Positions 1 through 64,000 of a stretch of 64,000 bases of DNA are shown one piece after another. The position numbers and the translations under genes are program-made. The notes below the pieces were generated by a model that did not search any database, was not told the DNA's origin, and was given only the letters and a program-made list of their open reading frames with translations. How positions within the stretch are numbered: position 1 is the stretch's first letter; every line of letters begins with the position of its first letter. The stretch is from an uncultured Erythrobacter sp. Its GTDB lineage: Bacteria; Pseudomonadota; Alphaproteobacteria; Sphingomonadales; Sphingomonadaceae. The stretch covers positions 676,688 through 740,687 of the forward strand of contig NZ_CANMPJ010000002.1 of assembly GCF_947499705.1 (NCBI RefSeq), read 5' to 3'.

Positions 1-138
1 GGAGCCGTGTCGCAGGATTATCCCGGATTCGCGTTACTTTGTCGCGGCTTGTATCGCGATTGCGCATGCGTTCAGCGGGCCGCAAGGCTGGCGGTCATTC
101 GGTTCATCTGGGCGCAAGACATGCGCGCTTTGAGTGGC

Positions 139-549
139 CTAGCGGGGACGGTGCTCGGTGCCTTCGCCAGCGGTAATGAAGATCGCGGTCGCGGTCTCTT
201 CAACATCGGCGATATGCCACACGCCCGGCGGGTTGATCGCATATTCGCCCGCTGCGAGCGCGATCTTTTCGCGCGAACCGTCCGGAAATTCCTGCGTCAG
301 GGCCATCGCGCCATGGGTGCAGATTACGACTTCGGAGCCTTTGGGGTGCATTTCCCAACTGTCCCACGCTTCGGTGAAAGTGTGCTGCGAGACCAGCCTT
401 CCCTCTGGACCGTCGCCGCCATGACGCGCGCCATACTGTTCGTACCATTCCATTCCGGAAAAGGGTGGCTGGGGCACGGCGGTAGCGCCCATGCCATCTT
501 TACTGGGCCCCAGATGCAAGAAGCTATCGCTCAGCTTGCGCGCGCTCAT
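139..549 (-). CDS. Cupin domain protein
   Basis: WEMHPKGSEVV..G and NPPGVWH cupin motifs; ATGA overlap with upstream VOC gene. Confidence 0.8.
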   Translation of the reverse strand: MSARKLSDSFLHLGPSKDGMGATAVPQPPFSGMEWYEQYGARHGGDGPEGRLVSQHTFTEAWDSWEMHPKGSEVVICTHGAMALTQEFPDGSREKIALAAGEYAINPPGVWHIADVEETATAIFITAGEGTEHRPR

Positions 550-929
550 GATGCGGGCTCCGTCATGCAGAATGCGTTCAGCTTGTTCCCGTCGGGATCG
601 CGGAAATAGCCTGCATAGAAACCGTCATCGCCGCGTGCACCGGGCGCGCCTTCGTCGCTGCCGCCATTCGCTAGCGCGGTGTCGTAAACCGCCTGAACTT
701 TCTCAGGGTTGTCGACCTGCAGCGCCACCATGGTGCCATTGCCGACAGTCGCCTCTTGCTCATCGAACGGCTTGGTAGCCGCCACGCCCGGAGCGCCTCC
801 CATTGCGCCCCAAGCGATGAACGTGTCGAATTCCATCATCCGGCCAACGCCGAAATGCTCGGCAATCGCATCGTAGAATTTCGCAGCGCGGGGCAGGTCG
901 TTGGTTCCCAGGGTGACGTAGCCGATCAT
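546..929 (-). CDS. VOC/glyoxalase family protein
   Basis: MIGYVTLGTNDL..A.KFYD start and GYFRDPDGNKL C-terminus; start trimmed to ATG 929 after a GGAGGA RBS. Confidence 0.9.
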   Translation of the reverse strand: MIGYVTLGTNDLPRAAKFYDAIAEHFGVGRMMEFDTFIAWGAMGGAPGVAATKPFDEQEATVGNGTMVALQVDNPEKVQAVYDTALANGGSDEGAPGARGDDGFYAGYFRDPDGNKLNAFCMTEPAS

Positions 930-1024
930 GTTCGTTCCTCCGATTGAGCAGTCGCTTCGCGCGACTCGCGATATGAGAACATTAGTGGAACAAACGCGGT
1001 GCGACAAGCGTCCGATCTAAGTGT

Positions 1025-2842
1025 CTAAAGCGCCTCGGTTTCGCGCTCCAGCCATGCCAGATCGTCGCCAGAAAGCTGCGGAGCGATCAGCGCGCGGACC
1101 TTTGCATGATATTCATCGACCCACGCGATTTCGCTCTCGGTCAGCAGCGTCTTGTCGATCAACTTGCGGTCGAGCGGCACGAAGGTGAGTGTTTCAAAGC
1201 CGAGATATCGGCCCTCCGCAGCATCAATCTGGCGTTCTTCCGTCAGCACAAGGTTCTCGATCCGAATGCCGAATGCGTCGGGTTTGTAATAGCCAGGCTC
1301 GTTCGAGAGGATCATCCCGGCGAACAATTCCTGACTGGTCCCGGCCTGCCCACCCGAAGGCTTGGCAATGCGCTGAGGGCCTTCATGCACGCCGAGAAAG
1401 CTGCCAACCCCGTGGCCGGTGCCGTGGGCGTAGTCGACACCTGCCTCCCAGAGATATTGCCGCGCCAGTATGTCGAGCTGACCGCCGGTTGTGCCTTGCG
1501 GGAAGACAGCGAGCGCGATCTGGATATGTCCCTTGAGTACACGCGTATTGCGGTCGATCATCTCAGCCGACGGTCGAGCTGAACCATCCGCTGAATTGAC
1601 CCAGACTGTGCGGGTGATGTCGGTTGTCCCAGCCGGATATTGGCCGCCCGAATCGACCAGATAGATCGAGCCCGGAGGGATCGGGATATTGCTGTCCTCG
1701 TCCACCTTGTAATGCGGCAGCGCGGCGTGTCCGGCAGCAGCGGAGATCGTATCGAACGATGTGTCGCGCAGATCGCCATGCGCGCGGCGGAATCCTTCGA
1801 GTTTGGCGGCTGCGGTCAGCTCATCGACCTCGCCCGATGGGGCGGTTTCCTCCAACCAGCGCAGAAAACGAGAAACAGCTGCGCCGTCCTGCGCCTGCGC
1901 GTCGCGGTGACCTTGCTGTTCACGCGCGTTCTTGACCGCTTTGGGGAGGATCGTCGGGTCCTGCTTGAAGGTGAAGTTGGCACCGCCCGCTCGCAGCGCT
2001 TGCGCAATCCCGACCACGCCGAAATCCGGATCGACACTCACGCTTTTGCCGGAGAACTCGCCAAGAGCGGTCTCGAACTGGTCGCGGTCGCGGATCACCA
2101 CGGCGTTGCCCAGATGCTGTGTCAGCTCAGGCGTGACCTTCTCGGGCGCGATGAACAATTCCGCGCGGCCATCCTTGTGCGCGATGACATAGGACAGTGC
2201 GACCGGCGTATGCGCCACGTCTCCGCCGCGAATATTGAGCAACCACGCGATCGAATCGAGCGCCGGGATCACCACCGCATCGTGGCCCTCCTGCGTCAGC
2301 CAATCGGCAATTGCGGCGCGCTTGTCGGCGTATGAACGACCGGCGAGGTCTTCCTCGTGGACAATGGCCTGCGCGTCCGACGGCGCAGGCTGGTCAGCCC
2401 AAACCGTGTCGATCGGGTTGCTGTCTGCGGGGACCATCGTGACGCCTGCCGGTTCGACCTGCTTTTCCAGTGAGGCGACCCAATTCCAGGTGTGTAGCCA
2501 AGGATCGTAGGCGATCCGCGCTCCGTTCTCGCAAACCTCTTTCAGCCACCCGCCAAGACTGTCGCCGGGGATACTGCGATAGTCGAACAGGTTGCCATCG
2601 ACCTGATCGCGCACCTGCACGGTGTAGCGTCCATCGACAAAGATCGCCGCGTGATCGAGGGTCACTGCAGCGAACCCAGCCGACCCTCCAAACCCGGTCA
2701 GCCACGCGAGTCGCTCAGCATATTCGCCGACATATTCGCTCATATGCTCATCCGAGATCGGGATGATGAATCCTTGCAGATCGCGCCGTTTGAGCTCTTC
2801 GCGCAGAGCCTGAAGGCGGGCTTCGTGGGTAAGCATCAGCAT
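1025..2842 (-). CDS. Xaa-Pro aminopeptidase (aminopeptidase P, M24B)
   Basis: DSGGQY..GTTDITRT, HGTGHGVG...VHEGP, NEPGYY, GIRIEN metal-binding motifs; start trimmed to MLMLTHE. Confidence 0.95.
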   Translation of the reverse strand: MLMLTHEARLQALREELKRRDLQGFIIPISDEHMSEYVGEYAERLAWLTGFGGSAGFAAVTLDHAAIFVDGRYTVQVRDQVDGNLFDYRSIPGDSLGGWLKEVCENGARIAYDPWLHTWNWVASLEKQVEPAGVTMVPADSNPIDTVWADQPAPSDAQAIVHEEDLAGRSYADKRAAIADWLTQEGHDAVVIPALDSIAWLLNIRGGDVAHTPVALSYVIAHKDGRAELFIAPEKVTPELTQHLGNAVVIRDRDQFETALGEFSGKSVSVDPDFGVVGIAQALRAGGANFTFKQDPTILPKAVKNAREQQGHRDAQAQDGAAVSRFLRWLEETAPSGEVDELTAAAKLEGFRRAHGDLRDTSFDTISAAAGHAALPHYKVDEDSNIPIPPGSIYLVDSGGQYPAGTTDITRTVWVNSADGSARPSAEMIDRNTRVLKGHIQIALAVFPQGTTGGQLDILARQYLWEAGVDYAHGTGHGVGSFLGVHEGPQRIAKPSGGQAGTSQELFAGMILSNEPGYYKPDAFGIRIENLVLTEERQIDAAEGRYLGFETLTFVPLDRKLIDKTLLTESEIAWVDEYHAKVRALIAPQLSGDDLAWLERETEAL

Positions 2843-2967
2843 CTGGTCGATTCCTGTCTGGCCGCGCGGCCTTGTGCAGCGCAGGCTTGTTTCTCGATAG
2901 GTCGCAACATAGTTCGGATTGAGGCCGCTTTCTACCCAAGCTCGCTGCCCAACAGGACGCCAAGCCC

Positions 2968-5163
2968 ATGACAAGTTCCCGGATCGCCCAGCTGACATTC
3001 GCCGCTTCGCTCGCAATGATCCCGTGGAGCGCGGCGCAGGCCGACAATCATAAGGATAATACAAGCGTGACCACACCTGCAGATGCCGTACCCAGCGCCC
3101 CGCCCATCGCGGAAAAGCGCGAGCACAGCTACACCCATCACGGCATTACCATCTCCGACCCGTATGATTGGCTGTATGACAAGTCCTATCCGACCGTCGA
3201 TGACGAGGATGTGCTCGATTACGTGAAGGCAGAGAATGCGTGGTTCGAAGCGCAGATGGGCCCGCAAAAAGCGATGACCGAGGCGCTGTTCACCGAGATG
3301 CGCGCGCGGATCAAGGAAGACGAAAGCACCGTGCCTCAGCGCCGGGGCGAATTCCTGTATTGGGCAGAATTCGAAGAAGGTTCGCAGTACCGCAAGCACT
3401 ACCGCAAGCCGGTCGGCGCGCCCGAAAGTGCTGAGCCGCAGTTGATGCTGGATGAGAACGAGCTGGCCGAAGGTCTCGAATATTTCCGCCTCGGCGCAGC
3501 GTCGGTCAGCAAGAACGGGCGCTATCTCGCCTATTCGACCGACACCAATGGGTCGGAGCGCTACACTGCGCGGATCAAGGATCTGGAAACCGGCGAATTG
3601 CTGCCCGACGAGATTCCGAACCTGCGCAGCAGCCTGACCTGGGTCGCGAACGACACGGCGCTGGTCTACGGCCCGTCGAGCGAAAACTGGCGCACGCTTG
3701 AGGCCAAGCTGCACGTCATCGGCACGCCGGTTGAAGACGATGTGGTCCTCTACAAAGAGGACGACGAGAGCTTTGGTGTCGGAGCGGGTCTGTCTGCGCA
3801 GGAAGACTGGTTGATCATCTCGACGGGTGACAATGAAACCAGCGAAGTGCGGTTTGTCTCAGCGGCCGATCCAACCGGTGAGCAAGTGCTGGTGAAGCCG
3901 CGCCAAAAGGGCGTAGAATACGGCGTCGATATTCGTGATGGCGAACTGTTCGTCTGGACCAATGACGAACATATCAACTTCCGCCTCGCCAAGGCGCCGG
4001 TTGAAAGCCCCGGCGATTGGCAAACGGTGATTGCCGGGTCGAACGAATTTTACCTGACTGACTTCGAGCTGTTCAAGGACTTCTTCGTCACCGAAGGGCG
4101 ACTGAACGGCCTAGATCAAATTCAACTGCGCCAGTACGATGCGCCGCTCGACATCACGCCGATTACGTTTCCCGAAGCAAGCTACAGCGCCGGGCTTTCA
4201 AACAATCCGGAATACAATCAGACCAGGCTGCGGCTGGGTTATGAAAGCATGGTCACGCCGGATTCGGTGTATGACTATGACGTCGCCAGCGCCTCGCTCG
4301 AACTGCTGAAGCAGCAGGAAATTCCGAGCGGCTATGACGCCTCGCTCTATACAACCGAGCGGCTGGAGATCGAAGCGCGCGACGGGACGATGGTTCCGGT
4401 CAGTGTGGTGATGCGCAAGGATCGTGAAGCAGGCGGACCGCTGCACCTCTACGCCTATGGCGCTTATGGTTATGCGGTGCCGCCGGGTTTCTCGACCACG
4501 CGGCTGAGCCTGGTGGATCGCGGCTTTGCCTATGCCATCGCGCATATTCGCGGCGGCGACGATCTGGGGCGGCGCTGGTATCTGCAAGGCAAGCTCAACG
4601 AGCGGACCAACACCTTCAACGATTTCGTCGATGTCGGGCGCGGGTTGATCGCAAAGGGCTACACCGCCGAAGGCAAAGTCACCGCGAGCGGTGGCTCAGC
4701 TGGTGGTGAGCTGATGGGCGCCATCGTCAACCAAGACCCGTCGCAATACGGCGCGATTGTTGCGCATGTCCCATTTGTCGATGTGCTCAACACGATGCTC
4801 AATGCCGAGCTGCCACTGACGCCCGGCGAATGGCAGGAATGGGGCAACCCGATCGAGGACAAACAGGCGTTTGCCTACATCCTCAGCTACTCACCCTATG
4901 ATCAAGTCAGGGCGCAGGACTATCCGCCGATGCTGGTCACCGCAGGGCTGAACGATCCGCGCGTGACCTATTGGGAACCTGCGAAGTGGGTCGCCAAATT
5001 GCGCGACGTGAAGACCGACGACAATGTGCTGCTGATGAAGACCAATATGGGCGCAGGCCATGGCGGGAAGTCGGGCCGCTGGAACTCGCTCTATGAGACA
5101 GCGGAGGAGTACAGCTTCATTCTCTGGCAGATGGGGATGACTGAAGAACAGGACGGCGAGTGA
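2968..5163 (+). CDS. ptrB: S9 family peptidase (oligopeptidase B), signal peptide
   Basis: GGSAGG nucleophile motif, DPRV.YWEP, GHGG, N-terminal DPY.WL. Confidence 0.9.
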   Translation: MTSSRIAQLTFAASLAMIPWSAAQADNHKDNTSVTTPADAVPSAPPIAEKREHSYTHHGITISDPYDWLYDKSYPTVDDEDVLDYVKAENAWFEAQMGPQKAMTEALFTEMRARIKEDESTVPQRRGEFLYWAEFEEGSQYRKHYRKPVGAPESAEPQLMLDENELAEGLEYFRLGAASVSKNGRYLAYSTDTNGSERYTARIKDLETGELLPDEIPNLRSSLTWVANDTALVYGPSSENWRTLEAKLHVIGTPVEDDVVLYKEDDESFGVGAGLSAQEDWLIISTGDNETSEVRFVSAADPTGEQVLVKPRQKGVEYGVDIRDGELFVWTNDEHINFRLAKAPVESPGDWQTVIAGSNEFYLTDFELFKDFFVTEGRLNGLDQIQLRQYDAPLDITPITFPEASYSAGLSNNPEYNQTRLRLGYESMVTPDSVYDYDVASASLELLKQQEIPSGYDASLYTTERLEIEARDGTMVPVSVVMRKDREAGGPLHLYAYGAYGYAVPPGFSTTRLSLVDRGFAYAIAHIRGGDDLGRRWYLQGKLNERTNTFNDFVDVGRGLIAKGYTAEGKVTASGGSAGGELMGAIVNQDPSQYGAIVAHVPFVDVLNTMLNAELPLTPGEWQEWGNPIEDKQAFAYILSYSPYDQVRAQDYPPMLVTAGLNDPRVTYWEPAKWVAKLRDVKTDDNVLLMKTNMGAGHGGKSGRWNSLYETAEEYSFILWQMGMTEEQDGE

Positions 5164-5169
5164 GATTAT

Positions 5170-5265
5170 CCCCCTCCCGCTTGCGGGAGGGGTTAGGGGT
5201 GGGCATGAGGCAATGCATGCGCACGCCAACCCACCCCCCGGCCCCCTCCCGCAAGCGGACGGGGG
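5170..5265. repeat. Inverted pair of REP-like palindromic elements
   Basis: ccccctcccgcttgcgggaggggttaggggtggg (5170-5203) and an inverted imperfect copy cccaccccccggccccctcccgcaagcggacggggg (5230-5265); each is internally palindromic. Confidence 0.8.
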
Positions 5266-5269
5266 AGCA

Positions 5270-5668
5270 ATGACCACTCGCTTCACCCGAACCTTCACCG
5301 CCGCGCCGGAGCACATTGACGAGCTTGGCCACGTCAACAATTCGGTCTGGGTGCAGTGGATTCAAGACCTCGCCACCCAGCACTGGGCGGCTGTTGCGGA
5401 CCCGGATCATCATGCGGCGTTCTTCTGGGTCGTGATCCGGCACGAGATCGATTATCGCGGCAATATTGCCGAGGGCGAGAGTGCGACCGGCGCAACCTGG
5501 ATTCCCGATCCGCCCAAAGGCGCAAAATCGCTGCGCTGTGTCGAGTTTACCGATGAGGCGGGCAAGGTGCTGGTCTCGGCACGCACAACATGGGCGATGC
5601 TTGACAAGGCCAGCGGGCGGCTTGCTCGCGTAAGGCCAGAGGTGATCGCGCCGTTTCTTGAAAGCTAG
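5270..5668 (+). CDS. Acyl-CoA thioesterase (4HBT/YbgC-like hot-dog fold)
   Basis: HIDELGHVNN..WVQW, HEIDY motif; start MTTRF after GGAG. Confidence 0.9.
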   Translation: MTTRFTRTFTAAPEHIDELGHVNNSVWVQWIQDLATQHWAAVADPDHHAAFFWVVIRHEIDYRGNIAEGESATGATWIPDPPKGAKSLRCVEFTDEAGKVLVSARTTWAMLDKASGRLARVRPEVIAPFLES

Positions 5669-7383
5669 GCGGCAGCCGCTTCTTCGGGGCGCTGGCTCAA
5701 TGGCGGAGCGCACACGCCCATCTGCTCGTGCAGCATCCGATTCCGTCCCGAGGCCTTGGCTTCATAGAGCAGCGCATCGGCACGGGCGTAAACCTCGTCG
5801 AAGGCGACCTTTGCATCCGCTCCGCCTGGCATTTCGATCACACCCATGCTCGCCGTCACAGGGTGATCGAGCCCCTCGACGTCGCTCCCAACACGCATGG
5901 GTATCGATTGTCTCAGCGCCTCGGCACGCTGCACCGATTGCGCACCGCGCAGCATGATGACGAATTCTTCCCCGCCCAAGCGCATCGCCATCGTGTCGCG
6001 ATCCGAGCCTCGGATCGCTTCGGCGCAGGCGGTCAAGACCGTATCGCCGACCAGATGACCATAGCGGTCGTTGATGTCCTTGAAGTGGTCGAGATCAATC
6101 AGCGCGAAAGTATCGAAGCCTTCTTCGCGCAGTTCTCCGAAGCGGGTGTCGAGGATGCGGCGGTTGTGCAGCCCAGTGAGCGCGTCATGTTCGGCCATGT
6201 CGCCGAGCTCGTCCATAACAGCATGGGCGTGATCGCGTTCGCGCTTCAGCGCGAGGAAACGGCTGGCGACCCCCAGCCCCGTGGCGCATACCTCGATCAG
6301 GGTGGCCGCAATCAGCAGTTCGTTGGCGTCAATTGTGGGCACGCCGGGCAGGGTAAAGCTGACGACCCGGATCATCGCGACAAACAGCAGTGGGCTCAGG
6401 CCAATCGCAAGGAAACGCGCGGTGCGGCTGCCATTGCGCAAAGCTGTGTAGAGCATGGCCACCACGGCAATACCGAGTGGCGCACCGGATGTGAAATAGA
6501 ACACCGACGGCCAACGCCCCAGTCCTTCTATCCCTGCAAGGTGGACGCAGGATATCGCGACAAATGCCAGCGTCAGCCACACTATGGTCGCTCGGAGCCA
6601 GCTTGGCACACGATCAGGTTCTATGAATCGCAATGAGAACATCACCGCGGCAAAAACCATCAGGCTGAAGCTGCCGATGGTCACTGCCCTCACCATTGGC
6701 AGGTTGATCTGAACGAATGCGACATAAAGGCCGTAGCTGCACACCAACTGCACGGCGAGAGTGATGACCAGTAGGGCGTGCCATAGCATGAAGGTTTCGC
6801 GCAGAATTCGGTAGCCCACCAGATCAAACAGGATCGGCATCAACATCATGCCCGTGAACAGTGCGACGACAATCAACAGCCCGATATCGGCGCGGCTCGA
6901 TCCGGGAAGCTGATCGGCTAGGTGCAGATAGTCGAAAGTTGTCGCTTGTGTGGCCCCTTCGATCACGACGTAGACAGCGCTCGCCTGTCCTTCGTGATCC
7001 GGCAGCGGGACAGCAAACTGGCGGTCGAAGAAAGTTGCTTCAATGTTGTCGAAATCGGTGTGCGACCAGCTGACCCCGGAAGCGGTTTCAACCCCGATGC
7101 TCATGCTGGAAAATTTCGCTGCGCGGCTTATGGCGAAGCGCGGTTCATTCTCCGGCGCGATGTCCAATCGGACGACGTTACGCCAGGCGTCGAGATTGAT
7201 TGCAGTGCGATCACACTTCCACTCAATTTGACCTTCCGGGATTCTTTCCAGACCGATATCGGGCGGAACCGAGGCGAAGCAGGGCGTTTCTGCCCGCGCA
7301 GAGGCAATCGGAAACGCCATCGCGGCGGCAAAAAGCAACGCAATCACGGGCGCAAAAAGCTTCGAGAGGGTGGGGATTCCCAT
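5665..7383 (-). CDS. Membrane diguanylate cyclase (periplasmic domain + 7TM + GGDEF)
   Basis: DALTGLHNRR, DLDHFKDINDRYGH..GD, RLGGEEF; about 7 hydrophobic helices; start uncertain. Confidence 0.9.
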   Translation of the reverse strand: MGIPTLSKLFAPVIALLFAAAMAFPIASARAETPCFASVPPDIGLERIPEGQIEWKCDRTAINLDAWRNVVRLDIAPENEPRFAISRAAKFSSMSIGVETASGVSWSHTDFDNIEATFFDRQFAVPLPDHEGQASAVYVVIEGATQATTFDYLHLADQLPGSSRADIGLLIVVALFTGMMLMPILFDLVGYRILRETFMLWHALLVITLAVQLVCSYGLYVAFVQINLPMVRAVTIGSFSLMVFAAVMFSLRFIEPDRVPSWLRATIVWLTLAFVAISCVHLAGIEGLGRWPSVFYFTSGAPLGIAVVAMLYTALRNGSRTARFLAIGLSPLLFVAMIRVVSFTLPGVPTIDANELLIAATLIEVCATGLGVASRFLALKRERDHAHAVMDELGDMAEHDALTGLHNRRILDTRFGELREEGFDTFALIDLDHFKDINDRYGHLVGDTVLTACAEAIRGSDRDTMAMRLGGEEFVIMLRGAQSVQRAEALRQSIPMRVGSDVEGLDHPVTASMGVIEMPGGADAKVAFDEVYARADALLYEAKASGRNRMLHEQMGVCAPPLSQRPEEAAAA

Positions 7384-7457
7384 CCCAAGCGCTTTAGCCT
7401 TGAGGGGTTGCAATGCTCTTAACCATGAGCTCCCTTGATCGGTGCTGGGCAGAGCGC

Positions 7458-7486
7458 GCGTCACGTCCGTGTCATAGTTGGGTCTT
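7458..7486 (+). promoter_or_regulatory. Putative PHO box (PhoB site) upstream of pstS
   Basis: Three 7-mers at 11-bp period, GCGTCAC-N4-GTGTCAT-N4-GGGTCTT, resembling CTGTCAT repeats. Confidence 0.65.
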
Positions 7487-7521
7487 AGCCTGCGGAATGC
7501 ATTTTGACTTTGGGGACAGAC

Positions 7522-8622
7522 ATGAGTGAGCGCCGCGCACGTATCGGGATGATTGTCGGCATGCTTGGTGCCGCGTCATTAACGCTTGTCGGCTGCGACA
7601 GCGGCGGCGGATCGCGCGAATCCATTCGCGCAGTTGGCTCCTCGACGGTCTATCCCTTCGCCAAACAAACCGCAGAAAGCTTCGCCCGCTCCAATCCCGA
7701 ATACAATTCCCCGCTGATCGAGCAGACCGGCACGGGCGGCGGGATGCAGCTTTTCTGCTCCGGCGTGGGTGCGGATACGCCCGACATGGCCAACGCGTCG
7801 CGCCGGATGAAGCTCAGCGAATTCGACAAATGTCAGGCCAATAACGTCAAAGACATCATCGAACTCCAAGTCGGGCTCGACGGGATCGCCTTCGCCTCAG
7901 CAATTGGCGGAATTCAGCTGAATCTCTCGCCCAAGACTGTTTACGAAGCGCTGGCTGCGCGCCCTTATGGCGAAGAGCAGACTGCGCAGACCTGGGCAGA
8001 TGTCGATCCGTCACTGCCCGATGAACCCATTCTAGTGTACGGCCCGCCGAGCACATCGGGCACGCGCGACGCGCTGAAAGAACTCGTGCTGGAGGCTGGC
8101 TGCGACACCAATCCGGCGATGAAAGCGCTCAAGGAAAGCGACGAGGATGAGCACCAGAAGATTTGCACCGAAGTGCGATCCGATGGCGCCTATTCCGATC
8201 AGGGCGAACAGGACAATCTCATCGTTCAGAAGATCGAAGCCAATCCGCGCACCATCGGGGTTTTTGGTTTCTCGTATCTCGATGAAAATTCCGACAAGGT
8301 GCAAGGCCTGCCGATGAACGGTGTCGATCCGACTTACGACAACATTGCGAGCTTCGATTATCCGGGCGCTCGCCCGCTCTATGTCTATGTGAAGAAAGCG
8401 CATATGCGCGCCATCCCCGGCCTTGATCTCTATCTGCAGGAATGGGTCAAGAACTGGACCAAAGATGGGCCGCTGGCCAAGATTGGTCTGGTCGCGTCAC
8501 CGTCCGAGGAAATGAGCCTGAACGAGCGGCGCGTGAATGAATTGCTGACGATGACCCGCGAAGACCTGACAGGTGAAGCGCCAGCGGAAGCACCCGCAGA
8601 AGCCGCGCTGCAAGAGAACTGA
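7522..8622 (+). CDS. pstS: Phosphate ABC transporter substrate-binding lipoprotein (PstS-like), copy 1
   Basis: LVGC lipobox, VGSSTVYPF, TGTGGG, NASRRMK, STSGTRD, YPGARPLYVYVKK. Confidence 0.92.
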   Translation: MSERRARIGMIVGMLGAASLTLVGCDSGGGSRESIRAVGSSTVYPFAKQTAESFARSNPEYNSPLIEQTGTGGGMQLFCSGVGADTPDMANASRRMKLSEFDKCQANNVKDIIELQVGLDGIAFASAIGGIQLNLSPKTVYEALAARPYGEEQTAQTWADVDPSLPDEPILVYGPPSTSGTRDALKELVLEAGCDTNPAMKALKESDEDEHQKICTEVRSDGAYSDQGEQDNLIVQKIEANPRTIGVFGFSYLDENSDKVQGLPMNGVDPTYDNIASFDYPGARPLYVYVKKAHMRAIPGLDLYLQEWVKNWTKDGPLAKIGLVASPSEEMSLNERRVNELLTMTREDLTGEAPAEAPAEAALQEN

Positions 8623-8662
8623 CCGAAACACTCGCCACCCCCCGATGACACTGGAGGACCCG

Positions 8663-9733
8663 ATGAACACGAAAACCCCCCGATCGAACCTTCTTAGAGA
8701 TTCGCGCCTCCTTTTGGTCGGCGCATCACTGGCGATACTGGCAGCCTGCGGTGAAACCGAGGAAGACGCCGGCGTCGACGCCATTTCGATAGTCGGATCA
8801 TCGACGGTTTTCCCCTTTGCCGAGAAGGTTGCGGCGGACTTCGTCGCGGCGAATGAAGGCATGGCGGCCCCTTCCATCGAATCCACCGGTTCGACCGAGG
8901 GGATCGAGACATTCTGCGCGGGCGAAGGCCCTGACACGCCCGACATCGTCAACGCTTCACGCCGGATGACCGTCACCGAATTCAACGGTTGCAGCAATAA
9001 CGGCGTCTCCGAGATCATCGAGATCAAGGTTGGACGTGACGGGATCGCTTTTGCCTCGTCGATCGATGACGGGATCGAGATCGAGTTGTCGCCGAGCATC
9101 ATTTACCGCGCGCTTGCGGCGAACCCGTTCGGCGAAGAACAAACCGCCGCCAATTGGTCGGACGTCGATGGCTCGCTGCCGAACGAGCCGATCACCGTCT
9201 ACGGACCTCCGGCGACATCGGGCACGCGTGACGCGCTGCTCGACATCATTCTGCAGCCCGCCTGCACAACCAACGGCGCGATGGCGGCGCTGGAGGAAAG
9301 CGACCCGACTGCATTCGAACAAAACTGCCACGCCCTGCGCGGAGACAGCGCGTATATCGATCAAGGCGAACAGGACGATCTGATCGTCCGTAAGATCGCC
9401 AACAATCCGCGCGCAATTGGCATGTTCGGCTATTCGTATCTCGAAGAAAATCCCGACAGCGTGAAGGCGCTACCCGTCGGCGGCGTTCTGCCAACAGCAG
9501 AGACCATCGCCGATGAAAGCTATCCCGCATCGCGCCCGCTCTACATCTATGTGAAAAAGGCGCATATCGGTGTGACGCCGGGCATTCAGGAATACCTGAA
9601 CCAATGGTCGCAAAGCTGGAGCGCGGGCGGTCCGCTGACCGCGATTGGCCTGGTCCCGGCTTCCGATGAGGTGCAAGCCGCCAGCGCCGAGACAGTCAGC
9701 AATTTGACGGTGATGAACAGCGAAGGGTTCTAG
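8663..9733 (+). CDS. pstS: PstS-like substrate-binding lipoprotein, copy 2
   Basis: LAAC lipobox, VGSSTVFPF, NASRRM, ATSGTRD, YPASRPLYIYVKK; GGAGG RBS before ATG 8663. Confidence 0.88.
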   Translation: MNTKTPRSNLLRDSRLLLVGASLAILAACGETEEDAGVDAISIVGSSTVFPFAEKVAADFVAANEGMAAPSIESTGSTEGIETFCAGEGPDTPDIVNASRRMTVTEFNGCSNNGVSEIIEIKVGRDGIAFASSIDDGIEIELSPSIIYRALAANPFGEEQTAANWSDVDGSLPNEPITVYGPPATSGTRDALLDIILQPACTTNGAMAALEESDPTAFEQNCHALRGDSAYIDQGEQDDLIVRKIANNPRAIGMFGYSYLEENPDSVKALPVGGVLPTAETIADESYPASRPLYIYVKKAHIGVTPGIQEYLNQWSQSWSAGGPLTAIGLVPASDEVQAASAETVSNLTVMNSEGF

Positions 9734-9757
9734 TCGCACGGTGGCTCTGAGCGTGGC

Positions 9758-12412
9758 CTAGAGCCATGCCGACCTTCGATCCACCGAGCGCTGGAACCCT
9801 GCTGCGAGCGATTTCATCCGCGCCCGCAGCAGCACCTGTCTGCCTTCGCGGTTGCGGGTGAAGACGAGCTTGGACGAGCCGATCTGGGACTTCCAGATAG
9901 TCAGGAAGGCCTCGGCATATTCCTTGCGCGCACCGAGCGCCGCAGGAACTGCATGGTAGTCGGTCCGCCGTTTCGGGCCGAGCCACGATTTGCGCACCAA
10001 TAGGTAACGCGGGTTCTGGACCGGCCCGAGCACTTCCGCGATGGCCTGCATGACCGCACGCTCGGCCGCGCGGCTGACGCCTGCGACGATAACATCCTTG
10101 CGTCCGTCGACGCTGGTTCGGATGTCGATCCGCGCGGCGTCGACTTCCGAAGCGGCAATGATCTTCGCTTCGGCGAGACCACGAAGGATCGCTTGCGCCA
10201 CTTCGCCGAGGCTTCCCTCGAGCGATCCATTGCGCCAGGCGAGCCGAGCGGCTTTGGCAAGGCGGGGCAGGCTGGCGAGCGTTGCTATACCGGCGGCGCC
10301 CATCGCGACCATGCCGAGCCCTTCGAACGATGCGACCGCGCGCAGTTCGTTTCCCGCGACCAAAGCGGCGGTGCTTCCTGCGCTCCATGCAGCGGAATGG
10401 AGGGTGTCGAACCAGCTCAGGCGCCGCGGCGCATAGTTGGGCGCGGCGGTTTCGCGCACTCGAGAGCGCGCTTCTCCATCACCCAGTGAAGTAGACCATT
10501 TCGACGCGATGCCCGCGCGGTCCGCCGCTATGGCGAAGGCTTGCCGGTTCAAAGTGGCAATGCTCTGCGCCGGATCGATGTCCAACCGCCCGAGCCCGCT
10601 TTCGATCAATCTCGCCTCGCCGTTCGAAATACACTCGAACGCTCGAAATCGCCTTGCGACCACGCCGATATCGGACACGCCGCCAGAACCACCATCGTTG
10701 AACGCGCCCCAATTAAGTGACGCCGTGACCGCCTGCGCCAAGGTGCTCTCATCAGGCTCTATCGTTGCGAGATGCCAGATATTGGCGACCTTATCCGGCT
10801 GGTGCGGGTCGATCCGGATCGCCCGGCCGCGCATCTGGTTCGACAGCATGAAGGACGCGGTGTTGCTGGCCAACACAAGGCTGTTGAGCGCGGGCGCGTC
10901 CCATCCCTGCCCTAGCAGCGACTGAGTACCGACCAGTATCCGAACTTCGCCACTTAGAAACAGCGCAGTGACAAGCCTGATCTGGTCAGCGCTGTTGCCT
11001 CCCACAGGCTGCAGCTCGACATGCCCGGGGCACGCCTTAATGTCTTTGCAGCGAACGGAACCGCGCGGCATCCCCAGTCTTTCGGCGACCTCTCCGAGCG
11101 CCTCCATGGCCGAGCGCGGGATGATTACCAGACTGCCGGTCAATACACCGATCTTCGCTTCCGCTATGCCAGCCCGTCGCAGGCTTTCGAAGATTGGGAT
11201 CACGCCCAGCTTCGCAGGCTTGAATTCGGCCTCGGGGCTGCGCGGCAACTCGCCTGCGCGAATATGATCGGACAGCACCACCATCCGCAGCTCGTCGCCC
11301 AGCTTACCGTGTTCCGTTTCGGCGATCTCTGCGATGCTATCGAGTTTGGCAAGGCTGGAAGCCAGCAGGCGAAACACCGAGCGGGTATGCTGGAGCCGTA
11401 CCTTGCCACCTTCGATCAGACCGTGACGCTGCAGACGATTGTGCAATGTCTCTCGCCGCTCCTGGTCCAGCACAAAAACCTGTTTGTGCCGGAACAACAG
11501 ACCGTCAAGCAGCCGCTCCAGCCAGAACAGCGACGGGCGAGGGAGATCGCTTGCGGAAACGCCAAGCAGATCGAGCGGTTCACGCGGTAGTTTCCGCCCA
11601 GCCGAACCAAGCAAAATGAGCGCCGCCGAAAGCATTTCCGGCGCTTCGAGGATGTCTTCGATATGCGCGTCGGGATCGGTCAGCCAAGGGTGCCGGGCGA
11701 GCCATTCAAGCAATTCGTCGTCATTGATCAATTCCAGTTGGAGATCGCCGATTGCCTTGTGCCGCCGTGCGAGCACTGCGAGTGCATCCTCGGTCGGGCG
11801 CGAGAGCACCAGATGATCCTGATGCGGGCACAGGTCTCCGTTACGTACCAGTTCCGGGATGCCGATTTCGAGATCGATGGGGCCGCATAGCGCCTCGTAC
11901 CGCTTCCACTCGGCGAAGCTAGCATCGTAGGGCGGCGTGGCGGTCAGCGCGACGATGGTCACGTCGTTCAACTCTTTCGCCAACCGGTCGAGGCACTCCC
12001 ACCATGCCCGGCGCAGGTGATGCGCTTCATCGAGCACCAGCGTGAGCGGGCCCTTTTCGTTCAAGGTCGCGATCAGATCCGTCAGATCGTCGCTGCGCCG
12101 AAAGCTGTCGAGCGACTGATAGGTCGAAAGGGTTAAGGCGCGCGGATCGGCAAGATTGCGAGAGATGTCGTTTTCAGGCGGCATCTCTGCCATGAACAGC
12201 GGCACCAGCCGCTCGCCCCATTGATCGCGAATGGCCAGACTTGGCGCGAAAACCAGCGCTGGCTTGCCAAGCTGCCGGACGATTTCGAGACCGAGCACCG
12301 TCTTGCCTGCACCGGGCGCGGCGACGACGTGCAGCCGATCGTCCCCTAGGTGACTTTCCATTTCAGCGAGGACGCGCGCCTGATATTCGCGCCATTCGCC
12401 GGCGAACTGCAT
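9758..12412 (-). CDS. SF2 (DEAD/DEAH, ResIII-like) helicase family protein with long C-terminal extension
   Basis: AAPGAGKT, LDEAHH, TAT, QGWD, QMRGRAIR motifs; start approximate. Confidence 0.88.
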   Translation of the reverse strand: MQFAGEWREYQARVLAEMESHLGDDRLHVVAAPGAGKTVLGLEIVRQLGKPALVFAPSLAIRDQWGERLVPLFMAEMPPENDISRNLADPRALTLSTYQSLDSFRRSDDLTDLIATLNEKGPLTLVLDEAHHLRRAWWECLDRLAKELNDVTIVALTATPPYDASFAEWKRYEALCGPIDLEIGIPELVRNGDLCPHQDHLVLSRPTEDALAVLARRHKAIGDLQLELINDDELLEWLARHPWLTDPDAHIEDILEAPEMLSAALILLGSAGRKLPREPLDLLGVSASDLPRPSLFWLERLLDGLLFRHKQVFVLDQERRETLHNRLQRHGLIEGGKVRLQHTRSVFRLLASSLAKLDSIAEIAETEHGKLGDELRMVVLSDHIRAGELPRSPEAEFKPAKLGVIPIFESLRRAGIAEAKIGVLTGSLVIIPRSAMEALGEVAERLGMPRGSVRCKDIKACPGHVELQPVGGNSADQIRLVTALFLSGEVRILVGTQSLLGQGWDAPALNSLVLASNTASFMLSNQMRGRAIRIDPHQPDKVANIWHLATIEPDESTLAQAVTASLNWGAFNDGGSGGVSDIGVVARRFRAFECISNGEARLIESGLGRLDIDPAQSIATLNRQAFAIAADRAGIASKWSTSLGDGEARSRVRETAAPNYAPRRLSWFDTLHSAAWSAGSTAALVAGNELRAVASFEGLGMVAMGAAGIATLASLPRLAKAARLAWRNGSLEGSLGEVAQAILRGLAEAKIIAASEVDAARIDIRTSVDGRKDVIVAGVSRAAERAVMQAIAEVLGPVQNPRYLLVRKSWLGPKRRTDYHAVPAALGARKEYAEAFLTIWKSQIGSSKLVFTRNREGRQVLLRARMKSLAAGFQRSVDRRSAWL

Positions 12413-12472
12413 CCTGCCGATCACGGATAGTGAACTGTCGCTGGGGCTAATCGGCCTGACCCGTGTGCCGCA

Positions 12473-14869
12473 TCAAAGTGGATTGCCATCCTGATCGCGG
12501 AAGATCTCTCGGCGGCCGACATGGTTGGCGGGTCCGACGAGACCTTCGCTTTCCATCCGCTCGATCCATTTGGCGGCGGTGTTGTAGCCGACACCCATCT
12601 GGCGCTGGAGCCACGAACCGGACGCCTTCTGATTCTCGATCACGATCTGGCAGGCCTGACGATACTTGCGCTCTTCCGGGCTGTCCGAAGCGGTCAAATC
12701 GTCTTCGAAGTTCAATCCGCCGCCATCTTCGGGTTCTTCGGTGACGGCATCGACATATTCAGGCGAACCTTGTGCGCGCCAGAAATCGGCGACCGCTTCG
12801 ACTTCCTCATCCGAAACGAATGGGCCGTGCACACGCACCATCGCGCCTGTGTTCGGCTTGTAGAGCATATCGCCCTTGCCCAGCAGCTGTTCGGCGCCCT
12901 GTTCGCCCAGGATCGTGCGGCTGTCGATCCGGCTGGTGACCTTGAAGCTGATCCGGGTTGGCAGGTTGGCCTTGATCACGCCGGTGATGACGTCGACTGA
13001 AGGGCGCTGGGTGGCCATGATCAGATGGATGCCGGCGGCGCGTGATTTCTGGCTAAGCCGCTGGATCAGTACTTCGATTTCCTTGCCGACCGTCACCATC
13101 AAATCGGCAAGTTCGTCGACGATCAGCACGATCTGTGGCAGCGGCTGGTAATCGAGCTGTTCTTCTTCGTAGAGCTGCTCGCCCGTGTCTGGATCGAAGC
13201 CGGTCTGCACCCTGCGGCCTAGCGGTTTGCCTTTCGCGGCGGCAGCGCGGACTTTGTCGTTGAAGCTGTTGATGTTGCGCGAATTGATCGAGCTCATCAT
13301 CCGATACCGGCGCTCCATCTCCTCGACCGCCCATTTGAGTGCGCGGACCGACTTGTGAGGCTCGGTCACTACTGGCGAGAGCAGGTGCGGAATATCGTCG
13401 TAGCTCTTCAGCTCGAGCACTTTGGGATCGATCAGGATCAAACGGCATTCGGCGGGCGTGAAATGATACAGCAGGCTGAGCAGGATACAGTTCAGCCCGA
13501 CCGACTTGCCCGACCCGGTCGTCCCGGCCACCAGCAAGTGCGGCATGGCCGCAAGGTCGGCGATGATCGGTTCGCCTGCGATATCCTTACCCAAAATGAT
13601 CGGCAGATTGCCTTTGGATTCCGCAAAAGCAGCGCAAGCGGCGAGCTCCTTCAGCATCACCATCTGGCGGTCGGCATTGGGCAGTTCGATGCCCATCACG
13701 GTTTTGCCGGGGATCGGTGAGACGCGGGCCGAGATCGCCGACATGTTGCGGGCGATATCTTCGGCCAGGCCAACCACGCGGCTGGCTTTGATACCGGGAG
13801 CAGGCTCCAGCTCGTACATCGTCACAACCGGCCCGGTGCGAACGGCGGTGATCTCACCCTTTACGTTGAAATCATCGAGCACGTTTTCGAGCAGCCGGGC
13901 GTTGCGTTCGAGCGCGAGCTTATCGAGCTTGGGCGCGTTGTCGGATGGAATCTCGGCCAGCAATTCGAGGCTGGGCAGCTCGTAATTGGCGAACATGTCG
14001 CGCTGGTTTTGCTTTGCCGGAGCGGCCTTTTTCGGCGGTGCCGACGGATCTGTAATTTCTGGCGATCGGCGTGGTGCCGGTTCGGCGCGGGCTTCCGCTT
14101 CCACCTTGGGCTTGCGGCGCGATTTGGGAGCGGCCACCGCGTCATCAATTTCGCGTCCCGGCAGGGCCAGTTGCCCGGACCGTCTGAAGAAGGGCAGTTT
14201 CGATAGAATTCCGTCACCGTCAGTCAGGAAATTGGGCAGTGTCAGCAATGCCCGCCAATCGATCGCGAAAACCCGCGTCAGTAGGCCAGTGGCCCCGGCG
14301 AGGCATGCAAGCGCAAAGCCAAGGATCACCCAGCCTGATGCGCTTTCGCCCAGCCGCGAGGCTAACGCCTCGATAGCAGACGCGCCGAGCAAGCCGGAAA
14401 CTCCGCCTAATTGCGCGGGCAAAGTGCCGCCTGCATTGTCGAAGGCGAGCGACAGGACCGTGCCGAACAGCACCATGGCGATGAGCAGCAAACCGGTGGG
14501 CAGCCACCAGCGCGTGCTCTCATCCACGCTTTCCAGATCGTCGTCATTCTCGACGTCGCGCCACAGTTTGCGCGCGGAGATGTAGAGCAATGGGAGCAAA
14601 AGGATTGCTGGCAGACCAAAGGCGAACAGCACGCGGTCTGCGGTCCAGGCACCGGCGCTGCCCATCCAGTTGCTGATCTGGTCGGGTGCTGCAGCGGTCG
14701 AAGGGCTGGGGTCGGTCTGGGTGTAGCTGATCAGCGAAAGCGTGAGGAAAATCATCGCCATCAACAGCACACCGGCGCCTGTCATCTGCGCGGCGCGGCG
14801 CAGCGAACGGCGCAGTCCGGCGCGCCAGTCTGCGGTCGATTTACGGGTGTTGATTGCTCGCGAAGCCAT
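12473..14869 (-). CDS. ftsK: DNA translocase FtsK
   Basis: N-terminal TM region, GTTGSGKS, IVDELAD, ATQRPSVDVITG, gamma domain GYNTAAKWIE. Confidence 0.97.
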   Translation of the reverse strand: MASRAINTRKSTADWRAGLRRSLRRAAQMTGAGVLLMAMIFLTLSLISYTQTDPSPSTAAAPDQISNWMGSAGAWTADRVLFAFGLPAILLLPLLYISARKLWRDVENDDDLESVDESTRWWLPTGLLLIAMVLFGTVLSLAFDNAGGTLPAQLGGVSGLLGASAIEALASRLGESASGWVILGFALACLAGATGLLTRVFAIDWRALLTLPNFLTDGDGILSKLPFFRRSGQLALPGREIDDAVAAPKSRRKPKVEAEARAEPAPRRSPEITDPSAPPKKAAPAKQNQRDMFANYELPSLELLAEIPSDNAPKLDKLALERNARLLENVLDDFNVKGEITAVRTGPVVTMYELEPAPGIKASRVVGLAEDIARNMSAISARVSPIPGKTVMGIELPNADRQMVMLKELAACAAFAESKGNLPIILGKDIAGEPIIADLAAMPHLLVAGTTGSGKSVGLNCILLSLLYHFTPAECRLILIDPKVLELKSYDDIPHLLSPVVTEPHKSVRALKWAVEEMERRYRMMSSINSRNINSFNDKVRAAAAKGKPLGRRVQTGFDPDTGEQLYEEEQLDYQPLPQIVLIVDELADLMVTVGKEIEVLIQRLSQKSRAAGIHLIMATQRPSVDVITGVIKANLPTRISFKVTSRIDSRTILGEQGAEQLLGKGDMLYKPNTGAMVRVHGPFVSDEEVEAVADFWRAQGSPEYVDAVTEEPEDGGGLNFEDDLTASDSPEERKYRQACQIVIENQKASGSWLQRQMGVGYNTAAKWIERMESEGLVGPANHVGRREIFRDQDGNPL

Positions 14870-14954
14870 GACTTTGCCTTTGGACCCTCCTATCGGAACA
14901 CACCATGAATCCTAGGCGAGTCCGGGTCAAGCGCCCTGAGATGGGGTGAGCGAG

Positions 14955-15491
14955 CTAACTCAGGCCGTCGATCGCGGCCCAACGCGGCCATTTTAGCGAC
15001 CAAGCGCGTTCGGTCGACATCCCGCCGAGCGCGATTACAGGGACTTGCGAGTGTTCTGCCAGCAGTCGGAATTGCGCCGGTCCGAGCACTTTGTCTCCGG
15101 GATGCGACGTGGTTGGGAAAACCGGAGACAACAGAACCGCATCCGCTCCAAGCCGGTTCGCAATTCCGATCTCTGCAAGGTTATGCGCCGTCGCCAGATG
15201 CAGCATATCCCGACGGCGCGGACATAGCGAGCGAGGCGATCCGTAGATCCCATCTGCGCCCCATTCGGTCGCGGTCAGTGCGCTGTCGGCGAGTATCACC
15301 GTATGATCGCATGCGCGCGCGACACGGCACAAGGTGCGGAACCGGTCCCAACGGTTGGGATCATCGAGGTGATAGTGGCGGTAAATAAAGCCGGACCCGC
15401 GCGGCAGCCCACGCAGCGCGCTTTCCAGAACGGCATCGTTCCGCTCATCGGAGATAAGCCAGATGTCAGGCAGGGACTGGTTTCGCGCCAT
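14955..15491 (-). CDS. Thiamine phosphate synthase-like (TMP-TENI) protein
   Basis: LSPVFPTTSHP, VIALGGM; start trimmed to MARNQSL. Confidence 0.8.
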   Translation of the reverse strand: MARNQSLPDIWLISDERNDAVLESALRGLPRGSGFIYRHYHLDDPNRWDRFRTLCRVARACDHTVILADSALTATEWGADGIYGSPRSLCPRRRDMLHLATAHNLAEIGIANRLGADAVLLSPVFPTTSHPGDKVLGPAQFRLLAEHSQVPVIALGGMSTERAWSLKWPRWAAIDGLS

Positions 15492-15513
15492 TCGCGCGCT
15501 ATATCGCGCCGCC

Positions 15514-16176
15514 ATGGAAAGTGCAGCAACTCGTCTCGCAGAAGTCGACGCCAATATCGCGCGCATGTGCAAAATCGCCCGCCGCAAACGCGAGGATGTG
15601 ACCCTGATCGCAGTCAGCAAGACCCATCCGACTGAGCGGATCGCTCCGCTGCTAGAGGCAGGGCACCGTGTGTTCGGCGAAAACCGCGTTCAGGAAGCGC
15701 AAGGCAAATGGCCGGAATTGCGCGAAGCCTATCCCGACGCCGAGCTGCACCTGATTGGCCAGTTGCAATCGAACAAGGCCGAAGACGCGGTGGATATGTT
15801 TGACTGCATCCACGCGCTCGACAGGATGAGCCTGCTCAAGGCGCTCGCCAAGGCGATGGACAAGGCGGGCAAGCGCGTGCCGTGCTTCGTTCAGGTCAAT
15901 ATCGGAGACGAGGACCAGAAAGGCGGTTGCCCGATCAGCGAAGTACCGGAGTTTATCGGCAAGGTGCGCGACGCCGACATTCCTGTCGCCGGATTGATGT
16001 GCCTGCCGCCCGCCGTCATCGAACCTGCGCCGTTCTTTGCACTGCTCGCGAAGCTGGCTGACGACAATGGCGTCGAAGGTCTGAGCATGGGCATGAGCGG
16101 AGATTATGAAACTGCGGTTCAACTCGGTGCGACACATGTCCGGGTTGGGACGGCGTTGTTCGGGGCGCGTTCATAG
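15514..16176 (+). CDS. yggS: PLP homeostasis protein YggS
   Basis: LIAVSKT, FGENRVQE, IGQLQSNK, LSMGMSGDY, VRVGTALFG. Confidence 0.96.
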   Translation: MESAATRLAEVDANIARMCKIARRKREDVTLIAVSKTHPTERIAPLLEAGHRVFGENRVQEAQGKWPELREAYPDAELHLIGQLQSNKAEDAVDMFDCIHALDRMSLLKALAKAMDKAGKRVPCFVQVNIGDEDQKGGCPISEVPEFIGKVRDADIPVAGLMCLPPAVIEPAPFFALLAKLADDNGVEGLSMGMSGDYETAVQLGATHVRVGTALFGARS

Positions 16177-16186
16177 CTAACGGCCA

Positions 16187-16266
16187 AGCCACCCACACCC
16201 TCCGCCCTTCCACCCGGATAGTGTCCCGGTAGGTTCCGGGTGGAAGGGCGGAGGGTGTGGGTGGCT
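16187..16266. repeat. Perfect 32-bp inverted repeat with 16-nt loop
   Basis: agccacccacaccctccgcccttccacccgga (16187-16218) is the exact reverse complement of 16235-16266. Confidence 0.9.
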
Positions 16267-16277
16267 ACGGCGACGCC

Positions 16278-16313
16278 AAAAAAGAAAGGGCGCCCTGTTG
16301 CCAGAGCGCCCTT
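16278..16313 (-). terminator. Rho-independent terminator of the TonB-dependent receptor
   Basis: aagggcgc/gcgccctt stem; plus-strand A tract gives a U tract on the minus strand. Confidence 0.8.
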
Positions 16314-16340
16314 CCTACTTCAGCCTGAAGTCAGGCGGCG

Positions 16341-19067
16341 TTAGAATTCGCCGGTCAATCCAACTGTGACCAATGCTCCGCGCGGATCATGGACGCGGCT
16401 GTCAAAGCCGCCATTGGTCGCGACGCGAGGTGCCGTCACATCGAAGATGTTACGGGCGCCAACGGTCAGTTGCAGCAGCTTGTCGCGATCGAAGAATTCA
16501 TTGATCGCGACGCTGTATTGAACATCGACCCGGAAATCGCTGTCGATGTCCGCTCCGCCATTCTGATCATCGAGGTAGCTGTCGATGTAGCGACCAAAGA
16601 TGTTGAGCGAGTGTGCGCCGGTTTCAAACTGCAGCCCTGCATTGAAGCGCAGGTCCGGAGTTGGTGAGCCGAAATTGGTGAAGTTGCGGTTGCCCGCACC
16701 ATCAATGATCGGACCGCCAACTGCTGTCTGGAGATCGTATTCGATCACGTAGTTGCCTTCGAAGCTCGGCGTGATTGTGCCGAAGCCGGCATCGATCCGA
16801 TAGCGGACCGAAAAATCGATCCCGGACGTGGTGACGCTGGCTGCGTTTACGTAGCTGTTGTTGACCTGGATGATCGTACCAGCCGGGCTCCGAATGATGT
16901 TGGGTCCGTTCGGATCAGCATTCACGATCGATTGCGCTGCGGTCTGAACGATCGCATCCTGGAATTCGAAGTTGTAGTAATCGGCGCTGATCTCGAACCC
17001 GAAAATCGGCTCGATGGTGAAGCCGAGGTTATAGGCGGTAGAGTCCTCAGGGATGAGGTTCGGGTTGCCGACCGCGCGCACAGCGACGAAGGCATTGGCC
17101 CCGCCATTGGCCGGGTCCGAAACCTGTTGCAGCGTGGTCGATTGGCCCTGCAGCTGGAAGGTCGACGGTGCACGGAACGAGGTCGAGAACGACCCACGCA
17201 GCGAGATCCAATCGGCTGGGCGCAACAGCACAGCAATCTTGGGATCGAGCGTGCTGCCCCCTTCATCGCCATAATCTTCAAACCGCAGCGCTAGTTGCAG
17301 TTCTGCCCAATCGAGGACGGGAACATTCAATTCGCCGAAAATGGCGTAGACATCTTGCCCGCCAGAGAAGGCCTGCTCACCGATCAGGAAGGCAAAGCCA
17401 TCATTGAGGGTGATGTCATCGAAGTCCGCCGAAATCCGCTGGTCGCGATATTGCGCACCGATCGCGATGCCGACGGGGCCAGCTGGAAGGTCAAACAGCT
17501 CGCCCGACACGAAACCTTCAGCGACGAACAATTCCGCACCGCGGTTCGAAGTCGAGAACTCGGTGACGTAATCGAGCAGCGCCGCATTGGCGTTAACTCC
17601 GCCAGCCAAAGCTGTCGCGAAGGGATTGAAGAACGTTCCGTCGGCAGGAATTGCCGCGCCATTGGCGGTCAGGAACGGGTTGCTGGCAGTACAATCGAGC
17701 CCCGTTGCTGCGTTGAACGCGGGGCTGGCATTGAAGCCGCGCAGCGAACACGCGAACCGATCACGCACGGTGTCTTCGGTGTTGGCCGTAAAGCTGTTGT
17801 CGGCATAGGTCAGGCTGACATTCCAGAGGCCGTTCGTCAGGAAGCCGTCGAAGTCGCCTTCCAGCGTGCTTGAAATCCGCAATGTCTCGGATTCGAAGGA
17901 AGCCGGTGAGACTTCGCCGCCATTGCCGCTGGCACGGCCGAAGAACACGACATTGGCGCCGAAAGGGTTGTTCGGGTTGAATGTAGGGACAACCGCTTGG
18001 CCCAACTGCAGGAACGGGAAGGTCGGCGAGTTGCCACGAACCGCTTCGTTGTTGGAGTAACCGACTTCGGCGCTGAAACGCACGCTGTCCGACAGGTCTG
18101 CATTGGCTGCGACAAAGGCGGTAACGCGCTGCTCGTCCGGGACGAGGTTGAAGAACTCACCAAAATCGAAACCGCAGAAACCGATGCCTTGTGGAACCAG
18201 TGCAGCGGTTGCCGCGCTCGCTGGGCTCGGGAATCCGCCTGCGCCCGCGCAACCCGGATCAATGAATGGTGCGCCTGCGGGAACGCCCGGTACCCCGAAG
18301 AAGGCGCCAGGATTACCAAGCGCGGACGTATCGTCTGCTGGCTCAGACAGGCGGCGCTCAGCGGTCGTGAGCGGAGAGCGGTCGATATAGCTGATCGCGC
18401 CAATCAGGTTGAAGTCACCGACTTCAAATCCGGCCAGAGCCTGAATGTTGTATTCCGAGTAGTTTCCGGTCCCGAGGTGGTCGGTGTATTCTCCGGAAAC
18501 CAGAAGCCCTTCGTAATTGTCGCGCGTGATGAAGTTCACCACGCCTGCAACTGCGTCCGAACCATACAGCGAGGACGCGCCGTCCTTCAGGATCTCGACC
18601 CGCTCGACCGCGATCAGCGGTACCAGCGAACTGGTATCGACAAAGTTGATGCCGTCATTGGTCGGGGCGGACGACAAAGTTTGCCGTTTCCCGTTCAGCA
18701 GGATCAGAGTCGAGGCAACGCCCAGACCGCGCAGGTTGATATTCGATGTGCCCGTCGTTCCGCCTTGGGTGAAAGCGTCAGGGTTGTTTTGCGCGCCACT
18801 GTTGATGGTGAGCGATTGGGCGATTTCGCCGATGTTCTGCGCGCCAATGTCCGAAATCGCTTCCTGACCAATTGTCGCCAGCGGCGATGCCAGATCGCCC
18901 TGTGACTGGCGGCGGATGCGCGAACCGGTGACGAGAATTGTATTCTCGGCGGCCTCAGCGCCTTCCTCGGTCGCGTCAGCATCTTGTGCTTGAGCGGCAA
19001 AGGGGAACGTAGCTGCGGTGCAAAGTAGAAGTGCGGTTAGGGACCGCGCGGGGGTAAGCAGTGCCAT
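16341..19067 (-). CDS. TonB-dependent receptor
   Basis: Signal peptide, ILVTGSRI, NLRGLG..TLILLNG.R, ERVEILKDGASSLYGSDAVAGVVNFIT, terminal Phe. Confidence 0.96.
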   Translation of the reverse strand: MALLTPARSLTALLLCTAATFPFAAQAQDADATEEGAEAAENTILVTGSRIRRQSQGDLASPLATIGQEAISDIGAQNIGEIAQSLTINSGAQNNPDAFTQGGTTGTSNINLRGLGVASTLILLNGKRQTLSSAPTNDGINFVDTSSLVPLIAVERVEILKDGASSLYGSDAVAGVVNFITRDNYEGLLVSGEYTDHLGTGNYSEYNIQALAGFEVGDFNLIGAISYIDRSPLTTAERRLSEPADDTSALGNPGAFFGVPGVPAGAPFIDPGCAGAGGFPSPASAATAALVPQGIGFCGFDFGEFFNLVPDEQRVTAFVAANADLSDSVRFSAEVGYSNNEAVRGNSPTFPFLQLGQAVVPTFNPNNPFGANVVFFGRASGNGGEVSPASFESETLRISSTLEGDFDGFLTNGLWNVSLTYADNSFTANTEDTVRDRFACSLRGFNASPAFNAATGLDCTASNPFLTANGAAIPADGTFFNPFATALAGGVNANAALLDYVTEFSTSNRGAELFVAEGFVSGELFDLPAGPVGIAIGAQYRDQRISADFDDITLNDGFAFLIGEQAFSGGQDVYAIFGELNVPVLDWAELQLALRFEDYGDEGGSTLDPKIAVLLRPADWISLRGSFSTSFRAPSTFQLQGQSTTLQQVSDPANGGANAFVAVRAVGNPNLIPEDSTAYNLGFTIEPIFGFEISADYYNFEFQDAIVQTAAQSIVNADPNGPNIIRSPAGTIIQVNNSYVNAASVTTSGIDFSVRYRIDAGFGTITPSFEGNYVIEYDLQTAVGGPIIDGAGNRNFTNFGSPTPDLRFNAGLQFETGAHSLNIFGRYIDSYLDDQNGGADIDSDFRVDVQYSVAINEFFDRDKLLQLTVGARNIFDVTAPRVATNGGFDSRVHDPRGALVTVGLTGEF

Positions 19068-19184
19068 TTTTTCTCTCTCCCAGAGATTAGGGCGACGGGA
19101 ATTAGAAAATAAGTTCAGCGCTTGCAACTCAATTTGCCGTCTGGACTGTAGCAAGACTGCAACGGCGGCAAAGTGGTATGGGAA

Positions 19185-21944
19185 TCAGGCGTTCTCGTGC
19201 TCGCGCTGCCGCTGATCGCTGGCGGCATCCAACAACATGGCTTCGATCTCCGCCAGCCTGTCGGGTGCAGTGATCTTCGCGCCCGTCAGGTCCGTCACAT
19301 AAAACGTGTCGGCGGCGCTTTCGCCATAGGCTGTGATGTGTGCGGACTGGACCATCAGATTGGCACGGTAAAGTGCGTGGGCGAGCCTGTTGAGCAGAGC
19401 CGGACGGTCGCGTGCGGTTACTTCGACCACCGTAAAATTGTTCGAAGCGGTGTTGTCGAAATTCACGTTCGGCGCGACTTCAAATGCCTTTGCGCGCGAA
19501 TGCGATAGCGGGCGCGCGGCGAGCTTGGGCACCAGCTCCACTTGCGCCAACAGCGCGTCGCGGATGCCTTTCTTGAGGCGCGCAATCTGGCTGTCCTCGC
19601 GGAAGGGTTCGCCGTGCAGGTCCTGCACCAGGAAATTGTCTACCGCGTAGCCGTTCATCGCGGTGTGAATACGGGCATCAATGATGTTTGCACCAGCGAG
19701 ATGGATCCCGCCGGCGATGCGGTAGAACAGGCCCGGATGGTCCGCGGCGATCACGCTGACCAAAGTCGCACCGCGTTCTTCGTCGGCTTCGCAATGAATC
19801 GACAGGTGCTCTTCGATCCGCTGTGCTTCCTCATACTGGATGAAGTTCTTGGCGATGATATCCTCGGGTTCGGCGATCCAATAGGCGTCGCTCATCATCT
19901 CGCCGACTTCGTCGATCAGGCCCGCTTTCTGGCCCAGAATCGCAGCGACGCCAGCCTTCTTGGCGTGAACGCGCTCGGCACGGCCATGGCGCTTATGACC
20001 CAGACGCAGACGTTCTTGCGCCGCGTCATAGAGTTCGCCGAGCAGCTGGCCTTTCCAGCTGTTCCATGTGCCTGGGCCGACTGCGCGAATGTCCACAGCC
20101 GTCAGGATCGCGAGATTGCGCAGACGATCAACGGTCTTCACCTCGGCCACGAAATCCTCGATCGTCTTGGGATCGGTCAGATCGCGCTTTTGCGCGGTCG
20201 AGCTCATCAGCAAATGTTGCAACACCAGCCACGCAACCAGCTCAGTTTCCTTCTGATCCAGCCCGAAACGCGGGCAGAGTTCATGTGCGACTTCCGCTCC
20301 GAGCACGGAATGATCACCGCCGCGCCCCTTGGCGATGTCGTGCAACAGCACGGCAACGAACAGCGCCCGGCGCGAGGCAACCTTGTGAATCTGCTTGGTC
20401 GCGCGCGGATGGTCTTTTGCGAGCAATCCGCGCTCGATTTGTGAAAGCAAGCCAATCGCGCGGATCGTGTGCTCGTCGACTGTGTAATGGTGATACATGT
20501 CGAACTGCATCTGCGCATTGACCCGCCCAAAGTCTGGCACGAACCGGCCGAACACGCCCGCTTCGTTCATCCAGCGCAGCGCCGATTCCGGATCCTTGCG
20601 TCCGCCGAGCAAGTCGAGGAACAGCGCGTTAGCCCGCTTGTCCTTGCGGACTGTGGCCTTGATCAGTTTCGAATCCCGATCTGCTTGCCGCATCGTATCG
20701 GGATGCACTTCGAGCCCTTCGGCTTCGGCCAGCTGAAATATCTCAATTAGCCGAACCGGGTCCTTGTGGAACCAGTCGTCGCTTGGTGCCTTGATCCGTC
20801 CGCCATCGACGACGTAGCCTTTGAGCACGCGCGGCTTCGTGTTCCAGCCTGCGAAGAACCCGCCGCGCACGCGTTTTTTGGCGAATTCCTCGTCGAGATG
20901 CGACAGGAAAACACCGGTCAGATTGCCGACGCGTTTTACCTGCAGGAAATAGAACTGCATGAAACGTTCGACCGCGCTTTTGCCGGGTCGATCGGCGAAG
21001 TTCATGCGCGCCGCGACTTCACGCTGCAGATCGAACGTCAGGCGGTCTTCGGCGCGGTCCGTTATCGTGTGCATGTGGCTGCGCACGGCGAGCAGGAACC
21101 CTTCGGCGCGGCGGAAACTGCGATATTCGGTTGGGGTCAGCAGCCCAACGCCAACCAGTTCAGCAGCGGTTTCGGCGCGGTGAATATACTTGCCGATCCA
21201 ATACAGCGTCTGAAGGTCGCGCAGTCCGCCCTTGCCGTCTTTTACATTGGGTTCGACGACATAGCGGCTGTCGCCCATGCGCTTGTGCCGCTGGTTTCGC
21301 TCTTCCAGCTTTTGCGTCAGGAACAGCCGCTCGCTGCCTTTCACGACATCGGTCCAGAAGCGCTGGCGCAGTTCCTCGTAAAGCTCCTGATCGCCCCACA
21401 CCAACCTGCCTTCGAGCAGTGCGGTGCGGATGGTCAGGTCTTCCTTCGCCATGGTCATGCTGTCGGCGATGGTGCGGCTCGACTGGCCGACTTTAAGGCC
21501 AAGGTCCCACAGCAGATAAAGCATCGCCTCGATCACCTGCTCGCACCACGGCGCGCGCTTCATCGGGGTGATGAAGGCGATGTCGACATCGGAATGCGGC
21601 GCCATTTCGGCGCGGCCATATCCGCCGACCGCCAGGATCGCGAGCCGCTCTGCCGCGGTGCGATTGGGCACCGGGTAGACGTGCTCAACTATGTAGTCGT
21701 GAATGACCCGCACGATCTGATCGACCAGGAACGAATGGCCATGGACGCATTCGTAGCCTGCGGACGGTTTCTCCGCGAGCCGCCGAGCGAGTTCAGCGCG
21801 GCCATTGTCGAGCGCGTCTCGCAGCGCTTCCAGTATTGCCGGGCGAGCCTCCTCGCCTTGCTCCTCGGCAAGTGCCGAGATGGCCTCGGCCAGTGCACGG
21901 CGATCCAGGATCGCGCGCTGATTGGGGACGCGCCGCGTGCTCAT
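19185..21944 (-). CDS. glnD: [Protein-PII] uridylyltransferase
   Basis: AVGGYGRAEMAPHSDVD, EPNVKDGKGGLRD, HHYTVDEH, HD domain, two ACT domains. Confidence 0.97.
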   Translation of the reverse strand: MSTRRVPNQRAILDRRALAEAISALAEEQGEEARPAILEALRDALDNGRAELARRLAEKPSAGYECVHGHSFLVDQIVRVIHDYIVEHVYPVPNRTAAERLAILAVGGYGRAEMAPHSDVDIAFITPMKRAPWCEQVIEAMLYLLWDLGLKVGQSSRTIADSMTMAKEDLTIRTALLEGRLVWGDQELYEELRQRFWTDVVKGSERLFLTQKLEERNQRHKRMGDSRYVVEPNVKDGKGGLRDLQTLYWIGKYIHRAETAAELVGVGLLTPTEYRSFRRAEGFLLAVRSHMHTITDRAEDRLTFDLQREVAARMNFADRPGKSAVERFMQFYFLQVKRVGNLTGVFLSHLDEEFAKKRVRGGFFAGWNTKPRVLKGYVVDGGRIKAPSDDWFHKDPVRLIEIFQLAEAEGLEVHPDTMRQADRDSKLIKATVRKDKRANALFLDLLGGRKDPESALRWMNEAGVFGRFVPDFGRVNAQMQFDMYHHYTVDEHTIRAIGLLSQIERGLLAKDHPRATKQIHKVASRRALFVAVLLHDIAKGRGGDHSVLGAEVAHELCPRFGLDQKETELVAWLVLQHLLMSSTAQKRDLTDPKTIEDFVAEVKTVDRLRNLAILTAVDIRAVGPGTWNSWKGQLLGELYDAAQERLRLGHKRHGRAERVHAKKAGVAAILGQKAGLIDEVGEMMSDAYWIAEPEDIIAKNFIQYEEAQRIEEHLSIHCEADEERGATLVSVIAADHPGLFYRIAGGIHLAGANIIDARIHTAMNGYAVDNFLVQDLHGEPFREDSQIARLKKGIRDALLAQVELVPKLAARPLSHSRAKAFEVAPNVNFDNTASNNFTVVEVTARDRPALLNRLAHALYRANLMVQSAHITAYGESAADTFYVTDLTGAKITAPDRLAEIEAMLLDAASDQRQREHENA

Positions 21945-21986
21945 CGGTTCAACCTCAACGGTGTCGGCGAGACGCGGCGCGGTGCA

Positions 21987-23708
21987 TCATGCCGCGACGA
22001 GCTTCTTCGTGTATTCTTCGCGCAGCGTCTTCTTGTCGATCTTCTGGGTGCCCAGGCGCGGAAGCACATCGGTGACGACCCAGATATGCTCTTCCAGTGG
22101 CACCTTGAACGGAGCGATCCGGGTGAGCAGGAATTCGCGCAGCTGAGCTGGGCTCATCGCATCACGACCCGGCTTGGTCCGGAACACCGCCGCCGGGACT
22201 TCACCCATACGCTCATCAGGCAGGCCAAAGACGGAGCATTCGGCCATATCGTCGTGCGCGTAGACGGCGTCTTCCACTTCGATGCATGAGATGTTCTCGC
22301 CGCCGCGAATGATGATGTCTTTTTTGCGGTCGACGATGAAGAGGTACTCGTCTTCGTCGAGATAGCCGAGATCGCCGGTTCGGAAATACTGATCGTCGGT
22401 GAAGGCGGCGTCTGTCGCTTCATCGTTGTTCCAATAGCCGCGGAAGTTGGCGACCGAGCGGATGCACACCTCGCCGACATCGCCCTGAGGCAGCTTGTTC
22501 CCATCATCGTCGAGGATCGCGAGATCGACCATCGGCACGCTGGCTTTGCCGGTCGATCCGGGCTTGGCGATGTAGTTCTCGTTGAAATTGCCGCAGCCCA
22601 CCGCGTTCGTTTCAGTCAATCCGTAGCCAAGTAGCGGGAAGCCTTCGGGGAACGCTTCCTTGATCTTGGTGACGTGCTCAACCGGGCGCGGAGCGCCGCC
22701 AGCGGCGAAGCTCTTACACGCCGACAGGTCGTATTTCTCGCGGTCGGGGTGGCTGGCGATTTCATAGCTCATCAGCGGAACGCCGACGAAATAGGTCACC
22801 TTTTCTTCGGCCATCAAACGGAGCGCTTCGCCACCATTCCATTTCGGCATCAATACCAGCTTGCGCGCAATCGCATAGCTTTGCAGGAACAGCGGCACTT
22901 CGCCGGTCACGTGGAACAGCGGAACGGCGACCAGAGCCGACGGCTGGGCCGAAAGATCTTGGCCTTGGCTCTCAAGCAGCAGTTTGGCCATCGCGCTTTG
23001 AGCGACATAGTTCATCACGCCGTGCACGACGCCGCGATGATCGGACCATGCACCCTTGGATTTGCCGGTCGAGCCCGAGGTATAGAGGATGCTCGCAATA
23101 TCGTCTGGCCCGATTTGGCCGAGCATGGCCATCGCAACAGCCGGAGCATCTGCGCCCGGTACGGCCCAGCAATTGGCGAGACCCTCTGCGGGGGCTGAAT
23201 CATGACCGATCATCACGATCTTGGCGCCATGTTCGTGGCCTTCCAAGCGTTTGGCGCGGCCTTCATCGGCGAGCACGATTTTGCACTCGGCCAGATCGAT
23301 GCCGTAAGCCAGCTCTTCGCCCGACCAGAAACCGTTGAGCAAGGTCGCGCAGCCGCCGGCCATCACGATGCCCATATAGCCGATGATCCAGTTACTGGAG
23401 TTGCGTGCTGCAATTCCGACACGGTCGCCTTTTTCAAGGCCATGCTGCGTCGCGAGACCCTGAGCCACGCACACCGCGGCAGCGTAGGATTCGCCGAACG
23501 TCATCCGGATATCGCCATCGACCAGGAAGGGGACATCCTTATGCTCGTTGCAGAAATGCGCGAAGTAATGCGCCAATGTAGGCGGAGCGACGGCGAATGC
23601 GGGCATTTCCGCTCCGCCGCGTTCGAATGGAACGGTTGCAAACGGCTGGCCTTCCTTGGTCAGCTCTCCGATGATTGCTTCAAGCGCAGTGTCCAACTGG
23701 GTGGGCAT
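21987..23708 (-). CDS. Class I adenylate-forming enzyme (long-chain acyl-CoA ligase-like)
   Basis: YTSGSTGKSKG, YGLTET, FRTGDLG, RGGENI. Confidence 0.93.
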   Translation of the reverse strand: MPTQLDTALEAIIGELTKEGQPFATVPFERGGAEMPAFAVAPPTLAHYFAHFCNEHKDVPFLVDGDIRMTFGESYAAAVCVAQGLATQHGLEKGDRVGIAARNSSNWIIGYMGIVMAGGCATLLNGFWSGEELAYGIDLAECKIVLADEGRAKRLEGHEHGAKIVMIGHDSAPAEGLANCWAVPGADAPAVAMAMLGQIGPDDIASILYTSGSTGKSKGAWSDHRGVVHGVMNYVAQSAMAKLLLESQGQDLSAQPSALVAVPLFHVTGEVPLFLQSYAIARKLVLMPKWNGGEALRLMAEEKVTYFVGVPLMSYEIASHPDREKYDLSACKSFAAGGAPRPVEHVTKIKEAFPEGFPLLGYGLTETNAVGCGNFNENYIAKPGSTGKASVPMVDLAILDDDGNKLPQGDVGEVCIRSVANFRGYWNNDEATDAAFTDDQYFRTGDLGYLDEDEYLFIVDRKKDIIIRGGENISCIEVEDAVYAHDDMAECSVFGLPDERMGEVPAAVFRTKPGRDAMSPAQLREFLLTRIAPFKVPLEEHIWVVTDVLPRLGTQKIDKKTLREEYTKKLVAA

Positions 23709-23879
23709 GCAGAATTCTCTCCTAATCGACTTTGCAAGTCTGTTCGACAGCGCCGCCTCTTAGCGGCACCTGAATAATGACGGCTCGCGTCAGGCTTCCC
23801 CCAAACCATTCGCTGTGCCACAAGCCGCCCGGCAAGCCTGCCGATACGGCACGGCTAACGCTATTAAGAGGTTCGCTTC

Positions 23880-24788
23880 GTGCTGTCACTACTTGCTGCA
23901 AGCGGCGCTGCCGATCCGATTTACTGGTCGGATCTGGGGCTGAAGCCGGGGATCGATATCTTCGGGTTTTTCACGCTGCGCTTCTACTCGTTGGCCTATC
24001 TGATCGGGGTGATTTTTGCCTATTGGCACACGCTGAAAGCGCTTAAGACGCCCGGTGCGCCGATGGCGCAGCGCCATGCCGACGATCTGTTCTTCTATTG
24101 CACGCTCGGCGTGATCCTGGGTGGACGGCTGGGTTACGCCGCGTTCTATACCGGCGGTGACACCGGCATTCCGAGCGCCTTCACCGACTTTTCGGGCGAA
24201 GGCTTTGTCAGTTGGAAGCTATTACGCATGTGGGATGGCGGGATGAGCTTTCATGGCGGGCTTGTCGGGGTGGTCGTGGCGATCATCTTTGTGACCTGGC
24301 GCGACAAGCTGAATTTCCTGCGCGTGTGCGACTACATCGCCGTCAGTGTGCCGATGGGCATGCTGCTCGGGCGGCTGGCGAACTTCAACAACGGTGAATT
24401 GTGGGGCCGCGTGACCGATGTGTCGTGGGGCATGGTGTTTCCGGGTGCTGACGAAGTGCCGCGCCACCCCAGCCAGCTCTATCAGGCTGGGCTCGAAGGT
24501 TTGGCGCTGCTCGTGATCTTGCTCGTGCTGTTTTGGAAGACCAAGGCGCGTTATCGCCCGGGTCTGCTTGTCGGTGTTTTCACGCTCGGTATGGGAGTGG
24601 CGCGCTTTGTTAACGAATTTTTCCGTCAACCGGATGCACAATTGGCTGACTTTGCAGTTCAAACCGGGCTATCGATGGGGCAATGGCTGTCAGTACCGCT
24701 GATCTTGATTGGATTGATTGTCACGCTTTACGCGGTGACCCGCAAGCCGGTTGGCACGGGCGCGGGGAGCACTCCGCAGACGGCCTGA
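23880..24788 (+). CDS. lgt: Prolipoprotein diacylglyceryl transferase
   Basis: GGRLGY, WDGGMSFHGG, GRLANF.NGELWGR, RHPSQLY, EFFRQPD. Confidence 0.96.
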   Translation: MLSLLAASGAADPIYWSDLGLKPGIDIFGFFTLRFYSLAYLIGVIFAYWHTLKALKTPGAPMAQRHADDLFFYCTLGVILGGRLGYAAFYTGGDTGIPSAFTDFSGEGFVSWKLLRMWDGGMSFHGGLVGVVVAIIFVTWRDKLNFLRVCDYIAVSVPMGMLLGRLANFNNGELWGRVTDVSWGMVFPGADEVPRHPSQLYQAGLEGLALLVILLVLFWKTKARYRPGLLVGVFTLGMGVARFVNEFFRQPDAQLADFAVQTGLSMGQWLSVPLILIGLIVTLYAVTRKPVGTGAGSTPQTA

Positions 24789-26839
24789 ACGCCGGCCTGA
24801 TCCTCGACGACGATCCGCGCCTGTGGCGTCCCAAACTTACGCTGATTGAACCGGACGGCACCGAGGCTTTGGTGCTGAGTCTGGCTGAAGCTGGGGCGAA
24901 ACCCGCTGCCGACGCCAAAGTCGAAGCTGAGAAAGTGGCAAAGGCTGCTGCGGAAAAAGCGAGAGCCGAAGCAGAGGCTGCGGCTCAGGCAAAGGCAGAA
25001 GAAGAGGCCAAAGCCAAGGCAGCGGCCGAGAAGGCGAAGAAAGAAGCAGAGGCTAAGGCCAAAGCGGACGCCGAAGCGAAAGCGAAAAAAGAGGCCGAGG
25101 AGAAGGCGAAGGCTGAAGCGGAAGCTAAGGCCAAGGCGGCAGCTGAAGCGGCGGCAGCGGCCAAGGCCAAGAAAGAAGCGGAAGCTGCGGCGAAAAAGAA
25201 AGCTGCCGCTGAGGCCAAAGCCAAGAAGGAGGCCGAAGCAAAGGCTGCGGCTGAAGCGAAGGCCAAGAAGGAAGCCGAAGAGAAAGCCAAAGCCGAAGCG
25301 CGCGCCAAGGCCGTCGCCGAAGCAGAGGTTCGCGCCAAGGCAGAAGAGGCCGCGGCTGAGGCAGCAGCAAAGGCAGAAGCCAAGCGAAAGGCCGAGGCCA
25401 AGGCGAAGGCCGCCGCAGAGGCCAAAGCCAGGAAAGACGCGGAAGAAAAGGCGAAGCGCGAGGCCGAGGAAAAAGCCAAAGCCGAGGCTGAAGCCAAGGC
25501 CAAGCAAGAGGCCGAGAAGAAGGCGAAAGCCGAGGCGGCAGCAAAAGCGAAAGCTGAAAAGGAAGCAGCGGCCAAGGCCAAGAAAGAAGCGGAAGCCGCA
25601 GCGAAAAAGAAGGCTGCGGCCGAGGCCAAGGCCAAGAAAGAAGCGGAAGCTGCGGCGAAAAAGAAAGCTGCTGCCGAGGCCAAAGCCAAGAAGGAAGCCG
25701 AAGCAAAGGCTGCGGCTGAAGCAAAGGCCAAGAAGGAAGCCGAAGAGAAAGCTGCCGCTGAAGCCAAGGCCAAGGAAGAAGCGGAGCGCGCCAAGGCCGA
25801 AAATCTCGGCGAAACTTTCCGCCGCCTGATCCGCGAAACCGGCCCTATCAGCCTCGCGCAATATATGGGTGAGAGTAACGCGCGCTATTATGCGAGCCGT
25901 GATCCGCTCGGCGAAGAAGGCGATTTCATCACAGCGCCCGAAGTCAGCCAGATGTTCGGCGAGCTGGTCGGTCTATGGCTGGCCGATCTGTGGGTGAAGA
26001 TGGGCCAGTCGGACAACATCCACTATGTCGAGCTCGGCCCGGGTCGCGGGACGCTGACCAAGGATGTGTTGCGCGCTGCCAGTAAATACGGTTTCGACCC
26101 GCATCTGCACTTTGTCGAAGGCTCGATCGAGCTGCGCAAGATTCAGCGTCAGGCCTTCCCGGCGGTCCGGTTCCATAACGATCTGTCGACGCTACCCGAA
26201 GACCGCCCGCTGCTGATTGTCGCAAACGAATTCTTCGACGCGCTGCCTGTTCACCAGCTGGTTCGCTCCGCTCAAGGCTGGCATGAGCGGATGGTCGGGC
26301 TGGACGATGACCGTTTCGTGTTCGTCGCTGGCGACAAGCCGATGGACTCGGTCGTGCCGACCAGCTGGAAGAACGCTTCGCAAGGCTCGATGATCGAAAC
26401 CAGTCCGGCGGCGGCAACGGTGATGGCCGAGATTGCACAGCGTCTGACCAACCAGGGCGGCGCCGCGCTGATCATGGATTACGGCCCGACCGAACTGCGT
26501 GCGGGTTCAACGCTCCAGGCGCTCAAGAAGCACAAGAAGGTCGATCCGCTCACGCATCCCGGCGAGGCCGACCTGACCGCGCATGTCGATTTCGAGATGC
26601 TGCAGGAAGTCGCGGCCAAAAATGGTGCCGATGTGATGGGCCTGCAAATGCAGGGCGAATGGCTCCGCCAGATGGGGATCGATGTCCGGCACGAAGCGCT
26701 CAAGCGCAAATCGCCCGGAGAGGCCGACAAGCTGGATCGGCAATACGACCGGCTGGTCGCCGACGATCAAATGGGTGCATTGTTCAAGGTGCTTGGCATT
26801 TGCGGGCGGCGCTGGCCGTTTGGAGTCGGCTTCGACTGA
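24785..26839 (+). CDS. MidA/NDUFAF7-family SAM-dependent methyltransferase with ~300-aa N-terminal Ala/Glu/Lys repeat extension
   Basis: GDFITAPEVSQMFGE, VELGPGRGTL, ANEFFDALP, DLTAHVDF from about 25802; open frame continues upstream through the repeats; start codon uncertain (CTG 24785, TTG 24869 or GTG 24872). Confidence 0.88.
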   Translation: MNAGLILDDDPRLWRPKLTLIEPDGTEALVLSLAEAGAKPAADAKVEAEKVAKAAAEKARAEAEAAAQAKAEEEAKAKAAAEKAKKEAEAKAKADAEAKAKKEAEEKAKAEAEAKAKAAAEAAAAAKAKKEAEAAAKKKAAAEAKAKKEAEAKAAAEAKAKKEAEEKAKAEARAKAVAEAEVRAKAEEAAAEAAAKAEAKRKAEAKAKAAAEAKARKDAEEKAKREAEEKAKAEAEAKAKQEAEKKAKAEAAAKAKAEKEAAAKAKKEAEAAAKKKAAAEAKAKKEAEAAAKKKAAAEAKAKKEAEAKAAAEAKAKKEAEEKAAAEAKAKEEAERAKAENLGETFRRLIRETGPISLAQYMGESNARYYASRDPLGEEGDFITAPEVSQMFGELVGLWLADLWVKMGQSDNIHYVELGPGRGTLTKDVLRAASKYGFDPHLHFVEGSIELRKIQRQAFPAVRFHNDLSTLPEDRPLLIVANEFFDALPVHQLVRSAQGWHERMVGLDDDRFVFVAGDKPMDSVVPTSWKNASQGSMIETSPAAATVMAEIAQRLTNQGGAALIMDYGPTELRAGSTLQALKKHKKVDPLTHPGEADLTAHVDFEMLQEVAAKNGADVMGLQMQGEWLRQMGIDVRHEALKRKSPGEADKLDRQYDRLVADDQMGALFKVLGICGRRWPFGVGFD
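24890..25800 (+). repeat. Intragenic degenerate tandem repeats encoding AKAKKEAE.../KKKAAAE units
   Basis: AKAKKEAEAAAKKKAAAE occurs three times; a ~130-bp block near 25160-25290 recurs almost identically near 25627-25755. Confidence 0.9.
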
Positions 26840-26901
26840 GCCGGATGTAACCTTTCGTCGCATTCATGCGTACTGATCATGACTCGCCCTCGGAGAGAGC
26901 C

Positions 26902-27327
26902 ATGATTCTGCGCCATTTGTTACCCTTTGTCGCCGCGTGCTTTGCGCTTTTTGCCGCCCCTGCGAATGCGGCAGACTCAATCAACGGACGCTGGGTGACG
27001 GAGGACAAAGATGGGATCGTCCTGATTGGTAAGTGCGGCGCGAGCACTTGCGGCAAAATCGTACGTTTCCTGATCACACCGCCCGATGGCCCGGATCAGC
27101 GCGACATCTACAACCCCAACCCGAAGCTGAAGAAGCGCAAGTTGCTGGGGCTGCCGGTGCTCACCAATTTCAAGGAAGAGTCGGATTTGTGGCGCGGGAC
27201 TATCTACGATCCCAACACCGGCAAGAGCTACCGTTCCGTCATCCGGCGCAAGAGCGCAAATACGATTGAAGTCAAAGGCTGCATCGGCCCGTTCTGCCAG
27301 ACGCAGATTTGGCGCAAGGCGCGTTAG
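26902..27327 (+). CDS. DUF2147 domain secreted protein
   Basis: Signal peptide, G.W.TED, D.YNPNP..R.LLGL, W.GTIYDPNTGKSY, C.GPFC.TQ.W. Confidence 0.88.
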   Translation: MILRHLLPFVAACFALFAAPANAADSINGRWVTEDKDGIVLIGKCGASTCGKIVRFLITPPDGPDQRDIYNPNPKLKKRKLLGLPVLTNFKEESDLWRGTIYDPNTGKSYRSVIRRKSANTIEVKGCIGPFCQTQIWRKAR

Positions 27328-28862
27328 AGTCCAATCTTCGCAGCCAATTCCGCCGCCGCATCCTTTGGCGACATTTTGTCTTCATCCTCGCGATCTACGG
27401 CGTAGTTCGCCTCGCGCATCGCTTCCACGCTGATCGCGCCTACCAGCGGTTCAAGCGCAGCGATAAGCGCCTGATCTCCGGCGACGCGCGGGGACAGCAT
27501 CAGCATTGCGTCGTAGCTCGGCAGGGCTTCGCGCGGGTCTTCGAGCACCACTAACCTGTCCGCCGCGATCCGTCCGTCGGAGGTGTAGGCGCTGATCACA
27601 TCCGCCTCGCCCGAACGCAGCGCGTTGTACATGAAGGTCGGCGAGAAATTGCGCGTCTCATCAAACCGCAAGCCATACGCATCGCGCACCGCGATCCATT
27701 CGGGCCTTTCGAAGAATTCCGGATCGCCGCCCACGGTTAGTTGGCGCGCAACCGGCACCAGATCTTCAAGCGAGGTCACGCCAAGCTCCGCTGCGCGGTC
27801 TTCCCGCATCGCGAAAGCATAGGCGTTTTCGAAACCCAATCGGCCAAGCACAAGCACGCCGTTTTCGCGCATGTCCCAGGCCTTGATCTCTTCATACATT
27901 TCGTCGCGCCCGACCTGATCAGTGCGCTTCATCTCGTTGGTCCAGATCGTGCCGGTGTAATCGACCGAAGTGTCGATGCTGCTGGAGGCGACGGCGCTGT
28001 GGACCACCGCGGAGCCTAGGCCGTCGCGATACTCGACTGAGTAGCCAGCATCCTCAAGCCGCGACCCGATCAATTGCGCGAGGATATATTGCTCGGAGAA
28101 CTGCTTGGAGGCGATCACGATCGTGTCGTCGTCATCGCCGCCCGACTGATAGACTAAAGCGGCGATCAGGCCGAACGCGACGGCGACCATTCCCGCGCCA
28201 TATTGCCAGCGCGAACGGTTCGCGAGACCGCGCTCGATCAATCCGAGCAGCATGTCGACCGTCAATGCCAGTGCGGCGCTGGCGAAGCATCCGGCCAGCA
28301 CCAGCGCCCAGTTCTGCGTCTGCAATCCGGCGAAGATCGGATCGCCAAGGCTGGGCTGACCGATGGTGGTCGAGAGCGTGGCCGCCCCGATAGTCCAAAC
28401 GCTTGCTGTGCGGATGCCCGCCATCACGAACGGTGCAGAGAGCGGGGCTTCTACCAATGTGAGCTTCTGCCAGTTGGTCATGCCCACACCATCGGCTGCC
28501 TCAAGCACGCCCGGATCGAGATTGGCCTGCGCGGTAACCGCGTTTCGGAGGATCGGCAGCAAAGCATAAAGCGCCAGCGCCAGCAGGGCTGGAAGGAAAC
28601 CGAGCGTGGGCAGATCTTCGCCGAACACGGCACGCAGGCTGAGCAGGATGGGGAAGAACAACGCAAGCAACGCCAGCGCCGGAATAGTCTGGACGAGGCT
28701 CGCGAAGCCAAGCGCAATCCGCGCCACCGGCTGCGAACGGCTGCCCCAGACGGCCAGCGGCAAGGCGACGATGATGCCTAGCCCAATGGCGCTTGCTGCA
28801 AGCACAACATGCGCAGCCAGCTTGTCGCCAAGGCCAAACAGGATTTCCCAGAAGCCGCTCAT
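27324..28862 (-). CDS. Fused ABC permease / substrate-binding protein (osmoprotectant, Opu/Pro family)
   Basis: N-terminal TM domain with EAA loop, then SKQFSEQYIL, DYTGT, GFENAYAF, AYTSDGRI. Confidence 0.9.
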   Translation of the reverse strand: MSGFWEILFGLGDKLAAHVVLAASAIGLGIIVALPLAVWGSRSQPVARIALGFASLVQTIPALALLALFFPILLSLRAVFGEDLPTLGFLPALLALALYALLPILRNAVTAQANLDPGVLEAADGVGMTNWQKLTLVEAPLSAPFVMAGIRTASVWTIGAATLSTTIGQPSLGDPIFAGLQTQNWALVLAGCFASAALALTVDMLLGLIERGLANRSRWQYGAGMVAVAFGLIAALVYQSGGDDDDTIVIASKQFSEQYILAQLIGSRLEDAGYSVEYRDGLGSAVVHSAVASSSIDTSVDYTGTIWTNEMKRTDQVGRDEMYEEIKAWDMRENGVLVLGRLGFENAYAFAMREDRAAELGVTSLEDLVPVARQLTVGGDPEFFERPEWIAVRDAYGLRFDETRNFSPTFMYNALRSGEADVISAYTSDGRIAADRLVVLEDPREALPSYDAMLMLSPRVAGDQALIAALEPLVGAISVEAMREANYAVDREDEDKMSPKDAAAELAAKIGL

Positions 28863-29638
28863 GCGCCGCTGGCTTCCATCTTGGCAAGTTTTTCGGCCTG
28901 CTGGCGCGGCACCGCGACGAGGCCCTGCGCAATCTCTCCGCCTTCACCAGCGAGGAGTTGCTGCGGCGTACAATCGGCGACCAGCTGACCTGCATCCATC
29001 ACCAGCACTCGGTCGGCCAGCAACAAGGCCTCGGCCATGTCGTGGGTGACCATCACTGTCGTCAGGCCGAGCCGCTCATGCAGCTCGCGCACCTTTTCGC
29101 CCAGCGCATCGCGGGTGATCGGGTCGAGGGCGCCGAAAGGCTCGTCCATAAGCAGCAGCTCAGGCTTGTTCGCGAGCGCGCGGGCCACGCCCACTCTTTG
29201 GCGCTGACCACCGGACAGTTCATCGGGCATGCGGCTGGCCATGTCCGGCTCCAACTCGACCAGTTCCAGCAGCTCGGCGACCCGCTCCGCCGGCAGCTTC
29301 TCACCGTCGAGCCTGGGGCCGATCGCGATGTTTTCGCCGACCTTGAAATGGGGGAACAGGCCGATCCCTTGAAACACATAGCCGACCCGGCGCCGCAGCT
29401 TCGATTGCTTAAGGTGCGTCACATCCTCGCCGCCGAACAAGACTTTGCCGCGGCTGGGTGTAGCCAGCGTGTTTACCATTTTCAGCAGCGTTGATTTGCC
29501 CGAGCCAGATGCGCCGACCAACGCGACGAAACTGCCCGCATCGATCGCGCAAGACACCCCGCCCAATGCAATCACCTCACCATAATGGCGCGTGACATTC
29601 TCGAAATTCAGCAGCGGCTTGGTAGTTGGAGCGGTCAT
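28859..29638 (-). CDS. ABC transporter ATP-binding protein (OpuA/ProV-like, no CBS domains)
   Basis: GASGSGKST, LSGGQRQRV, LLMDEPFGALD, VTHD. Confidence 0.93.
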   Translation of the reverse strand: MTAPTTKPLLNFENVTRHYGEVIALGGVSCAIDAGSFVALVGASGSGKSTLLKMVNTLATPSRGKVLFGGEDVTHLKQSKLRRRVGYVFQGIGLFPHFKVGENIAIGPRLDGEKLPAERVAELLELVELEPDMASRMPDELSGGQRQRVGVARALANKPELLLMDEPFGALDPITRDALGEKVRELHERLGLTTVMVTHDMAEALLLADRVLVMDAGQLVADCTPQQLLAGEGGEIAQGLVAVPRQQAEKLAKMEASGA

Positions 29639-29664
29639 TCGTGGATGGCGTAGCGGGCTAACGC

Positions 29665-31176
29665 CTATTGGGCCAGCCGTTCAAGCGGGATCGCAATTTC
29701 GGCCCGTAGCCCCTCGCTGCGCCAGTCTTGCGTCAAGCCACCCCCCAACTGGTTGCGAATGGACATTTCCATGAGCCGCGAACCAAATCCTGCGCCGTCA
29801 GGGGGCAATGCAGGTGGCCCCCCAATCTCTTCCCAGCCGATGATGGCATTCTCATCATCGCGGCGAATGGTAATTGCAATCCGACCATCGGCAACGCTCA
29901 GCGCTCCGTATTTGGCCGAGTTTGTCGCCAATTCGTGGAACACCAATGCAAGCGGCGTCGCAGCGCGGGGGCCGAATTCTGCGCGGTCACCGGATACCGA
30001 AACGGCATCGGACCCTGGCGCGCCATAGGGCGCCATCAAGACTTCGAGCAACCTCTTCAACTCATCGCCATCGCCGGTATCGACCCGCAGCGCAAAGTCC
30101 TGCGCGCGTGAAAGGGCGAGGATATTTTCGTTGAGGACCCTGGCAAAGCCTTGAGCGGCCTCATCGCCGCGCGCGTGCAATGCTACCAGTCCGGTGATCA
30201 CGGCGAAGATGTTCTTGATCCGATGTGCCAATTCGCCCGCCAGCAATTCGCGTTCTTCGGAGATGCGATAACGTTCGTCGATATCGGTGATCGTGCCGAA
30301 CCAGCGCGCAGTTTCGGGATCGTCCGAGGATGGCACTGCGCGGGTCAGCATCCAGCGATAGCTACCATCGGGCATAAGCATGCGCCATTCGTCTTCGAAC
30401 AAAGCTGCCGCTGCGACCGCTTCGCCAAATTTCGCGACAGACGGTTCAAAGTCGTCCGGATGCACCACCGGGCGCCAGTCTTCGACTGTCTTCGGATTGG
30501 GCATGCCCGTCACTTCGGTCCAGCGCGCATTGAACATGTCGAATTGGCCAGCGGCGGTTGCGGCCCAGGCAATGTCGGGCACGCTGTCGAGCATGAATTG
30601 CAGCCGCGCGGCGCTTGCTGCCAATTCGGTGGTCGCAATGTTGGCGCTTCGGTGGGTTTCGATCCGCCGTTTGACGGCTTCGGCCAACGTTATCAGGCCT
30701 TCGACCTGGAAATCGTTGAGGCCCTTGTCGCGCGGAGCGATGTCATTGACGCATAAGGCACCGATCGGGACGCCCTCGGACGAAATCAGCGGAACCCCGA
30801 CATAATAGCGCAAATGCGCGTCGCCGGTGACGAGCGCAAAGCTGGAAAACCGCTCATCTCCCGTGGCATCAAGCACTTCGAGAATGTCCGACCCTAGCAT
30901 TGTGTGCGCGCAAAAGCTCGTAGCGCGGGGCGTTTCGGTGACGTCGATCCCTTCACGGGCGAGGAACACCTGACGTTCTTCTTCGACCAGGCTGATTGCA
31001 GCCGAGGGCGCTTCGCACAAATGCGCCGCAAAGCGGGCTATCCGATCAAGTTCAGGATCGCCTTGAAGATCGCCTAGCCCAAAGCTGGCGAGCAGGCGCA
31101 GCCGGTTCTCCTCGTCGCAGAATTCCTGCGCAGGAGCCATGTCCGCTGGCCAAGGTTTCTGATCGAGCAGTGTCAC
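29665..31176 (-). CDS. GAF-PAS HWE histidine kinase
   Basis: GAF (SFCAH, LRYYVGVPL), PAS (VHPDD), ELAHRIKN, HELATNSAKYGALS, WEE, GFGSRL. Confidence 0.92.
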   Translation of the reverse strand: MTLLDQKPWPADMAPAQEFCDEENRLRLLASFGLGDLQGDPELDRIARFAAHLCEAPSAAISLVEEERQVFLAREGIDVTETPRATSFCAHTMLGSDILEVLDATGDERFSSFALVTGDAHLRYYVGVPLISSEGVPIGALCVNDIAPRDKGLNDFQVEGLITLAEAVKRRIETHRSANIATTELAASAARLQFMLDSVPDIAWAATAAGQFDMFNARWTEVTGMPNPKTVEDWRPVVHPDDFEPSVAKFGEAVAAAALFEDEWRMLMPDGSYRWMLTRAVPSSDDPETARWFGTITDIDERYRISEERELLAGELAHRIKNIFAVITGLVALHARGDEAAQGFARVLNENILALSRAQDFALRVDTGDGDELKRLLEVLMAPYGAPGSDAVSVSGDRAEFGPRAATPLALVFHELATNSAKYGALSVADGRIAITIRRDDENAIIGWEEIGGPPALPPDGAGFGSRLMEMSIRNQLGGGLTQDWRSEGLRAEIAIPLERLAQ

Positions 31177-31325
31177 GCTTTGCTCCCGTCCAGCCTGCCA
31201 ATACAGGAAAGCACCGGGCTGACAAATTCGGGAGAAATGCCGAACGTGATTTGCGGCTCTCGGTTTGCGTAGGAGCCGCGCGCTGATATGGGCGCGGTAT
31301 CAAACGAAAAGGCCCCGAGAGCATT

Positions 31326-32495
31326 ATGCGCGCTACCCCCGATTTCGATTTCCAGCTTGGCGAAAGCGCCGAGATGATCCGCGACAGCGTTGGCCGCTTC
31401 GCCGATGAACAGATCGCCCCGCTGGCCGAAAAGATCGACCGCGAGGACTATTTCCCGCGCGATGAACTGTGGCAGGCGATGGGTGAGCTTGGTCTGCACG
31501 GCATCACCGTTGAGGAAGAAGATGGCGGGTTGGGCCTCGGCTATCTCGAGCACGTCATCGCAGTCGAGGAAGTCAGCCGCGCAAGCGCTTCGCTCGGCCT
31601 GTCCTATGGCGCGCACTCGAACCTGTGTCTCAACCAGATCCGCCGTTGGGGCAATGAAGAGCAAAAGGCAAAATACCTCCCCGGGCTGATCAGCGGTGAG
31701 CATGTTGGCAGCCTCGCCATGTCCGAGGTTTCGGCTGGCTCTGACGTGGTTTCGATGAAGCTCAAGGCCGAAGCAGTCCAAGGCGGCTATGTTCTCAACG
31801 GCACCAAGTTCTGGATCACCAACGCCACCTGTGCGGACACTTTGGTCGTCTATGCCAAGACCGATGGCAGCGCCGGATCGCGCGGGATCACCGCCTTCCT
31901 GATCGAAAAGGACATGCCCGGGTTCTCCATTGGCCAGAAGATCGAAAAGGTCGGTATGCGCGGTTCGCCCACGGCTGAGCTGGTGTTCGACGATTGCGAA
32001 GTGCCTGAGGAAAACGTGATGGGCCCGGTCAATGGCGGGGTCGGCGTGCTGATGAGCGGTTTGGATTACGAGCGCGTGGTGCTTGCAGGATTGCAGCTCG
32101 GCATCATGCAGGCGTGCCTCGACACGGTCATCCCATATCTGCGCGAGCGCAAGCAGTTCGGCAAACCGATCGGCAGCTTCCAGCTTATGCAAGCCAAGGT
32201 CGCTGACATGTATGTCGCGCTGCAATCGGCTCGCGCTTACACTTACGCGGTCGCAAAGGCCTGCGATGCGGGTCAAACGACGCGTTTCGATGCGGCGGGT
32301 GTGATCCTGCTGTCCTCTGAGAACGCGTTCCGTGTCGCAGCCGAAAGCGTGCAAGCACTGGGCGGCGCGGGCTACACGCTCGACTGGCCGGTGGAGCGCT
32401 ATATGCGCGATGCGAAGCTGCTGGATATCGGCGCGGGGACGAACGAAATCCGCCGGATGCTGATCGGGCGCGAATTGATCGGGGCGGCGGGGTGA
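31326..32495 (+). CDS. ivd: Isovaleryl-CoA dehydrogenase
   Basis: [54 protein letters not shown]. Confidence 0.93.
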
Positions 32496-32770
32496 GCAGC
32501 CGAGAAGAGATCGACGCACGGCCAAACTTGGTCGAGGCAAAAATCGGCGAAGGCGGCCGTCCTGAAGTTGCCATCGCGGCCTACCAGCTGAAGGGCGCAT
32601 ATCATTTTGGACGGTTCCTCGCCGATGTCGCAAGGCACGGCGCACTGGCCTACGCGTCTACCTGGTCGCTGGACGAAAGCGACGCGCTGGAAGACATTTG
32701 CAGAGGATTGAGCGACCAGTTGCGGGAACAGATTGGCGACGTCACAATGATGCAGAAGGGCACCCGTTGA
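32492..32770 (+). CDS. Hypothetical protein (DUF5076-like)
   Basis: GTGA overlap with ivd; [13 protein letters not shown]...EDIC.G pattern recalled for DUF5076. Confidence 0.6.
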
Positions 32771-32848
32771 CGGTGCTTTCAGCAAACACCCACCTTTCTC
32801 GCCCATTCTCAGTACAATGCTCGACCTCTAGACTATCGGAGCCAATAG

Positions 32849-33157
32849 ATGCCCGTCTACATGATCTCCCGCATGACCATCCACGACCGTACCGAGTACG
32901 ACAAATACGAAGCTCGCTTTATGGAGATCTTCGACAAGTTCGAAGGCACAATGCTCAGCGTCGATGAAGAACCTCAGGTGCTCGGCGGTGAGTGGACCGC
33001 GACGCGCTCCGTCCTGATGGAATTCCCCGACAAGCCCAAGCTGTTCGCGTGGCTCCTTTCGCCTGAATACAAGGAGATCGGGAAGTTCCGCGATGCGGGC
33101 AGCACGGCGGAATCGATCATTGTGAAGGGGCTGGAGCCAGGAGACTTGCCGGGGTGA
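32849..33157 (+). CDS. DUF1330 domain protein
   Basis: YMISRMTIHD..EY..Y, VLGGEW....VLMEFP, SPEY. Confidence 0.85.
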   Translation: MPVYMISRMTIHDRTEYDKYEARFMEIFDKFEGTMLSVDEEPQVLGGEWTATRSVLMEFPDKPKLFAWLLSPEYKEIGKFRDAGSTAESIIVKGLEPGDLPG

Positions 33158-33525
33158 GCCTCGGCGTGCTCCGCCTCCTCGGCGCTGGATTGGCGCTGTC
33201 GCTGATGATCGGCGAGGTGATCCGCAGTTGGGGAGCCGGGCGACCGATCATGTTCGTGCTCGACGATTTCTTCATGGGTGGATTGCTGCTGATCGGAGCC
33301 ATCTTGATGGCCAGCCCCAGCCGCATCCGCTGGGGCGTATTTGTCGCCGGATGGGCGTCCTGTGCCGGGATGATGTATGGCAGTTTCTTCGGCAAAGTGT
33401 TCGATCCGGCATCTGCCAATTCGGGCAATCTCGACCTCGGCCTGCTGACCGCGCTGATCGGAGTAGCGTTTGCTGTGTCGTTGGTGGGGCTTTGGGGAAG
33501 CCTGATATGGAAACCCGCCGAATGA
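33154..33525 (+). CDS. Hypothetical 4-TM membrane protein
   Basis: GTGA overlap; four hydrophobic segments. Confidence 0.7.
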   Translation: MSLGVLRLLGAGLALSLMIGEVIRSWGAGRPIMFVLDDFFMGGLLLIGAILMASPSRIRWGVFVAGWASCAGMMYGSFFGKVFDPASANSGNLDLGLLTALIGVAFAVSLVGLWGSLIWKPAE

Positions 33526-33872
33526 TCTGGCTCTGGCTGTCAGCCGCCGTCATGGCCCTCGTCGCGATTGCGCACTCGACCGGCGGGGCTAGTTCGGTGC
33601 TTGGACCCATCCTCTCCGGCGGCAACCCGCACCCGGATATGGAGATCGCTCCGACGCTGCTGCGCTATCTCTGGCACTCGCTTTCTGCGTTTATGGTGCT
33701 TTGCGCTGCGGTAGTCGTCTGGCCGGAGACCCCGCGCGCGCTTATCATCGTGATCGGATTGTTCTGGATCGGATTGGGTCTGGCCGATATCGCGACATCG
33801 CATTTCAAACATCCCGGCTGGATACCCATGGGGATCGCCGGAATATTAGCATTGATCGGGGCCTATAGATGA
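33522..33872 (+). CDS. Hypothetical membrane protein
   Basis: ATGA overlaps at both ends; [19 protein letters not shown]. Confidence 0.7.
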
Positions 33873-35476
33873 CCGCACCTGTCCTCACTTCAAAGCTCGA
33901 CCGTGAAAGCCCCGATGCCAAGGCGCGTGTCGCGCATAACAAGACTCTGGCTGAAAACTTGCGCGCTACAGTCGCCGAAGCTGCGCTGGGCGGGCCGGAG
34001 CGCTCGCGTGATCGGCATGTGTCGCGGGGCAAGCTGCTTCCGCGCGAGCGGGTGGAGCGGTTGCTCGATCCGGGATCGCCTTTCCTTGAGGTCGGCCAGC
34101 TTGCTGCCAACGGGATGTATGAAGGTGACATCAACGGCGCTTCGCTGATCTGCGGGATCGGGCGGGTGTCGGGCCGACAGGTGATGATCGTGTGCAACGA
34201 TGCCACCGTCAAAGGCGGCACCTATTATCCGATGACGGTCAAGAAGCACCTGCGCGCGCAGGAGATCGCTCAGGAGAACCGCCTGCCGTGCATCTACCTC
34301 GTCGACAGCGGCGGGGCGAACCTACCGCATCAGGCAGAGGTGTTTCCGGACCGCGATCACTTTGGCCGCATCTTCTTCAATCAGGCGAATATGTCGGCGC
34401 TCGGTATCCCGCAGATTGCCTGCGTGATGGGGTCTTGCACTGCTGGCGGGGCTTACGTTCCGGCCATGTCCGACGAAACGGTAATCGTGCGCAACCAAGG
34501 GACGATCTTCCTCGCCGGGCCGCCGCTGGTGAAGGCGGCAACGGGGGAAGAAATTACCGCTGAAGACCTTGGCGGCGGCGATCTGCATGCCAAGAAATCG
34601 GGCGTGGTCGATCACCTTGCCGAGAATGACGAGCACGCGCTCACCATCGTGCGCGATATTGTCAGTCATCTCGGCGAGAACACTGGCGCGGCGAGAGACA
34701 TCTCTCTGAAAGACCCGCGCCCGCCGAAATTCGATGCCGACGATCTCTACGCCATCGTGCCCGACGATGTGCGTGCGCCCTACGATGTGAAAGAGGTCAT
34801 CGCGCGGCTGGTCGACGGCTCCGAGTTCCACGAATTCAAGCAGCACTATGGCTCCACGCTGGTGTGCGGCTTCGCGCATATCTGGGGGATGCCGGTCGCG
34901 ATCCTTGCGAACAATGGTGTGCTGTTCAGCGAATCCGCGCAGAAGGGCGCGCACTTTATCGAGCTAGCCTGCCAGCGCCGTATTCCGCTGCTGTTCCTGC
35001 AGAATATCAGCGGCTTTATGGTCGGAGGGAAATACGAGGCGGAAGGCATCGCCAAGCACGGCGCAAAGCTCGTCACCGCCGTTGCCACTGCGACCGTGCC
35101 CAAGATCACTGTAGTGATCGGCGGCAGCTTCGGTGCTGGCAATTACGGCATGGCAGGCCGCGCATATTCCCCGCGCTTCCTGTTCACCTGGCCCAATGCC
35201 CGCATCAGCGTGATGGGCGGCGAACAGGCGGCTTCTGTGCTCGCGACCGTCCACCGCGACGCGGATTCATGGTCTGAAGAAGAGGCCGAGGCCTTCAAGG
35301 TCCCGATCCGCCAGAAATACGAGGATGAAGGCAACCCCTACTACGCCACCGCGCGGCTATGGGATGACGGGGTGATCGACCCGGTGCAGACGCGCGATGT
35401 ACTTGGGCTGGCATTTGCGGCGACGCTGGAAGCGCCGATTGCCGAGCGGCCCGCATTTGGTGTGTTCAGGATGTGA
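33869..35476 (+). CDS. 3-methylcrotonyl-CoA carboxylase beta subunit (carboxyl transferase)
   Basis: [51 protein letters not shown]. Confidence 0.93.
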
Positions 35477-35480
35477 TGCC

Positions 35481-35858
35481 ATGGTGTACGAGCTCATCAT
35501 ACACCGTCGCAAATTTTGGATGGACGAGGACAATCCGATAGACCTCAATACGTGGATCGAGCTTTGTCGTTCCGATCCGGACTTGACGATCGAAGAAGTC
35601 GTGATGGCGCAAAACCCTAAGACGGGTGAGCAAATCCGCATCGAAGGCGATGGGACGGCATTTTGGGAAGGTCCGTCAAAGGGCGGCGAGCGTGACAACA
35701 CATGTTTCTCATGGGACCGCGGCGCCATCAGATTCGGCGGAGGTCATGAACTCGCAATCTTGGCAAAGGCATGCAAAATCGCCGAAGCTCTTGGCGCGCG
35801 CGTACAAGGCGTAGAAGGTGAGTTCTATCGTGCTGATGGATCGCACTACTACGATTGA
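35481..35858 (+). CDS. Hypothetical protein
   Basis: Starts 4 nt after the carboxylase stop; compact 125-aa ORF ending IA..LGARVQG.EGE.Y. Confidence 0.7.
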   Translation: MVYELIIHRRKFWMDEDNPIDLNTWIELCRSDPDLTIEEVVMAQNPKTGEQIRIEGDGTAFWEGPSKGGERDNTCFSWDRGAIRFGGGHELAILAKACKIAEALGARVQGVEGEFYRADGSHYYD

Positions 35859-35923
35859 CTGAAACCCTATCGCATTCCCCTACGTAACTGCTAGTCATAG
35901 CGCCTCGGGGGAGAGCAACGCAC

Positions 35924-36553
35924 TTGAAACACAACGAAACACGCAATGTCGGCCTGCTGTCGCGGATCGTGAACCGGATCATCCTGTTCCTCTACAAATG
36001 GAAAGGCTGGCGGATTGAGGAACGCTTTCCTGAAGGCGTGAAAAAATGCGTCATCGCGGGTGCGCCGCACACCTCGAACTGGGACTTTGTGTTCTTTGCG
36101 GGCGCGACCCATGAAGAGAAGGTGCAACCCAACTTCATGGGCAAGCACACTCTGTTTGAAGGGATCATGAGCAACTTCATGCTCGATATGGGCGGAATTG
36201 CCGTCGATCGGTCCAAGGCGGGCGGCACGATTGAGCAGCTCAAAGAAGAATATGAGAGCCGCGAAGAGCTCAATCTGGTGATGGCCTGTGAAGGCACACG
36301 CAAGTCGGACGGCAAGTGGAAATCCGGCTTTTACAACATCGCCAAGGCTGCTGGCGTCCCCATCGTCCTTGCCTATGCCGATAACGAGAAAATGCGGATC
36401 GGTTTCAGCCAACCGATGATGCCGAGCGGCAATTACGGCGAAGACCTGCTCAAGATTGCCGAATGGTTCCGGTCCAAGATCCCCGATCTCGATCGCTACA
36501 AGGTGCTCGAACAGCAGGCGCGCGATATCATTGCGGGTAAGAACGACATGTAA
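35924..36553 (+). CDS. 1-acyl-sn-glycerol-3-phosphate acyltransferase family protein
   Basis: APHTSNWD, EGTRK, WKSGFY; TTG start after GGAG. Confidence 0.88.
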   Translation: MKHNETRNVGLLSRIVNRIILFLYKWKGWRIEERFPEGVKKCVIAGAPHTSNWDFVFFAGATHEEKVQPNFMGKHTLFEGIMSNFMLDMGGIAVDRSKAGGTIEQLKEEYESREELNLVMACEGTRKSDGKWKSGFYNIAKAAGVPIVLAYADNEKMRIGFSQPMMPSGNYGEDLLKIAEWFRSKIPDLDRYKVLEQQARDIIAGKNDM

Positions 36554-36669
36554 TTGGCGCGCTGCCAAACTGCGAATTCGCGACGCGCAAAAAAGTCCAA
36601 GATGTATCTTTAAGCCTCCCGCTCCGCTCCCTATTTATGCGCAAGCAAGGTCAGGAGGGTTCGCGCAGC

Positions 36670-37308
36670 ATGGTACTGAACGAACAGACACGAGAAAGTG
36701 AACGCCAACGCATCGCGCAGATGGTGCTCGAACTTGTGAAGGAGCGCGGCTCCGAGATTTCATACACGCTCGCCATGACGGAAAGTGGCCTTTCGCGCAG
36801 CCGGTTTGAGCAGCTATTCGAAGACTATGACGATCTTTTCGACACGATAGCCAAGACGTGGCTGCAACCGCATATGGCGGTGATGGAAGAGGTGCTGGCG
36901 ACCGATCTGCCGCCGATCCGCAAGATGTATGAGTTTTTCCGTCGGCGCTTTCTAATCAACCGCGATCGGTTCCGCGAAGATCCGGAGTTTTTCACTATCA
37001 TCTGCGAAATGGGCGCGGCCAATTTCGAGCGGGTGCGGTCCTATGTCGATCTCGCCGATCACTATCAGTGTGAACTGATCGTACAGGCTCAGGCGGAGGG
37101 CTTCTTTGCCGGGTTGGAGATCGACGAGACCCTGTCGCTGATCAATCAGATGATCTCGAACTACACACTGCCCGATGCTATGATCTATCTCGGTGACAAG
37201 TTGACCGAGGAAAAGCTCGCGCGGATCATCGACACGGTGTTTATCGGCCTGTCTGCCGAAGCTGGTGACGGGGCAGCTGGTGTGAACACATTGCGGGTCG
37301 CGTCCTAG
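36670..37308 (+). CDS. TetR/AcrR-like regulator (divergent HTH)
   Basis: N-terminal helical HTH-like segment (GLSRSRFEQLFED.DDL) and TetR-like C-terminal helices. Confidence 0.6.
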   Translation: MVLNEQTRESERQRIAQMVLELVKERGSEISYTLAMTESGLSRSRFEQLFEDYDDLFDTIAKTWLQPHMAVMEEVLATDLPPIRKMYEFFRRRFLINRDRFREDPEFFTIICEMGAANFERVRSYVDLADHYQCELIVQAQAEGFFAGLEIDETLSLINQMISNYTLPDAMIYLGDKLTEEKLARIIDTVFIGLSAEAGDGAAGVNTLRVAS

Positions 37309-37853
37309 ACGCCTTCCGCCCACCAATCGCACGATGGATCGTCCGGCTGACGTTTTCCGCGCCGGGCGAGCGTCTCAAACAGCCCGCCTGACGTCTGCAT
37401 CGTCGCAGGCCCCTGCCGGTTCCAATCCATGATGTAGAGCCGCTCTGCGATGCGCCATTCATGCGCGCCAAGAGTGTTCTCGACCTTCACCAGCGTATCG
37501 AGGTAACGGCCTCCCACGACCAATTCGGTATCCTCGTCTACGCCCGGCAAGATGTGCAGCGCCACACAATAAGTCTCGGCCTTGGCCCGGACGCCGGCGA
37601 TCCGGCAGATGGTGTTGCCGATATTGTGCTGGGTCAGCCGCATTGCTCTGAGCCCTTCCATCAGGCCCGCAATCGTCTCTCCGCGCGGTTTTGGGCCATC
37701 GCCGTAATCGATACGCGCATCGTCGGCGAAGACCTGTTCCAACTCCTCCGCGTCGCAGCGGTCGATCCCGCGGCAATAGCGTGCGAGCAGGTCTTCGATC
37801 GCGATCCGATCGGCCAGAGTTTGTGTGGTTTCGGTTGCTGCATTGTCGGACAT
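37305..37853 (-). CDS. NTF2/SnoaL-like protein
   Basis: DRIAIEDLLARYCRGIDRCD, TQHNIGN, GGRYLD, WRIAER. Confidence 0.88.
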   Translation of the reverse strand: MSDNAATETTQTLADRIAIEDLLARYCRGIDRCDAEELEQVFADDARIDYGDGPKPRGETIAGLMEGLRAMRLTQHNIGNTICRIAGVRAKAETYCVALHILPGVDEDTELVVGGRYLDTLVKVENTLGAHEWRIAERLYIMDWNRQGPATMQTSGGLFETLARRGKRQPDDPSCDWWAEGV

Positions 37854-37922
37854 GCGGTGCAGTCTACAACCAGCGGCCCACGGGCGGGATTAGCATTTTC
37901 GCCCAAAGGGCGGACCGCAGGA

Positions 37923-38705
37923 TCAGCGATCAGGGCGCCGGAACTGCAGCACATTCTTGGGCGGCTTCGGGCGGGGTGGGCGCAAACGCCTGTCAGAGAG
38001 CGCGTATTTCAAGCTGAACCCGACCATCAGCGCCGATGTCACAATGATCGCGGCAGCCCAAAACCAATGCGGAAGCAGCAGCGCGGCTTCGATCTGGCCG
38101 GTGTCGGACAGAATGCGCTGCCCGCCGATCACCGCTTCCTCGGTGAACAGGTAGTTGAAGTCGCGCAGCATGCTCATCGCTCCTAGAACACCCAGGAATT
38201 GGAGGCTGAAACGCACAAATCCGTCCTGGGCCCGCCATGCGATCAGCACCAGCAATGCTCCCACTAAGGGAAGCACCGCCACGCCAACGTTACTGCGGAC
38301 ATAGATGATCACCGACGCAAAGATCGCGACTGCCATTGCAACGAGCGTCGGTCGCCATAACTTCTTGTGAGCGCTGGCGAGAATCAAGCCCGCGCCAACA
38401 AAGCTGGGTGCCAATGGGCCTCCCGCAGCAATAGCGGCCTGCGTAAAGCGCGAAATATCGGACGAAACGAGGTTTTCGGCTAAGCCTGATCCGTTGCGAT
38501 AGATCAGCAGTCGCTGGAAATCCTGCCCCATGAGCTCGGCTGACATGCCATGGCCCATTTCGTGGAACCACGTGGTCAGGATCATGAACGGATAGATCAG
38601 GTAATTGCCAAACGGCAGCGCGGGCAGCGCCAGAACAACGATCACGGCAAGGAGCAACCTGCCGACTTGTTCGCCCTGACTGCCCGGTTCAACGATTGAC
38701 CGCAT
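37923..38705 (-). CDS. M50B family membrane metallopeptidase
   Basis: HEMGHG zinc motif, AGG, SD in later TM region. Confidence 0.85.
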   Translation of the reverse strand: MRSIVEPGSQGEQVGRLLLAVIVVLALPALPFGNYLIYPFMILTTWFHEMGHGMSAELMGQDFQRLLIYRNGSGLAENLVSSDISRFTQAAIAAGGPLAPSFVGAGLILASAHKKLWRPTLVAMAVAIFASVIIYVRSNVGVAVLPLVGALLVLIAWRAQDGFVRFSLQFLGVLGAMSMLRDFNYLFTEEAVIGGQRILSDTGQIEAALLLPHWFWAAAIIVTSALMVGFSLKYALSDRRLRPPRPKPPKNVLQFRRPDR

Positions 38706-38708
38706 GGC

Positions 38709-39908
38709 TCAGACGCTCTCGGATTCGGCCATCAGGCGGCGTTTCCCGGCCATTTCCTCTTCGCTAAGTGCCTTGCCGTCGACACCGACTTTCATCCGGT
38801 ACTTTTCGGCAGCTTCTTCGTCTTCGGCGCGCTGCTCCTGCAGGATCGACCAGCTGGCGAGGAACAGACCGGCAACTAGCGGGCCAAGGACGATGCCTGA
38901 GAAACCCGCAATCGACAGCCCGCCGAGTGTGGTGACGAGGATGATCCAGTCCGGAATGCCGGTGTCGCGGCCAACCAGGATCGGGCGTAGGACATTGTCG
39001 GCGGAGCTAATGATGATGAAGCCTGAACCGAGCACGAATACGCCTTGCCAGATCTCGCCTGAGACCAGCAGCCAGATACCAACCGGCGCCCAGACAAGCG
39101 CAGTCCCGACCGCCGGGATCAGCGCGAGGATCGCCATCATCACGCCAAGCAGCAGCGCCGATGGCACGCCAGCGATCATCATCGTGATCCCGCCCAGCGT
39201 ACCCTGAACCAGTCCGACAACACCCGATCCCTTGATCACGGCGCGAACAATGCCGAGGAATCGCTCAGCCAAGCGGTCGGCGATTTCACGCTCGACCGGC
39301 ACAGAGTGCAGGATGGTTTCGCCAATGCGCGATCCGTCGCGCAGCAGGAAATACAGGACGTAGAGACCAAGGCCAAAGCTCAGCAGGAAGCTCAGCGCGC
39401 CGCTGCCGATCGAGAAGGCCTGACTGGCGAGCATCCCGGCGCTTTCACCAAGGATCTCCTGCAAGCGGTTCTGGGCTTCGGACATATCGGTCCAGCCGCT
39501 TTCATCGACCATTTCCTGAGCGGCAGTCGGGAGCATACCGTAAACCTGATTGGCCCAGGCGGCGAGATCAATCGGATCGCGTTGCAGCGCGGCCACGAGC
39601 TCCAGCGCTTCCTGCACCACAAGCGTGCCGATCCACAGGGCTGGCAGGATGACCGCGAGCAGGATTACACCGAGCGTGAGGAGTGCTGCCGGGTTTCGCT
39701 TCCCACGGCATTTGATCAGCGACCACTTATACAGAGGCTGGAACATGATCGCGGCAAGCGCCGACCACAGCAGAGGGGTGGCGAAGGGCCACGCGATCCA
39801 AAGCAGCATGACCGTGACGGCGGCAACTACCAGCAGGAAGCTGACGTGTTGGAGTTCACTGGTGTGATGCTGCTCACCGGTCATGTCGCTCTGATCTTTA
39901 TCCGCCAA
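38709..39908 (-). CDS. AI-2E family transporter
   Basis: Multi-TM; IPAVG..LVW.P, DNVLRP.LVG, G..LGP. Confidence 0.9.
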   Translation of the reverse strand: MADKDQSDMTGEQHHTSELQHVSFLLVVAAVTVMLLWIAWPFATPLLWSALAAIMFQPLYKWSLIKCRGKRNPAALLTLGVILLAVILPALWIGTLVVQEALELVAALQRDPIDLAAWANQVYGMLPTAAQEMVDESGWTDMSEAQNRLQEILGESAGMLASQAFSIGSGALSFLLSFGLGLYVLYFLLRDGSRIGETILHSVPVEREIADRLAERFLGIVRAVIKGSGVVGLVQGTLGGITMMIAGVPSALLLGVMMAILALIPAVGTALVWAPVGIWLLVSGEIWQGVFVLGSGFIIISSADNVLRPILVGRDTGIPDWIILVTTLGGLSIAGFSGIVLGPLVAGLFLASWSILQEQRAEDEEAAEKYRMKVGVDGKALSEEEMAGKRRLMAESESV

Positions 39909-39970
39909 TTCGTTTCCTTCTCACTACAGCGGCAAACGGTTCAAGTTCCTGAACGGTTGGATAAATCCGA

Positions 39971-44167
<4,197 letters not shown>

Positions 44168-44203
44168 CAGTCCGCCGCCGAACAGCTCTTCGACCTTCAG
44201 GTG

Positions 44204-44575
44204 TCAGGCCGCCGCTAGTGTGGTTTGCGCCTCTTCATTCTCACTGACCAAAACAACAGCGATCACGGCAACGCCCATGACGAGGTAAAAGGTCTGCGTA
44301 ATGCCGGTCAGGCCAAGCAGGAATGACAGGGCGACAAAGGCAGTGCCTGCCATCAGGTCAATCGCGAGATGTAGGCTGAATGGGATGATCCGCCGCGCGC
44401 TTGCCGAATAATCGGTGATCAGGCTGTACGCGATAAGAGCGATGCCTGCGACAATTGGAATGGCGGTAACCAGGCTAGCGGTTCCAGCAGGGAAAAGCAC
44501 AAGTGGACCGACAATCAAACCGATTGCTGCCAGGTAATCGATAATTCCGTGGAATTTGGTATTAAGAAATTTCAT
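44204..44575 (-). CDS. SPW-repeat-like small membrane protein
   Basis: HGIIDY, YSLITDY, IP..LHLAID motifs; four TM segments. Confidence 0.75.
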   Translation of the reverse strand: MKFLNTKFHGIIDYLAAIGLIVGPLVLFPAGTASLVTAIPIVAGIALIAYSLITDYSASARRIIPFSLHLAIDLMAGTAFVALSFLLGLTGITQTFYLVMGVAVIAVVLVSENEEAQTTLAAA

Positions 44576-44640
44576 GACGACCTCTCTGAATAACTTACGC
44601 TGTGTTTGCGTTGTCACCTTATTCGCCGCCACCGCTCATT

Positions 44641-44658
44641 TCGTTACATACGCAACTA
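44641..44658. promoter_or_regulatory. Imperfect palindrome, possible MarR-type operator upstream of the SPW gene
   Basis: tcgttac-atac-gcaacta (5/7 arm match) in an AT-rich promoter zone. Confidence 0.3.
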
Positions 44659-44689
44659 AATAAAATTTGAGCTTCGGATATGTCTTTTA

Positions 44690-44736
44690 AAGCAAAGGAG
44701 CCGGGAAAGCGGCAGTTTTTGCGCTTCCCGGCTCCT
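44690..44736 (-). terminator. Terminator hairpin downstream of the 27-aa ORF
   Basis: aggagccgggaa..gcg / cgc.ttcccggctcct stem followed by UUGCUUU on the minus strand. Confidence 0.75.
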
Positions 44737-44763
44737 GGTTATTGGATTGCCTTAACGTCGGGG

Positions 44764-44847
44764 TCAGGCGATCAGCGAGTTGAATGAAACTGCGCTGATG
44801 CTGAGAGCAATGACGAACGAGATCGCCTTTTCAGTGAAGATGTCCAT
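44764..44847 (-). CDS. Small hydrophobic protein MDIFTEKAISFVIALSISAVSFNSLIA (27 aa), absent from the ORF track
   Basis: AGGAG 8 nt before ATG, one hydrophobic helix, terminator about 30 nt after the stop. Confidence 0.7.
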   Translation of the reverse strand: MDIFTEKAISFVIALSISAVSFNSLIA

Positions 44848-44997
44848 GTTTCGTACTCCTGTAATTCTGCGCGGCGGTGCGCCGTGCTCACAGGGACAAA
44901 TACGACCGCATGCGTAATACTGTTACTCTCCGATGCATGATGATTACCGATCAACGCAATCGCATAATCCGATCAACTATCTTCTAATTGGGTGATT

Positions 44998-45335
44998 GAG
45001 ACGCGGCCACCTGTTGGGGGGGGAGGACTGTGGTGGCCGCGTCTCGCTCGCTGCGTCGCCGGTGGTGGAGGGTTGATCCCAATACGCTCATCCGGGCGTA
45101 TCGAACCCTCGGCCCGAAAGCTGGGCCATGTCACCATATCGAGGCCCTCAGCGTGGGGGAGACGCTGAATGTGCGATCAAGCGAGCGGGGGAAGGCGCTG
45201 GAACACCTTGCTCACAATCAGATCGCCGGGCCGCGCTTCGGCGGTTAGCAGGCTGGCAAGCCCATCGCCGCTGTTGCGGTCTTGAACTGCCAAGCGACAA
45301 GGGTCGGCTGGAGAGAGGTGCCTGAACCCGTGTCG
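44998..45335 (-). ncRNA. Candidate structured RNA with several C-rich hairpin loops
   Basis: Stems at 44998-45045 (14 bp perfect), 45068-45110, 45148-45168, about 45180-45199 and 45295-45335; no convincing ORF; strand inferred. Confidence 0.45.
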
Positions 45336-45437
45336 TGAGAGCCAAATGGTGTTCTGTTGCATCGAACGCAAATGCGAAAATGCGCAGTTTGGTTGCGTTT
45401 TTTGCAACTCACATTCCATGTGCGGGTGGAGCAACGC

Positions 45438-45468
45438 AAAACGACCGCCGGATTACTCCGACGGCCGC
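45438..45468 (-). terminator. Rho-independent terminator downstream of the UrcA-family gene
   Basis: Minus strand cggccgucgga-GUAA-uccggcggucg-UUUU; 11-bp stem whose two G-U pairs form only on this strand. Confidence 0.8.
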
Positions 45469-45521
45469 CCTGAATTGCAAAATTTGCCAGTGACTTAAGT
45501 CAATGACTTAGTCGGTGCGCC

Positions 45522-45855
45522 TTAGTTGGCGGCAACCTGACGGCCGCCGCGTGCATCAGTAGCTGCAATACGCTCGGCTTCGTTCAGCGCGGCGGTGCGA
45601 GCTTCGGCGACGCACTTTTGATCCACGATGTCGCGGCCATAGCCATAGCGCGAGTTGGTTTCGATGGTGCAGGCATCGCGCAGACGGGCTTCGACGCGCT
45701 TTTCGAGTTTCGCACGACCTTCGGCAGTGGAAAGGTCGATGTCGCCATAGGCGATCGAAACGGTGATGGTCTTGTCAGCGGCCAGCGGCCAGCGGTGCAG
45801 CAGCGACAGGTGCAGCGACAGCGGCAAGGGCAATAAGGGGAAGGGTGAAACGCAT
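45522..45855 (-). pseudogene. UrcA-family secreted protein, frameshifted by a 7-bp tandem duplication
   Basis: Signal peptide MRFTLPLIALAAVAAPVAAAPLAA is out of frame with ADKTITVSIAYGDIDLSTAEGRAKLEKRVEARLRDAC...C; 334 nt = 327 + 7. Confidence 0.85.
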
Positions 45856-45903
45856 GATCTGAAACTCCAGTTGTAATTGTGCGACGCACAAGATCATTGT
45901 GCA

Positions 45904-45928
45904 AATGCGAAGGTGGATGATTGGTTCC
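45904..45928 (-). promoter_or_regulatory. Putative EcfG/sigmaT (general stress response) promoter of the UrcA gene
   Basis: GGAAC-N16-CATT on the minus strand, 49 nt upstream of the ATG. Confidence 0.5.
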
Positions 45929-46037
45929 AGACAAAAGGCGCGTGATTTGGTGCAGTTATCGCGGCACCCGTTCGCTTCGGTGCAATAGCTGCGCTGCCAT
46001 GCTGGACAGCGTCGGGGAGCAACCGTAACTCCCCGCC

Positions 46038-47612
46038 ATGGACGCAGAGCATCTCCCAGATTCGATCCTGATCGTCGATTTCGGCAGTCAGGTAACCCAG
46101 CTGATCGCGCGCCGCGTGCGCGAAGCCGGGGTCTATTCCGAAATCGCGCCGTTCAGCATGGCCGAGGAAGCATTCCGGCGGATGAAGCCTAAAGGGATCA
46201 TCCTCTCCGGCTCCCCGGCGAGTGTACCCGACGAACGATCGCCCCGCGCGCCGCAGAGCTTCTTCGAGGCGGGCATTCCGATCCTCGGCATTTGTTATGG
46301 CCAGCAAGTGATGAGCGCGCAACTGGGCGGGGAAGTGCGCCCCGGTCATGAAACCGGCGAAGGCGGCGAGTTTGGCCGCGCCTACCTGACCGTCACCAAG
46401 GAATGCGCTTTGTTCGACGGTCTCTGGAAAGAAGGCGAACGCCATCAGGTCTGGATGAGCCACGGCGACAAGGTCACCCAGTTCGCACCTGGTTTCGAGA
46501 TAGTCGCCACATCCGACGGCGCGCCTTTCGCGGTGATCGCCGATGAGGAACGCAAGTTCTACGGCACCCAGTTCCACCCGGAGGTCGTCCACACCCCTGA
46601 TGGCGGGAAGCTGCTCGCCAATTTCGTGCGGCATGTCTGCGGGCTCAAGGGCGACTGGACCATGGCCGAGTTCCGCAAGACCAAGATTGAGGAAATCCGC
46701 GCGCAGGTTGGTTCTGGCCGCGTGATCTGCGGATTGTCCGGCGGTGTCGATTCAGCAGTTGCCGCCGTGCTGATCCACGAAGCGATCGGCGATCAGCTCA
46801 CTTGTGTCTTCGTCGACCACGGGCTGATGCGGATGAATGAAGCCGAACAGGTCGTTGCCCTGTTCCGCGACAGTTACAATATCCCGCTCGTCCACGTGAA
46901 CGCGGAAGAAGAATTTCTGGGTGGATTGGCGGGCCAGACCGACCCGGAAAAGAAGCGCAAATTCATCGGCGGCGCGTTTATCGACCTGTTCGAGAAAGAA
47001 GCCAAAGCCGTCGGCGGGGCGGATTTCCTCGCGCAGGGTACGCTCTATCCCGACGTGATCGAGAGTGTCTCGTTCACCGGCGGACCAAGCGTGACGATCA
47101 AGAGCCACCACAATGTCGGCGGCCTACCAGAGCGCATGAATATGCAGCTGGTCGAGCCGCTGCGCGAACTTTTCAAGGATGAAGTGCGCGAATTGGGCCG
47201 GGAACTCGGCCTGCCCGAAGCCTTTGTTGGGCGTCACCCTTTCCCGGGCCCCGGCCTTGCGATCCGCATCCCCGGTGAAGTGACCAAAGAACGCTGCGAC
47301 ATCCTGCGCAAGGCAGATGCGATCTACCTCGAAGAGATCCGCAATGCCGGGCTGTACGATGCGATCTGGCAGGCCTTCGCGGTGCTGCTGCCGGTCAAGA
47401 CCGTCGGCGTAATGGGCGACGGGCGGACATATGACAGCGTCTGCGGCCTGCGCGCTGTAACCTCAACCGATGGCATGACGGCGGATGTATACCCCTTCGA
47501 CGCGAGCTTCCTGACGCAGGTGGCGACACGGATCGTCAACGAGGTGCAGGGGATTAACCGGGTGGTATATGACTATACCAGCAAACCGCCGGGAACCATC
47601 GAGTGGGAGTGA
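46038..47612 (+). CDS. guaA: GMP synthase (glutamine-hydrolysing)
   Basis: [44 protein letters not shown]. Confidence 0.98.
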
Positions 47613-47616
47613 GACT

Positions 47617-48006
47617 GTGACGAAATGCTACATCACCGTCGGGTCGAATGATCTTGAGCAATCGTTCAAATTCTACGACCCCGTCATGTCCGCCTTGGGT
47701 GCCAAGGTTTCTGGTGACTTCGAAGGCATGACCCGCAGCTATGCGATGCCCGATGGTTTTCAGCTGTGGGTTACCAAGACCCAGAATGGCGAAGCGGCCG
47801 CGCCTGGTAACGGACACACGGCCGGGCTTCATGTCGAGGACACGTCCATCGTCGATGCGGCGCACGCCGCAGCCTTGGCGAATGGCGGCACGGATGAGGG
47901 CGCCCCGGGGCCGCGACCAATGTATGGCCCCAACGTCTATGGAGCCTATGCGCGCGATCCAGACGGCAACAAGCTTGCCTTCATGACATTTACGATTGGC
48001 GACTGA
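47617..48006 (+). CDS. VOC/glyoxalase family protein
   Basis: YITVGSNDL...FYD, APGNG, YARDPDGNKL; GTG start. Confidence 0.88.
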   Translation: MTKCYITVGSNDLEQSFKFYDPVMSALGAKVSGDFEGMTRSYAMPDGFQLWVTKTQNGEAAAPGNGHTAGLHVEDTSIVDAAHAAALANGGTDEGAPGPRPMYGPNVYGAYARDPDGNKLAFMTFTIGD

Positions 48007-48148
48007 CGGTCTGGATTGAGCGAGCCAGCCGAGGCTGGCTCCGCGCGACGATCAGATCTTGTTTGCGCTGCAAGTCGCAACCATTGAGCGCTCTCGGCAT
48101 TGTGGTACCAAACACCACGCAATTCAAAGTCGAAACAAAGGTCTTTTT

Positions 48149-48763
48149 GTGATCAAACCCATCAAAGTCGCCGTTGTCGCCGCACTAGTCGGCCTTGCTG
48201 CCTGCTCCCCCGCCGAAACCGAAGCGCCCACGCCGCTTGCGGAAGGCACTTGGAGCATCGACAGCGAGGCCTCGCGCCTCTCTTACGTCACTGTCAAATC
48301 GGGCGAGATTGCTGAGGCCAACGATTTCACCGGCCTGACCGGCACGGTTGCTCCGGACGGTGCGGCGACAATCGAGATCGATCTCGCCACGGTCAGCACC
48401 GGTGTGGATATTCGTGATGAGCGGATGCGCGAGGTGTTCTTCGACGTTGCCAAATTCCCGACCGCGACGATTACCGCACAGGTCGATCCCGCTGCATTCG
48501 AAGCACTTGGTGTGGGTGAGAGCACCGTGCAAACGCTCGCCGCGACAGTCGCGGTGAAGGGTGTCTCGACCAACATCAACGCAGAGCTGGAAGTCACCCG
48601 CGTGGCTGACAACCGCGTGCTCGCCGTCTCGACCGAGCCGGTGATCATCTATGCCGACGCGCTCGACCTGACCGAGGGACTGGACCAGCTTCAGGAACTT
48701 GCCGGACTCCCTTCGATCACACCCGCTGTGCCTGTGACATTCTCGCTCGCTTTCGAGCGGTAA
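48149..48763 (+). CDS. YceI-family lipoprotein
   Basis: LAAC lipobox, WSID...S.L, STGVDIRDERM, VPVTFSL; start approximate. Confidence 0.85.
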   Translation: MIKPIKVAVVAALVGLAACSPAETEAPTPLAEGTWSIDSEASRLSYVTVKSGEIAEANDFTGLTGTVAPDGAATIEIDLATVSTGVDIRDERMREVFFDVAKFPTATITAQVDPAAFEALGVGESTVQTLAATVAVKGVSTNINAELEVTRVADNRVLAVSTEPVIIYADALDLTEGLDQLQELAGLPSITPAVPVTFSLAFER

Positions 48764-48770
48764 GCGGCTT

Positions 48771-49301
48771 TTGCCGACAATTTTCACCCACGCGGTCGTG
48801 CCGTTGGCGGTCGCTGCCGCAGCGGGAGGCGCGCGGATCTCGCCGAAACTGGCAGCCGCTGGTGCGGTGTTTGCGATCCTTCCCGATGCCGATGTGGCGG
48901 GCTTCGCGCTCGGGATCGAATATGCCGACGAATGGGGGCACCGCGGCGCGACTCACTCGATTGCCTTTGCGGGAATATGCGCTGGGGGTCTGGCGCTGGT
49001 CTGGCGAGAGGCGCGCAGCCTTACCGCGTTCCTGTTCCTCACTTTCGCGATGGCGAGCCACGGACTGCTCGATACGCTGACCAGCGGCGGGTTGGGCGCG
49101 GCCTTATGGTGGCCTTGGGACAACACCCGCATTTTTGCGCCCTACACGCCCATTAGGGTCTCGCCGATTGGGCTCAATTTCTTCTCGGCGCGCGGATTGG
49201 CCACGCTCATGTCCGAGCTGAAATGGGTCTGGCTCCCCTGTCTCGCTTTCGCGCTGGCAGGCTGGGGCGTGCGGCGCGCAATTCGAACTCATGCAGCTTG
49301 A
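48771..49301 (+). CDS. Membrane metal-dependent hydrolase (YdjM-like)
   Basis: THA, LPDAD, GHRGATHS, SHGLLD motifs; TTG start. Confidence 0.85.
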   Translation: MPTIFTHAVVPLAVAAAAGGARISPKLAAAGAVFAILPDADVAGFALGIEYADEWGHRGATHSIAFAGICAGGLALVWREARSLTAFLFLTFAMASHGLLDTLTSGGLGAALWWPWDNTRIFAPYTPIRVSPIGLNFFSARGLATLMSELKWVWLPCLAFALAGWGVRRAIRTHAA

Positions 49302-49992
49302 TCTCGGCCCGGATGACCGCACCGATGTGCTGCGCCGCTCGCAGCCCGCGCTGATCGAGCGGTTCGGACGGATCGTTCGCCCGCCGGACAAGCGCCGTGA
49401 TCCGGTATGGGTGCTGGTCCACGGGGTGATCGGAGCGCAGACCAAGACTGCTGCTTCCAACGCCTCGACCGATGCGCTGATCGCCGAATACGGATCGTGG
49501 GATGCGGTTGCAGAGGCGCCGGTTGCCGACCTCGAAGCGCGGCTTCAACGTCAGACTTTTCCAAGCGTTGCGGCGAAGCGGCTCAATCAGTGCCTTGGCG
49601 CAATCATCGCGGAAAGGGGCAGCGTCGATCTGAGGCACCTCTCCAACTACGACACCGCCGAAGCGATTGTATGGCTCGAAACGCTCCCTGGTGTAGCCCG
49701 CAAGAATGCCGCCGGAGTGATGAACGCCAGCACGTTCAATCGCCGCGCGATGGTGATCGACGGGCATCACCGCCGGATTATGCAGCGCATGGGGATTGTC
49801 CCGGCCAAAGCCGATACCGCCAAGACATATGACGCGCTGATGCCAATTGTGCCCGAAGAATGGTCGGCTGCTGATATGGACGAGCATCACTTGCTGCTGA
49901 AAAAACTCGGCCAAACCCACTGCCGTCCGCGCAGGGCCGAATGCGAAGGCTGCCCGGTGCGCGCGGATTGCGAGACTGGCCGAAACTCGTGA
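49291..49992 (+). CDS. Endonuclease III-like HhH-GPD glycosylase, copy 1 (intact)
   Basis: LPGVARK HhH, IDGH, C-x6-C-x2-C-x5-C 4Fe-4S motif. Confidence 0.88.
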   Translation: MQLDLGPDDRTDVLRRSQPALIERFGRIVRPPDKRRDPVWVLVHGVIGAQTKTAASNASTDALIAEYGSWDAVAEAPVADLEARLQRQTFPSVAAKRLNQCLGAIIAERGSVDLRHLSNYDTAEAIVWLETLPGVARKNAAGVMNASTFNRRAMVIDGHHRRIMQRMGIVPAKADTAKTYDALMPIVPEEWSAADMDEHHLLLKKLGQTHCRPRRAECEGCPVRADCETGRNS

Positions 49993-50843
49993 CCAAATCG
50001 AATGCGCTGCTGACAGCGGTACTCGCAACCTTCGCCATTGCGGCGTTCGCCGGCAACTCGCTGCTCGCGCGGGCTGCGCTGGCGGATGGCGCGATCGAGG
50101 CGGGGGCGTATTCCGCCATTCGGCTGGCGGCGGGCGCAATCGTCTTGCTGCCATTCCTTGGCGCGAAACCGACTCGGGCGGACCTGCCAGGCGCTGCGGC
50201 GCTGACCGTCTATGTCGCAGGGTTTTCGGTCGCTTATCTCAGCCTCGAAGCCGGGATTGGTGCCGTTGTTTTGTTCGGCTTCGTGCAGGCGACGATTCTC
50301 GGCGCGGGCGTCTGGCGCGGCGAGCGATTGCTGATTTCAGGCTGGTTCGGCGTTGTTATCGCGCTGGCCGGAATGGTCTGGCTGATCGCACCGTGGGAGG
50401 CTGCCCGGATCGGACCTTCGGCCCTGATGCCAAGCCTGTTGATGGCAGCAGCGGGGATCGCGTGGGGAGCCTACACCTTGATCGGGCGCGGGTCGGCCAG
50501 TCTGGCCGGAGGAGCCACCGGCAGCACGGCGCGCAACTTCCTGATAGCCAGCATCCTCGTTCTGCCGATGCTGCTGCTCGATAGCGATTTGCCCAGTCAG
50601 CAGGGTGTGGTTCTCGCAATTATCTCGGGCGCGGTGACTTCGGGCCTGGGCTATGTCCTCTGGTACAAGGTTACGCCGAGATTGGGCCTTGCGACGGTTG
50701 CCAGCGTGCAATTGGCTACTCCGATAGCAGCGGCATTCGGCGGGGCGCTCTTTCTGGCCGAGCCGCTAACCGCGCGCTTGGCAATTGGTGGAGGCCTGAT
50801 CATCGGCGGGATTGTGCTGACATTGATCAAAACAAAAGTTTGA
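49989..50843 (+). CDS. DMT/EamA family transporter
   Basis: About 10 TM segments, GTGA overlap, SGLGYVLWY, QLATP. Confidence 0.88.
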   Translation: MTKSNALLTAVLATFAIAAFAGNSLLARAALADGAIEAGAYSAIRLAAGAIVLLPFLGAKPTRADLPGAAALTVYVAGFSVAYLSLEAGIGAVVLFGFVQATILGAGVWRGERLLISGWFGVVIALAGMVWLIAPWEAARIGPSALMPSLLMAAAGIAWGAYTLIGRGSASLAGGATGSTARNFLIASILVLPMLLLDSDLPSQQGVVLAIISGAVTSGLGYVLWYKVTPRLGLATVASVQLATPIAAAFGGALFLAEPLTARLAIGGGLIIGGIVLTLIKTKV

Positions 50844-50892
50844 AGCAATTTTCCAACGTCGCTCGTAGCTAAGCGCAACAAAGGAGACAGGT

Positions 50893-52563
50893 ATGTTGCG
50901 AGCGGTCATTGGAGTCTTTGTTTCAATGGCGGCGCTTATGTCGGCCATAGCAACCAAAGCAGAACCACTGTCTGCCAACGAACAGCGGCGGATCGATGCG
51001 ATTTTTGCCGGGCTTCAGACGGAAAATGTGCCGGGTGTTGCGGTTGGCATTGTACGCGATGGCGAGACCGTGCTGGCGCGGTATGCCGGGCTGGCAGATA
51101 TGTCGCACAAGACGCCGCTCGGGCCGGAAAGTCGTTTTAACATTGCCTCGAATGCTAAGCAGTATGTCGCGCTAATGACGCTCGATCTGGCCGTTCAGGG
51201 TCAAATCGACCTTGATTCCGATTTCCGCACCTATCTCCCCGGTGTTCTGCCGGAGATCGAGCAAACGATTACGGTAACCCATCTCATCACGCACACCAGC
51301 GGTGTCCGGGACATCTATGACCTTTGGGGCCTCACTGGGCTGACGTGGTACGAAAACCGCCTTCGTAATCGCGACGCTATCGATTTGCTCAATCGTCAGA
51401 CTGGCCTGAACTTCGCGCCTGGCAGCGCATATCTCTACAGCAATTCGAACTACATCATTCTCGCCGAATTGATTGCTGCAGCATCGGGCGAGGATTTCGA
51501 CGACTATGCCGGCGCGTTTTTCGAAGGGCTCGATATGGCAAGCACCGGATGGCGCGGTCGCTATGGCGAGATCGTGCCCAACCGCGCGCGCGCCTACGGC
51601 AATTACGGCCAATGGTTTGAAGATCCCGCGATTGCCAATCTGTTTGGCGATGGGTTTCTGTTCACGACCTTGCCGGATCAGCTTGCATGGGAGCAGCAAT
51701 TGCAGCGCGCAGGCTCTTCGTTGTCAGCGGACCTGATCGCTCAGAGCCAGTCCCGTCCCGATGCCAACCTCCCCGGCGAATATGGCTACGGGCTTGAAGT
51801 CGGCACCTATCGGGGTCTCGCGCGGGTCTCGCATGTCGGTAGCACGGGCGGATACAACGCATTCCTCAGCCGGTTCCCGGAGCACAACCTCGCGATTGTC
51901 GTAATCGGCAACACGGCCGAAATCGGTGTCGTACCGCTCGGAAATGCCATCAGCGATGCGCTGCTAGCCGACGAGTTTCAGGCCGACGCCACCTTCCCTG
52001 CAGGGCCCGCGCAACTGCAATCGAGGCCCGCCAACGCTGACGTACTCGGCCTGTATGATGTCGACAGCGGAACACTGATCCGGGTGGTCGAACGCGATGG
52101 CGAGCTATTCCGCGAAATTGAAGGCCGCGATCCCGTGCGGCTGATCCATGAAGAGGGGAATCTGTTCGCCTATGAAAGCAATGCCGACCTCAAGATGGCG
52201 TTTGATCGCGATCAGGACGGCGAAGCACGGATGCGCATCTTTTTCCCGCAGCAGGCCACTCTGATCGGCAGCCGGCTACCCGCGCTCACGCTCGATGGTA
52301 ACGAGGGCGATCAAATTCTGGGCCGGTATCGCAATGACGAGACCGGGTTCGCCCTGTCTGTCGAGGCGGTCGAGGGCGATGTCGTGACGGTTCGCGCCGG
52401 AGGAAATCGGTTCGACGGCCGCCTGGTCGCTCCCAATGACATTCGCGCAGGCAATTACCGGCTGCGGCTGGAGCGAGATGAAACCGGTCAGGTGGACGGA
52501 ATGAGGCTCGACGGAAACCGCATCCGCGACGTGGCGCTTGAGCGAGTGGACGGGGATGCTTGA
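50893..52563 (+). CDS. Serine hydrolase (beta-lactamase/class C-like) with C-terminal extension
   Basis: Signal peptide, SNAK (SxxK), YSN, HVG. Confidence 0.9.
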   Translation: MLRAVIGVFVSMAALMSAIATKAEPLSANEQRRIDAIFAGLQTENVPGVAVGIVRDGETVLARYAGLADMSHKTPLGPESRFNIASNAKQYVALMTLDLAVQGQIDLDSDFRTYLPGVLPEIEQTITVTHLITHTSGVRDIYDLWGLTGLTWYENRLRNRDAIDLLNRQTGLNFAPGSAYLYSNSNYIILAELIAAASGEDFDDYAGAFFEGLDMASTGWRGRYGEIVPNRARAYGNYGQWFEDPAIANLFGDGFLFTTLPDQLAWEQQLQRAGSSLSADLIAQSQSRPDANLPGEYGYGLEVGTYRGLARVSHVGSTGGYNAFLSRFPEHNLAIVVIGNTAEIGVVPLGNAISDALLADEFQADATFPAGPAQLQSRPANADVLGLYDVDSGTLIRVVERDGELFREIEGRDPVRLIHEEGNLFAYESNADLKMAFDRDQDGEARMRIFFPQQATLIGSRLPALTLDGNEGDQILGRYRNDETGFALSVEAVEGDVVTVRAGGNRFDGRLVAPNDIRAGNYRLRLERDETGQVDGMRLDGNRIRDVALERVDGDA

Positions 52564-53215
52564 TCGGCCCGCGACAGACGAAATCTACCGCCGCCTGTCG
52601 GAGGCGATGCCGGGACGGACAAAGGGTGCGAAGGGCCCCAAGGGTCAGCCCGATGCCTTTCGATCCTGCATTTCCTGCATGCTCTCGGCCCAGTCGCTGG
52701 ATCGCAACACAGCCGCCGCAACGAAGGCGTTGTTCAAGCTGGCGAGGACGCCGGAAGAAATGCTTGCGCTGGAAGATGCAGCGATTGCCGAGGCGATCAA
52801 ACCGTGCGGCCTTTACAACAACAAAACGCGCAATATCCGCAAGTTCTGCACCGCGCTGATTGAGGAGCATGGCGGCTTCGTGCCGGACACCCGCAAAGGG
52901 CTGATGGGCTTGCCCGGGATCGGCTGAAAATGCGCCGATATCGTGATGAGCTTTACCTTCGGCAAAGACGTGATCGCGGTTGATACGCATGTCCACCGCG
53001 TGTGCAATCGGATCGGACTGACCGAGGCAAAGACAGCGGAAAAGACCGCTCAGCAGCTAGAAGAGCGCAGCCCCGAATGGGCGCTGGCCAATGGCCATTT
53101 CTGGCTGATCCAATTCGGCAAACGCGTGTGCCGCGCACGCGTGCCGAAATGCGAAATCTGCGTTGTCAGCGATCTGTGCGAGACGGGGCCGATCGAGCGT
53201 GATCCGGTCGATTGA
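52538..53215 (+). pseudogene. nth: Endonuclease III (Nth) with in-frame TGA at 52925-52927
   Basis: LSAQS, GLYNNK, LPGIG*KCAD...IAVDTHVHRV..R, C-x6-C-x2-C-x5-C; both ORF-track halves are in the same frame. Confidence 0.85.
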
Positions 53216-53219
53216 CCGA

Positions 53220-53837
53220 TCAATTGCTCACCCGCGCGATCCGGAAGGCCGCGACCAGCAGCGCTACGCCCGCTACCCGATTTAGCGACTTGAGTACCCA
53301 CGGTTTCACGCCGCTGCGGGCAATCGTCTGGCCCAATGCTGCGTAAACCGAATAGACCACGATATCGAGCACCAGCGTCGTCAGCCCCATGATCAGGATC
53401 TGCGGCGCGATGGGTGCGGTTGCGTCGAGGAACTGCGGCAGGATCGCAGCGAAATAGAGGAGCGCCTTGGGGTTGGCGAACTCGACGACGAAGCCTTTCG
53501 CAAACATCGTTGTGCGTTTCTCCGGCTCACCCCTCTCGACCCGCAGCACGCCCGCTTTGCTCAGCAAAGCCGACACACCGAGATAGGCAAGATAGCCGAC
53601 ACCGGCCCATTTGATGATCGTAAACAGCCAGTTGGAAGCGATGATAAGCGCTGCGATCCCGGTCGCCGACAGGGCAAAGTAGATCACATTCGCGCTGGCA
53701 ATGCCCATGATTCCGAATTGAGCGCGGGCGAACCCATTGTCCGACCCTTGCGCGGTAACGGTGATCGCTGCCGGGCCGGGTGTGAAGACCACGACCAGAG
53801 TTGTGATCGCGAATATCGTGAATGTGGTGAGTTCCAT
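53220..53837 (-). CDS. LysE family translocator
   Basis: TPGP, GV.YL.YLG, NPK..LYF..ILPQF; GGAGG RBS. Confidence 0.9.
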   Translation of the reverse strand: MELTTFTIFAITTLVVVFTPGPAAITVTAQGSDNGFARAQFGIMGIASANVIYFALSATGIAALIIASNWLFTIIKWAGVGYLAYLGVSALLSKAGVLRVERGEPEKRTTMFAKGFVVEFANPKALLYFAAILPQFLDATAPIAPQILIMGLTTLVLDIVVYSVYAALGQTIARSGVKPWVLKSLNRVAGVALLVAAFRIARVSN

Positions 53838-53897
53838 ACTGGCCTCCTTTGGCGGGGAGACGTAGATATGCTGGGCAATCGGGCTGGGACTACCAGC

Positions 53898-54389
53898 ATG
53901 ATGCCGGTGAAACAGGATTTTGTCCGGCCAACGCAACTGTCGAACCGGGAGAGATACATCTTCGATCTGGACCACAAAGACCGCGCTCTGCTGAAAGCGC
54001 TAAAGGCAAATTCGCGTGCGAGCCTCGTCTCGCTCGCCCGGGATATCGACCTGTCGCGCAGCGCCACGCATGATCGCATTGCCAAGCTTGAAGAGATCGG
54101 CGCTATCAAGGGCTATACGGTCAGGCTCCACCGTGAAGCCCTGCCCGAGGTTCGTGCCTTTTTTACGCTACAGTTTGAAACAAGCGCCGCCCAATCGGAG
54201 CAAGTGCTCGTCATCAAAGAGCTGCCAAACGTTGAAGCAGTTTATTGCCTCTCAGGCGACATCGACGCGCTTGTCTATTGCGAAGCCGAGACCGTGTCCG
54301 AGCTGTCCGACCTGCGTGATCAGTTGGCGCGGCATGACGGTGTGACAGCCATCAGCACGCGCCAGATACTGGCCACGTCGCAGGATTGA
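53898..54389 (+). CDS. Lrp/AsnC family regulator, divergent from lysE
   Basis: LD..D..LL..L..NSR.SL..LA..I.LS......RI..LE..G.I.GY; start uncertain. Confidence 0.9.
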   Translation: MMPVKQDFVRPTQLSNRERYIFDLDHKDRALLKALKANSRASLVSLARDIDLSRSATHDRIAKLEEIGAIKGYTVRLHREALPEVRAFFTLQFETSAAQSEQVLVIKELPNVEAVYCLSGDIDALVYCEAETVSELSDLRDQLARHDGVTAISTRQILATSQD

Positions 54390-54408
54390 TCGTCCCCATA
54401 AGGTGGAG

Positions 54409-54861
54409 TTAGCGGGGCTCCGGCCAATGCAGGACTGTGCGCTGAGCCACCCAACCAGCGGCTGCGGAAATGGCCACGAAGATCCCGACCATGATCAGAT
54501 TGCCGCCATCCTGAAGGAAGGTCGAGGGACCTTGGGAAAGCAAGAGCCCGCATAGAATTGTTGCAACCAGCGCGCCGATTGCCGCGCCGTGCCAGTGGCC
54601 GGGCGGCGCGAACTGTCGCAGGGCCAGACCAAATGCGGTTCCCAAGGGGGCGATAAGGACGAAGGTCAATATCGCAGTGATGATGAAACCATAGAAGCCG
54701 CCATAGATGAAGATCGCGAAGGCGGAACCGGGGGCGCTGCCGAACAGCGCGAGCACCATGAACAGAACCAAGACCGTCAGAAACACGATACCCGACGCAA
54801 TGATGCTGGCCATAAACAGGTCCGGGATGCCGGGAATGTTCGTGTCTTCTTCTGTTGCCAT
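54409..54861 (-). CDS. Hypothetical membrane protein
   Basis: About four TM segments; RBS-like GAGG upstream. Confidence 0.65.
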   Translation of the reverse strand: MATEEDTNIPGIPDLFMASIIASGIVFLTVLVLFMVLALFGSAPGSAFAIFIYGGFYGFIITAILTFVLIAPLGTAFGLALRQFAPPGHWHGAAIGALVATILCGLLLSQGPSTFLQDGGNLIMVGIFVAISAAAGWVAQRTVLHWPEPR

Positions 54862-55021
54862 GTCCAGCCTCGGTGTCGTGGTCGAGCGAGCTTAGTCAAT
54901 GGGCGGGCTCAGATGAAGCGCTGCTGACGCTACGGCTTGGGGCCTTACCAAAAGCGCGCTTGCAAGGCCCACATTTCTCGGCTTGTTTCCCGCTCGAAAA
55001 CGACTCCGGGAGGACAACACA

Positions 55022-56008
55022 ATGAAAACCGCCATCACCGAAATGTTCGGCATCCAGCACCCGATTATCCAGGGCGGCATGCACTATGTCGGCTTTGCCG
55101 AGATGGCAGCGGCGGTTTCCAATGCTGGGGGCCTCGGAATCATCACCGGTCTGACCCAGGGTACTCCCGAGAAACTCGCTAATGAGATTGCCCGCTGCCA
55201 CGACATGACCGACAAGCCGTTCGGCGTGAACCTTACGATCCTGCCAACACTGACCCCGCCTGATTATCCGGGGCTGCTCAAGGCTGTGATCGATGGCGGC
55301 GTGAAGGTGGTGGAGACCGCCGGACGCAACCCGGTGGAGCTGCTCGGCCCGCTGAAGGATGCCGGGATCAAGGTGATCCACAAATGCACCAGCGTGCGGC
55401 ACTCGCTCAAGGCGCAGGATATTGGCTGCGACGCAGTAAGCGTCGATGGTTTCGAGTGCGGCGGTCACCCGGGCGAAGACGATATTCCCAACTTCATCCT
55501 GCTGCCCCGCGCTGCCGATGAGCTGGAGATTCCGTTCGTATCCTCGGGCGGCATGGCCGATGGCCGCTCGCTCGTCGCCAGTCTCGCCATGGGGGCGCAG
55601 GGCATGAACATGGGCACGCGCTTCATCGCCACGAAGGAAGCACCGGTGCACGAGAATGTGAAGAAGGCGATTGTCGAAGCCTCCGAACTCGACACCCGCC
55701 TTGTTATGCGCCCGCTGCGCAACACCGAGCGCGTGCTGGCCAACGATGCGGTGGAACGCCTGCTCGAGAAAGAGAAGGAGCTGGGCGACGCGATCACGAT
55801 CCAGGACATCCTGCCAGAGGTCGCCGGGGTCTATCCGTCGATCATGATGGAAGGCGAGATGGACAAAGGTGCGTGGAGCTGCGGCATGGTCGCCGGTCTC
55901 ATCAACGACATTCCGACCTGCCAGGAGCTGATAGACGGGATCATGAGCGAGGCGGATGCGATCCTGGCGCGGATGAACGGTATGGCGCGCGAAAGCGTCA
56001 CTGCGTAA
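55022..56008 (+). CDS. Nitronate monooxygenase family flavoprotein
   Basis: PIIQGGM, VSNAGGLG, DGFECGGHPG, GGMADG, MGTRF. Confidence 0.92.
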   Translation: MKTAITEMFGIQHPIIQGGMHYVGFAEMAAAVSNAGGLGIITGLTQGTPEKLANEIARCHDMTDKPFGVNLTILPTLTPPDYPGLLKAVIDGGVKVVETAGRNPVELLGPLKDAGIKVIHKCTSVRHSLKAQDIGCDAVSVDGFECGGHPGEDDIPNFILLPRAADELEIPFVSSGGMADGRSLVASLAMGAQGMNMGTRFIATKEAPVHENVKKAIVEASELDTRLVMRPLRNTERVLANDAVERLLEKEKELGDAITIQDILPEVAGVYPSIMMEGEMDKGAWSCGMVAGLINDIPTCQELIDGIMSEADAILARMNGMARESVTA

Positions 56009-56265
56009 TTTGCCCTATGCTCAGATTTTGCAGAGCCAAGTGATTTCAGCGAGTTAACGGACGACTACGTAGTCCTGCGAATACCGGAAACCCCTGAGGT
56101 GCGGTAGTGTTTCTGCGTCTTGGATTTTTCGGTTCTGCTGCCGAAGCGCTGTGGGAGGCACTTCGACAAAGCGGCAGAAAATCGACTCTTCAGGACGGGG
56201 GTCTGAACTTGGACATCCGTCGAACGCGCTCTTGGCCGCGATTCTGGCGGCGAAGGGAGCTGCGT

Positions 56266-56946
56266 GTGGAGCATTTTATATCGCTCGAAATCTGGGCCAT
56301 CATGGTGGCGGCACCGTGCATCATTAGCTGGTTTTTGGGCGAGATGTATGGCGCGGCGCGGGTCCGCAAACTGATGGAGGGCTCCGGTCCTGATGATGAC
56401 CATTTGGCCACTGTCGCGGCGCCTGCAAGCGCGGATTGCCAGGCTGAGCGGACGCTGATCTTCGGGCCGAGGGATGTCATGGTCCCTGCACCCGGTGCGC
56501 CCTACGATACTGAGCACTATGCTGATCGAAGCGCTGGAATTCCTGAACCCGGTGGGTGCAATCCTCGGGCAAAGGAGCACGTCGCAACCAAATCGATGCA
56601 GCGCAGTGCAGATCCAATCCAATCACGCCGCCGCCGCGAAGCGTTCGATGGAATGCCGTCTGTTGCTGAACTGCACGCCCAGGCGCAGCGAATTCGCGAA
56701 AGCGATGCCGTTTGGGACGATCCTGACCTGAAGGGTAGCTTGCGCGAGACCGACCCAATCTCGGCGCGCGTGCTTCAGCACTATGTCGGTTCGATCAACG
56801 AATTGGCGCGCTGCAATGCGAGGCTGGAGAATGATTGCGCATCGCCCCTTAGGCGGGCTGACGAAGACTCCATCGACGTGCTCCCGCGGTTTGCGGGTGC
56901 GGCACCGATGGACCTCGATCAAAAGAACGAGGAGCTCTTCATCTAA
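56266..56946 (+). CDS. Hypothetical protein with N-terminal TM helix
   Basis: GGAG before GTG 56266; fills a gap otherwise without a gene; start uncertain. Confidence 0.5.
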   Translation: MEHFISLEIWAIMVAAPCIISWFLGEMYGAARVRKLMEGSGPDDDHLATVAAPASADCQAERTLIFGPRDVMVPAPGAPYDTEHYADRSAGIPEPGGCNPRAKEHVATKSMQRSADPIQSRRRREAFDGMPSVAELHAQAQRIRESDAVWDDPDLKGSLRETDPISARVLQHYVGSINELARCNARLENDCASPLRRADEDSIDVLPRFAGAAPMDLDQKNEELFI

Positions 56947-56986
56947 TTCCAAAGCGCAATCCGGGGTTGGACTACGCCTTCAATGA

Positions 56987-57445
56987 TCAGCTTTCGGCTT
57001 GTTCTGCGCGTGTGTAAGGCACGAAGTCTTCGAAGAAGACCGCTCCTGTGAAAAAGCCCGCCAAACGATCGGCAGTGGTCACCACGTCGAGGCGGCACAG
57101 CTGACTGGAATTGAACCGGCGCGAAACCACAATGTCGTCGCGGTCGATATCGTTTGGATTGCGCGTGCGCTGGACATAGATCGTCCGGCCGCTGCCATAG
57201 ACGTAGGCAGTTTTGTCGATCACGCGAAGACGGTCATTGAGGCGGGTACGGATGCAGCGTTGCGGTTCCCCGGCAACGCGGCCCTCCAGCATTTTGGCCA
57301 GTTTCTTTTCGCCCTTGGTCATCTCGGTGGATTCGGGCTTTTCTTCCTCGGCAAGCGCGGGCGGCGCGGCGGTCAGCGCGAGGCCAGCAGCGGCGGCTCC
57401 AATGGCAAGAGCGGGAACGCGGGTTGAGCGGGTCAGGCGAAGCAT
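56987..57445 (-). CDS. Conserved hypothetical secreted protein
   Basis: Signal peptide; GRVAGEPQRCI...LCRLD...G...F.PY pattern; GGAG RBS. Confidence 0.75.
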   Translation of the reverse strand: MLRLTRSTRVPALAIGAAAAGLALTAAPPALAEEEKPESTEMTKGEKKLAKMLEGRVAGEPQRCIRTRLNDRLRVIDKTAYVYGSGRTIYVQRTRNPNDIDRDDIVVSRRFNSSQLCRLDVVTTADRLAGFFTGAVFFEDFVPYTRAEQAES

Positions 57446-57492
57446 CGAACATCTCCTCAGGTTCAGCAATATGAGACTACGTCTCTTGCCTG

Positions 57493-57517
57493 AACGTGCA
57501 ATGAGCACCAATGTTTC
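57493..57517 (-). promoter_or_regulatory. Possible EcfG-type promoter
   Basis: GAAAC-N16-CGTT, 48 nt upstream of the 57445 start. Confidence 0.4.
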
Positions 57518-57547
57518 GAATTCTTACCGGTTTTCGCCGGAATCAGA

Positions 57548-58087
57548 TCATTCGTATTCGAGTGTGACAGTGAACTCGCCGTTGTAGACGCCAGGTTCCT
57601 GGTTCGCGCCGACCTGCAAACGTCCGGCAATCGTGAAGCTGAAAAAGCCATCAGGATTGGCGATGCGGAAGCGGCGCGGGTTGGTGGTGATCAGGATTGG
57701 CGGGCGACTGCCAATCGTCACGCGGTCCAGCAGCATGGTCTCGGTCCCGCCATCGCGGGTCAGCAGATAGGTGTTGGCATCGATATTGATCAGCACGCGC
57801 TGATTGAACTGGCCAAAGCCCCAGAACCGTGCCGGAATCTGTGATCCATCCACCTGAGTAACACCGCCAGTGGTGGACACGGCACCGGTGGAATCCATCA
57901 CCACAGTGCCAGCGGTGTTGGTTGGGATAATCAGCCCGAAATCGAGATCAGTCTGTTTGACGAAACTGAGCGGCGTAACGAGAAACGCCTGCGCGTCCGC
58001 ACTATCGGCGTCTTGCGCATATGCAGGCACTGCGCTTGCAAGCAGTGCAGCCCATAAAAGCAAAACCCTGGAAACTATTCGATGCAT
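57548..58087 (-). CDS. DUF4402 (pilin/spore coat U-like) secreted protein, copy 1
   Basis: Signal peptide, PLSFVK..DLDFG, G.L.VGANQ.PG.Y.G.F.VT.EY. Confidence 0.85.
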   Translation of the reverse strand: MHRIVSRVLLLWAALLASAVPAYAQDADSADAQAFLVTPLSFVKQTDLDFGLIIPTNTAGTVVMDSTGAVSTTGGVTQVDGSQIPARFWGFGQFNQRVLINIDANTYLLTRDGGTETMLLDRVTIGSRPPILITTNPRRFRIANPDGFFSFTIAGRLQVGANQEPGVYNGEFTVTLEYE

Positions 58088-58133
58088 TGTGCGGCCCTGT
58101 TAGTCCTTTGAACAAGGCTATTAGGGTGGGACC

Positions 58134-58172
58134 GTTAATATTGCTTTGAGACCGTCGTTAATTCCGCATTAC
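58134..58172 (-). promoter_or_regulatory. Two CtrA-like boxes upstream of DUF4402 copy 1
   Basis: Minus strand GTAA-N7-TTAAC (58172-58157) and TCAA-N7-TTAAC (58149-58134); each 8/9 to TTAA-N7-TTAAC. Confidence 0.6.
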
Positions 58173-58200
58173 TTTGGCGGATTACTGATGATCGAAAATT

Positions 58201-58461
58201 TCACCGGTGACCGGGGTCGGAACCTTCGGAAATGTCAGGCAGGCTGGCATGGTCGGCACCTTCCGCCGGGCCGCCTTTGAGCACGAAGCGCCGATCACAA
58301 TAGCCGCAATCGACATATCCATGCTCGTCGATCTCAAGATAGATGCGCGGGTGGCCGAGCGCTGCGGGGCGATAATTATCTCCGCCGCGAATGCCGCTGG
58401 AGCCGTCGCAGCTGACGCGTTTGGTATCGACCAGGATGACTTCAGGTGGCGGTGTGTTCAT
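58201..58461 (-). CDS. Zinc-finger CHCC domain protein (NDUFS6-like)
   Basis: V.CDG......LGHPRIYL.......DCGYCDR.F. Confidence 0.9.
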   Translation of the reverse strand: MNTPPPEVILVDTKRVSCDGSSGIRGGDNYRPAALGHPRIYLEIDEHGYVDCGYCDRRFVLKGGPAEGADHASLPDISEGSDPGHR

Positions 58462-58498
58462 GGCGTGAGCGAATAATCGCGCACCGCGCACTTTTCAA

Positions 58499-59080
58499 TC
58501 ACTGATAGTCGATGCGGATTTCGAACGTACCCGTGTACAACCCAGGTCCCTGATTGGGGTTCACATTGAGCGTGCCGCCGACCCTAAAAATGAATGTTCC
58601 GTCCAATGTATCGATACGGAACCGTTCCCAGTTCGGGTTCGACCGGACGCGCCGGAGGCTTGGTGAGCCGTTGATCGTGATGTCGGTGACGGTCATGTCG
58701 TCGCCGGGGCCAGTGAGCGTAATCGTGTTGCCGACCGGGCGGCGAATACGCACGCGCTGGTTGAAACTCGCTGACCCGCCGAAAACGGCTGGCTGACATT
58801 GATTGGTCTGCACCAATCCTGCACTGGCGGTGCAGGTCGCCAACGCATCCGGGGTCAGCACGATCGTGCCCCCGCTGCTGCCGATAATGTCGCCAAAATC
58901 GAGATCGGCGAGCTTGGTGATGGTGAGCGGCTCGATCAGTGCAGCCCGCGCGTCAAATGACGCCGATTCCGATTGCGCAGCCGCACCCGTGGGGGTGAGA
59001 GCAAGGGCAGCCGCAAACGAGCCGCAAACAGCGAACCGTCCCTTGGCGCAGGCGCGCAGGATCGAAGAAAGGCTTCTCAT
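58499..59080 (-). CDS. DUF4402 secreted protein, copy 2
   Basis: Signal peptide, PLTITK..DLDFG, Cys pair, VGGTL.V.PNQ.PG.Y.GTF...IDY. Confidence 0.85.
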   Translation of the reverse strand: MRSLSSILRACAKGRFAVCGSFAAALALTPTGAAAQSESASFDARAALIEPLTITKLADLDFGDIIGSSGGTIVLTPDALATCTASAGLVQTNQCQPAVFGGSASFNQRVRIRRPVGNTITLTGPGDDMTVTDITINGSPSLRRVRSNPNWERFRIDTLDGTFIFRVGGTLNVNPNQGPGLYTGTFEIRIDYQ

Positions 59081-59209
59081 CACTGCGCTCCAATAGCGGT
59101 CTAGGTATGTCGGCATGGCGACCAAACTTGGTTAATATCGAGGTAGCAAAAGCGGCCGCGTTCACCCCGCTGCCTGACTAGGGCTCTTGCGTGCGCCGGG
59201 TGCATCTCT

Positions 59210-60175
59210 ATGGCTGCGGCGATGGCTGATGCTCCTGCAATTCGGATCGACAATCTCGTCAAACGCTATGCCGCGCCAAAGGGTGCGAAGGGCGAAGAGG
59301 CGGAAGGAAAGCTCGCGCTGGGGGGTGTGAGTTTCGACGTGCCCGAAGGTTCGATCTTCGGTCTGCTCGGACCCAATGGCGCTGGCAAATCGACTCTGAT
59401 CAACATCCTCGCCGGGCTGGTCAACAAGACCGGCGGATCGGCCGAGATCTGGGGTTTCGACATCGATCAGCAGCGCCGCAATGCGAGCCGCGCGATCGGG
59501 ATCGTGCCGCAGGAAATCGTCTTCGATCCCTTCTTTACGCCCTATGAAGTGCTCGAAAATCAGGGTGGCTTTTATGGCATCCCGGCAAAGGACCGCCGCA
59601 GCGAGGAATTGCTCGCCGCCGTACGCCTTGCCGACAAACGCAACGCCTATGCCCGCACGCTCTCGGGCGGAATGAAGCGCCGCCTGCTGGTGGCCAAAGC
59701 GATGGTCCATTCGCCGCCGATCCTTGTCCTCGACGAACCGACCGCAGGCGTCGACGTCGAACTGCGCCGCCAGCTGTGGGAACTCGTAACCGAGATGAAC
59801 CGTGAAGGCGTGACCGTGGTCCTGACCACACACTATCTCGAAGAAGCAGAAGAGTTGTGCGACGAGATTGCCATCATCAATCACGGCGAACTGATCGCGC
59901 ATAAGCCAACCCGTGAGCTGGTCGAGATGGCGCGTGAAAAGATCGTCGCTGTCACTGTGGCGAATGACTTGGCTCAGGCACCATCGCACGAAGCGTTTTC
60001 GAAGGTCGAACTGGCGGGAGAGCGCGGCGTCGAGGTTACCTATGACAAGGACAAGTTGAACGCCGGACAGGTGCTCGCGATCCTGCAGGAGCAGGGTCTC
60101 ACGGTCGAGGATGTGACAACGCGAGAGGCTGACCTTGAGGACGTGTTTGTGCAGCTGACGGGAACGGGTGCTTAG
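59210..60175 (+). CDS. ABC transporter ATP-binding protein (YadG-like); no permease adjacent
   Basis: GPNGAGKST, LSGGMKRR, LDEPTAGVD, TTHYLEEA. Confidence 0.92.
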   Translation: MAAAMADAPAIRIDNLVKRYAAPKGAKGEEAEGKLALGGVSFDVPEGSIFGLLGPNGAGKSTLINILAGLVNKTGGSAEIWGFDIDQQRRNASRAIGIVPQEIVFDPFFTPYEVLENQGGFYGIPAKDRRSEELLAAVRLADKRNAYARTLSGGMKRRLLVAKAMVHSPPILVLDEPTAGVDVELRRQLWELVTEMNREGVTVVLTTHYLEEAEELCDEIAIINHGELIAHKPTRELVEMAREKIVAVTVANDLAQAPSHEAFSKVELAGERGVEVTYDKDKLNAGQVLAILQEQGLTVEDVTTREADLEDVFVQLTGTGA

Positions 60176-60192
60176 AATTGGGAGTTAGCGAA

Positions 60193-61188
60193 ATGCGTAC
60201 GACACTTGCAGCATGCGCGGCCCTCAGCCTTTCTGGCTGCGGATTTCTCGCTTTCGACGACAAGAGCACCTCACCCGAAAGCTCGCCTGCTGACATTGCA
60301 AGCGGCATTCCACGCGCCGAACAACCAGCCGCCTGCGCCACCGAAGGCGCGGCCCTGCAAGTGCTAGGCAGCGGCGGCCCGATTGCCGAAGCGGCGCGCG
60401 CTGGTACTTCCTATCTGTTGTGGATCGACGGCGAGCCGCGCCTCCTCATCGATGCAGGCTCGGGCAGCTTCCTGCGCTATGCCGAGGCTGGCGGTAAGCT
60501 CGAAACGCTGGACGCAATTCTGGTGACGCATCTCCACGCAGATCATGCGGGCGATCTGATCGATGTGCTCAATTCGGGCGGGTTCGAAGGGCGCAGTGAG
60601 CCGCTCGTCTTAGTCGGCCCCGATGCCGCGCCGCGTTTCCCTGGTATGTCCGCCTTCACGCAGCGCTTGCTTGGCAAAGAGGGCGGTGCGTTCGCCTATA
60701 ATGGCGGCTATGGAGACGGCACCGAAAACAAGCCGGAATTGTCGGTGCGCGAGATCACCACTGCTGAAGGGTCAGCTGATCCCATCGGCCTGGACGTTTC
60801 CAACGATTATTCCGTGATGGCGCATCCGGTGCATCACGGTCCAGTCCCCGCGCTCGGTTACGCCATTGAGATCGGAGACAAGAGCTTTGTTATCACCGGC
60901 GATCAAAGCGCGCTGAGCGAGCGGTTCCTTGCCGACCTGACCGGCAGCAAGCCCACGATCCTGTTCGCGCATCACGTGATCAATGGCGAGGACGGCCAGC
61001 CGCGCGGGCTGCACCGGACGCCTGCGCAGATCGGCGACTTGGCCGGTGCGCTGGAACCAGGGCGGCTGGTGCTGACCCACAATATGGATCGCTCGCTCAT
61101 GCCGATCGACGCCAGTCTTTCAGCCATAGCTCAGAGCTACCCGGGCGAAGTCAGTGTAGCGATGGATCTCGATTGCTACGCCTTATGA
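60193..61188 (+). CDS. MBL-fold metallo-hydrolase lipoprotein (arylsulfatase/RNase Z-like)
   Basis: LSGC lipobox, LGSGGP, THLHADH, TGD, H. Confidence 0.85.
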   Translation: MRTTLAACAALSLSGCGFLAFDDKSTSPESSPADIASGIPRAEQPAACATEGAALQVLGSGGPIAEAARAGTSYLLWIDGEPRLLIDAGSGSFLRYAEAGGKLETLDAILVTHLHADHAGDLIDVLNSGGFEGRSEPLVLVGPDAAPRFPGMSAFTQRLLGKEGGAFAYNGGYGDGTENKPELSVREITTAEGSADPIGLDVSNDYSVMAHPVHHGPVPALGYAIEIGDKSFVITGDQSALSERFLADLTGSKPTILFAHHVINGEDGQPRGLHRTPAQIGDLAGALEPGRLVLTHNMDRSLMPIDASLSAIAQSYPGEVSVAMDLDCYAL

Positions 61189-61376
61189 CGTGATCGAAGC
61201 ACATGGATGATGTGCGGCTTGGTTTCCTCGGGCCGCCAGCGACCATGCGATATCCGGTGGAGCGATTTGCCACAGCCTTGGCATTTGCCGATATAGCGGC
61301 CGCCGAACCACCTGATTTTGTTCGAATTTGGTCTGTGTCTGCCAGCCAGACACATCGCTTTGGTGAGAGCGGACAT
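61176..61376 (-). CDS. Small basic Cys/His-containing hypothetical protein
   Basis: C-x2-G-x-H and C-x2-C motifs; RBS-like GAGG upstream. Confidence 0.55.
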   Translation of the reverse strand: MSALTKAMCLAGRHRPNSNKIRWFGGRYIGKCQGCGKSLHRISHGRWRPEETKPHIIHVLRSRHKA

Positions 61377-61625
61377 GAAGAGGGTGTCCTTTTCGATCGG
61401 CCCGAACGGCCGTGAACCCCTGTTTTTATGCGACTCGCGGCGCGCGCTCGTACGGTAATTACCTCATTGCGGGCGCATTGGCTCCACTGCTGAACCTGAA
61501 CTGCGGCAAGCCATGCCGGTTTTGCGGCGGACCCCTATCGCAAAGTGCCCAGCCACTAGGATTCGCCTGCTGTCTGGTACTCGTGAGCCTTGCCCGGGCC
61601 CGCATTGCGCGGCAAGGCTTTGGCG

Positions 61626-63209
61626 ATGAACAACGAATACGACGTCATTATTATCGGCTCCGGCGCTGCCGGGCTGACCGCTGCGCTGGCGCTGGCCGAG
61701 ACCAAGCGTGTCCTGGTACTCGCCAAGGGATCGTTGACGGGCGGATCGACCGCCTGGGCGCAAGGCGGGATCGCCGCCGTGCTGGATGCGGGCGACACAT
61801 TCGAAAACCACGTGCGCGACACGATGGTTGCAGGCGCAGGCTTGAACGACCTTGAGACGGTCGAGTTCGTGATCGAACAGGCTCCGGCGAGCATTGATCG
61901 GCTGGTCGAGCTGGGCGTGCCGTTCAATCAAGATTCGGGCGATTTGCACCTCACCCGCGAAGGCGGGCACTCGCACCGCCGGATCGTGCATGTCGACGAC
62001 GCGACCGGCTGGGCGGTGCAGGAGGCGCTGCTGAAAGCTGCCGACGCCAACCCCAACATCACCACTTTGCCGGGCCGCACCTGCATCGACTTCATCACCG
62101 ACCGCCACCGCGAGAAGTTCTCCGCTGCGGGCCGGGTTTGGGGCGTTTATGCGCTCAATGAGGAGACCGGCCGGGTCGAGCGGCATGTGGCGCGCGCCAC
62201 TGTGCTTGCAGCGGGCGGCGCAGGGCGCGTCTACCAATTCTCAACCGCGCCGCGCGGGGCAACCGGCGATGGAATCGCGATGGCCTGGCGAGCGGGTGCG
62301 CGGGTCTCCAACATGGAGATGATGCAGTTCCACCCGACCTGCCTCTACAATCTCGAGGTCAAGAACTTCCTGATCACCGAAGCGGTGCGGGGCGAGGGCG
62401 GGCGGCTGTTCCATCCCGAGACCGGCCACCGCTTCATGGCGGATTACGATCCAGAGCGGATGGAGCTGGCCCCGCGCGATGTGGTCGCCCGCGCGATCGA
62501 CGATCAGATCAAGCGTTTTGGCCTCGACTACGTGCATCTCGATATCAGTCACCAGCCGCCCGAATTTGTGAAAGAGCACTTCCCGACGATCCACGAGAAG
62601 CTCAGCGGCCTTGGTATCGACATGACCACTGGGCCGATCCCGGTCGTCCCTGCGCAGCATTACACGTGCGGCGGCGTGGTCGTGGGGCTGGATGCGCGGA
62701 CTGATCTCCCTGGCCTGTGGGCGGCGGGCGAATGCACCGAAAGTGGCCTGCACGGCGCGAACCGCTTGGCCTCGAACAGCCTGCTCGAATGCTTCGTCTA
62801 TGGCGAGGCGGCGGCGAGCGACATTCTGGCGAACTGGGACAAACTGGGTGATCCACCGGCGATCAAGCCATGGGATGAAAGCCGCGTCTCAGATTCGGAC
62901 GAGCAGGTCGTGATCAAGCAGAACTGGACCGAAATTCGCCGCTTCATGTGGAACTATGTCGGCATTGTCCGCACCACCAAGCGGCTGGAACGCGCACAAA
63001 ACCGCATCGCGCTCCTCAAGCAGGAGGTGGAGGATTACTACGGCAGCTTCGTCGTCACCACCGACCTGATCGAGCTGCGCAACCTGCTTCAGGCGGCGGA
63101 ACTGATCGTGAAATCCGCGCTGGCAAGGCACGAAAGCCGCGGGCTGCACTATACGATGGATTATCCGGAAACGTCGGAGGCGGTGCAGGATACGGTGCTG
63201 GTGCCTTGA
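61626..63209 (+). CDS. nadB: L-aspartate oxidase
   Basis: GSGAAGL, WAQGGIAA, EGGHS, QFHPT, EAVRGEG, HYTCGG, GLHGANRLASNSLLE. Confidence 0.97.
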   Translation: MNNEYDVIIIGSGAAGLTAALALAETKRVLVLAKGSLTGGSTAWAQGGIAAVLDAGDTFENHVRDTMVAGAGLNDLETVEFVIEQAPASIDRLVELGVPFNQDSGDLHLTREGGHSHRRIVHVDDATGWAVQEALLKAADANPNITTLPGRTCIDFITDRHREKFSAAGRVWGVYALNEETGRVERHVARATVLAAGGAGRVYQFSTAPRGATGDGIAMAWRAGARVSNMEMMQFHPTCLYNLEVKNFLITEAVRGEGGRLFHPETGHRFMADYDPERMELAPRDVVARAIDDQIKRFGLDYVHLDISHQPPEFVKEHFPTIHEKLSGLGIDMTTGPIPVVPAQHYTCGGVVVGLDARTDLPGLWAAGECTESGLHGANRLASNSLLECFVYGEAAASDILANWDKLGDPPAIKPWDESRVSDSDEQVVIKQNWTEIRRFMWNYVGIVRTTKRLERAQNRIALLKQEVEDYYGSFVVTTDLIELRNLLQAAELIVKSALARHESRGLHYTMDYPETSEAVQDTVLVP

Positions 63210-63667
63210 ACGAGCACCGGACAAGAATTGAGTCGGCGATCCACCGCTATCTTTCGCATTTCCAGCCCGACAATATCTCCTCCGATTTGCGCGACGTTGC
63301 AGTCTCATTGGATGGTCTGGTGCAAGTCTACTTCGAAACCCCTGACGTTGAACCCTTGTCGGAGAATCCGACTGAGGCACCGGGCATTGATGAGGCTGCA
63401 TTCAGTCGCAACGCCGCGCGCTTTTTTGAAGGAGACGATGTGATCTGGTTGGTCGACTCTAAGGGAGGACACGATCAAGATCCCGTGTGCACTTTCGCAA
63501 CTTCCGAACTGGCTGAAATTGCCAATGACCTGACAAAAGTGCTCTGGGAGTTCAAAAATGGCGCAGAGGCTGACGCGATCTGGGAGTTTCGCTTTGGTTA
63601 TCAGTCGCATTGGGGCGATCATCTGCACCGTGTGAGACATTATCTGCACGGGCTTGCTGCTTGGTAG
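63206..63667 (+). CDS. Hypothetical protein (DUF5063-like)
   Basis: TTGA overlap with nadB; L.EIANDL...AIWEFRFGY.SHWGDH. Confidence 0.65.
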   Translation: MNEHRTRIESAIHRYLSHFQPDNISSDLRDVAVSLDGLVQVYFETPDVEPLSENPTEAPGIDEAAFSRNAARFFEGDDVIWLVDSKGGHDQDPVCTFATSELAEIANDLTKVLWEFKNGAEADAIWEFRFGYQSHWGDHLHRVRHYLHGLAAW

Positions 63668-63725
63668 CCTGATCTAATTTCTGTACATCGAACGGCAATC
63701 CGAACACCCTTACGAATGTAGCGCC

Positions 63726-64000
63726 ATGGTTGTTCGCTTGACTCTTACGTTCGCTGTGCTCGCTGGGCTGACCGTTCCACTATCCGCCCAAGAACCACCC
63801 GCCCCCAACTCCATCGTCGTCACCGCGCAGCGCTCAGGCGCGCCGATGTGGACTATCGATACGCCGACCGGCACTGTCATCCTTGTCGGTGAAATCCGCG
63901 CGGTGCCCAAATCGACACCGTGGCAGCCCGACCGGCTCAAGGAAGCCACCGCAGAGGCGCAGCGAGTTATCATCCGCGCGCGGCCCAAGTTTTCTCCCGG
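63726..64000 (+). CDS. TraB/GumN family protein (5' part, truncated by window end)
   Basis: Signal peptide, IVVTAQRSGAPMW, VILVGEI..VP...PW. Confidence 0.65.
   Translation, partial: MVVRLTLTFAVLAGLTVPLSAQEPPAPNSIVVTAQRSGAPMWTIDTPTGTVILVGEIRAVPKSTPWQPDRLKEATAEAQRVIIRARPKFSP

What the first reader, a model, noticed from the sequence alone, without database searches (positions are those of the whole stretch)
24785..26839. MidA/NDUFAF7 methyltransferase fused to a ~300-aa, recently amplified Ala/Glu/Lys coiled-coil
Seen in sequence: the frame runs without a stop from the lgt stop codon through a short globular-looking peptide (LILDDDPRLWRPKLTLIEPDG) and about 300 codons of A/E/K repeats into a complete MidA-type domain starting near 25802. 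A ~130-bp block is duplicated nearly identically, which indicates recent expansion. The first in-frame ATG downstream of lgt lies inside the catalytic domain, so translation of the whole needs a CTG, TTG or GTG start. Established: lgt-midA adjacency is common in alphaproteobacteria, and NDUFAF7 is a single-domain Arg methyltransferase for the complex I subunit NDUFS2/NuoD. Inference: the TolA-like charged helix could be a spacer, tether or oligomerising rod, or a length-variable module, giving an architecture I do not recognise as described.
Basis: partly seen in the sequence, partly recalled or inferred. Interest (0 to 1): 0.7.

Follow-up and report, generated by a model that had tools for sequence, protein, structure and literature searches.

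The report
Long-armed MidA methyltransferase starting inside lgt
In the Erythrobacter/Porphyrobacter group, an otherwise ordinary complex-I-type arginine methyltransferase (MidA/NDUFAF7) carries two small conserved N-terminal peptides and a roughly 46-nm charged helical spacer, and its start codon lies about 100 bases inside the upstream gene lgt.

Summary
One frame is open from 24650 to 26839. It contains a ~306-residue Ala/Lys/Glu tract, a complete MidA (PF02636) domain, and a 129-bp block duplicated at 125/129 identity.

Parts of the interpretation need correcting:
- **Start codon.** The ORF most likely starts at ATG 24683, inside lgt, with a 106-nt out-of-frame overlap. It does not need a CTG/TTG/GTG start downstream. 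In 53 of 53 related loci, lgt keeps the non-preferred CAA codon that creates this ATG. Synonymous variation in lgt falls by about half over the overlap. 44 of 52 loci have no other canonical start upstream of a second conserved peptide, L(R/K)LI(E/D)PDG.
- **Rod type.** The rod has almost no hydrophobic residues and a large excess of i/i+4 salt-bridge pairs. It looks like a single alpha-helix, not a coiled coil.
- **Distribution.** The arm occurs across one genus-level clade and in no other of 111 sampled genera of the family. Sister lineages carry (Pro-Glu)n or Pro/Lys-rich spacers instead.

My best reading is an enzyme on a tether: N-terminal docking peptides, a length-selected spacer and MidA. 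The docking partner is unknown. No paper describes this architecture, although database annotations contain it. I class it as a new variant of a known kind, of moderate interest.

The parts
23880..24788 (+). lgt (prolipoprotein diacylglyceryl transferase), 302 aa. Its last ~35 codons, covering the final TM helix and tail, are also read in another frame by midA.
   Evidence: PF01790 at E=1.1e-66; ORF listing.
24683..26839 (+). Full long-form midA ORF: 718 aa plus stop. Proposed true start is ATG 24683.
   Evidence: ORF. ATG conserved in 53/53 long-form loci through the lgt CAA codon, against 10/30 CAA in other genera. No other canonical start before motif 2 in 44/52 loci.
24683..24788 (+). 106-nt out-of-frame overlap between lgt and midA. 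A midA codon is made of position 3 of one lgt codon plus positions 1-2 of the next.
   Evidence: Coordinates. The overlap is 97-136 nt in 54 loci. Synonymous-difference fraction in lgt drops from about 0.5 to 0.26-0.28 here. Outgroups without motif 1 show no drop.
24683..24733 (+). Motif 1, MA-x2-TA-x2-DW(I/V)DC-x2-LR (here MAVSTADLDWIDCHALR), overprinted on the last TM helix of Lgt.
   Evidence: Alignments: M1, A2, C13, L16 invariant; A6, W10, D12, R17 at >=90%. Forced rare lgt codons: TTG 52/53, ATT 53/53, GGA/GGG 52/53, wobble T 49/53. AF2 gives a short helix at 13-17/18.
24824..24874 (+). Motif 2, WR-x2-L(R/K)LI(E/D)P(D/E)G(T/S)E (here WRPKLTLIEPDGTEALV), a predicted beta-hairpin just after the lgt stop.
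   Evidence: Conserved at the amino-acid level with free synonymous variation. L52, I55, P57 at >=90% and L54 invariant. AF2 hairpin at 52-55/61-64 with pLDDT about 80.
24872..24874 (+). GTG used by the public gene call (655-aa product P0001). It has a GAGG 5 nt upstream and may be a secondary start.
24881..25798 (+). Ala/Lys/Glu spacer, aa 67-372. Predicted single alpha-helix, about 46 nm if fully helical.
   Evidence: Composition and i/i+4 charge pairing. AF2 helices 75-308 and 313-372. It is the only tract of this kind over 300 aa in the genome.
25159..25287 (+). Copy A of the recent 129-bp duplication.
   Evidence: 125/129 identity to copy B, all 4 differences synonymous.
25624..25752 (+). 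Copy B of the recent 129-bp duplication.
25570..25704 (+). 54-bp tandem array, 2.5 copies at 91% match, inside the spacer.
   Evidence: Tandem Repeats Finder.
25799..26836 (+). MidA/NDUFAF7-type class I SAM methyltransferase domain. Pfam core is nt 25964-26641; the glycine-rich motif VELGPGRGTL is at 26027-26056.
   Evidence: PF02636. PDB 1ZKD at 4.6e-69 and 5ZTZ at 2.3e-51. AF2 pLDDT about 85-97. Single copy in the genome.

Best explanation
**What it is.** This is the only midA gene of an Erythrobacter-clade genome. It encodes a 718-aa protein with three parts.

1. **N-terminal leader, about 65 aa.** Translation starts at ATG 24683 inside lgt, in a different frame. Motif 1 (MAxxTAxxDW[IV]DCxxLR) is therefore written over the codons for the last transmembrane helix of Lgt. 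Motif 2 (L[RK]LI[ED]PDG[TS]E), a small beta-hairpin, lies just past the lgt stop.
2. **Spacer, about 306 aa.** This Ala/Lys/Glu tract most likely forms a monomeric, salt-bridge-stabilised single alpha-helix roughly 46 nm long. It is not a coiled coil.
3. **Canonical MidA/NDUFAF7 SAM-dependent methyltransferase domain.**

**How I think it works (inferred).** The two leader peptides act as short docking motifs for a partner that is not yet known. The rod acts as a leash or ruler that sets the reach of the catalytic domain. The presumed substrate is the conserved Arg in the HGVLR segment of NuoD in complex I.

**Why the spacer matters for its length, not its sequence.** Sister lineages keep both motifs and the enzyme but replace the A/E/K helix with (Pro-Glu)n or Pro/Lys-rich tracts. 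The repeat DNA turns over quickly by duplication and deletion.

**Shown versus inferred.** The anatomy, the dual-coding constraint on lgt, the clade restriction and the helix-type composition are shown. The start-codon usage is strongly inferred. Docking, the tether role and the substrate are inferred.
For: **Start inside lgt**
- All ~54 long-form loci keep one open frame from the MidA domain back into lgt, with an ATG at the same lgt site.
- The lgt Gln codon that creates it is CAA in 53/53 long-form loci. In 30 other genera of the family it is CAA 10 and CAG 20.
- Other forced non-preferred lgt codons encode W10, I/V11 and C13 of motif 1.
- The lgt synonymous-difference fraction falls from about 0.5 to 0.26-0.28 at codons 273-288. 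It also falls in six motif-1-bearing short forms (0.36 to 0.15). It does not fall in 12 outgroups that lack motif 1 (0.49 to 0.53).
- Motif 2 is conserved as protein while its codons vary freely.
- The Met1-to-motif-2 distance takes 14 different values and is always in frame.
- 44/52 loci have no in-frame ATG/GTG/TTG between Met1 and motif 2.
- In more than half of the loci the codon lying over the lgt stop is GTA, TTA or CTA, which cannot initiate.

**Spacer**
- 5 of 306 residues are hydrophobic, with one Pro and one Gly. There are 105 i/i+4 opposite-charge pairs against 37.7 +/- 4.8 in shuffles.
- AF2 predicts continuous helices at 75-308 and 313-372.
- PE- and PK-type linkers occur in relatives. 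AEKR is monophyletic, PE is its sister, and PK is nearby.
- AEKR-type extensions run 188-469 aa with a median near 349.

**Enzyme and substrate**
- PF02636 and PDB 1ZKD/5ZTZ; single copy.
- NuoD is present with NFGPQHPAAHGVLRM.
- NDUFAF7 methylates that Arg in the human enzyme (PMC3829151).

**Assembly**
- An independent contig has the same repeat length.

**Functional analogy**
- The single alpha-helix of INCENP acts as a 'dog leash' for Aurora B (PMC4571873).
Against: - There are no expression data.
- ATG 24683 has only a weak, closely spaced SD-like GGGG (-4.7 kcal/mol, within the lgt background). GTG 24872 has a better GAGG at 5-nt spacing, so a 655-aa isoform without the motifs may exist or even predominate.
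- The leader is not a confidently folded domain (pTM 0.26, mean pLDDT 61), and no partner is known.
- Motif 1 is partly predetermined by the conserved Lgt sequence, so some of its conservation comes for free.
- The bacterial MidA substrate has never been shown experimentally. PMC12455994 states that the prokaryotic function is only inferred in silico and reports DNA methylation by a Wolbachia MidA.
- A neutral low-complexity expansion cannot be ruled out.
Confidence: 0.6

Rival explanations
1. Neutral low-complexity expansion. The ancestral ATGA start at the lgt stop was lost and translation shifted to a fortuitous upstream ATG. A slippage-prone tract then grew between leader and enzyme and is merely tolerated. 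On this view the arm and leader do nothing beyond not harming MidA.
For: - Repeat DNA turns over quickly: copies are 97% identical within the genome but at most 76% identical between species.
- Linker chemistry is not conserved.
- The leader is not a folded domain.
- Six or seven relatives do without a linker.
Against: - Motif 2 is under clear protein-level purifying selection.
- Motif 1 imposes costly rare codons on lgt.
- All ~55 species of the clade keep an extension of at least about 125 aa, and AEKR-type lengths cluster at 188-469 aa.
- All four differences between the duplicated blocks are synonymous.
- All three linker chemistries are extended or rod-like.
Confidence: 0.22
2. The public gene call is right. 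Translation starts at GTG 24872 and gives a 655-aa rod-plus-MidA protein. The upstream motifs are not translated, and their conservation reflects lgt coding or an RNA or translation-control element.
For: - GAGG lies 5 nt upstream of GTG 24872, whereas ATG 24683 has a poor SD.
- Gene callers chose downstream starts in this and several other genomes.
Against: - GTG 24872 lies downstream of motif 2, which is conserved as protein with synonymous variation.
- 44/52 loci have no canonical start between the lgt ATG and motif 2.
- The frame is kept across 14 spacing variants with no stop in 54 loci.
- The synonymous constraint in lgt appears only in lineages that have motif 1.
- A minor short isoform in this strain remains possible.
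Confidence: 0.1
3. One reading: the A/E/K tract is a coiled coil that oligomerises MidA into a dimeric or trimeric rod.
For: - Ala-rich helices can pack together ('alacoils').
- AF2 predicts one long helix.
- There are weak low-complexity matches to TolA domain II.
Against: - Only 5 of 306 residues are L/I/V/M/F/W/Y.
- Ala has period 2, not 3.5.
- i/i+4 ion pairs are strongly enriched, about 14 SD above shuffles.
- Sister lineages use (PE)n or PK-rich linkers, which cannot form coiled coils.
Confidence: 0.06
4. Assembly or annotation artefact: a collapsed or expanded repeat, or a frameshift that falsely joins two genes.
For: Short-read assemblers often mis-size repeats. I had no read-level check.
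Against: - An independent metagenome contig is collinear, with 3 SNPs in 7829 bp and the same length.
- About 55 species show the same architecture in one frame.
- The genome is in 2 contigs and 99.99% complete.
Confidence: 0.02

Closest known systems
MidA / NDUFAF7 (Pfam PF02636 Methyltransf_28; PDB 1ZKD from Rhodopseudomonas palustris, 5ZTZ from Dictyostelium)
   Same: The C-terminal 346 aa form a full-length, high-confidence MidA domain with the glycine-rich SAM motif. The gene is single-copy and sits directly after lgt, as in the rest of the family. NuoD carries the conserved target Arg.
   Different: Canonical bacterial MidAs are about 330-390 aa and start at or next to the lgt stop, often at an ATGA overlap. 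This one has a 372-aa N-terminal extension (two motifs plus a rod), and its start has moved about 100 nt into lgt.
ER/K-type single alpha-helix (SAH) linkers, for example in myosin VI/X, and the INCENP 'dog leash' for Aurora B (PMC4571873, PMC4183817, PMC5347031)
   Same: It is highly charged, has almost no hydrophobic residues, and shows a strong i/i+4 Glu-Lys/Arg pattern. It joins a localising N-terminal element to an enzyme, which matches the logic of the INCENP leash.
   Different: It has much more Ala (47%) than classical E/K/R SAHs and is very long (about 300 aa). It is bacterial. Monomeric helicity has not been measured.
TolA domain II and the TonB Pro-rich (Glu-Pro/Lys-Pro) spacer
   Same: The A/E/K composition resembles TolA domain II, with weak matches. 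The (PE)n and PK-rich linkers in sister lineages resemble the TonB spacer. The layout is the same: small N-terminal element, long extended spacer, C-terminal globular domain.
   Different: There is no N-terminal transmembrane anchor and no signal peptide. The match to TIGR02794 scores 21.6 bits against a 59.45-bit cut-off. The protein is presumably cytoplasmic. It is not homologous to the Tol or Ton machinery.
Overprinted (out-of-frame overlapping) gene pairs
   Same: Two frames are under selection across about 50 nt. lgt wobble positions are frozen to encode W, C and I/V in the second frame.
   Different: Only the first ~17 codons of the second gene are visibly constrained. Most long bacterial overlaps are annotation errors, whereas this one has comparative support. 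It probably arose when a start codon moved upstream from an ATGA junction.

Membership tests
MidA/NDUFAF7 (PF02636) | Match to the family profile above the curated cut-off | tested here: met
   197.4 bits against a 23.3-bit cut-off; aa 428-653 cover profile positions 1-247 of 249.
MidA/NDUFAF7 (PF02636) | Full-length homology to solved MidA structures, including the N-terminal helix and the auxiliary domain | tested here: met
   1ZKD at 4.6e-69 over aa 377-707; 5ZTZ at 2.3e-51. AF2 pLDDT is about 85-97 over the domain.
MidA/NDUFAF7 (PF02636) | Class I SAM-binding glycine-rich motif | tested here: met
   VELGPGRGTL at aa 449-458. E450, L451, G452, P453 and G454 are invariant in 52 sequences.
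MidA/NDUFAF7 (PF02636) | Arginine methylation of NDUFS2/NuoD | not testable with these tools
   NuoD with HGVLR is present. The activity has been shown only for the human and Dictyostelium enzymes (PMC3829151) and is only inferred in bacteria (PMC12455994).
MidA/NDUFAF7 (PF02636) | Compact single-domain architecture of about 330-390 aa | tested here: not met
   718 aa. 147 of the 150 best 50%-cluster representatives have no N-terminal extension.
Single alpha-helix (ER/K-type SAH) domain | Charged composition with enriched i/i+4 opposite-charge pairs and no hydrophobic seam | tested here: met
   105 pairs against 37.7 +/- 4.8 in shuffles; 5 of 306 residues hydrophobic.
Single alpha-helix (ER/K-type SAH) domain | Stable monomeric helix in solution | not testable with these tools
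   AF2 predicts continuous helix at pLDDT 50-82. This needs CD and AUC.
Canonical coiled coil | Heptad repeat with hydrophobic a/d positions | tested here: not met
   Ala periodicity is 2.0 and there is no 3.5 signal; hydrophobic residues make up 1.6%.
TolA (TIGR02794) | Profile match above the cut-off, N-terminal TM anchor and C-terminal TolA domain III | tested here: not met
   21.6 bits against a 59.45-bit cut-off, confined to the low-complexity part. Reading the N-terminal 66 aa directly shows no hydrophobic segment.
Overlapping (dual-coding) gene pair | Reduced synonymous variation in the older gene, confined to the overlap and to lineages that use the second frame | tested here: met
Overlapping (dual-coding) gene pair | Direct evidence that the second frame is translated from the overlap | not testable with these tools
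   No reads or proteomics were available.

The most novel reading that the evidence does not exclude
The leader and rod form a true molecular tether. Motif 1 arose de novo by overprinting the last transmembrane-helix codons of Lgt. Together with the motif 2 hairpin, it docks MidA at a defined cellular site. The rod has been reinvented in three chemistries (A/E/K helix, (PE)n, PK-rich) and is selected purely for physical reach of tens of nanometres. This would be a bacterial counterpart of the INCENP-Aurora B leash. It would also be a rare comparatively supported case of a functional peptide born inside another gene.
Probability: 0.35. Interest if true: 0.7.

Novelty: new variant of a known kind. 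Interest (0 to 1): 0.5.

Why it matters
Three reasons.

1. **Bacterial MidA biology.** The role of MidA in bacteria is only inferred. A version with docking peptides and a 20-70 nm leash implies that the enzyme acts at a particular site. The peptides could serve as bait to find that site or the substrate.
2. **Protein evolution.** The clade is a natural experiment. The same two end modules are joined by three unrelated extended linkers. This allows a direct test of whether selection acts on spacer length or on spacer sequence.
3. **Gene annotation.** Long out-of-frame overlaps in bacteria are usually dismissed as annotation errors. Here the comparative evidence supports a ~100-nt overlap whose new reading frame constrains the codon choice of an essential membrane enzyme. 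Gene callers place this start inconsistently, so public proteomes carry truncated versions, including this genome's own 655-aa call.

Tried and rejected
- **Sequencing runs.** I therefore had no read-level check of repeat length, no transcript ends and no Ribo-seq.
- **Homologue search with the leader alone.** Residues 1-73 gave no hit at E<=0.01 against 5.8 billion proteins. The motifs are too short, so I cannot say whether the leader occurs on other enzymes. A tblastn of the leader against the own genome found only itself.
- **Family searches on the leader.** NCBIfam gave nothing for the leader alone. The full-protein scans against Pfam and PDB sequences matched nothing within it.
- **CTG at the lgt stop ('CTGA') as a coupled start.** Rejected as a general mechanism. 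That codon is GTA, TTA or CTA in 29 of 54 loci.
- **Long open frames in other genera.** The genome search listed open frames of 500-1400 aa in other genera. All 39 that I examined are alt-frame read-through of the adjacent lgt, with the lgt end within -75 to +39 nt of the MidA domain in 37 of them and lgt not adjacent in the other two. They are not extensions.
- **Other long proteins among the representatives.** P0234 (N-terminal DUF559-like part), P0224 (C-terminal fusion) and P0240 (a fragment) are unrelated to this arm.
- **DUF2147 as a partner.** The downstream gene is next to 44 of 55 long forms but also next to 6 of 13 outgroup short forms, and it has a signal peptide. I found no specific link.
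- **Minus-strand ORFs through the repeat.** ORFs such as 24728..25861 are low-complexity mirror frames. I did not pursue them.
- **AF2 of the leader.** It gave no compact fold, so I ran no fold search.


Full report
**Observation.** The ORF listing gives a 718-aa ORF at 24683..26839 (+). Its frame is open from 24650. lgt is 23880..24788 (PF01790). The only Pfam domain in the long ORF is PF02636 (Methyltransf_28, MidA) at aa 428-653, E=3.6e-58. Homology to the solved MidA structures 1ZKD and 5ZTZ starts at aa 377-383. Residues 67-372 are 47% Ala, 26% Lys and 21% Glu. The tract contains many degenerate repeats of 24-72 bp. It also contains one 129-bp block (25159-25287) that recurs at 25624-25752 with 125/129 identity. 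That includes the point that the first in-frame ATG after the lgt stop (25865, aa 395) lies inside the catalytic domain.

**Is the repeat real and recent?** All four differences between the two 129-bp copies are synonymous, and the encoded 42 residues are identical. This argues that the frame is translated. No segment in any other species, including the closest relatives at about 90% catalytic-domain identity, matches the block above 76%. The duplication is therefore recent and specific to this lineage. An independently assembled ENA metagenome contig (L081, 37.6 kb) is collinear with the window over 7829 bp, with 3 SNPs and no gaps. One of those SNPs lies inside the repeat.

**Where the protein starts.** Many database orthologues begin MA(D/N)xTAxxDW(I/V)DC..., which matches the window's ATG at 24683 inside lgt. 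I fetched 80 genome loci with the catalytic domain. In about 54 'long-form' loci the frame is open from the MidA domain back into lgt, and an ATG sits at the same lgt position. A midA codon here consists of the wobble base of one lgt codon plus the first two bases of the next. The evidence that this frame is translated is as follows.
- The lgt Gln codon that creates the ATG is CAA in 53/53 long-form loci. In 30 other genera of the same family with the same GQW sequence it is CAG 20 and CAA 10.
- lgt is held to non-preferred codons that spell W10, I/V11 and C13 of the second frame. These are Leu TTG 52/53 (background 16%), Ile ATT 53/53 (27%) and Gly GGA/GGG 52/53 (GGC is preferred at 56%).
- At one codon the wobble T is kept in 49/53 loci even though the Lgt residue itself varies among I, T, V and A.
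- A sliding window of synonymous differences across lgt stays at about 0.4-0.6 along the gene and drops to 0.26-0.28 at codons 273-288. The least probable codon columns cluster there.
- As a control, 12 outgroup taxa whose Lgt ends in the same sequence but whose second frame lacks motif 1 show no drop (0.49 to 0.53). Six Altererythrobacter-type taxa that keep motif 1 show the drop (0.36 to 0.15).

Just downstream of the lgt stop lies a second motif, L(R/K)LI(E/D)P(D/E)G(T/S)E. It is conserved as protein while its codons vary freely. Its distance from Met1 takes 14 different values (39-56 aa) and is always in frame. None of the 54 loci has a stop in between. 44 of 52 loci have no in-frame ATG, GTG or TTG between Met1 and motif 2. 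The codon lying over the lgt stop is CTG in 25 loci and GTA, TTA or CTA in 29, so a 'CTGA' coupled start does not generalise. I conclude, at about 85%, that the family initiates at the ATG inside lgt. In this window that gives a 106-nt overlap; the range is 97-136 nt elsewhere. One caveat is specific to this genome. ATG 24683 has only a weak SD-like GGGG, whereas GTG 24872, the public 655-aa call, has GAGG at 5-nt spacing. A shorter isoform is therefore possible.

**The rod.** Five of 306 residues are L/I/V/M/F/W/Y, with one Pro and one Gly. Ala has period 2. Opposite charges at i/i+4 number 105 against 37.7 +/- 4.8 in shuffles, while i/i+1, i+3, i+5 and i+7 pairs are depleted. This is the signature of a salt-bridged single alpha-helix (PMC5347031, PMC4183817), not of a heptad coiled coil. 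AF2, run with 52 homologues, predicts helices at 75-308 and 313-372 at pLDDT 50-82 and a confident MidA domain. If fully helical, the tract spans about 46 nm. The genome contains no other tract of this kind longer than about 100 aa.

**The leader.** AF2 on the leader alone (54 sequences) gives a short helix at 13-17 and a beta-hairpin at 52-55/61-64 with pLDDT about 80. The pTM is 0.26, so there is no compact fold. I read the leader as two short linear motifs. It matches no family.

**Distribution and history.**
- Among the 150 best representatives of 50%-identity clusters, only the Erythrobacter cluster carries this arm. Nearly all the others are 330-390 aa.
- In an even sample of 151 genomes from 112 genera of the GTDB family, MidA is nearly universal (146/151). 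Only the window's genus (G000, G053) has a real extension. The other long open frames are read-through of the adjacent lgt.
- A catalytic-domain tree shows outgroups without motif 1. Inside them sits a 62-row clade with motif 1. Within that clade are paraphyletic short forms (motif 1 and about 20 aa joined directly to MidA), a Pro/Lys-rich linker group, and a strongly supported pair: a (Pro-Glu)n group (3 rows) and a monophyletic A/E/K/R group (49 rows).
- All linker-bearing groups share motif 2.
- In short forms MidA has an ATG at an ATGA junction with the lgt stop. In long forms that ATG has been lost.
- A/E/K/R-type extensions range from 188 to 469 aa, with a median near 349.

**Mechanism.** The enzyme module is an ordinary MidA. 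It is single-copy, and NuoD with the conserved HGVLR Arg is present. NDUFAF7 methylates that Arg in human complex I (PMC3829151). The bacterial function is still only inferred (PMC12455994). The conserved features of the arm are two terminal peptides and an extended spacer. The spacer's chemistry is not conserved: its net charge is +18 here and strongly negative in the PE forms. A nucleic-acid-binding or other charge-based role is therefore unlikely. A spacer selected for physical length fits better. My best explanation is a tethered enzyme. The leader docks to an unknown partner and the rod sets the reach, much as the INCENP single alpha-helix leashes Aurora B (PMC4571873). I rate the anatomy at about 0.85-0.9 and the tether function at about 0.5. 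The main rival is a tolerated neutral expansion (about 0.2).

**Relation to earlier notes of this scan.** After I had reached this reading, a word search returned two follow-up reports on other genomes. Both describe the same architecture, including the start inside lgt. They agree with my results but are not independent evidence.

**Verdict.** The start codon, the helix type and the claim of uniqueness need correcting. This is a clade-wide variant of MidA that is undescribed in the literature but partly annotated in databases. It combines MidA with a leader overprinted on lgt and a fast-evolving spacer. I class it as a new variant of a known kind, with interest about 0.5.

Noticed in passing
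window 23880-23905 (lgt codons 3-8): In the ~33 loci aligned there, the 5' end of lgt also shows fixed rare codons (TCA 33/33, CTA 33/36, CTT 31/33) and low synonymous variation (0.26). This may reflect a translation-initiation constraint, a mis-set lgt start or another overlapping feature.
   Followed up: no
window 24647-24682 (lgt codons 263-267, just upstream of ATG 24683): Rare lgt codons are also kept upstream of the midA ATG (Leu CTA 39/53 against 4% background; Gly GGG/GGA). This suggests a nucleotide-level constraint on the initiation region, although the region has no good Shine-Dalgarno sequence.
   Followed up: partly
L052, L057, L059, L060, L062, L063, L071 (Altererythrobacter-type loci): These relatives have no linker and keep an ATGA start at the lgt stop. 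They still conserve motif 1 in frame inside lgt, with the same frozen wobble bases. They may therefore make a MidA with a 36-aa leader and no rod, which would be the likely precursor state or a secondary loss.
   Followed up: partly
L046, L048, L050; L054, L058, L061: Sister lineages replace the A/E/K helix with about 40-55 perfect Pro-Glu dipeptide repeats, or with a Pro/Lys/Glu/Ala-rich tract of 170-340 aa. Both resemble the TonB spacer.
   Followed up: partly
L042 (labelled Nitriliruptoraceae MAG), L073 (labelled Marinomonas MAG): Contigs binned into an actinobacterial MAG and a gammaproteobacterial MAG carry Erythrobacteraceae-type lgt-midA loci. This is probably mis-binning or contamination in those MAGs.
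   Followed up: no
P0224 (646 aa) and P0234 (556 aa): Other MidA architectures exist elsewhere. One has a C-terminal fusion to a further domain of about 280 aa. The other has an N-terminal part that looks like a DUF559/Vsr-type endonuclease. Neither is related to the arm studied here.
   Followed up: no
window 26866-27327: The downstream gene encodes a DUF2147 protein with a signal peptide. It follows midA in 44/55 long-form loci and also in 6/13 outgroup short forms, so I see no specific link to the arm.
   Followed up: yes
genome C1, minus strand, ORF offset ~1126826: This is the only other A/E/K-rich tract in the genome. It is about 100 aa long, at the C-terminal end of a 188-codon open frame (…EKAEKAAAAKEAEEEAKKAAEEEAKAAAEAPAEEAPAE). 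I did not identify the protein.
   Followed up: no

Follow-up and report, generated by a model that had tools for sequence, protein, structure and literature searches.

Several described bacterial RNAs display C-rich sequences in the loops of hairpins. The cuckoo RNAs, which range over Rhodobacterales and Rhizobiales and are often located beside a DUF1127 gene (PMC4615179, PMC8034643), are composed of two to four adjacent hairpins joined by linkers of at most 10 nt, each of them carrying CCUCCUCCC in its loop (PMC4615179). Among these, the CcsR RNAs are derived from the transcript of the DUF1127 gene ccaF1 (PMC8034643, PMC4615179). GsrN of Caulobacter, recognizable by an EcfG promoter and by its position at the GSR locus, uses a C-rich 5′ loop to pair with G-tracts, for instance in the katG leader, and Erythrobacter litoralis has no apparent gsrN-like gene (PMC5869019). 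The 6C RNA of Actinobacteria (RF01066) is characterized by hairpin loops with runs of at least six C (PMC6486639).

The element considered here lies in a gene-poor gap of 660 nt within a 64,000-nt stretch of DNA of an uncultured Erythrobacter sp. (the window). An initial annotation had flagged positions 44998-45335, whose sequence and coordinates are as it described them, as a possible analogue of cuckoo/alpha-r14-type RNAs. The likeness stands as far as a covarying array of C-rich loops is concerned, but does not extend to family membership. Similarly to the cuckoo RNAs (CcsR1-4/RSs0680 of Rhodobacter; alpha-r14/NfeR1 of Sinorhizobium), the minus-strand RNA of this locus is an alphaproteobacterial modular hairpin array with a conserved C-rich anti-Shine-Dalgarno (anti-SD) loop motif, covarying stems and physical linkage to a small-protein gene. 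Differently from them, its loops read CCUCUCUCC / CUCCCCCC / CCUCCCCCCC and not CCUCCUCCC, other helices (P2, P3) stand between its C-rich hairpins, which are thus not simply adjacent, it has a near-invariant 3′ hairpin, the family measures 240-390 nt and occurs in Sphingomonadaceae, beyond the reported cuckoo range, and the linked microprotein is without a DUF1127 domain. The Infernal/Rfam scan that the initial annotation had suggested was run on the region and on 20 relatives, and no family was matched: the Rfam 15 covariance models gave no hit at the gathering score and none of relevance at E ≤ 10 on the region, and at E ≤ 1 the relatives yielded nothing relevant to cuckoo and nothing usable. 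Adjacent CCUCCUCCC hairpins, a match to the Rfam model and the DUF1127 neighbourhood or taxon range of cuckoo RNAs are all missing here.

The comparison with GsrN rests on an exposed poly-C loop, the presumed seed, for which G-rich targets would be expected. However, the RNA described here is much longer, has several C-rich loops and is not found beside a phyR/ecfG locus, its neighbours being urcA/guaA and an acyl-CoA synthetase gene. The EcfG promoter GGAAC-N16/17-CGTT is not conserved in the upstream alignment, and neither of the two GsrN-like features, EcfG promoter and GSR-locus neighbourhood, is present. C-run hairpin loops are also shared with the 6C RNA (RF01066), the only Rfam model with a weak match. 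This match was obtained on a relative (L017), where it covers hairpin T and the neighbouring hairpin with 35.9 bits, below the gathering score of 47 bits; the window itself gave none. Since the match is sub-threshold, and phylum, size and architecture differ, we regard this likeness as convergent. By analogy, the RNA most likely works in the manner of the C-rich-loop sRNAs (cuckoo/CcsR, GsrN, 6C), outside any described family. It represents a real RNA family, not catalogued before, whose putative function is plausible.

Locus, spread and anatomy of the minus-strand RNA

On the minus strand, the UrcA-family gene urcA is followed by a palindrome and a conserved box, then by the flagged stretch, the microprotein gene ORF-b and a gene for an SPW-repeat membrane protein (Table 1). 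The UrcA-family gene matches TIGR04433 with E = 1e-11 (window 45522-45897, minus strand), and its signal-peptide start (ATG near 45897) is seemingly out of frame with its body (ORF 45522-45833). The initial annotation had placed the element upstream of guaA and proposed to compare the syntenic regions of relatives. The guaA neighbourhood is indeed kept there, together with a conserved and covarying structure, but in the window urcA stands between guaA and the element, which is for this reason not immediately upstream of that gene. In genomes having the urcA insertion, the box travels with the RNA and not with guaA.

Table 1. Features of the locus and of related loci (window positions unless oriented loci are named).
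Feature	Position	Strand	Remarks
guaA	46038-47612	plus	flanks the block
UrcA-family gene (urcA)	45522-45855	minus	canonical terminator
Operator-like palindrome GTTGCA-N5-CGCAAC	45392-45408	minus	precedes the box by about 12 nt
Box TTTTCGCATTTG(C)	45368-45380	minus	near-invariant in 90 loci
Proposed non-coding RNA, long class, ~350-370 nt	44995-45365	minus	fold, covariation, no conserved reading frame; putative ends
Hairpin A	45296-45334	minus	MFE fold; loop ACCUCUCUCCA at 45309-45319
Hairpin P3	45253-45294	minus	MFE fold; apical AACA loop (GCCGAACACGGC-type); helices 4 and 5 covary
Long-class insert, UUCCAG-loop hairpin	45181-45213	minus	MFE fold; CUUCCCCC internal loop (45187-45194) alongside
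Hairpin M	45147-45169	minus	MFE fold; loop CUCCCCC (45155-45161)
Single-stranded motif GCAGCGAGC	45046-45054	minus	conserved; directly 5′ of hairpin T
Terminal hairpin T	44998-45045	minus	perfect 14-bp stem GAGACGCGGCCACC/GGUGGCCGCGUCUC; 20-nt loop with UCCUCCCCCCCC
Promoter-like GTAACA-N18-TATTTG upstream of ORF-b	44897-44926	minus	candidate, read from oriented relatives
ORF-b, 27-aa hydrophobic microprotein MDIFTEKAISFVIALSISAVSFNSLIA	44772-44855	minus	AGGAG RBS
Intrinsic terminator of ORF-b	44697-44737	minus	canonical; GC stem and UUUGCUUUAAAA
Acyl-CoA synthetase gene		plus	flanks the block
ORF-a in L128, L130-L133, L136, L137, L140, L143, L153, L155, L156	~1400-1490 in oriented loci		

Its own genome contains the 400-nt stretch only once, which rules out a dispersed repeat or REP, one of the outcomes that the initial annotation had named as fatal to its proposal. 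BLAST searches against 40 relatives returned matches in same-genus genomes only (19 of 24), always near guaA. In these matches hairpin T and the upstream box formed two conserved blocks on either side of a middle of variable sequence; on the minus strand, this middle forms in every species two to five hairpins having CUCUCC or CUCCCCCC loops. A pattern scan for hairpin T using one genome per species gave 105 contigs, nearly all of Erythrobacter/Porphyrobacter and some of Pelagerythrobacter, Altererythrobacter, Parerythrobacter and Qipengyuania. The element is present in about 100 Erythrobacter/Porphyrobacter species, and covariance model R1, which describes hairpin T, matched 46 of the 401 genomes sampled from the family, belonging to 14 of the 112 genera covered.

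The MFE fold of the minus strand between 44980 and 45350 has an energy of -164.7 kcal/mol (z = -5.59), and none of 100 shuffled sequences folds as well; the plus strand reaches a z-score of -1.64 in the shuffle test. The consecutive stems previously reported for this ORF-poor stretch are confirmed, because the fold exceeds that of the shuffles, the C-rich loops can be placed in it and such hairpins are rare. Genome-wide (3.67 Mb), just 58 hairpins combine a stem of at least 7 bp with a C5+ loop, two of them lying here within 150 nt, and G/C runs of eight or more number just two, one being the C8 of the T loop (G8 on the plus strand). Of the four C-rich minus-strand loops listed initially, those of A, M and T are indeed hairpin loops, whereas CUUCCCCC forms an internal loop or bulge in the MFE fold.

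The RNAs fall into two size classes, one of about 245 nt that comprises the majority and one of about 350-390 nt that includes the window and has extra helices. The core of the hairpin A loop, CUCUCUCC, is kept across species, and a ACUUCCAG-loop hairpin is also found in the long-class relatives L006, L011 and L017. Hairpin M is kept in 25 long-class sequences, where its stem shows compensatory changes, and its short-class counterpart carries a CUCCCCCC loop. The motif GCAGCGA is near-invariant in 87 sequences and is present in ORF-containing genera too. The loop motif within the stem of hairpin T can also be written GUCCUCCCCCCCC / ACAGUCCUCCCCCCCCAACA / CCUCCCCCCCC. As had been remarked in the initial annotation, no canonical U-tract terminator occurs at either minus-strand end. 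Hairpin T is the probable 3′ end, or a terminator without U-tract; since it lacks a U-tract in most species, the 3′ end of the RNA is uncertain, and in L144 a U-run comes after T.

The palindrome, situated just downstream of the urcA terminator, recurs in the form TTGCA-N5-YGCAA in every relative that was aligned and also in other genera. Its arrangement with TTTTCGCATTTG some 12 nt further on is conserved across 14 genera. In the window's own genome the palindrome alone occurs at 26 sites and the box, with one mismatch allowed, at 17, the combination being found only at this locus. The box may be promoter-proximal or may mark the 5′ edge of the RNA, and palindrome and box together presumably make up a putative transcription factor binding site. 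A scan of the region for sigma-70 consensus promoters found none, and promoters of the EcfG, sigma-54, FNR and MerR types were dropped owing to misfit of motif or spacing or to lack of conservation, as judged by eye from the alignment.

Covariation, strand and non-coding nature

Covariance-model alignments were used because helix registers shift between clades; MAFFT combined with RNAalifold recovered fragments of structure only from the full-length RNAs. The alignment of the 5′ module, comprising P2, hairpin A, P2b and P3, contains 56 sequences (54 distinct), with 91.3% of its cells paired and double-sided changes in 21 of 25 pairs, among them all six pairs of the hairpin A stem (helix 2 of the alignment). 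Double-changed cells number 108 vs 28 ± 5.7 in column shuffles (0/500), and the slid-partner controls were far below the observed value. Model R2, which describes this module, matched exclusively the C-rich strand, at 56 loci that include window 45253-45350 (minus).

A covariance model draws the alignments fitted to it toward its own structure, and selection by pattern biases that set for hairpin T; for these reasons unbiased sets are quoted for the strand. In 48 species gathered via BLAST or covariance model and not by exact pattern, hairpin T shows compensatory changes in 7 of 14 pairs, with 22 G.U vs 4 A.C when read on the minus strand, and helix P2 displays the same asymmetry. When T was removed, the bodies of 25 species had a mean z of -3.22 on the C-rich strand vs -1.58 on the opposite one, the former being lower in 20 of the 25 (Wilcoxon p = 5e-5). 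With a sequence as GC-rich as this one, a test for hairpins around the C-rich motifs gave only a modest difference between real and shuffled flanks. Note also that 7 of the 14 pairs in the stem of hairpin T have the same sequence throughout 14 genera, far more than pairing demands, which suggests that a protein partner or some other constraint may be involved.

The mechanically called ORFs of the flagged stretch do not keep their frame in relatives, where translated matches are broken up and hop between frames on both strands. In the short class, the longest closed ORF of the body has a median length of 16 aa, and body lengths are spread equally over the three mod-3 classes. A hidden CDS is ruled out by the short ORFs, the lack of mod-3 bias and the fragmented translated matches. 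The features generally expected of a structured non-coding RNA, namely covarying pairs, strand-specific stability and no conserved reading frame, are all found here, and on this comparative evidence the flagged stretch is a genuine, structurally conserved non-coding RNA gene of the minus strand in Erythrobacter and its relatives.

Microprotein genes and the origin of the RNA

An HMM for ORF-b detected this microprotein, absent from the current annotation, in 78 loci with the pattern M..SEKA.A....IS...FNT.IV. The differences between its copies at codon positions 1/2/3 amount to 17280/8295/22471, a coding-type bias. Its promoter-like element reads TTGAAA-N16-TATATG in most relatives. In most relatives, too, the 5′ UTR of ORF-b opens with a hairpin (hairpin 0) whose loop is CCCUCUCUCCCCCC; the window copy is without this loop.

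The same HMM detects ORF-a, by this measure a paralogue of ORF-b, which encodes 26-27 aa (e.g. MRTTASHFLAFVVAASISSLMLGAAIA) and occurs in Pelagerythrobacter, Altererythrobacter, Parerythrobacter and several further genera. Its loci have the order palindrome, box, hairpin A, AGGAGA RBS, ORF-a, GCAGCGAA and hairpin T. ORF-a is truly coding, because its differences at codon positions 1/2/3 (400/226/702) are biased and identical peptides arise from different DNA sequences. Searches of both microproteins against Pfam and NCBIfam returned no family match, and from sequence they constitute two families, each of 27 aa, that are unannotated and have no model in either collection. Type I toxin mRNAs (hok/tisB/aapA-like) combine a small hydrophobic peptide, a UTR structure that sequesters the SD and a cis-antisense antitoxin RNA. 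When ORF-a and ORF-b are compared with them, the 27-aa hydrophobic peptides and anti-SD loops are found, no antisense gene is evident, and across genera the locus is strictly syntenic and single-copy.

Intermediate arrangements are also found. In one genus (g19), some species have ORF-a before T and ORF-b after T and others are without ORF-a. A decayed remnant of ORF-a in L138, MRAASPALATVLLPHRTCNRQ, now contains a CUCCUCCC-loop hairpin, and another remnant is seen in L150. ORF-a has been lost repeatedly: it is missing from Erythrobacter and from three or more other genera, which gained extra C-rich-loop hairpins; only a distant relative from a genus without ORF-a (L152) has the canonical CCUCCUCCC loop. 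Conversely, an Erythrobacter species without ORF-b (L129) keeps the RNA. This comparison of genera defines promoter box, hairpin A and hairpin T as the conserved core and the ORF as dispensable. The RNA thereby appears to descend from the mRNA of a 27-residue membrane microprotein, and the Erythrobacter element reads as a non-coding derivative under selection as RNA. Tentatively, one may go further and picture an ancestral dual-function mRNA with two anti-SD-mimic hairpins that repeatedly shed its ORF and multiplied its C-rich loops, resulting in a multi-seed riboregulator or sponge in which T would be a handle for protein or ribosome contact rather than a mere terminator.

SgrS/SgrT, RNAIII/hld and SR1/SR1P are dual-function sRNAs. 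The sister-genus transcript would resemble them in carrying a microprotein ORF together with conserved C-rich regulatory hairpins. In the genus of the window, unlike in these systems, the ORF has been lost, and the RNA is for this reason purely non-coding; its regulatory role is putative. For an RNA akin to a microprotein mRNA, the closest parallels are the CcsR/ccaF1 arrangement and the dual-function sRNAs.

Possible modes of action and biological meaning

From these conserved features we infer that the minus strand is transcribed, that the RNA has the ends given in Table 1 and that it acts in trans on mRNA targets. The chances are about even that the window encodes a non-coding RNA of roughly 350 nt, of microprotein-mRNA origin, that functions as a trans-acting anti-SD riboregulator. 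A conserved operator and box promoter (45368-45408) would probably drive this RNA, which has its probable 3′ end in the near-invariant 14-bp hairpin T and would display three to four anti-SD-like C-rich loops: A (CCUCUCUCC), M (CUCCCCC) and T (CCUCCCCCCCC). ORF-a has been lost in Erythrobacter, with covarying helices and additional C-rich hairpins in its place, and the paralogous ORF-b is usually found just downstream of the RNA. The C-rich loops may pair with G-rich SD regions (GGGGGAG-type) of mRNAs and so alter their translation or stability, an action in trans that can be likened to that of CcsR/cuckoo, NfeR1, GsrN, 6C and RoxS/RsaE. In ORF-containing relatives, the loops may additionally have a cis effect on the microprotein message beside them.

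The seeds of sRNAs are typically their most conserved single-stranded parts, and the C-rich loops, which mimic the 16S anti-SD, are the most conserved single-stranded parts of this RNA. Extended SDs of the GGGGGAG type precede many genes of the genome, including those for TonB-dependent receptors and secreted or envelope proteins and rsmH. A genome-wide RNAduplex target scan was discarded as evidence, its start sites being crude and its results dominated by spurious ORFs and stem contributions. Outside the window, the genome encodes Hfq, a plausible partner of the RNA, as one 200-aa frame with two tandem Hfq domains (C1:1340258-1340683, minus strand). Cuckoo RNAs repress in trans by pairing with ribosome-binding sites and associate with Hfq; what the genome shows in this respect is an hfq gene and G-rich SDs. 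We also would like to point out a second candidate C-rich-loop sRNA of the same genome, likewise outside the window (C1:1631760-1631880, plus strand) and just downstream of another gene's terminator, which consists of a hairpin CAGGCGGU-ACCCCCCUCAUA-ACCGCCUG, a single-stranded ACCUCCCUGAACC and a canonical terminator CCACCUCGCGC...GCGCGGGGUGGUUUUUU.

SD-sequestering 5′ UTRs and the 5′-3′ fold-back of type I toxin mRNAs provide models for a different, cis-acting role, in which the element would be a leader co-transcribed with ORF-b (or ORF-a elsewhere) whose C-rich loops sequester the SD of the microprotein itself. The RNA is on the strand of ORF-b and close to it, hairpins A and T directly flank ORF-a in the sister genera, where a UCUCCU within the A loop complements the ORF-a SD AGGAGA, and ORF-b in most relatives has its own C-rich-loop 5′ hairpin; read-through is conceivable as well, because T has no U-tract. 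In L150, a hairpin GCGGCCCC-UCCUCCUCCC-CGGGGCCGC with a cuckoo-type loop lies downstream of T (~1610-1680 in the oriented locus), in the 5′ UTR of a secreted-protein (urcA-like) gene. Since C-rich-loop hairpins occur in such cis 5′ UTRs (ORF-b hairpin 0 and L150), the motif may primarily be a cis element. We nevertheless consider a cis leader unlikely at this locus: the conserved promoter-like element of ORF-b sits between T and ORF-b, the RNA is kept in L129, which has no ORF-b, and in genera without ORF-a, and the extra C-rich hairpins arose after the loss of the ORF.

An equally small probability is given to a decoy for protein, with the T stem and the C-rich loops binding a putative protein that would also bind the C-rich-loop hairpins of 5′ UTRs, according to a logic like that of CsrB but with a different protein. 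The invariance of the T stem beyond what pairing needs, the conservation of GCAGCGA, the recurrence of the loop motif in cis 5′-UTR hairpins and the larger number of C-rich loops in the non-coding versions are all consistent with it. On the other hand, no candidate protein is known, CsrA is absent, and mimicry of the 16S anti-SD alone accounts for the conservation of the C-rich loops.

That the element might be a remnant, devoid of function, left by the decay of a microprotein gene, with T kept merely as a bidirectional terminator between convergent genes, is decidedly improbable, although ORF-a remnants do persist in L138 and L150, in ORF-a genera T separates ORF-a from the acyl-CoA synthetase gene convergent with it, and L144 has its U-run after T. 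A relic would not be expected to keep covarying helices in a non-coding body across some 50 to 90 species, strand-specific fold z-scores and a conserved promoter box, nor to acquire new conserved C-rich hairpins. Finally, a plus-strand RNA whose G-rich, GGA-containing loops sponge CsrA/RsmA, the alternative put forward in the initial annotation, with a weak plus-strand terminator-like site found in the promoter/terminator scan (45382-45405) in its favour, can practically be dismissed, as a PF02599 search with positive controls showed CsrA to be absent from this 99.99%-complete genome and the G.U/A.C asymmetry, the z-scores and the covariance-model matches favour the minus strand, opposite to what a CsrB/RsmZ-type sponge would require.

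The trans-acting anti-SD riboregulator outlined above would be of interest for an understudied group of organisms, which are abundant in marine and fresh waters as aerobic anoxygenic phototrophs and heterotrophs. A literature search on the genus Erythrobacter found no described riboregulator. As a candidate regulator the locus is conserved and easy to delete. Its seed motif is obvious, and its presumed targets form a class that lends itself to testing, namely mRNAs with GGGGGAG-type RBSs, many of them for TonB-dependent receptors and secreted proteins. The evolutionary history of the RNA is unusually legible. Coding, decaying and purely non-coding versions coexist in the family, so that comparison can directly test the descent of an sRNA from a small-protein mRNA. 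If the view of a dual-function RNA that sheds its ORF is true, these versions would constitute a natural series showing how an mRNA becomes an sRNA.
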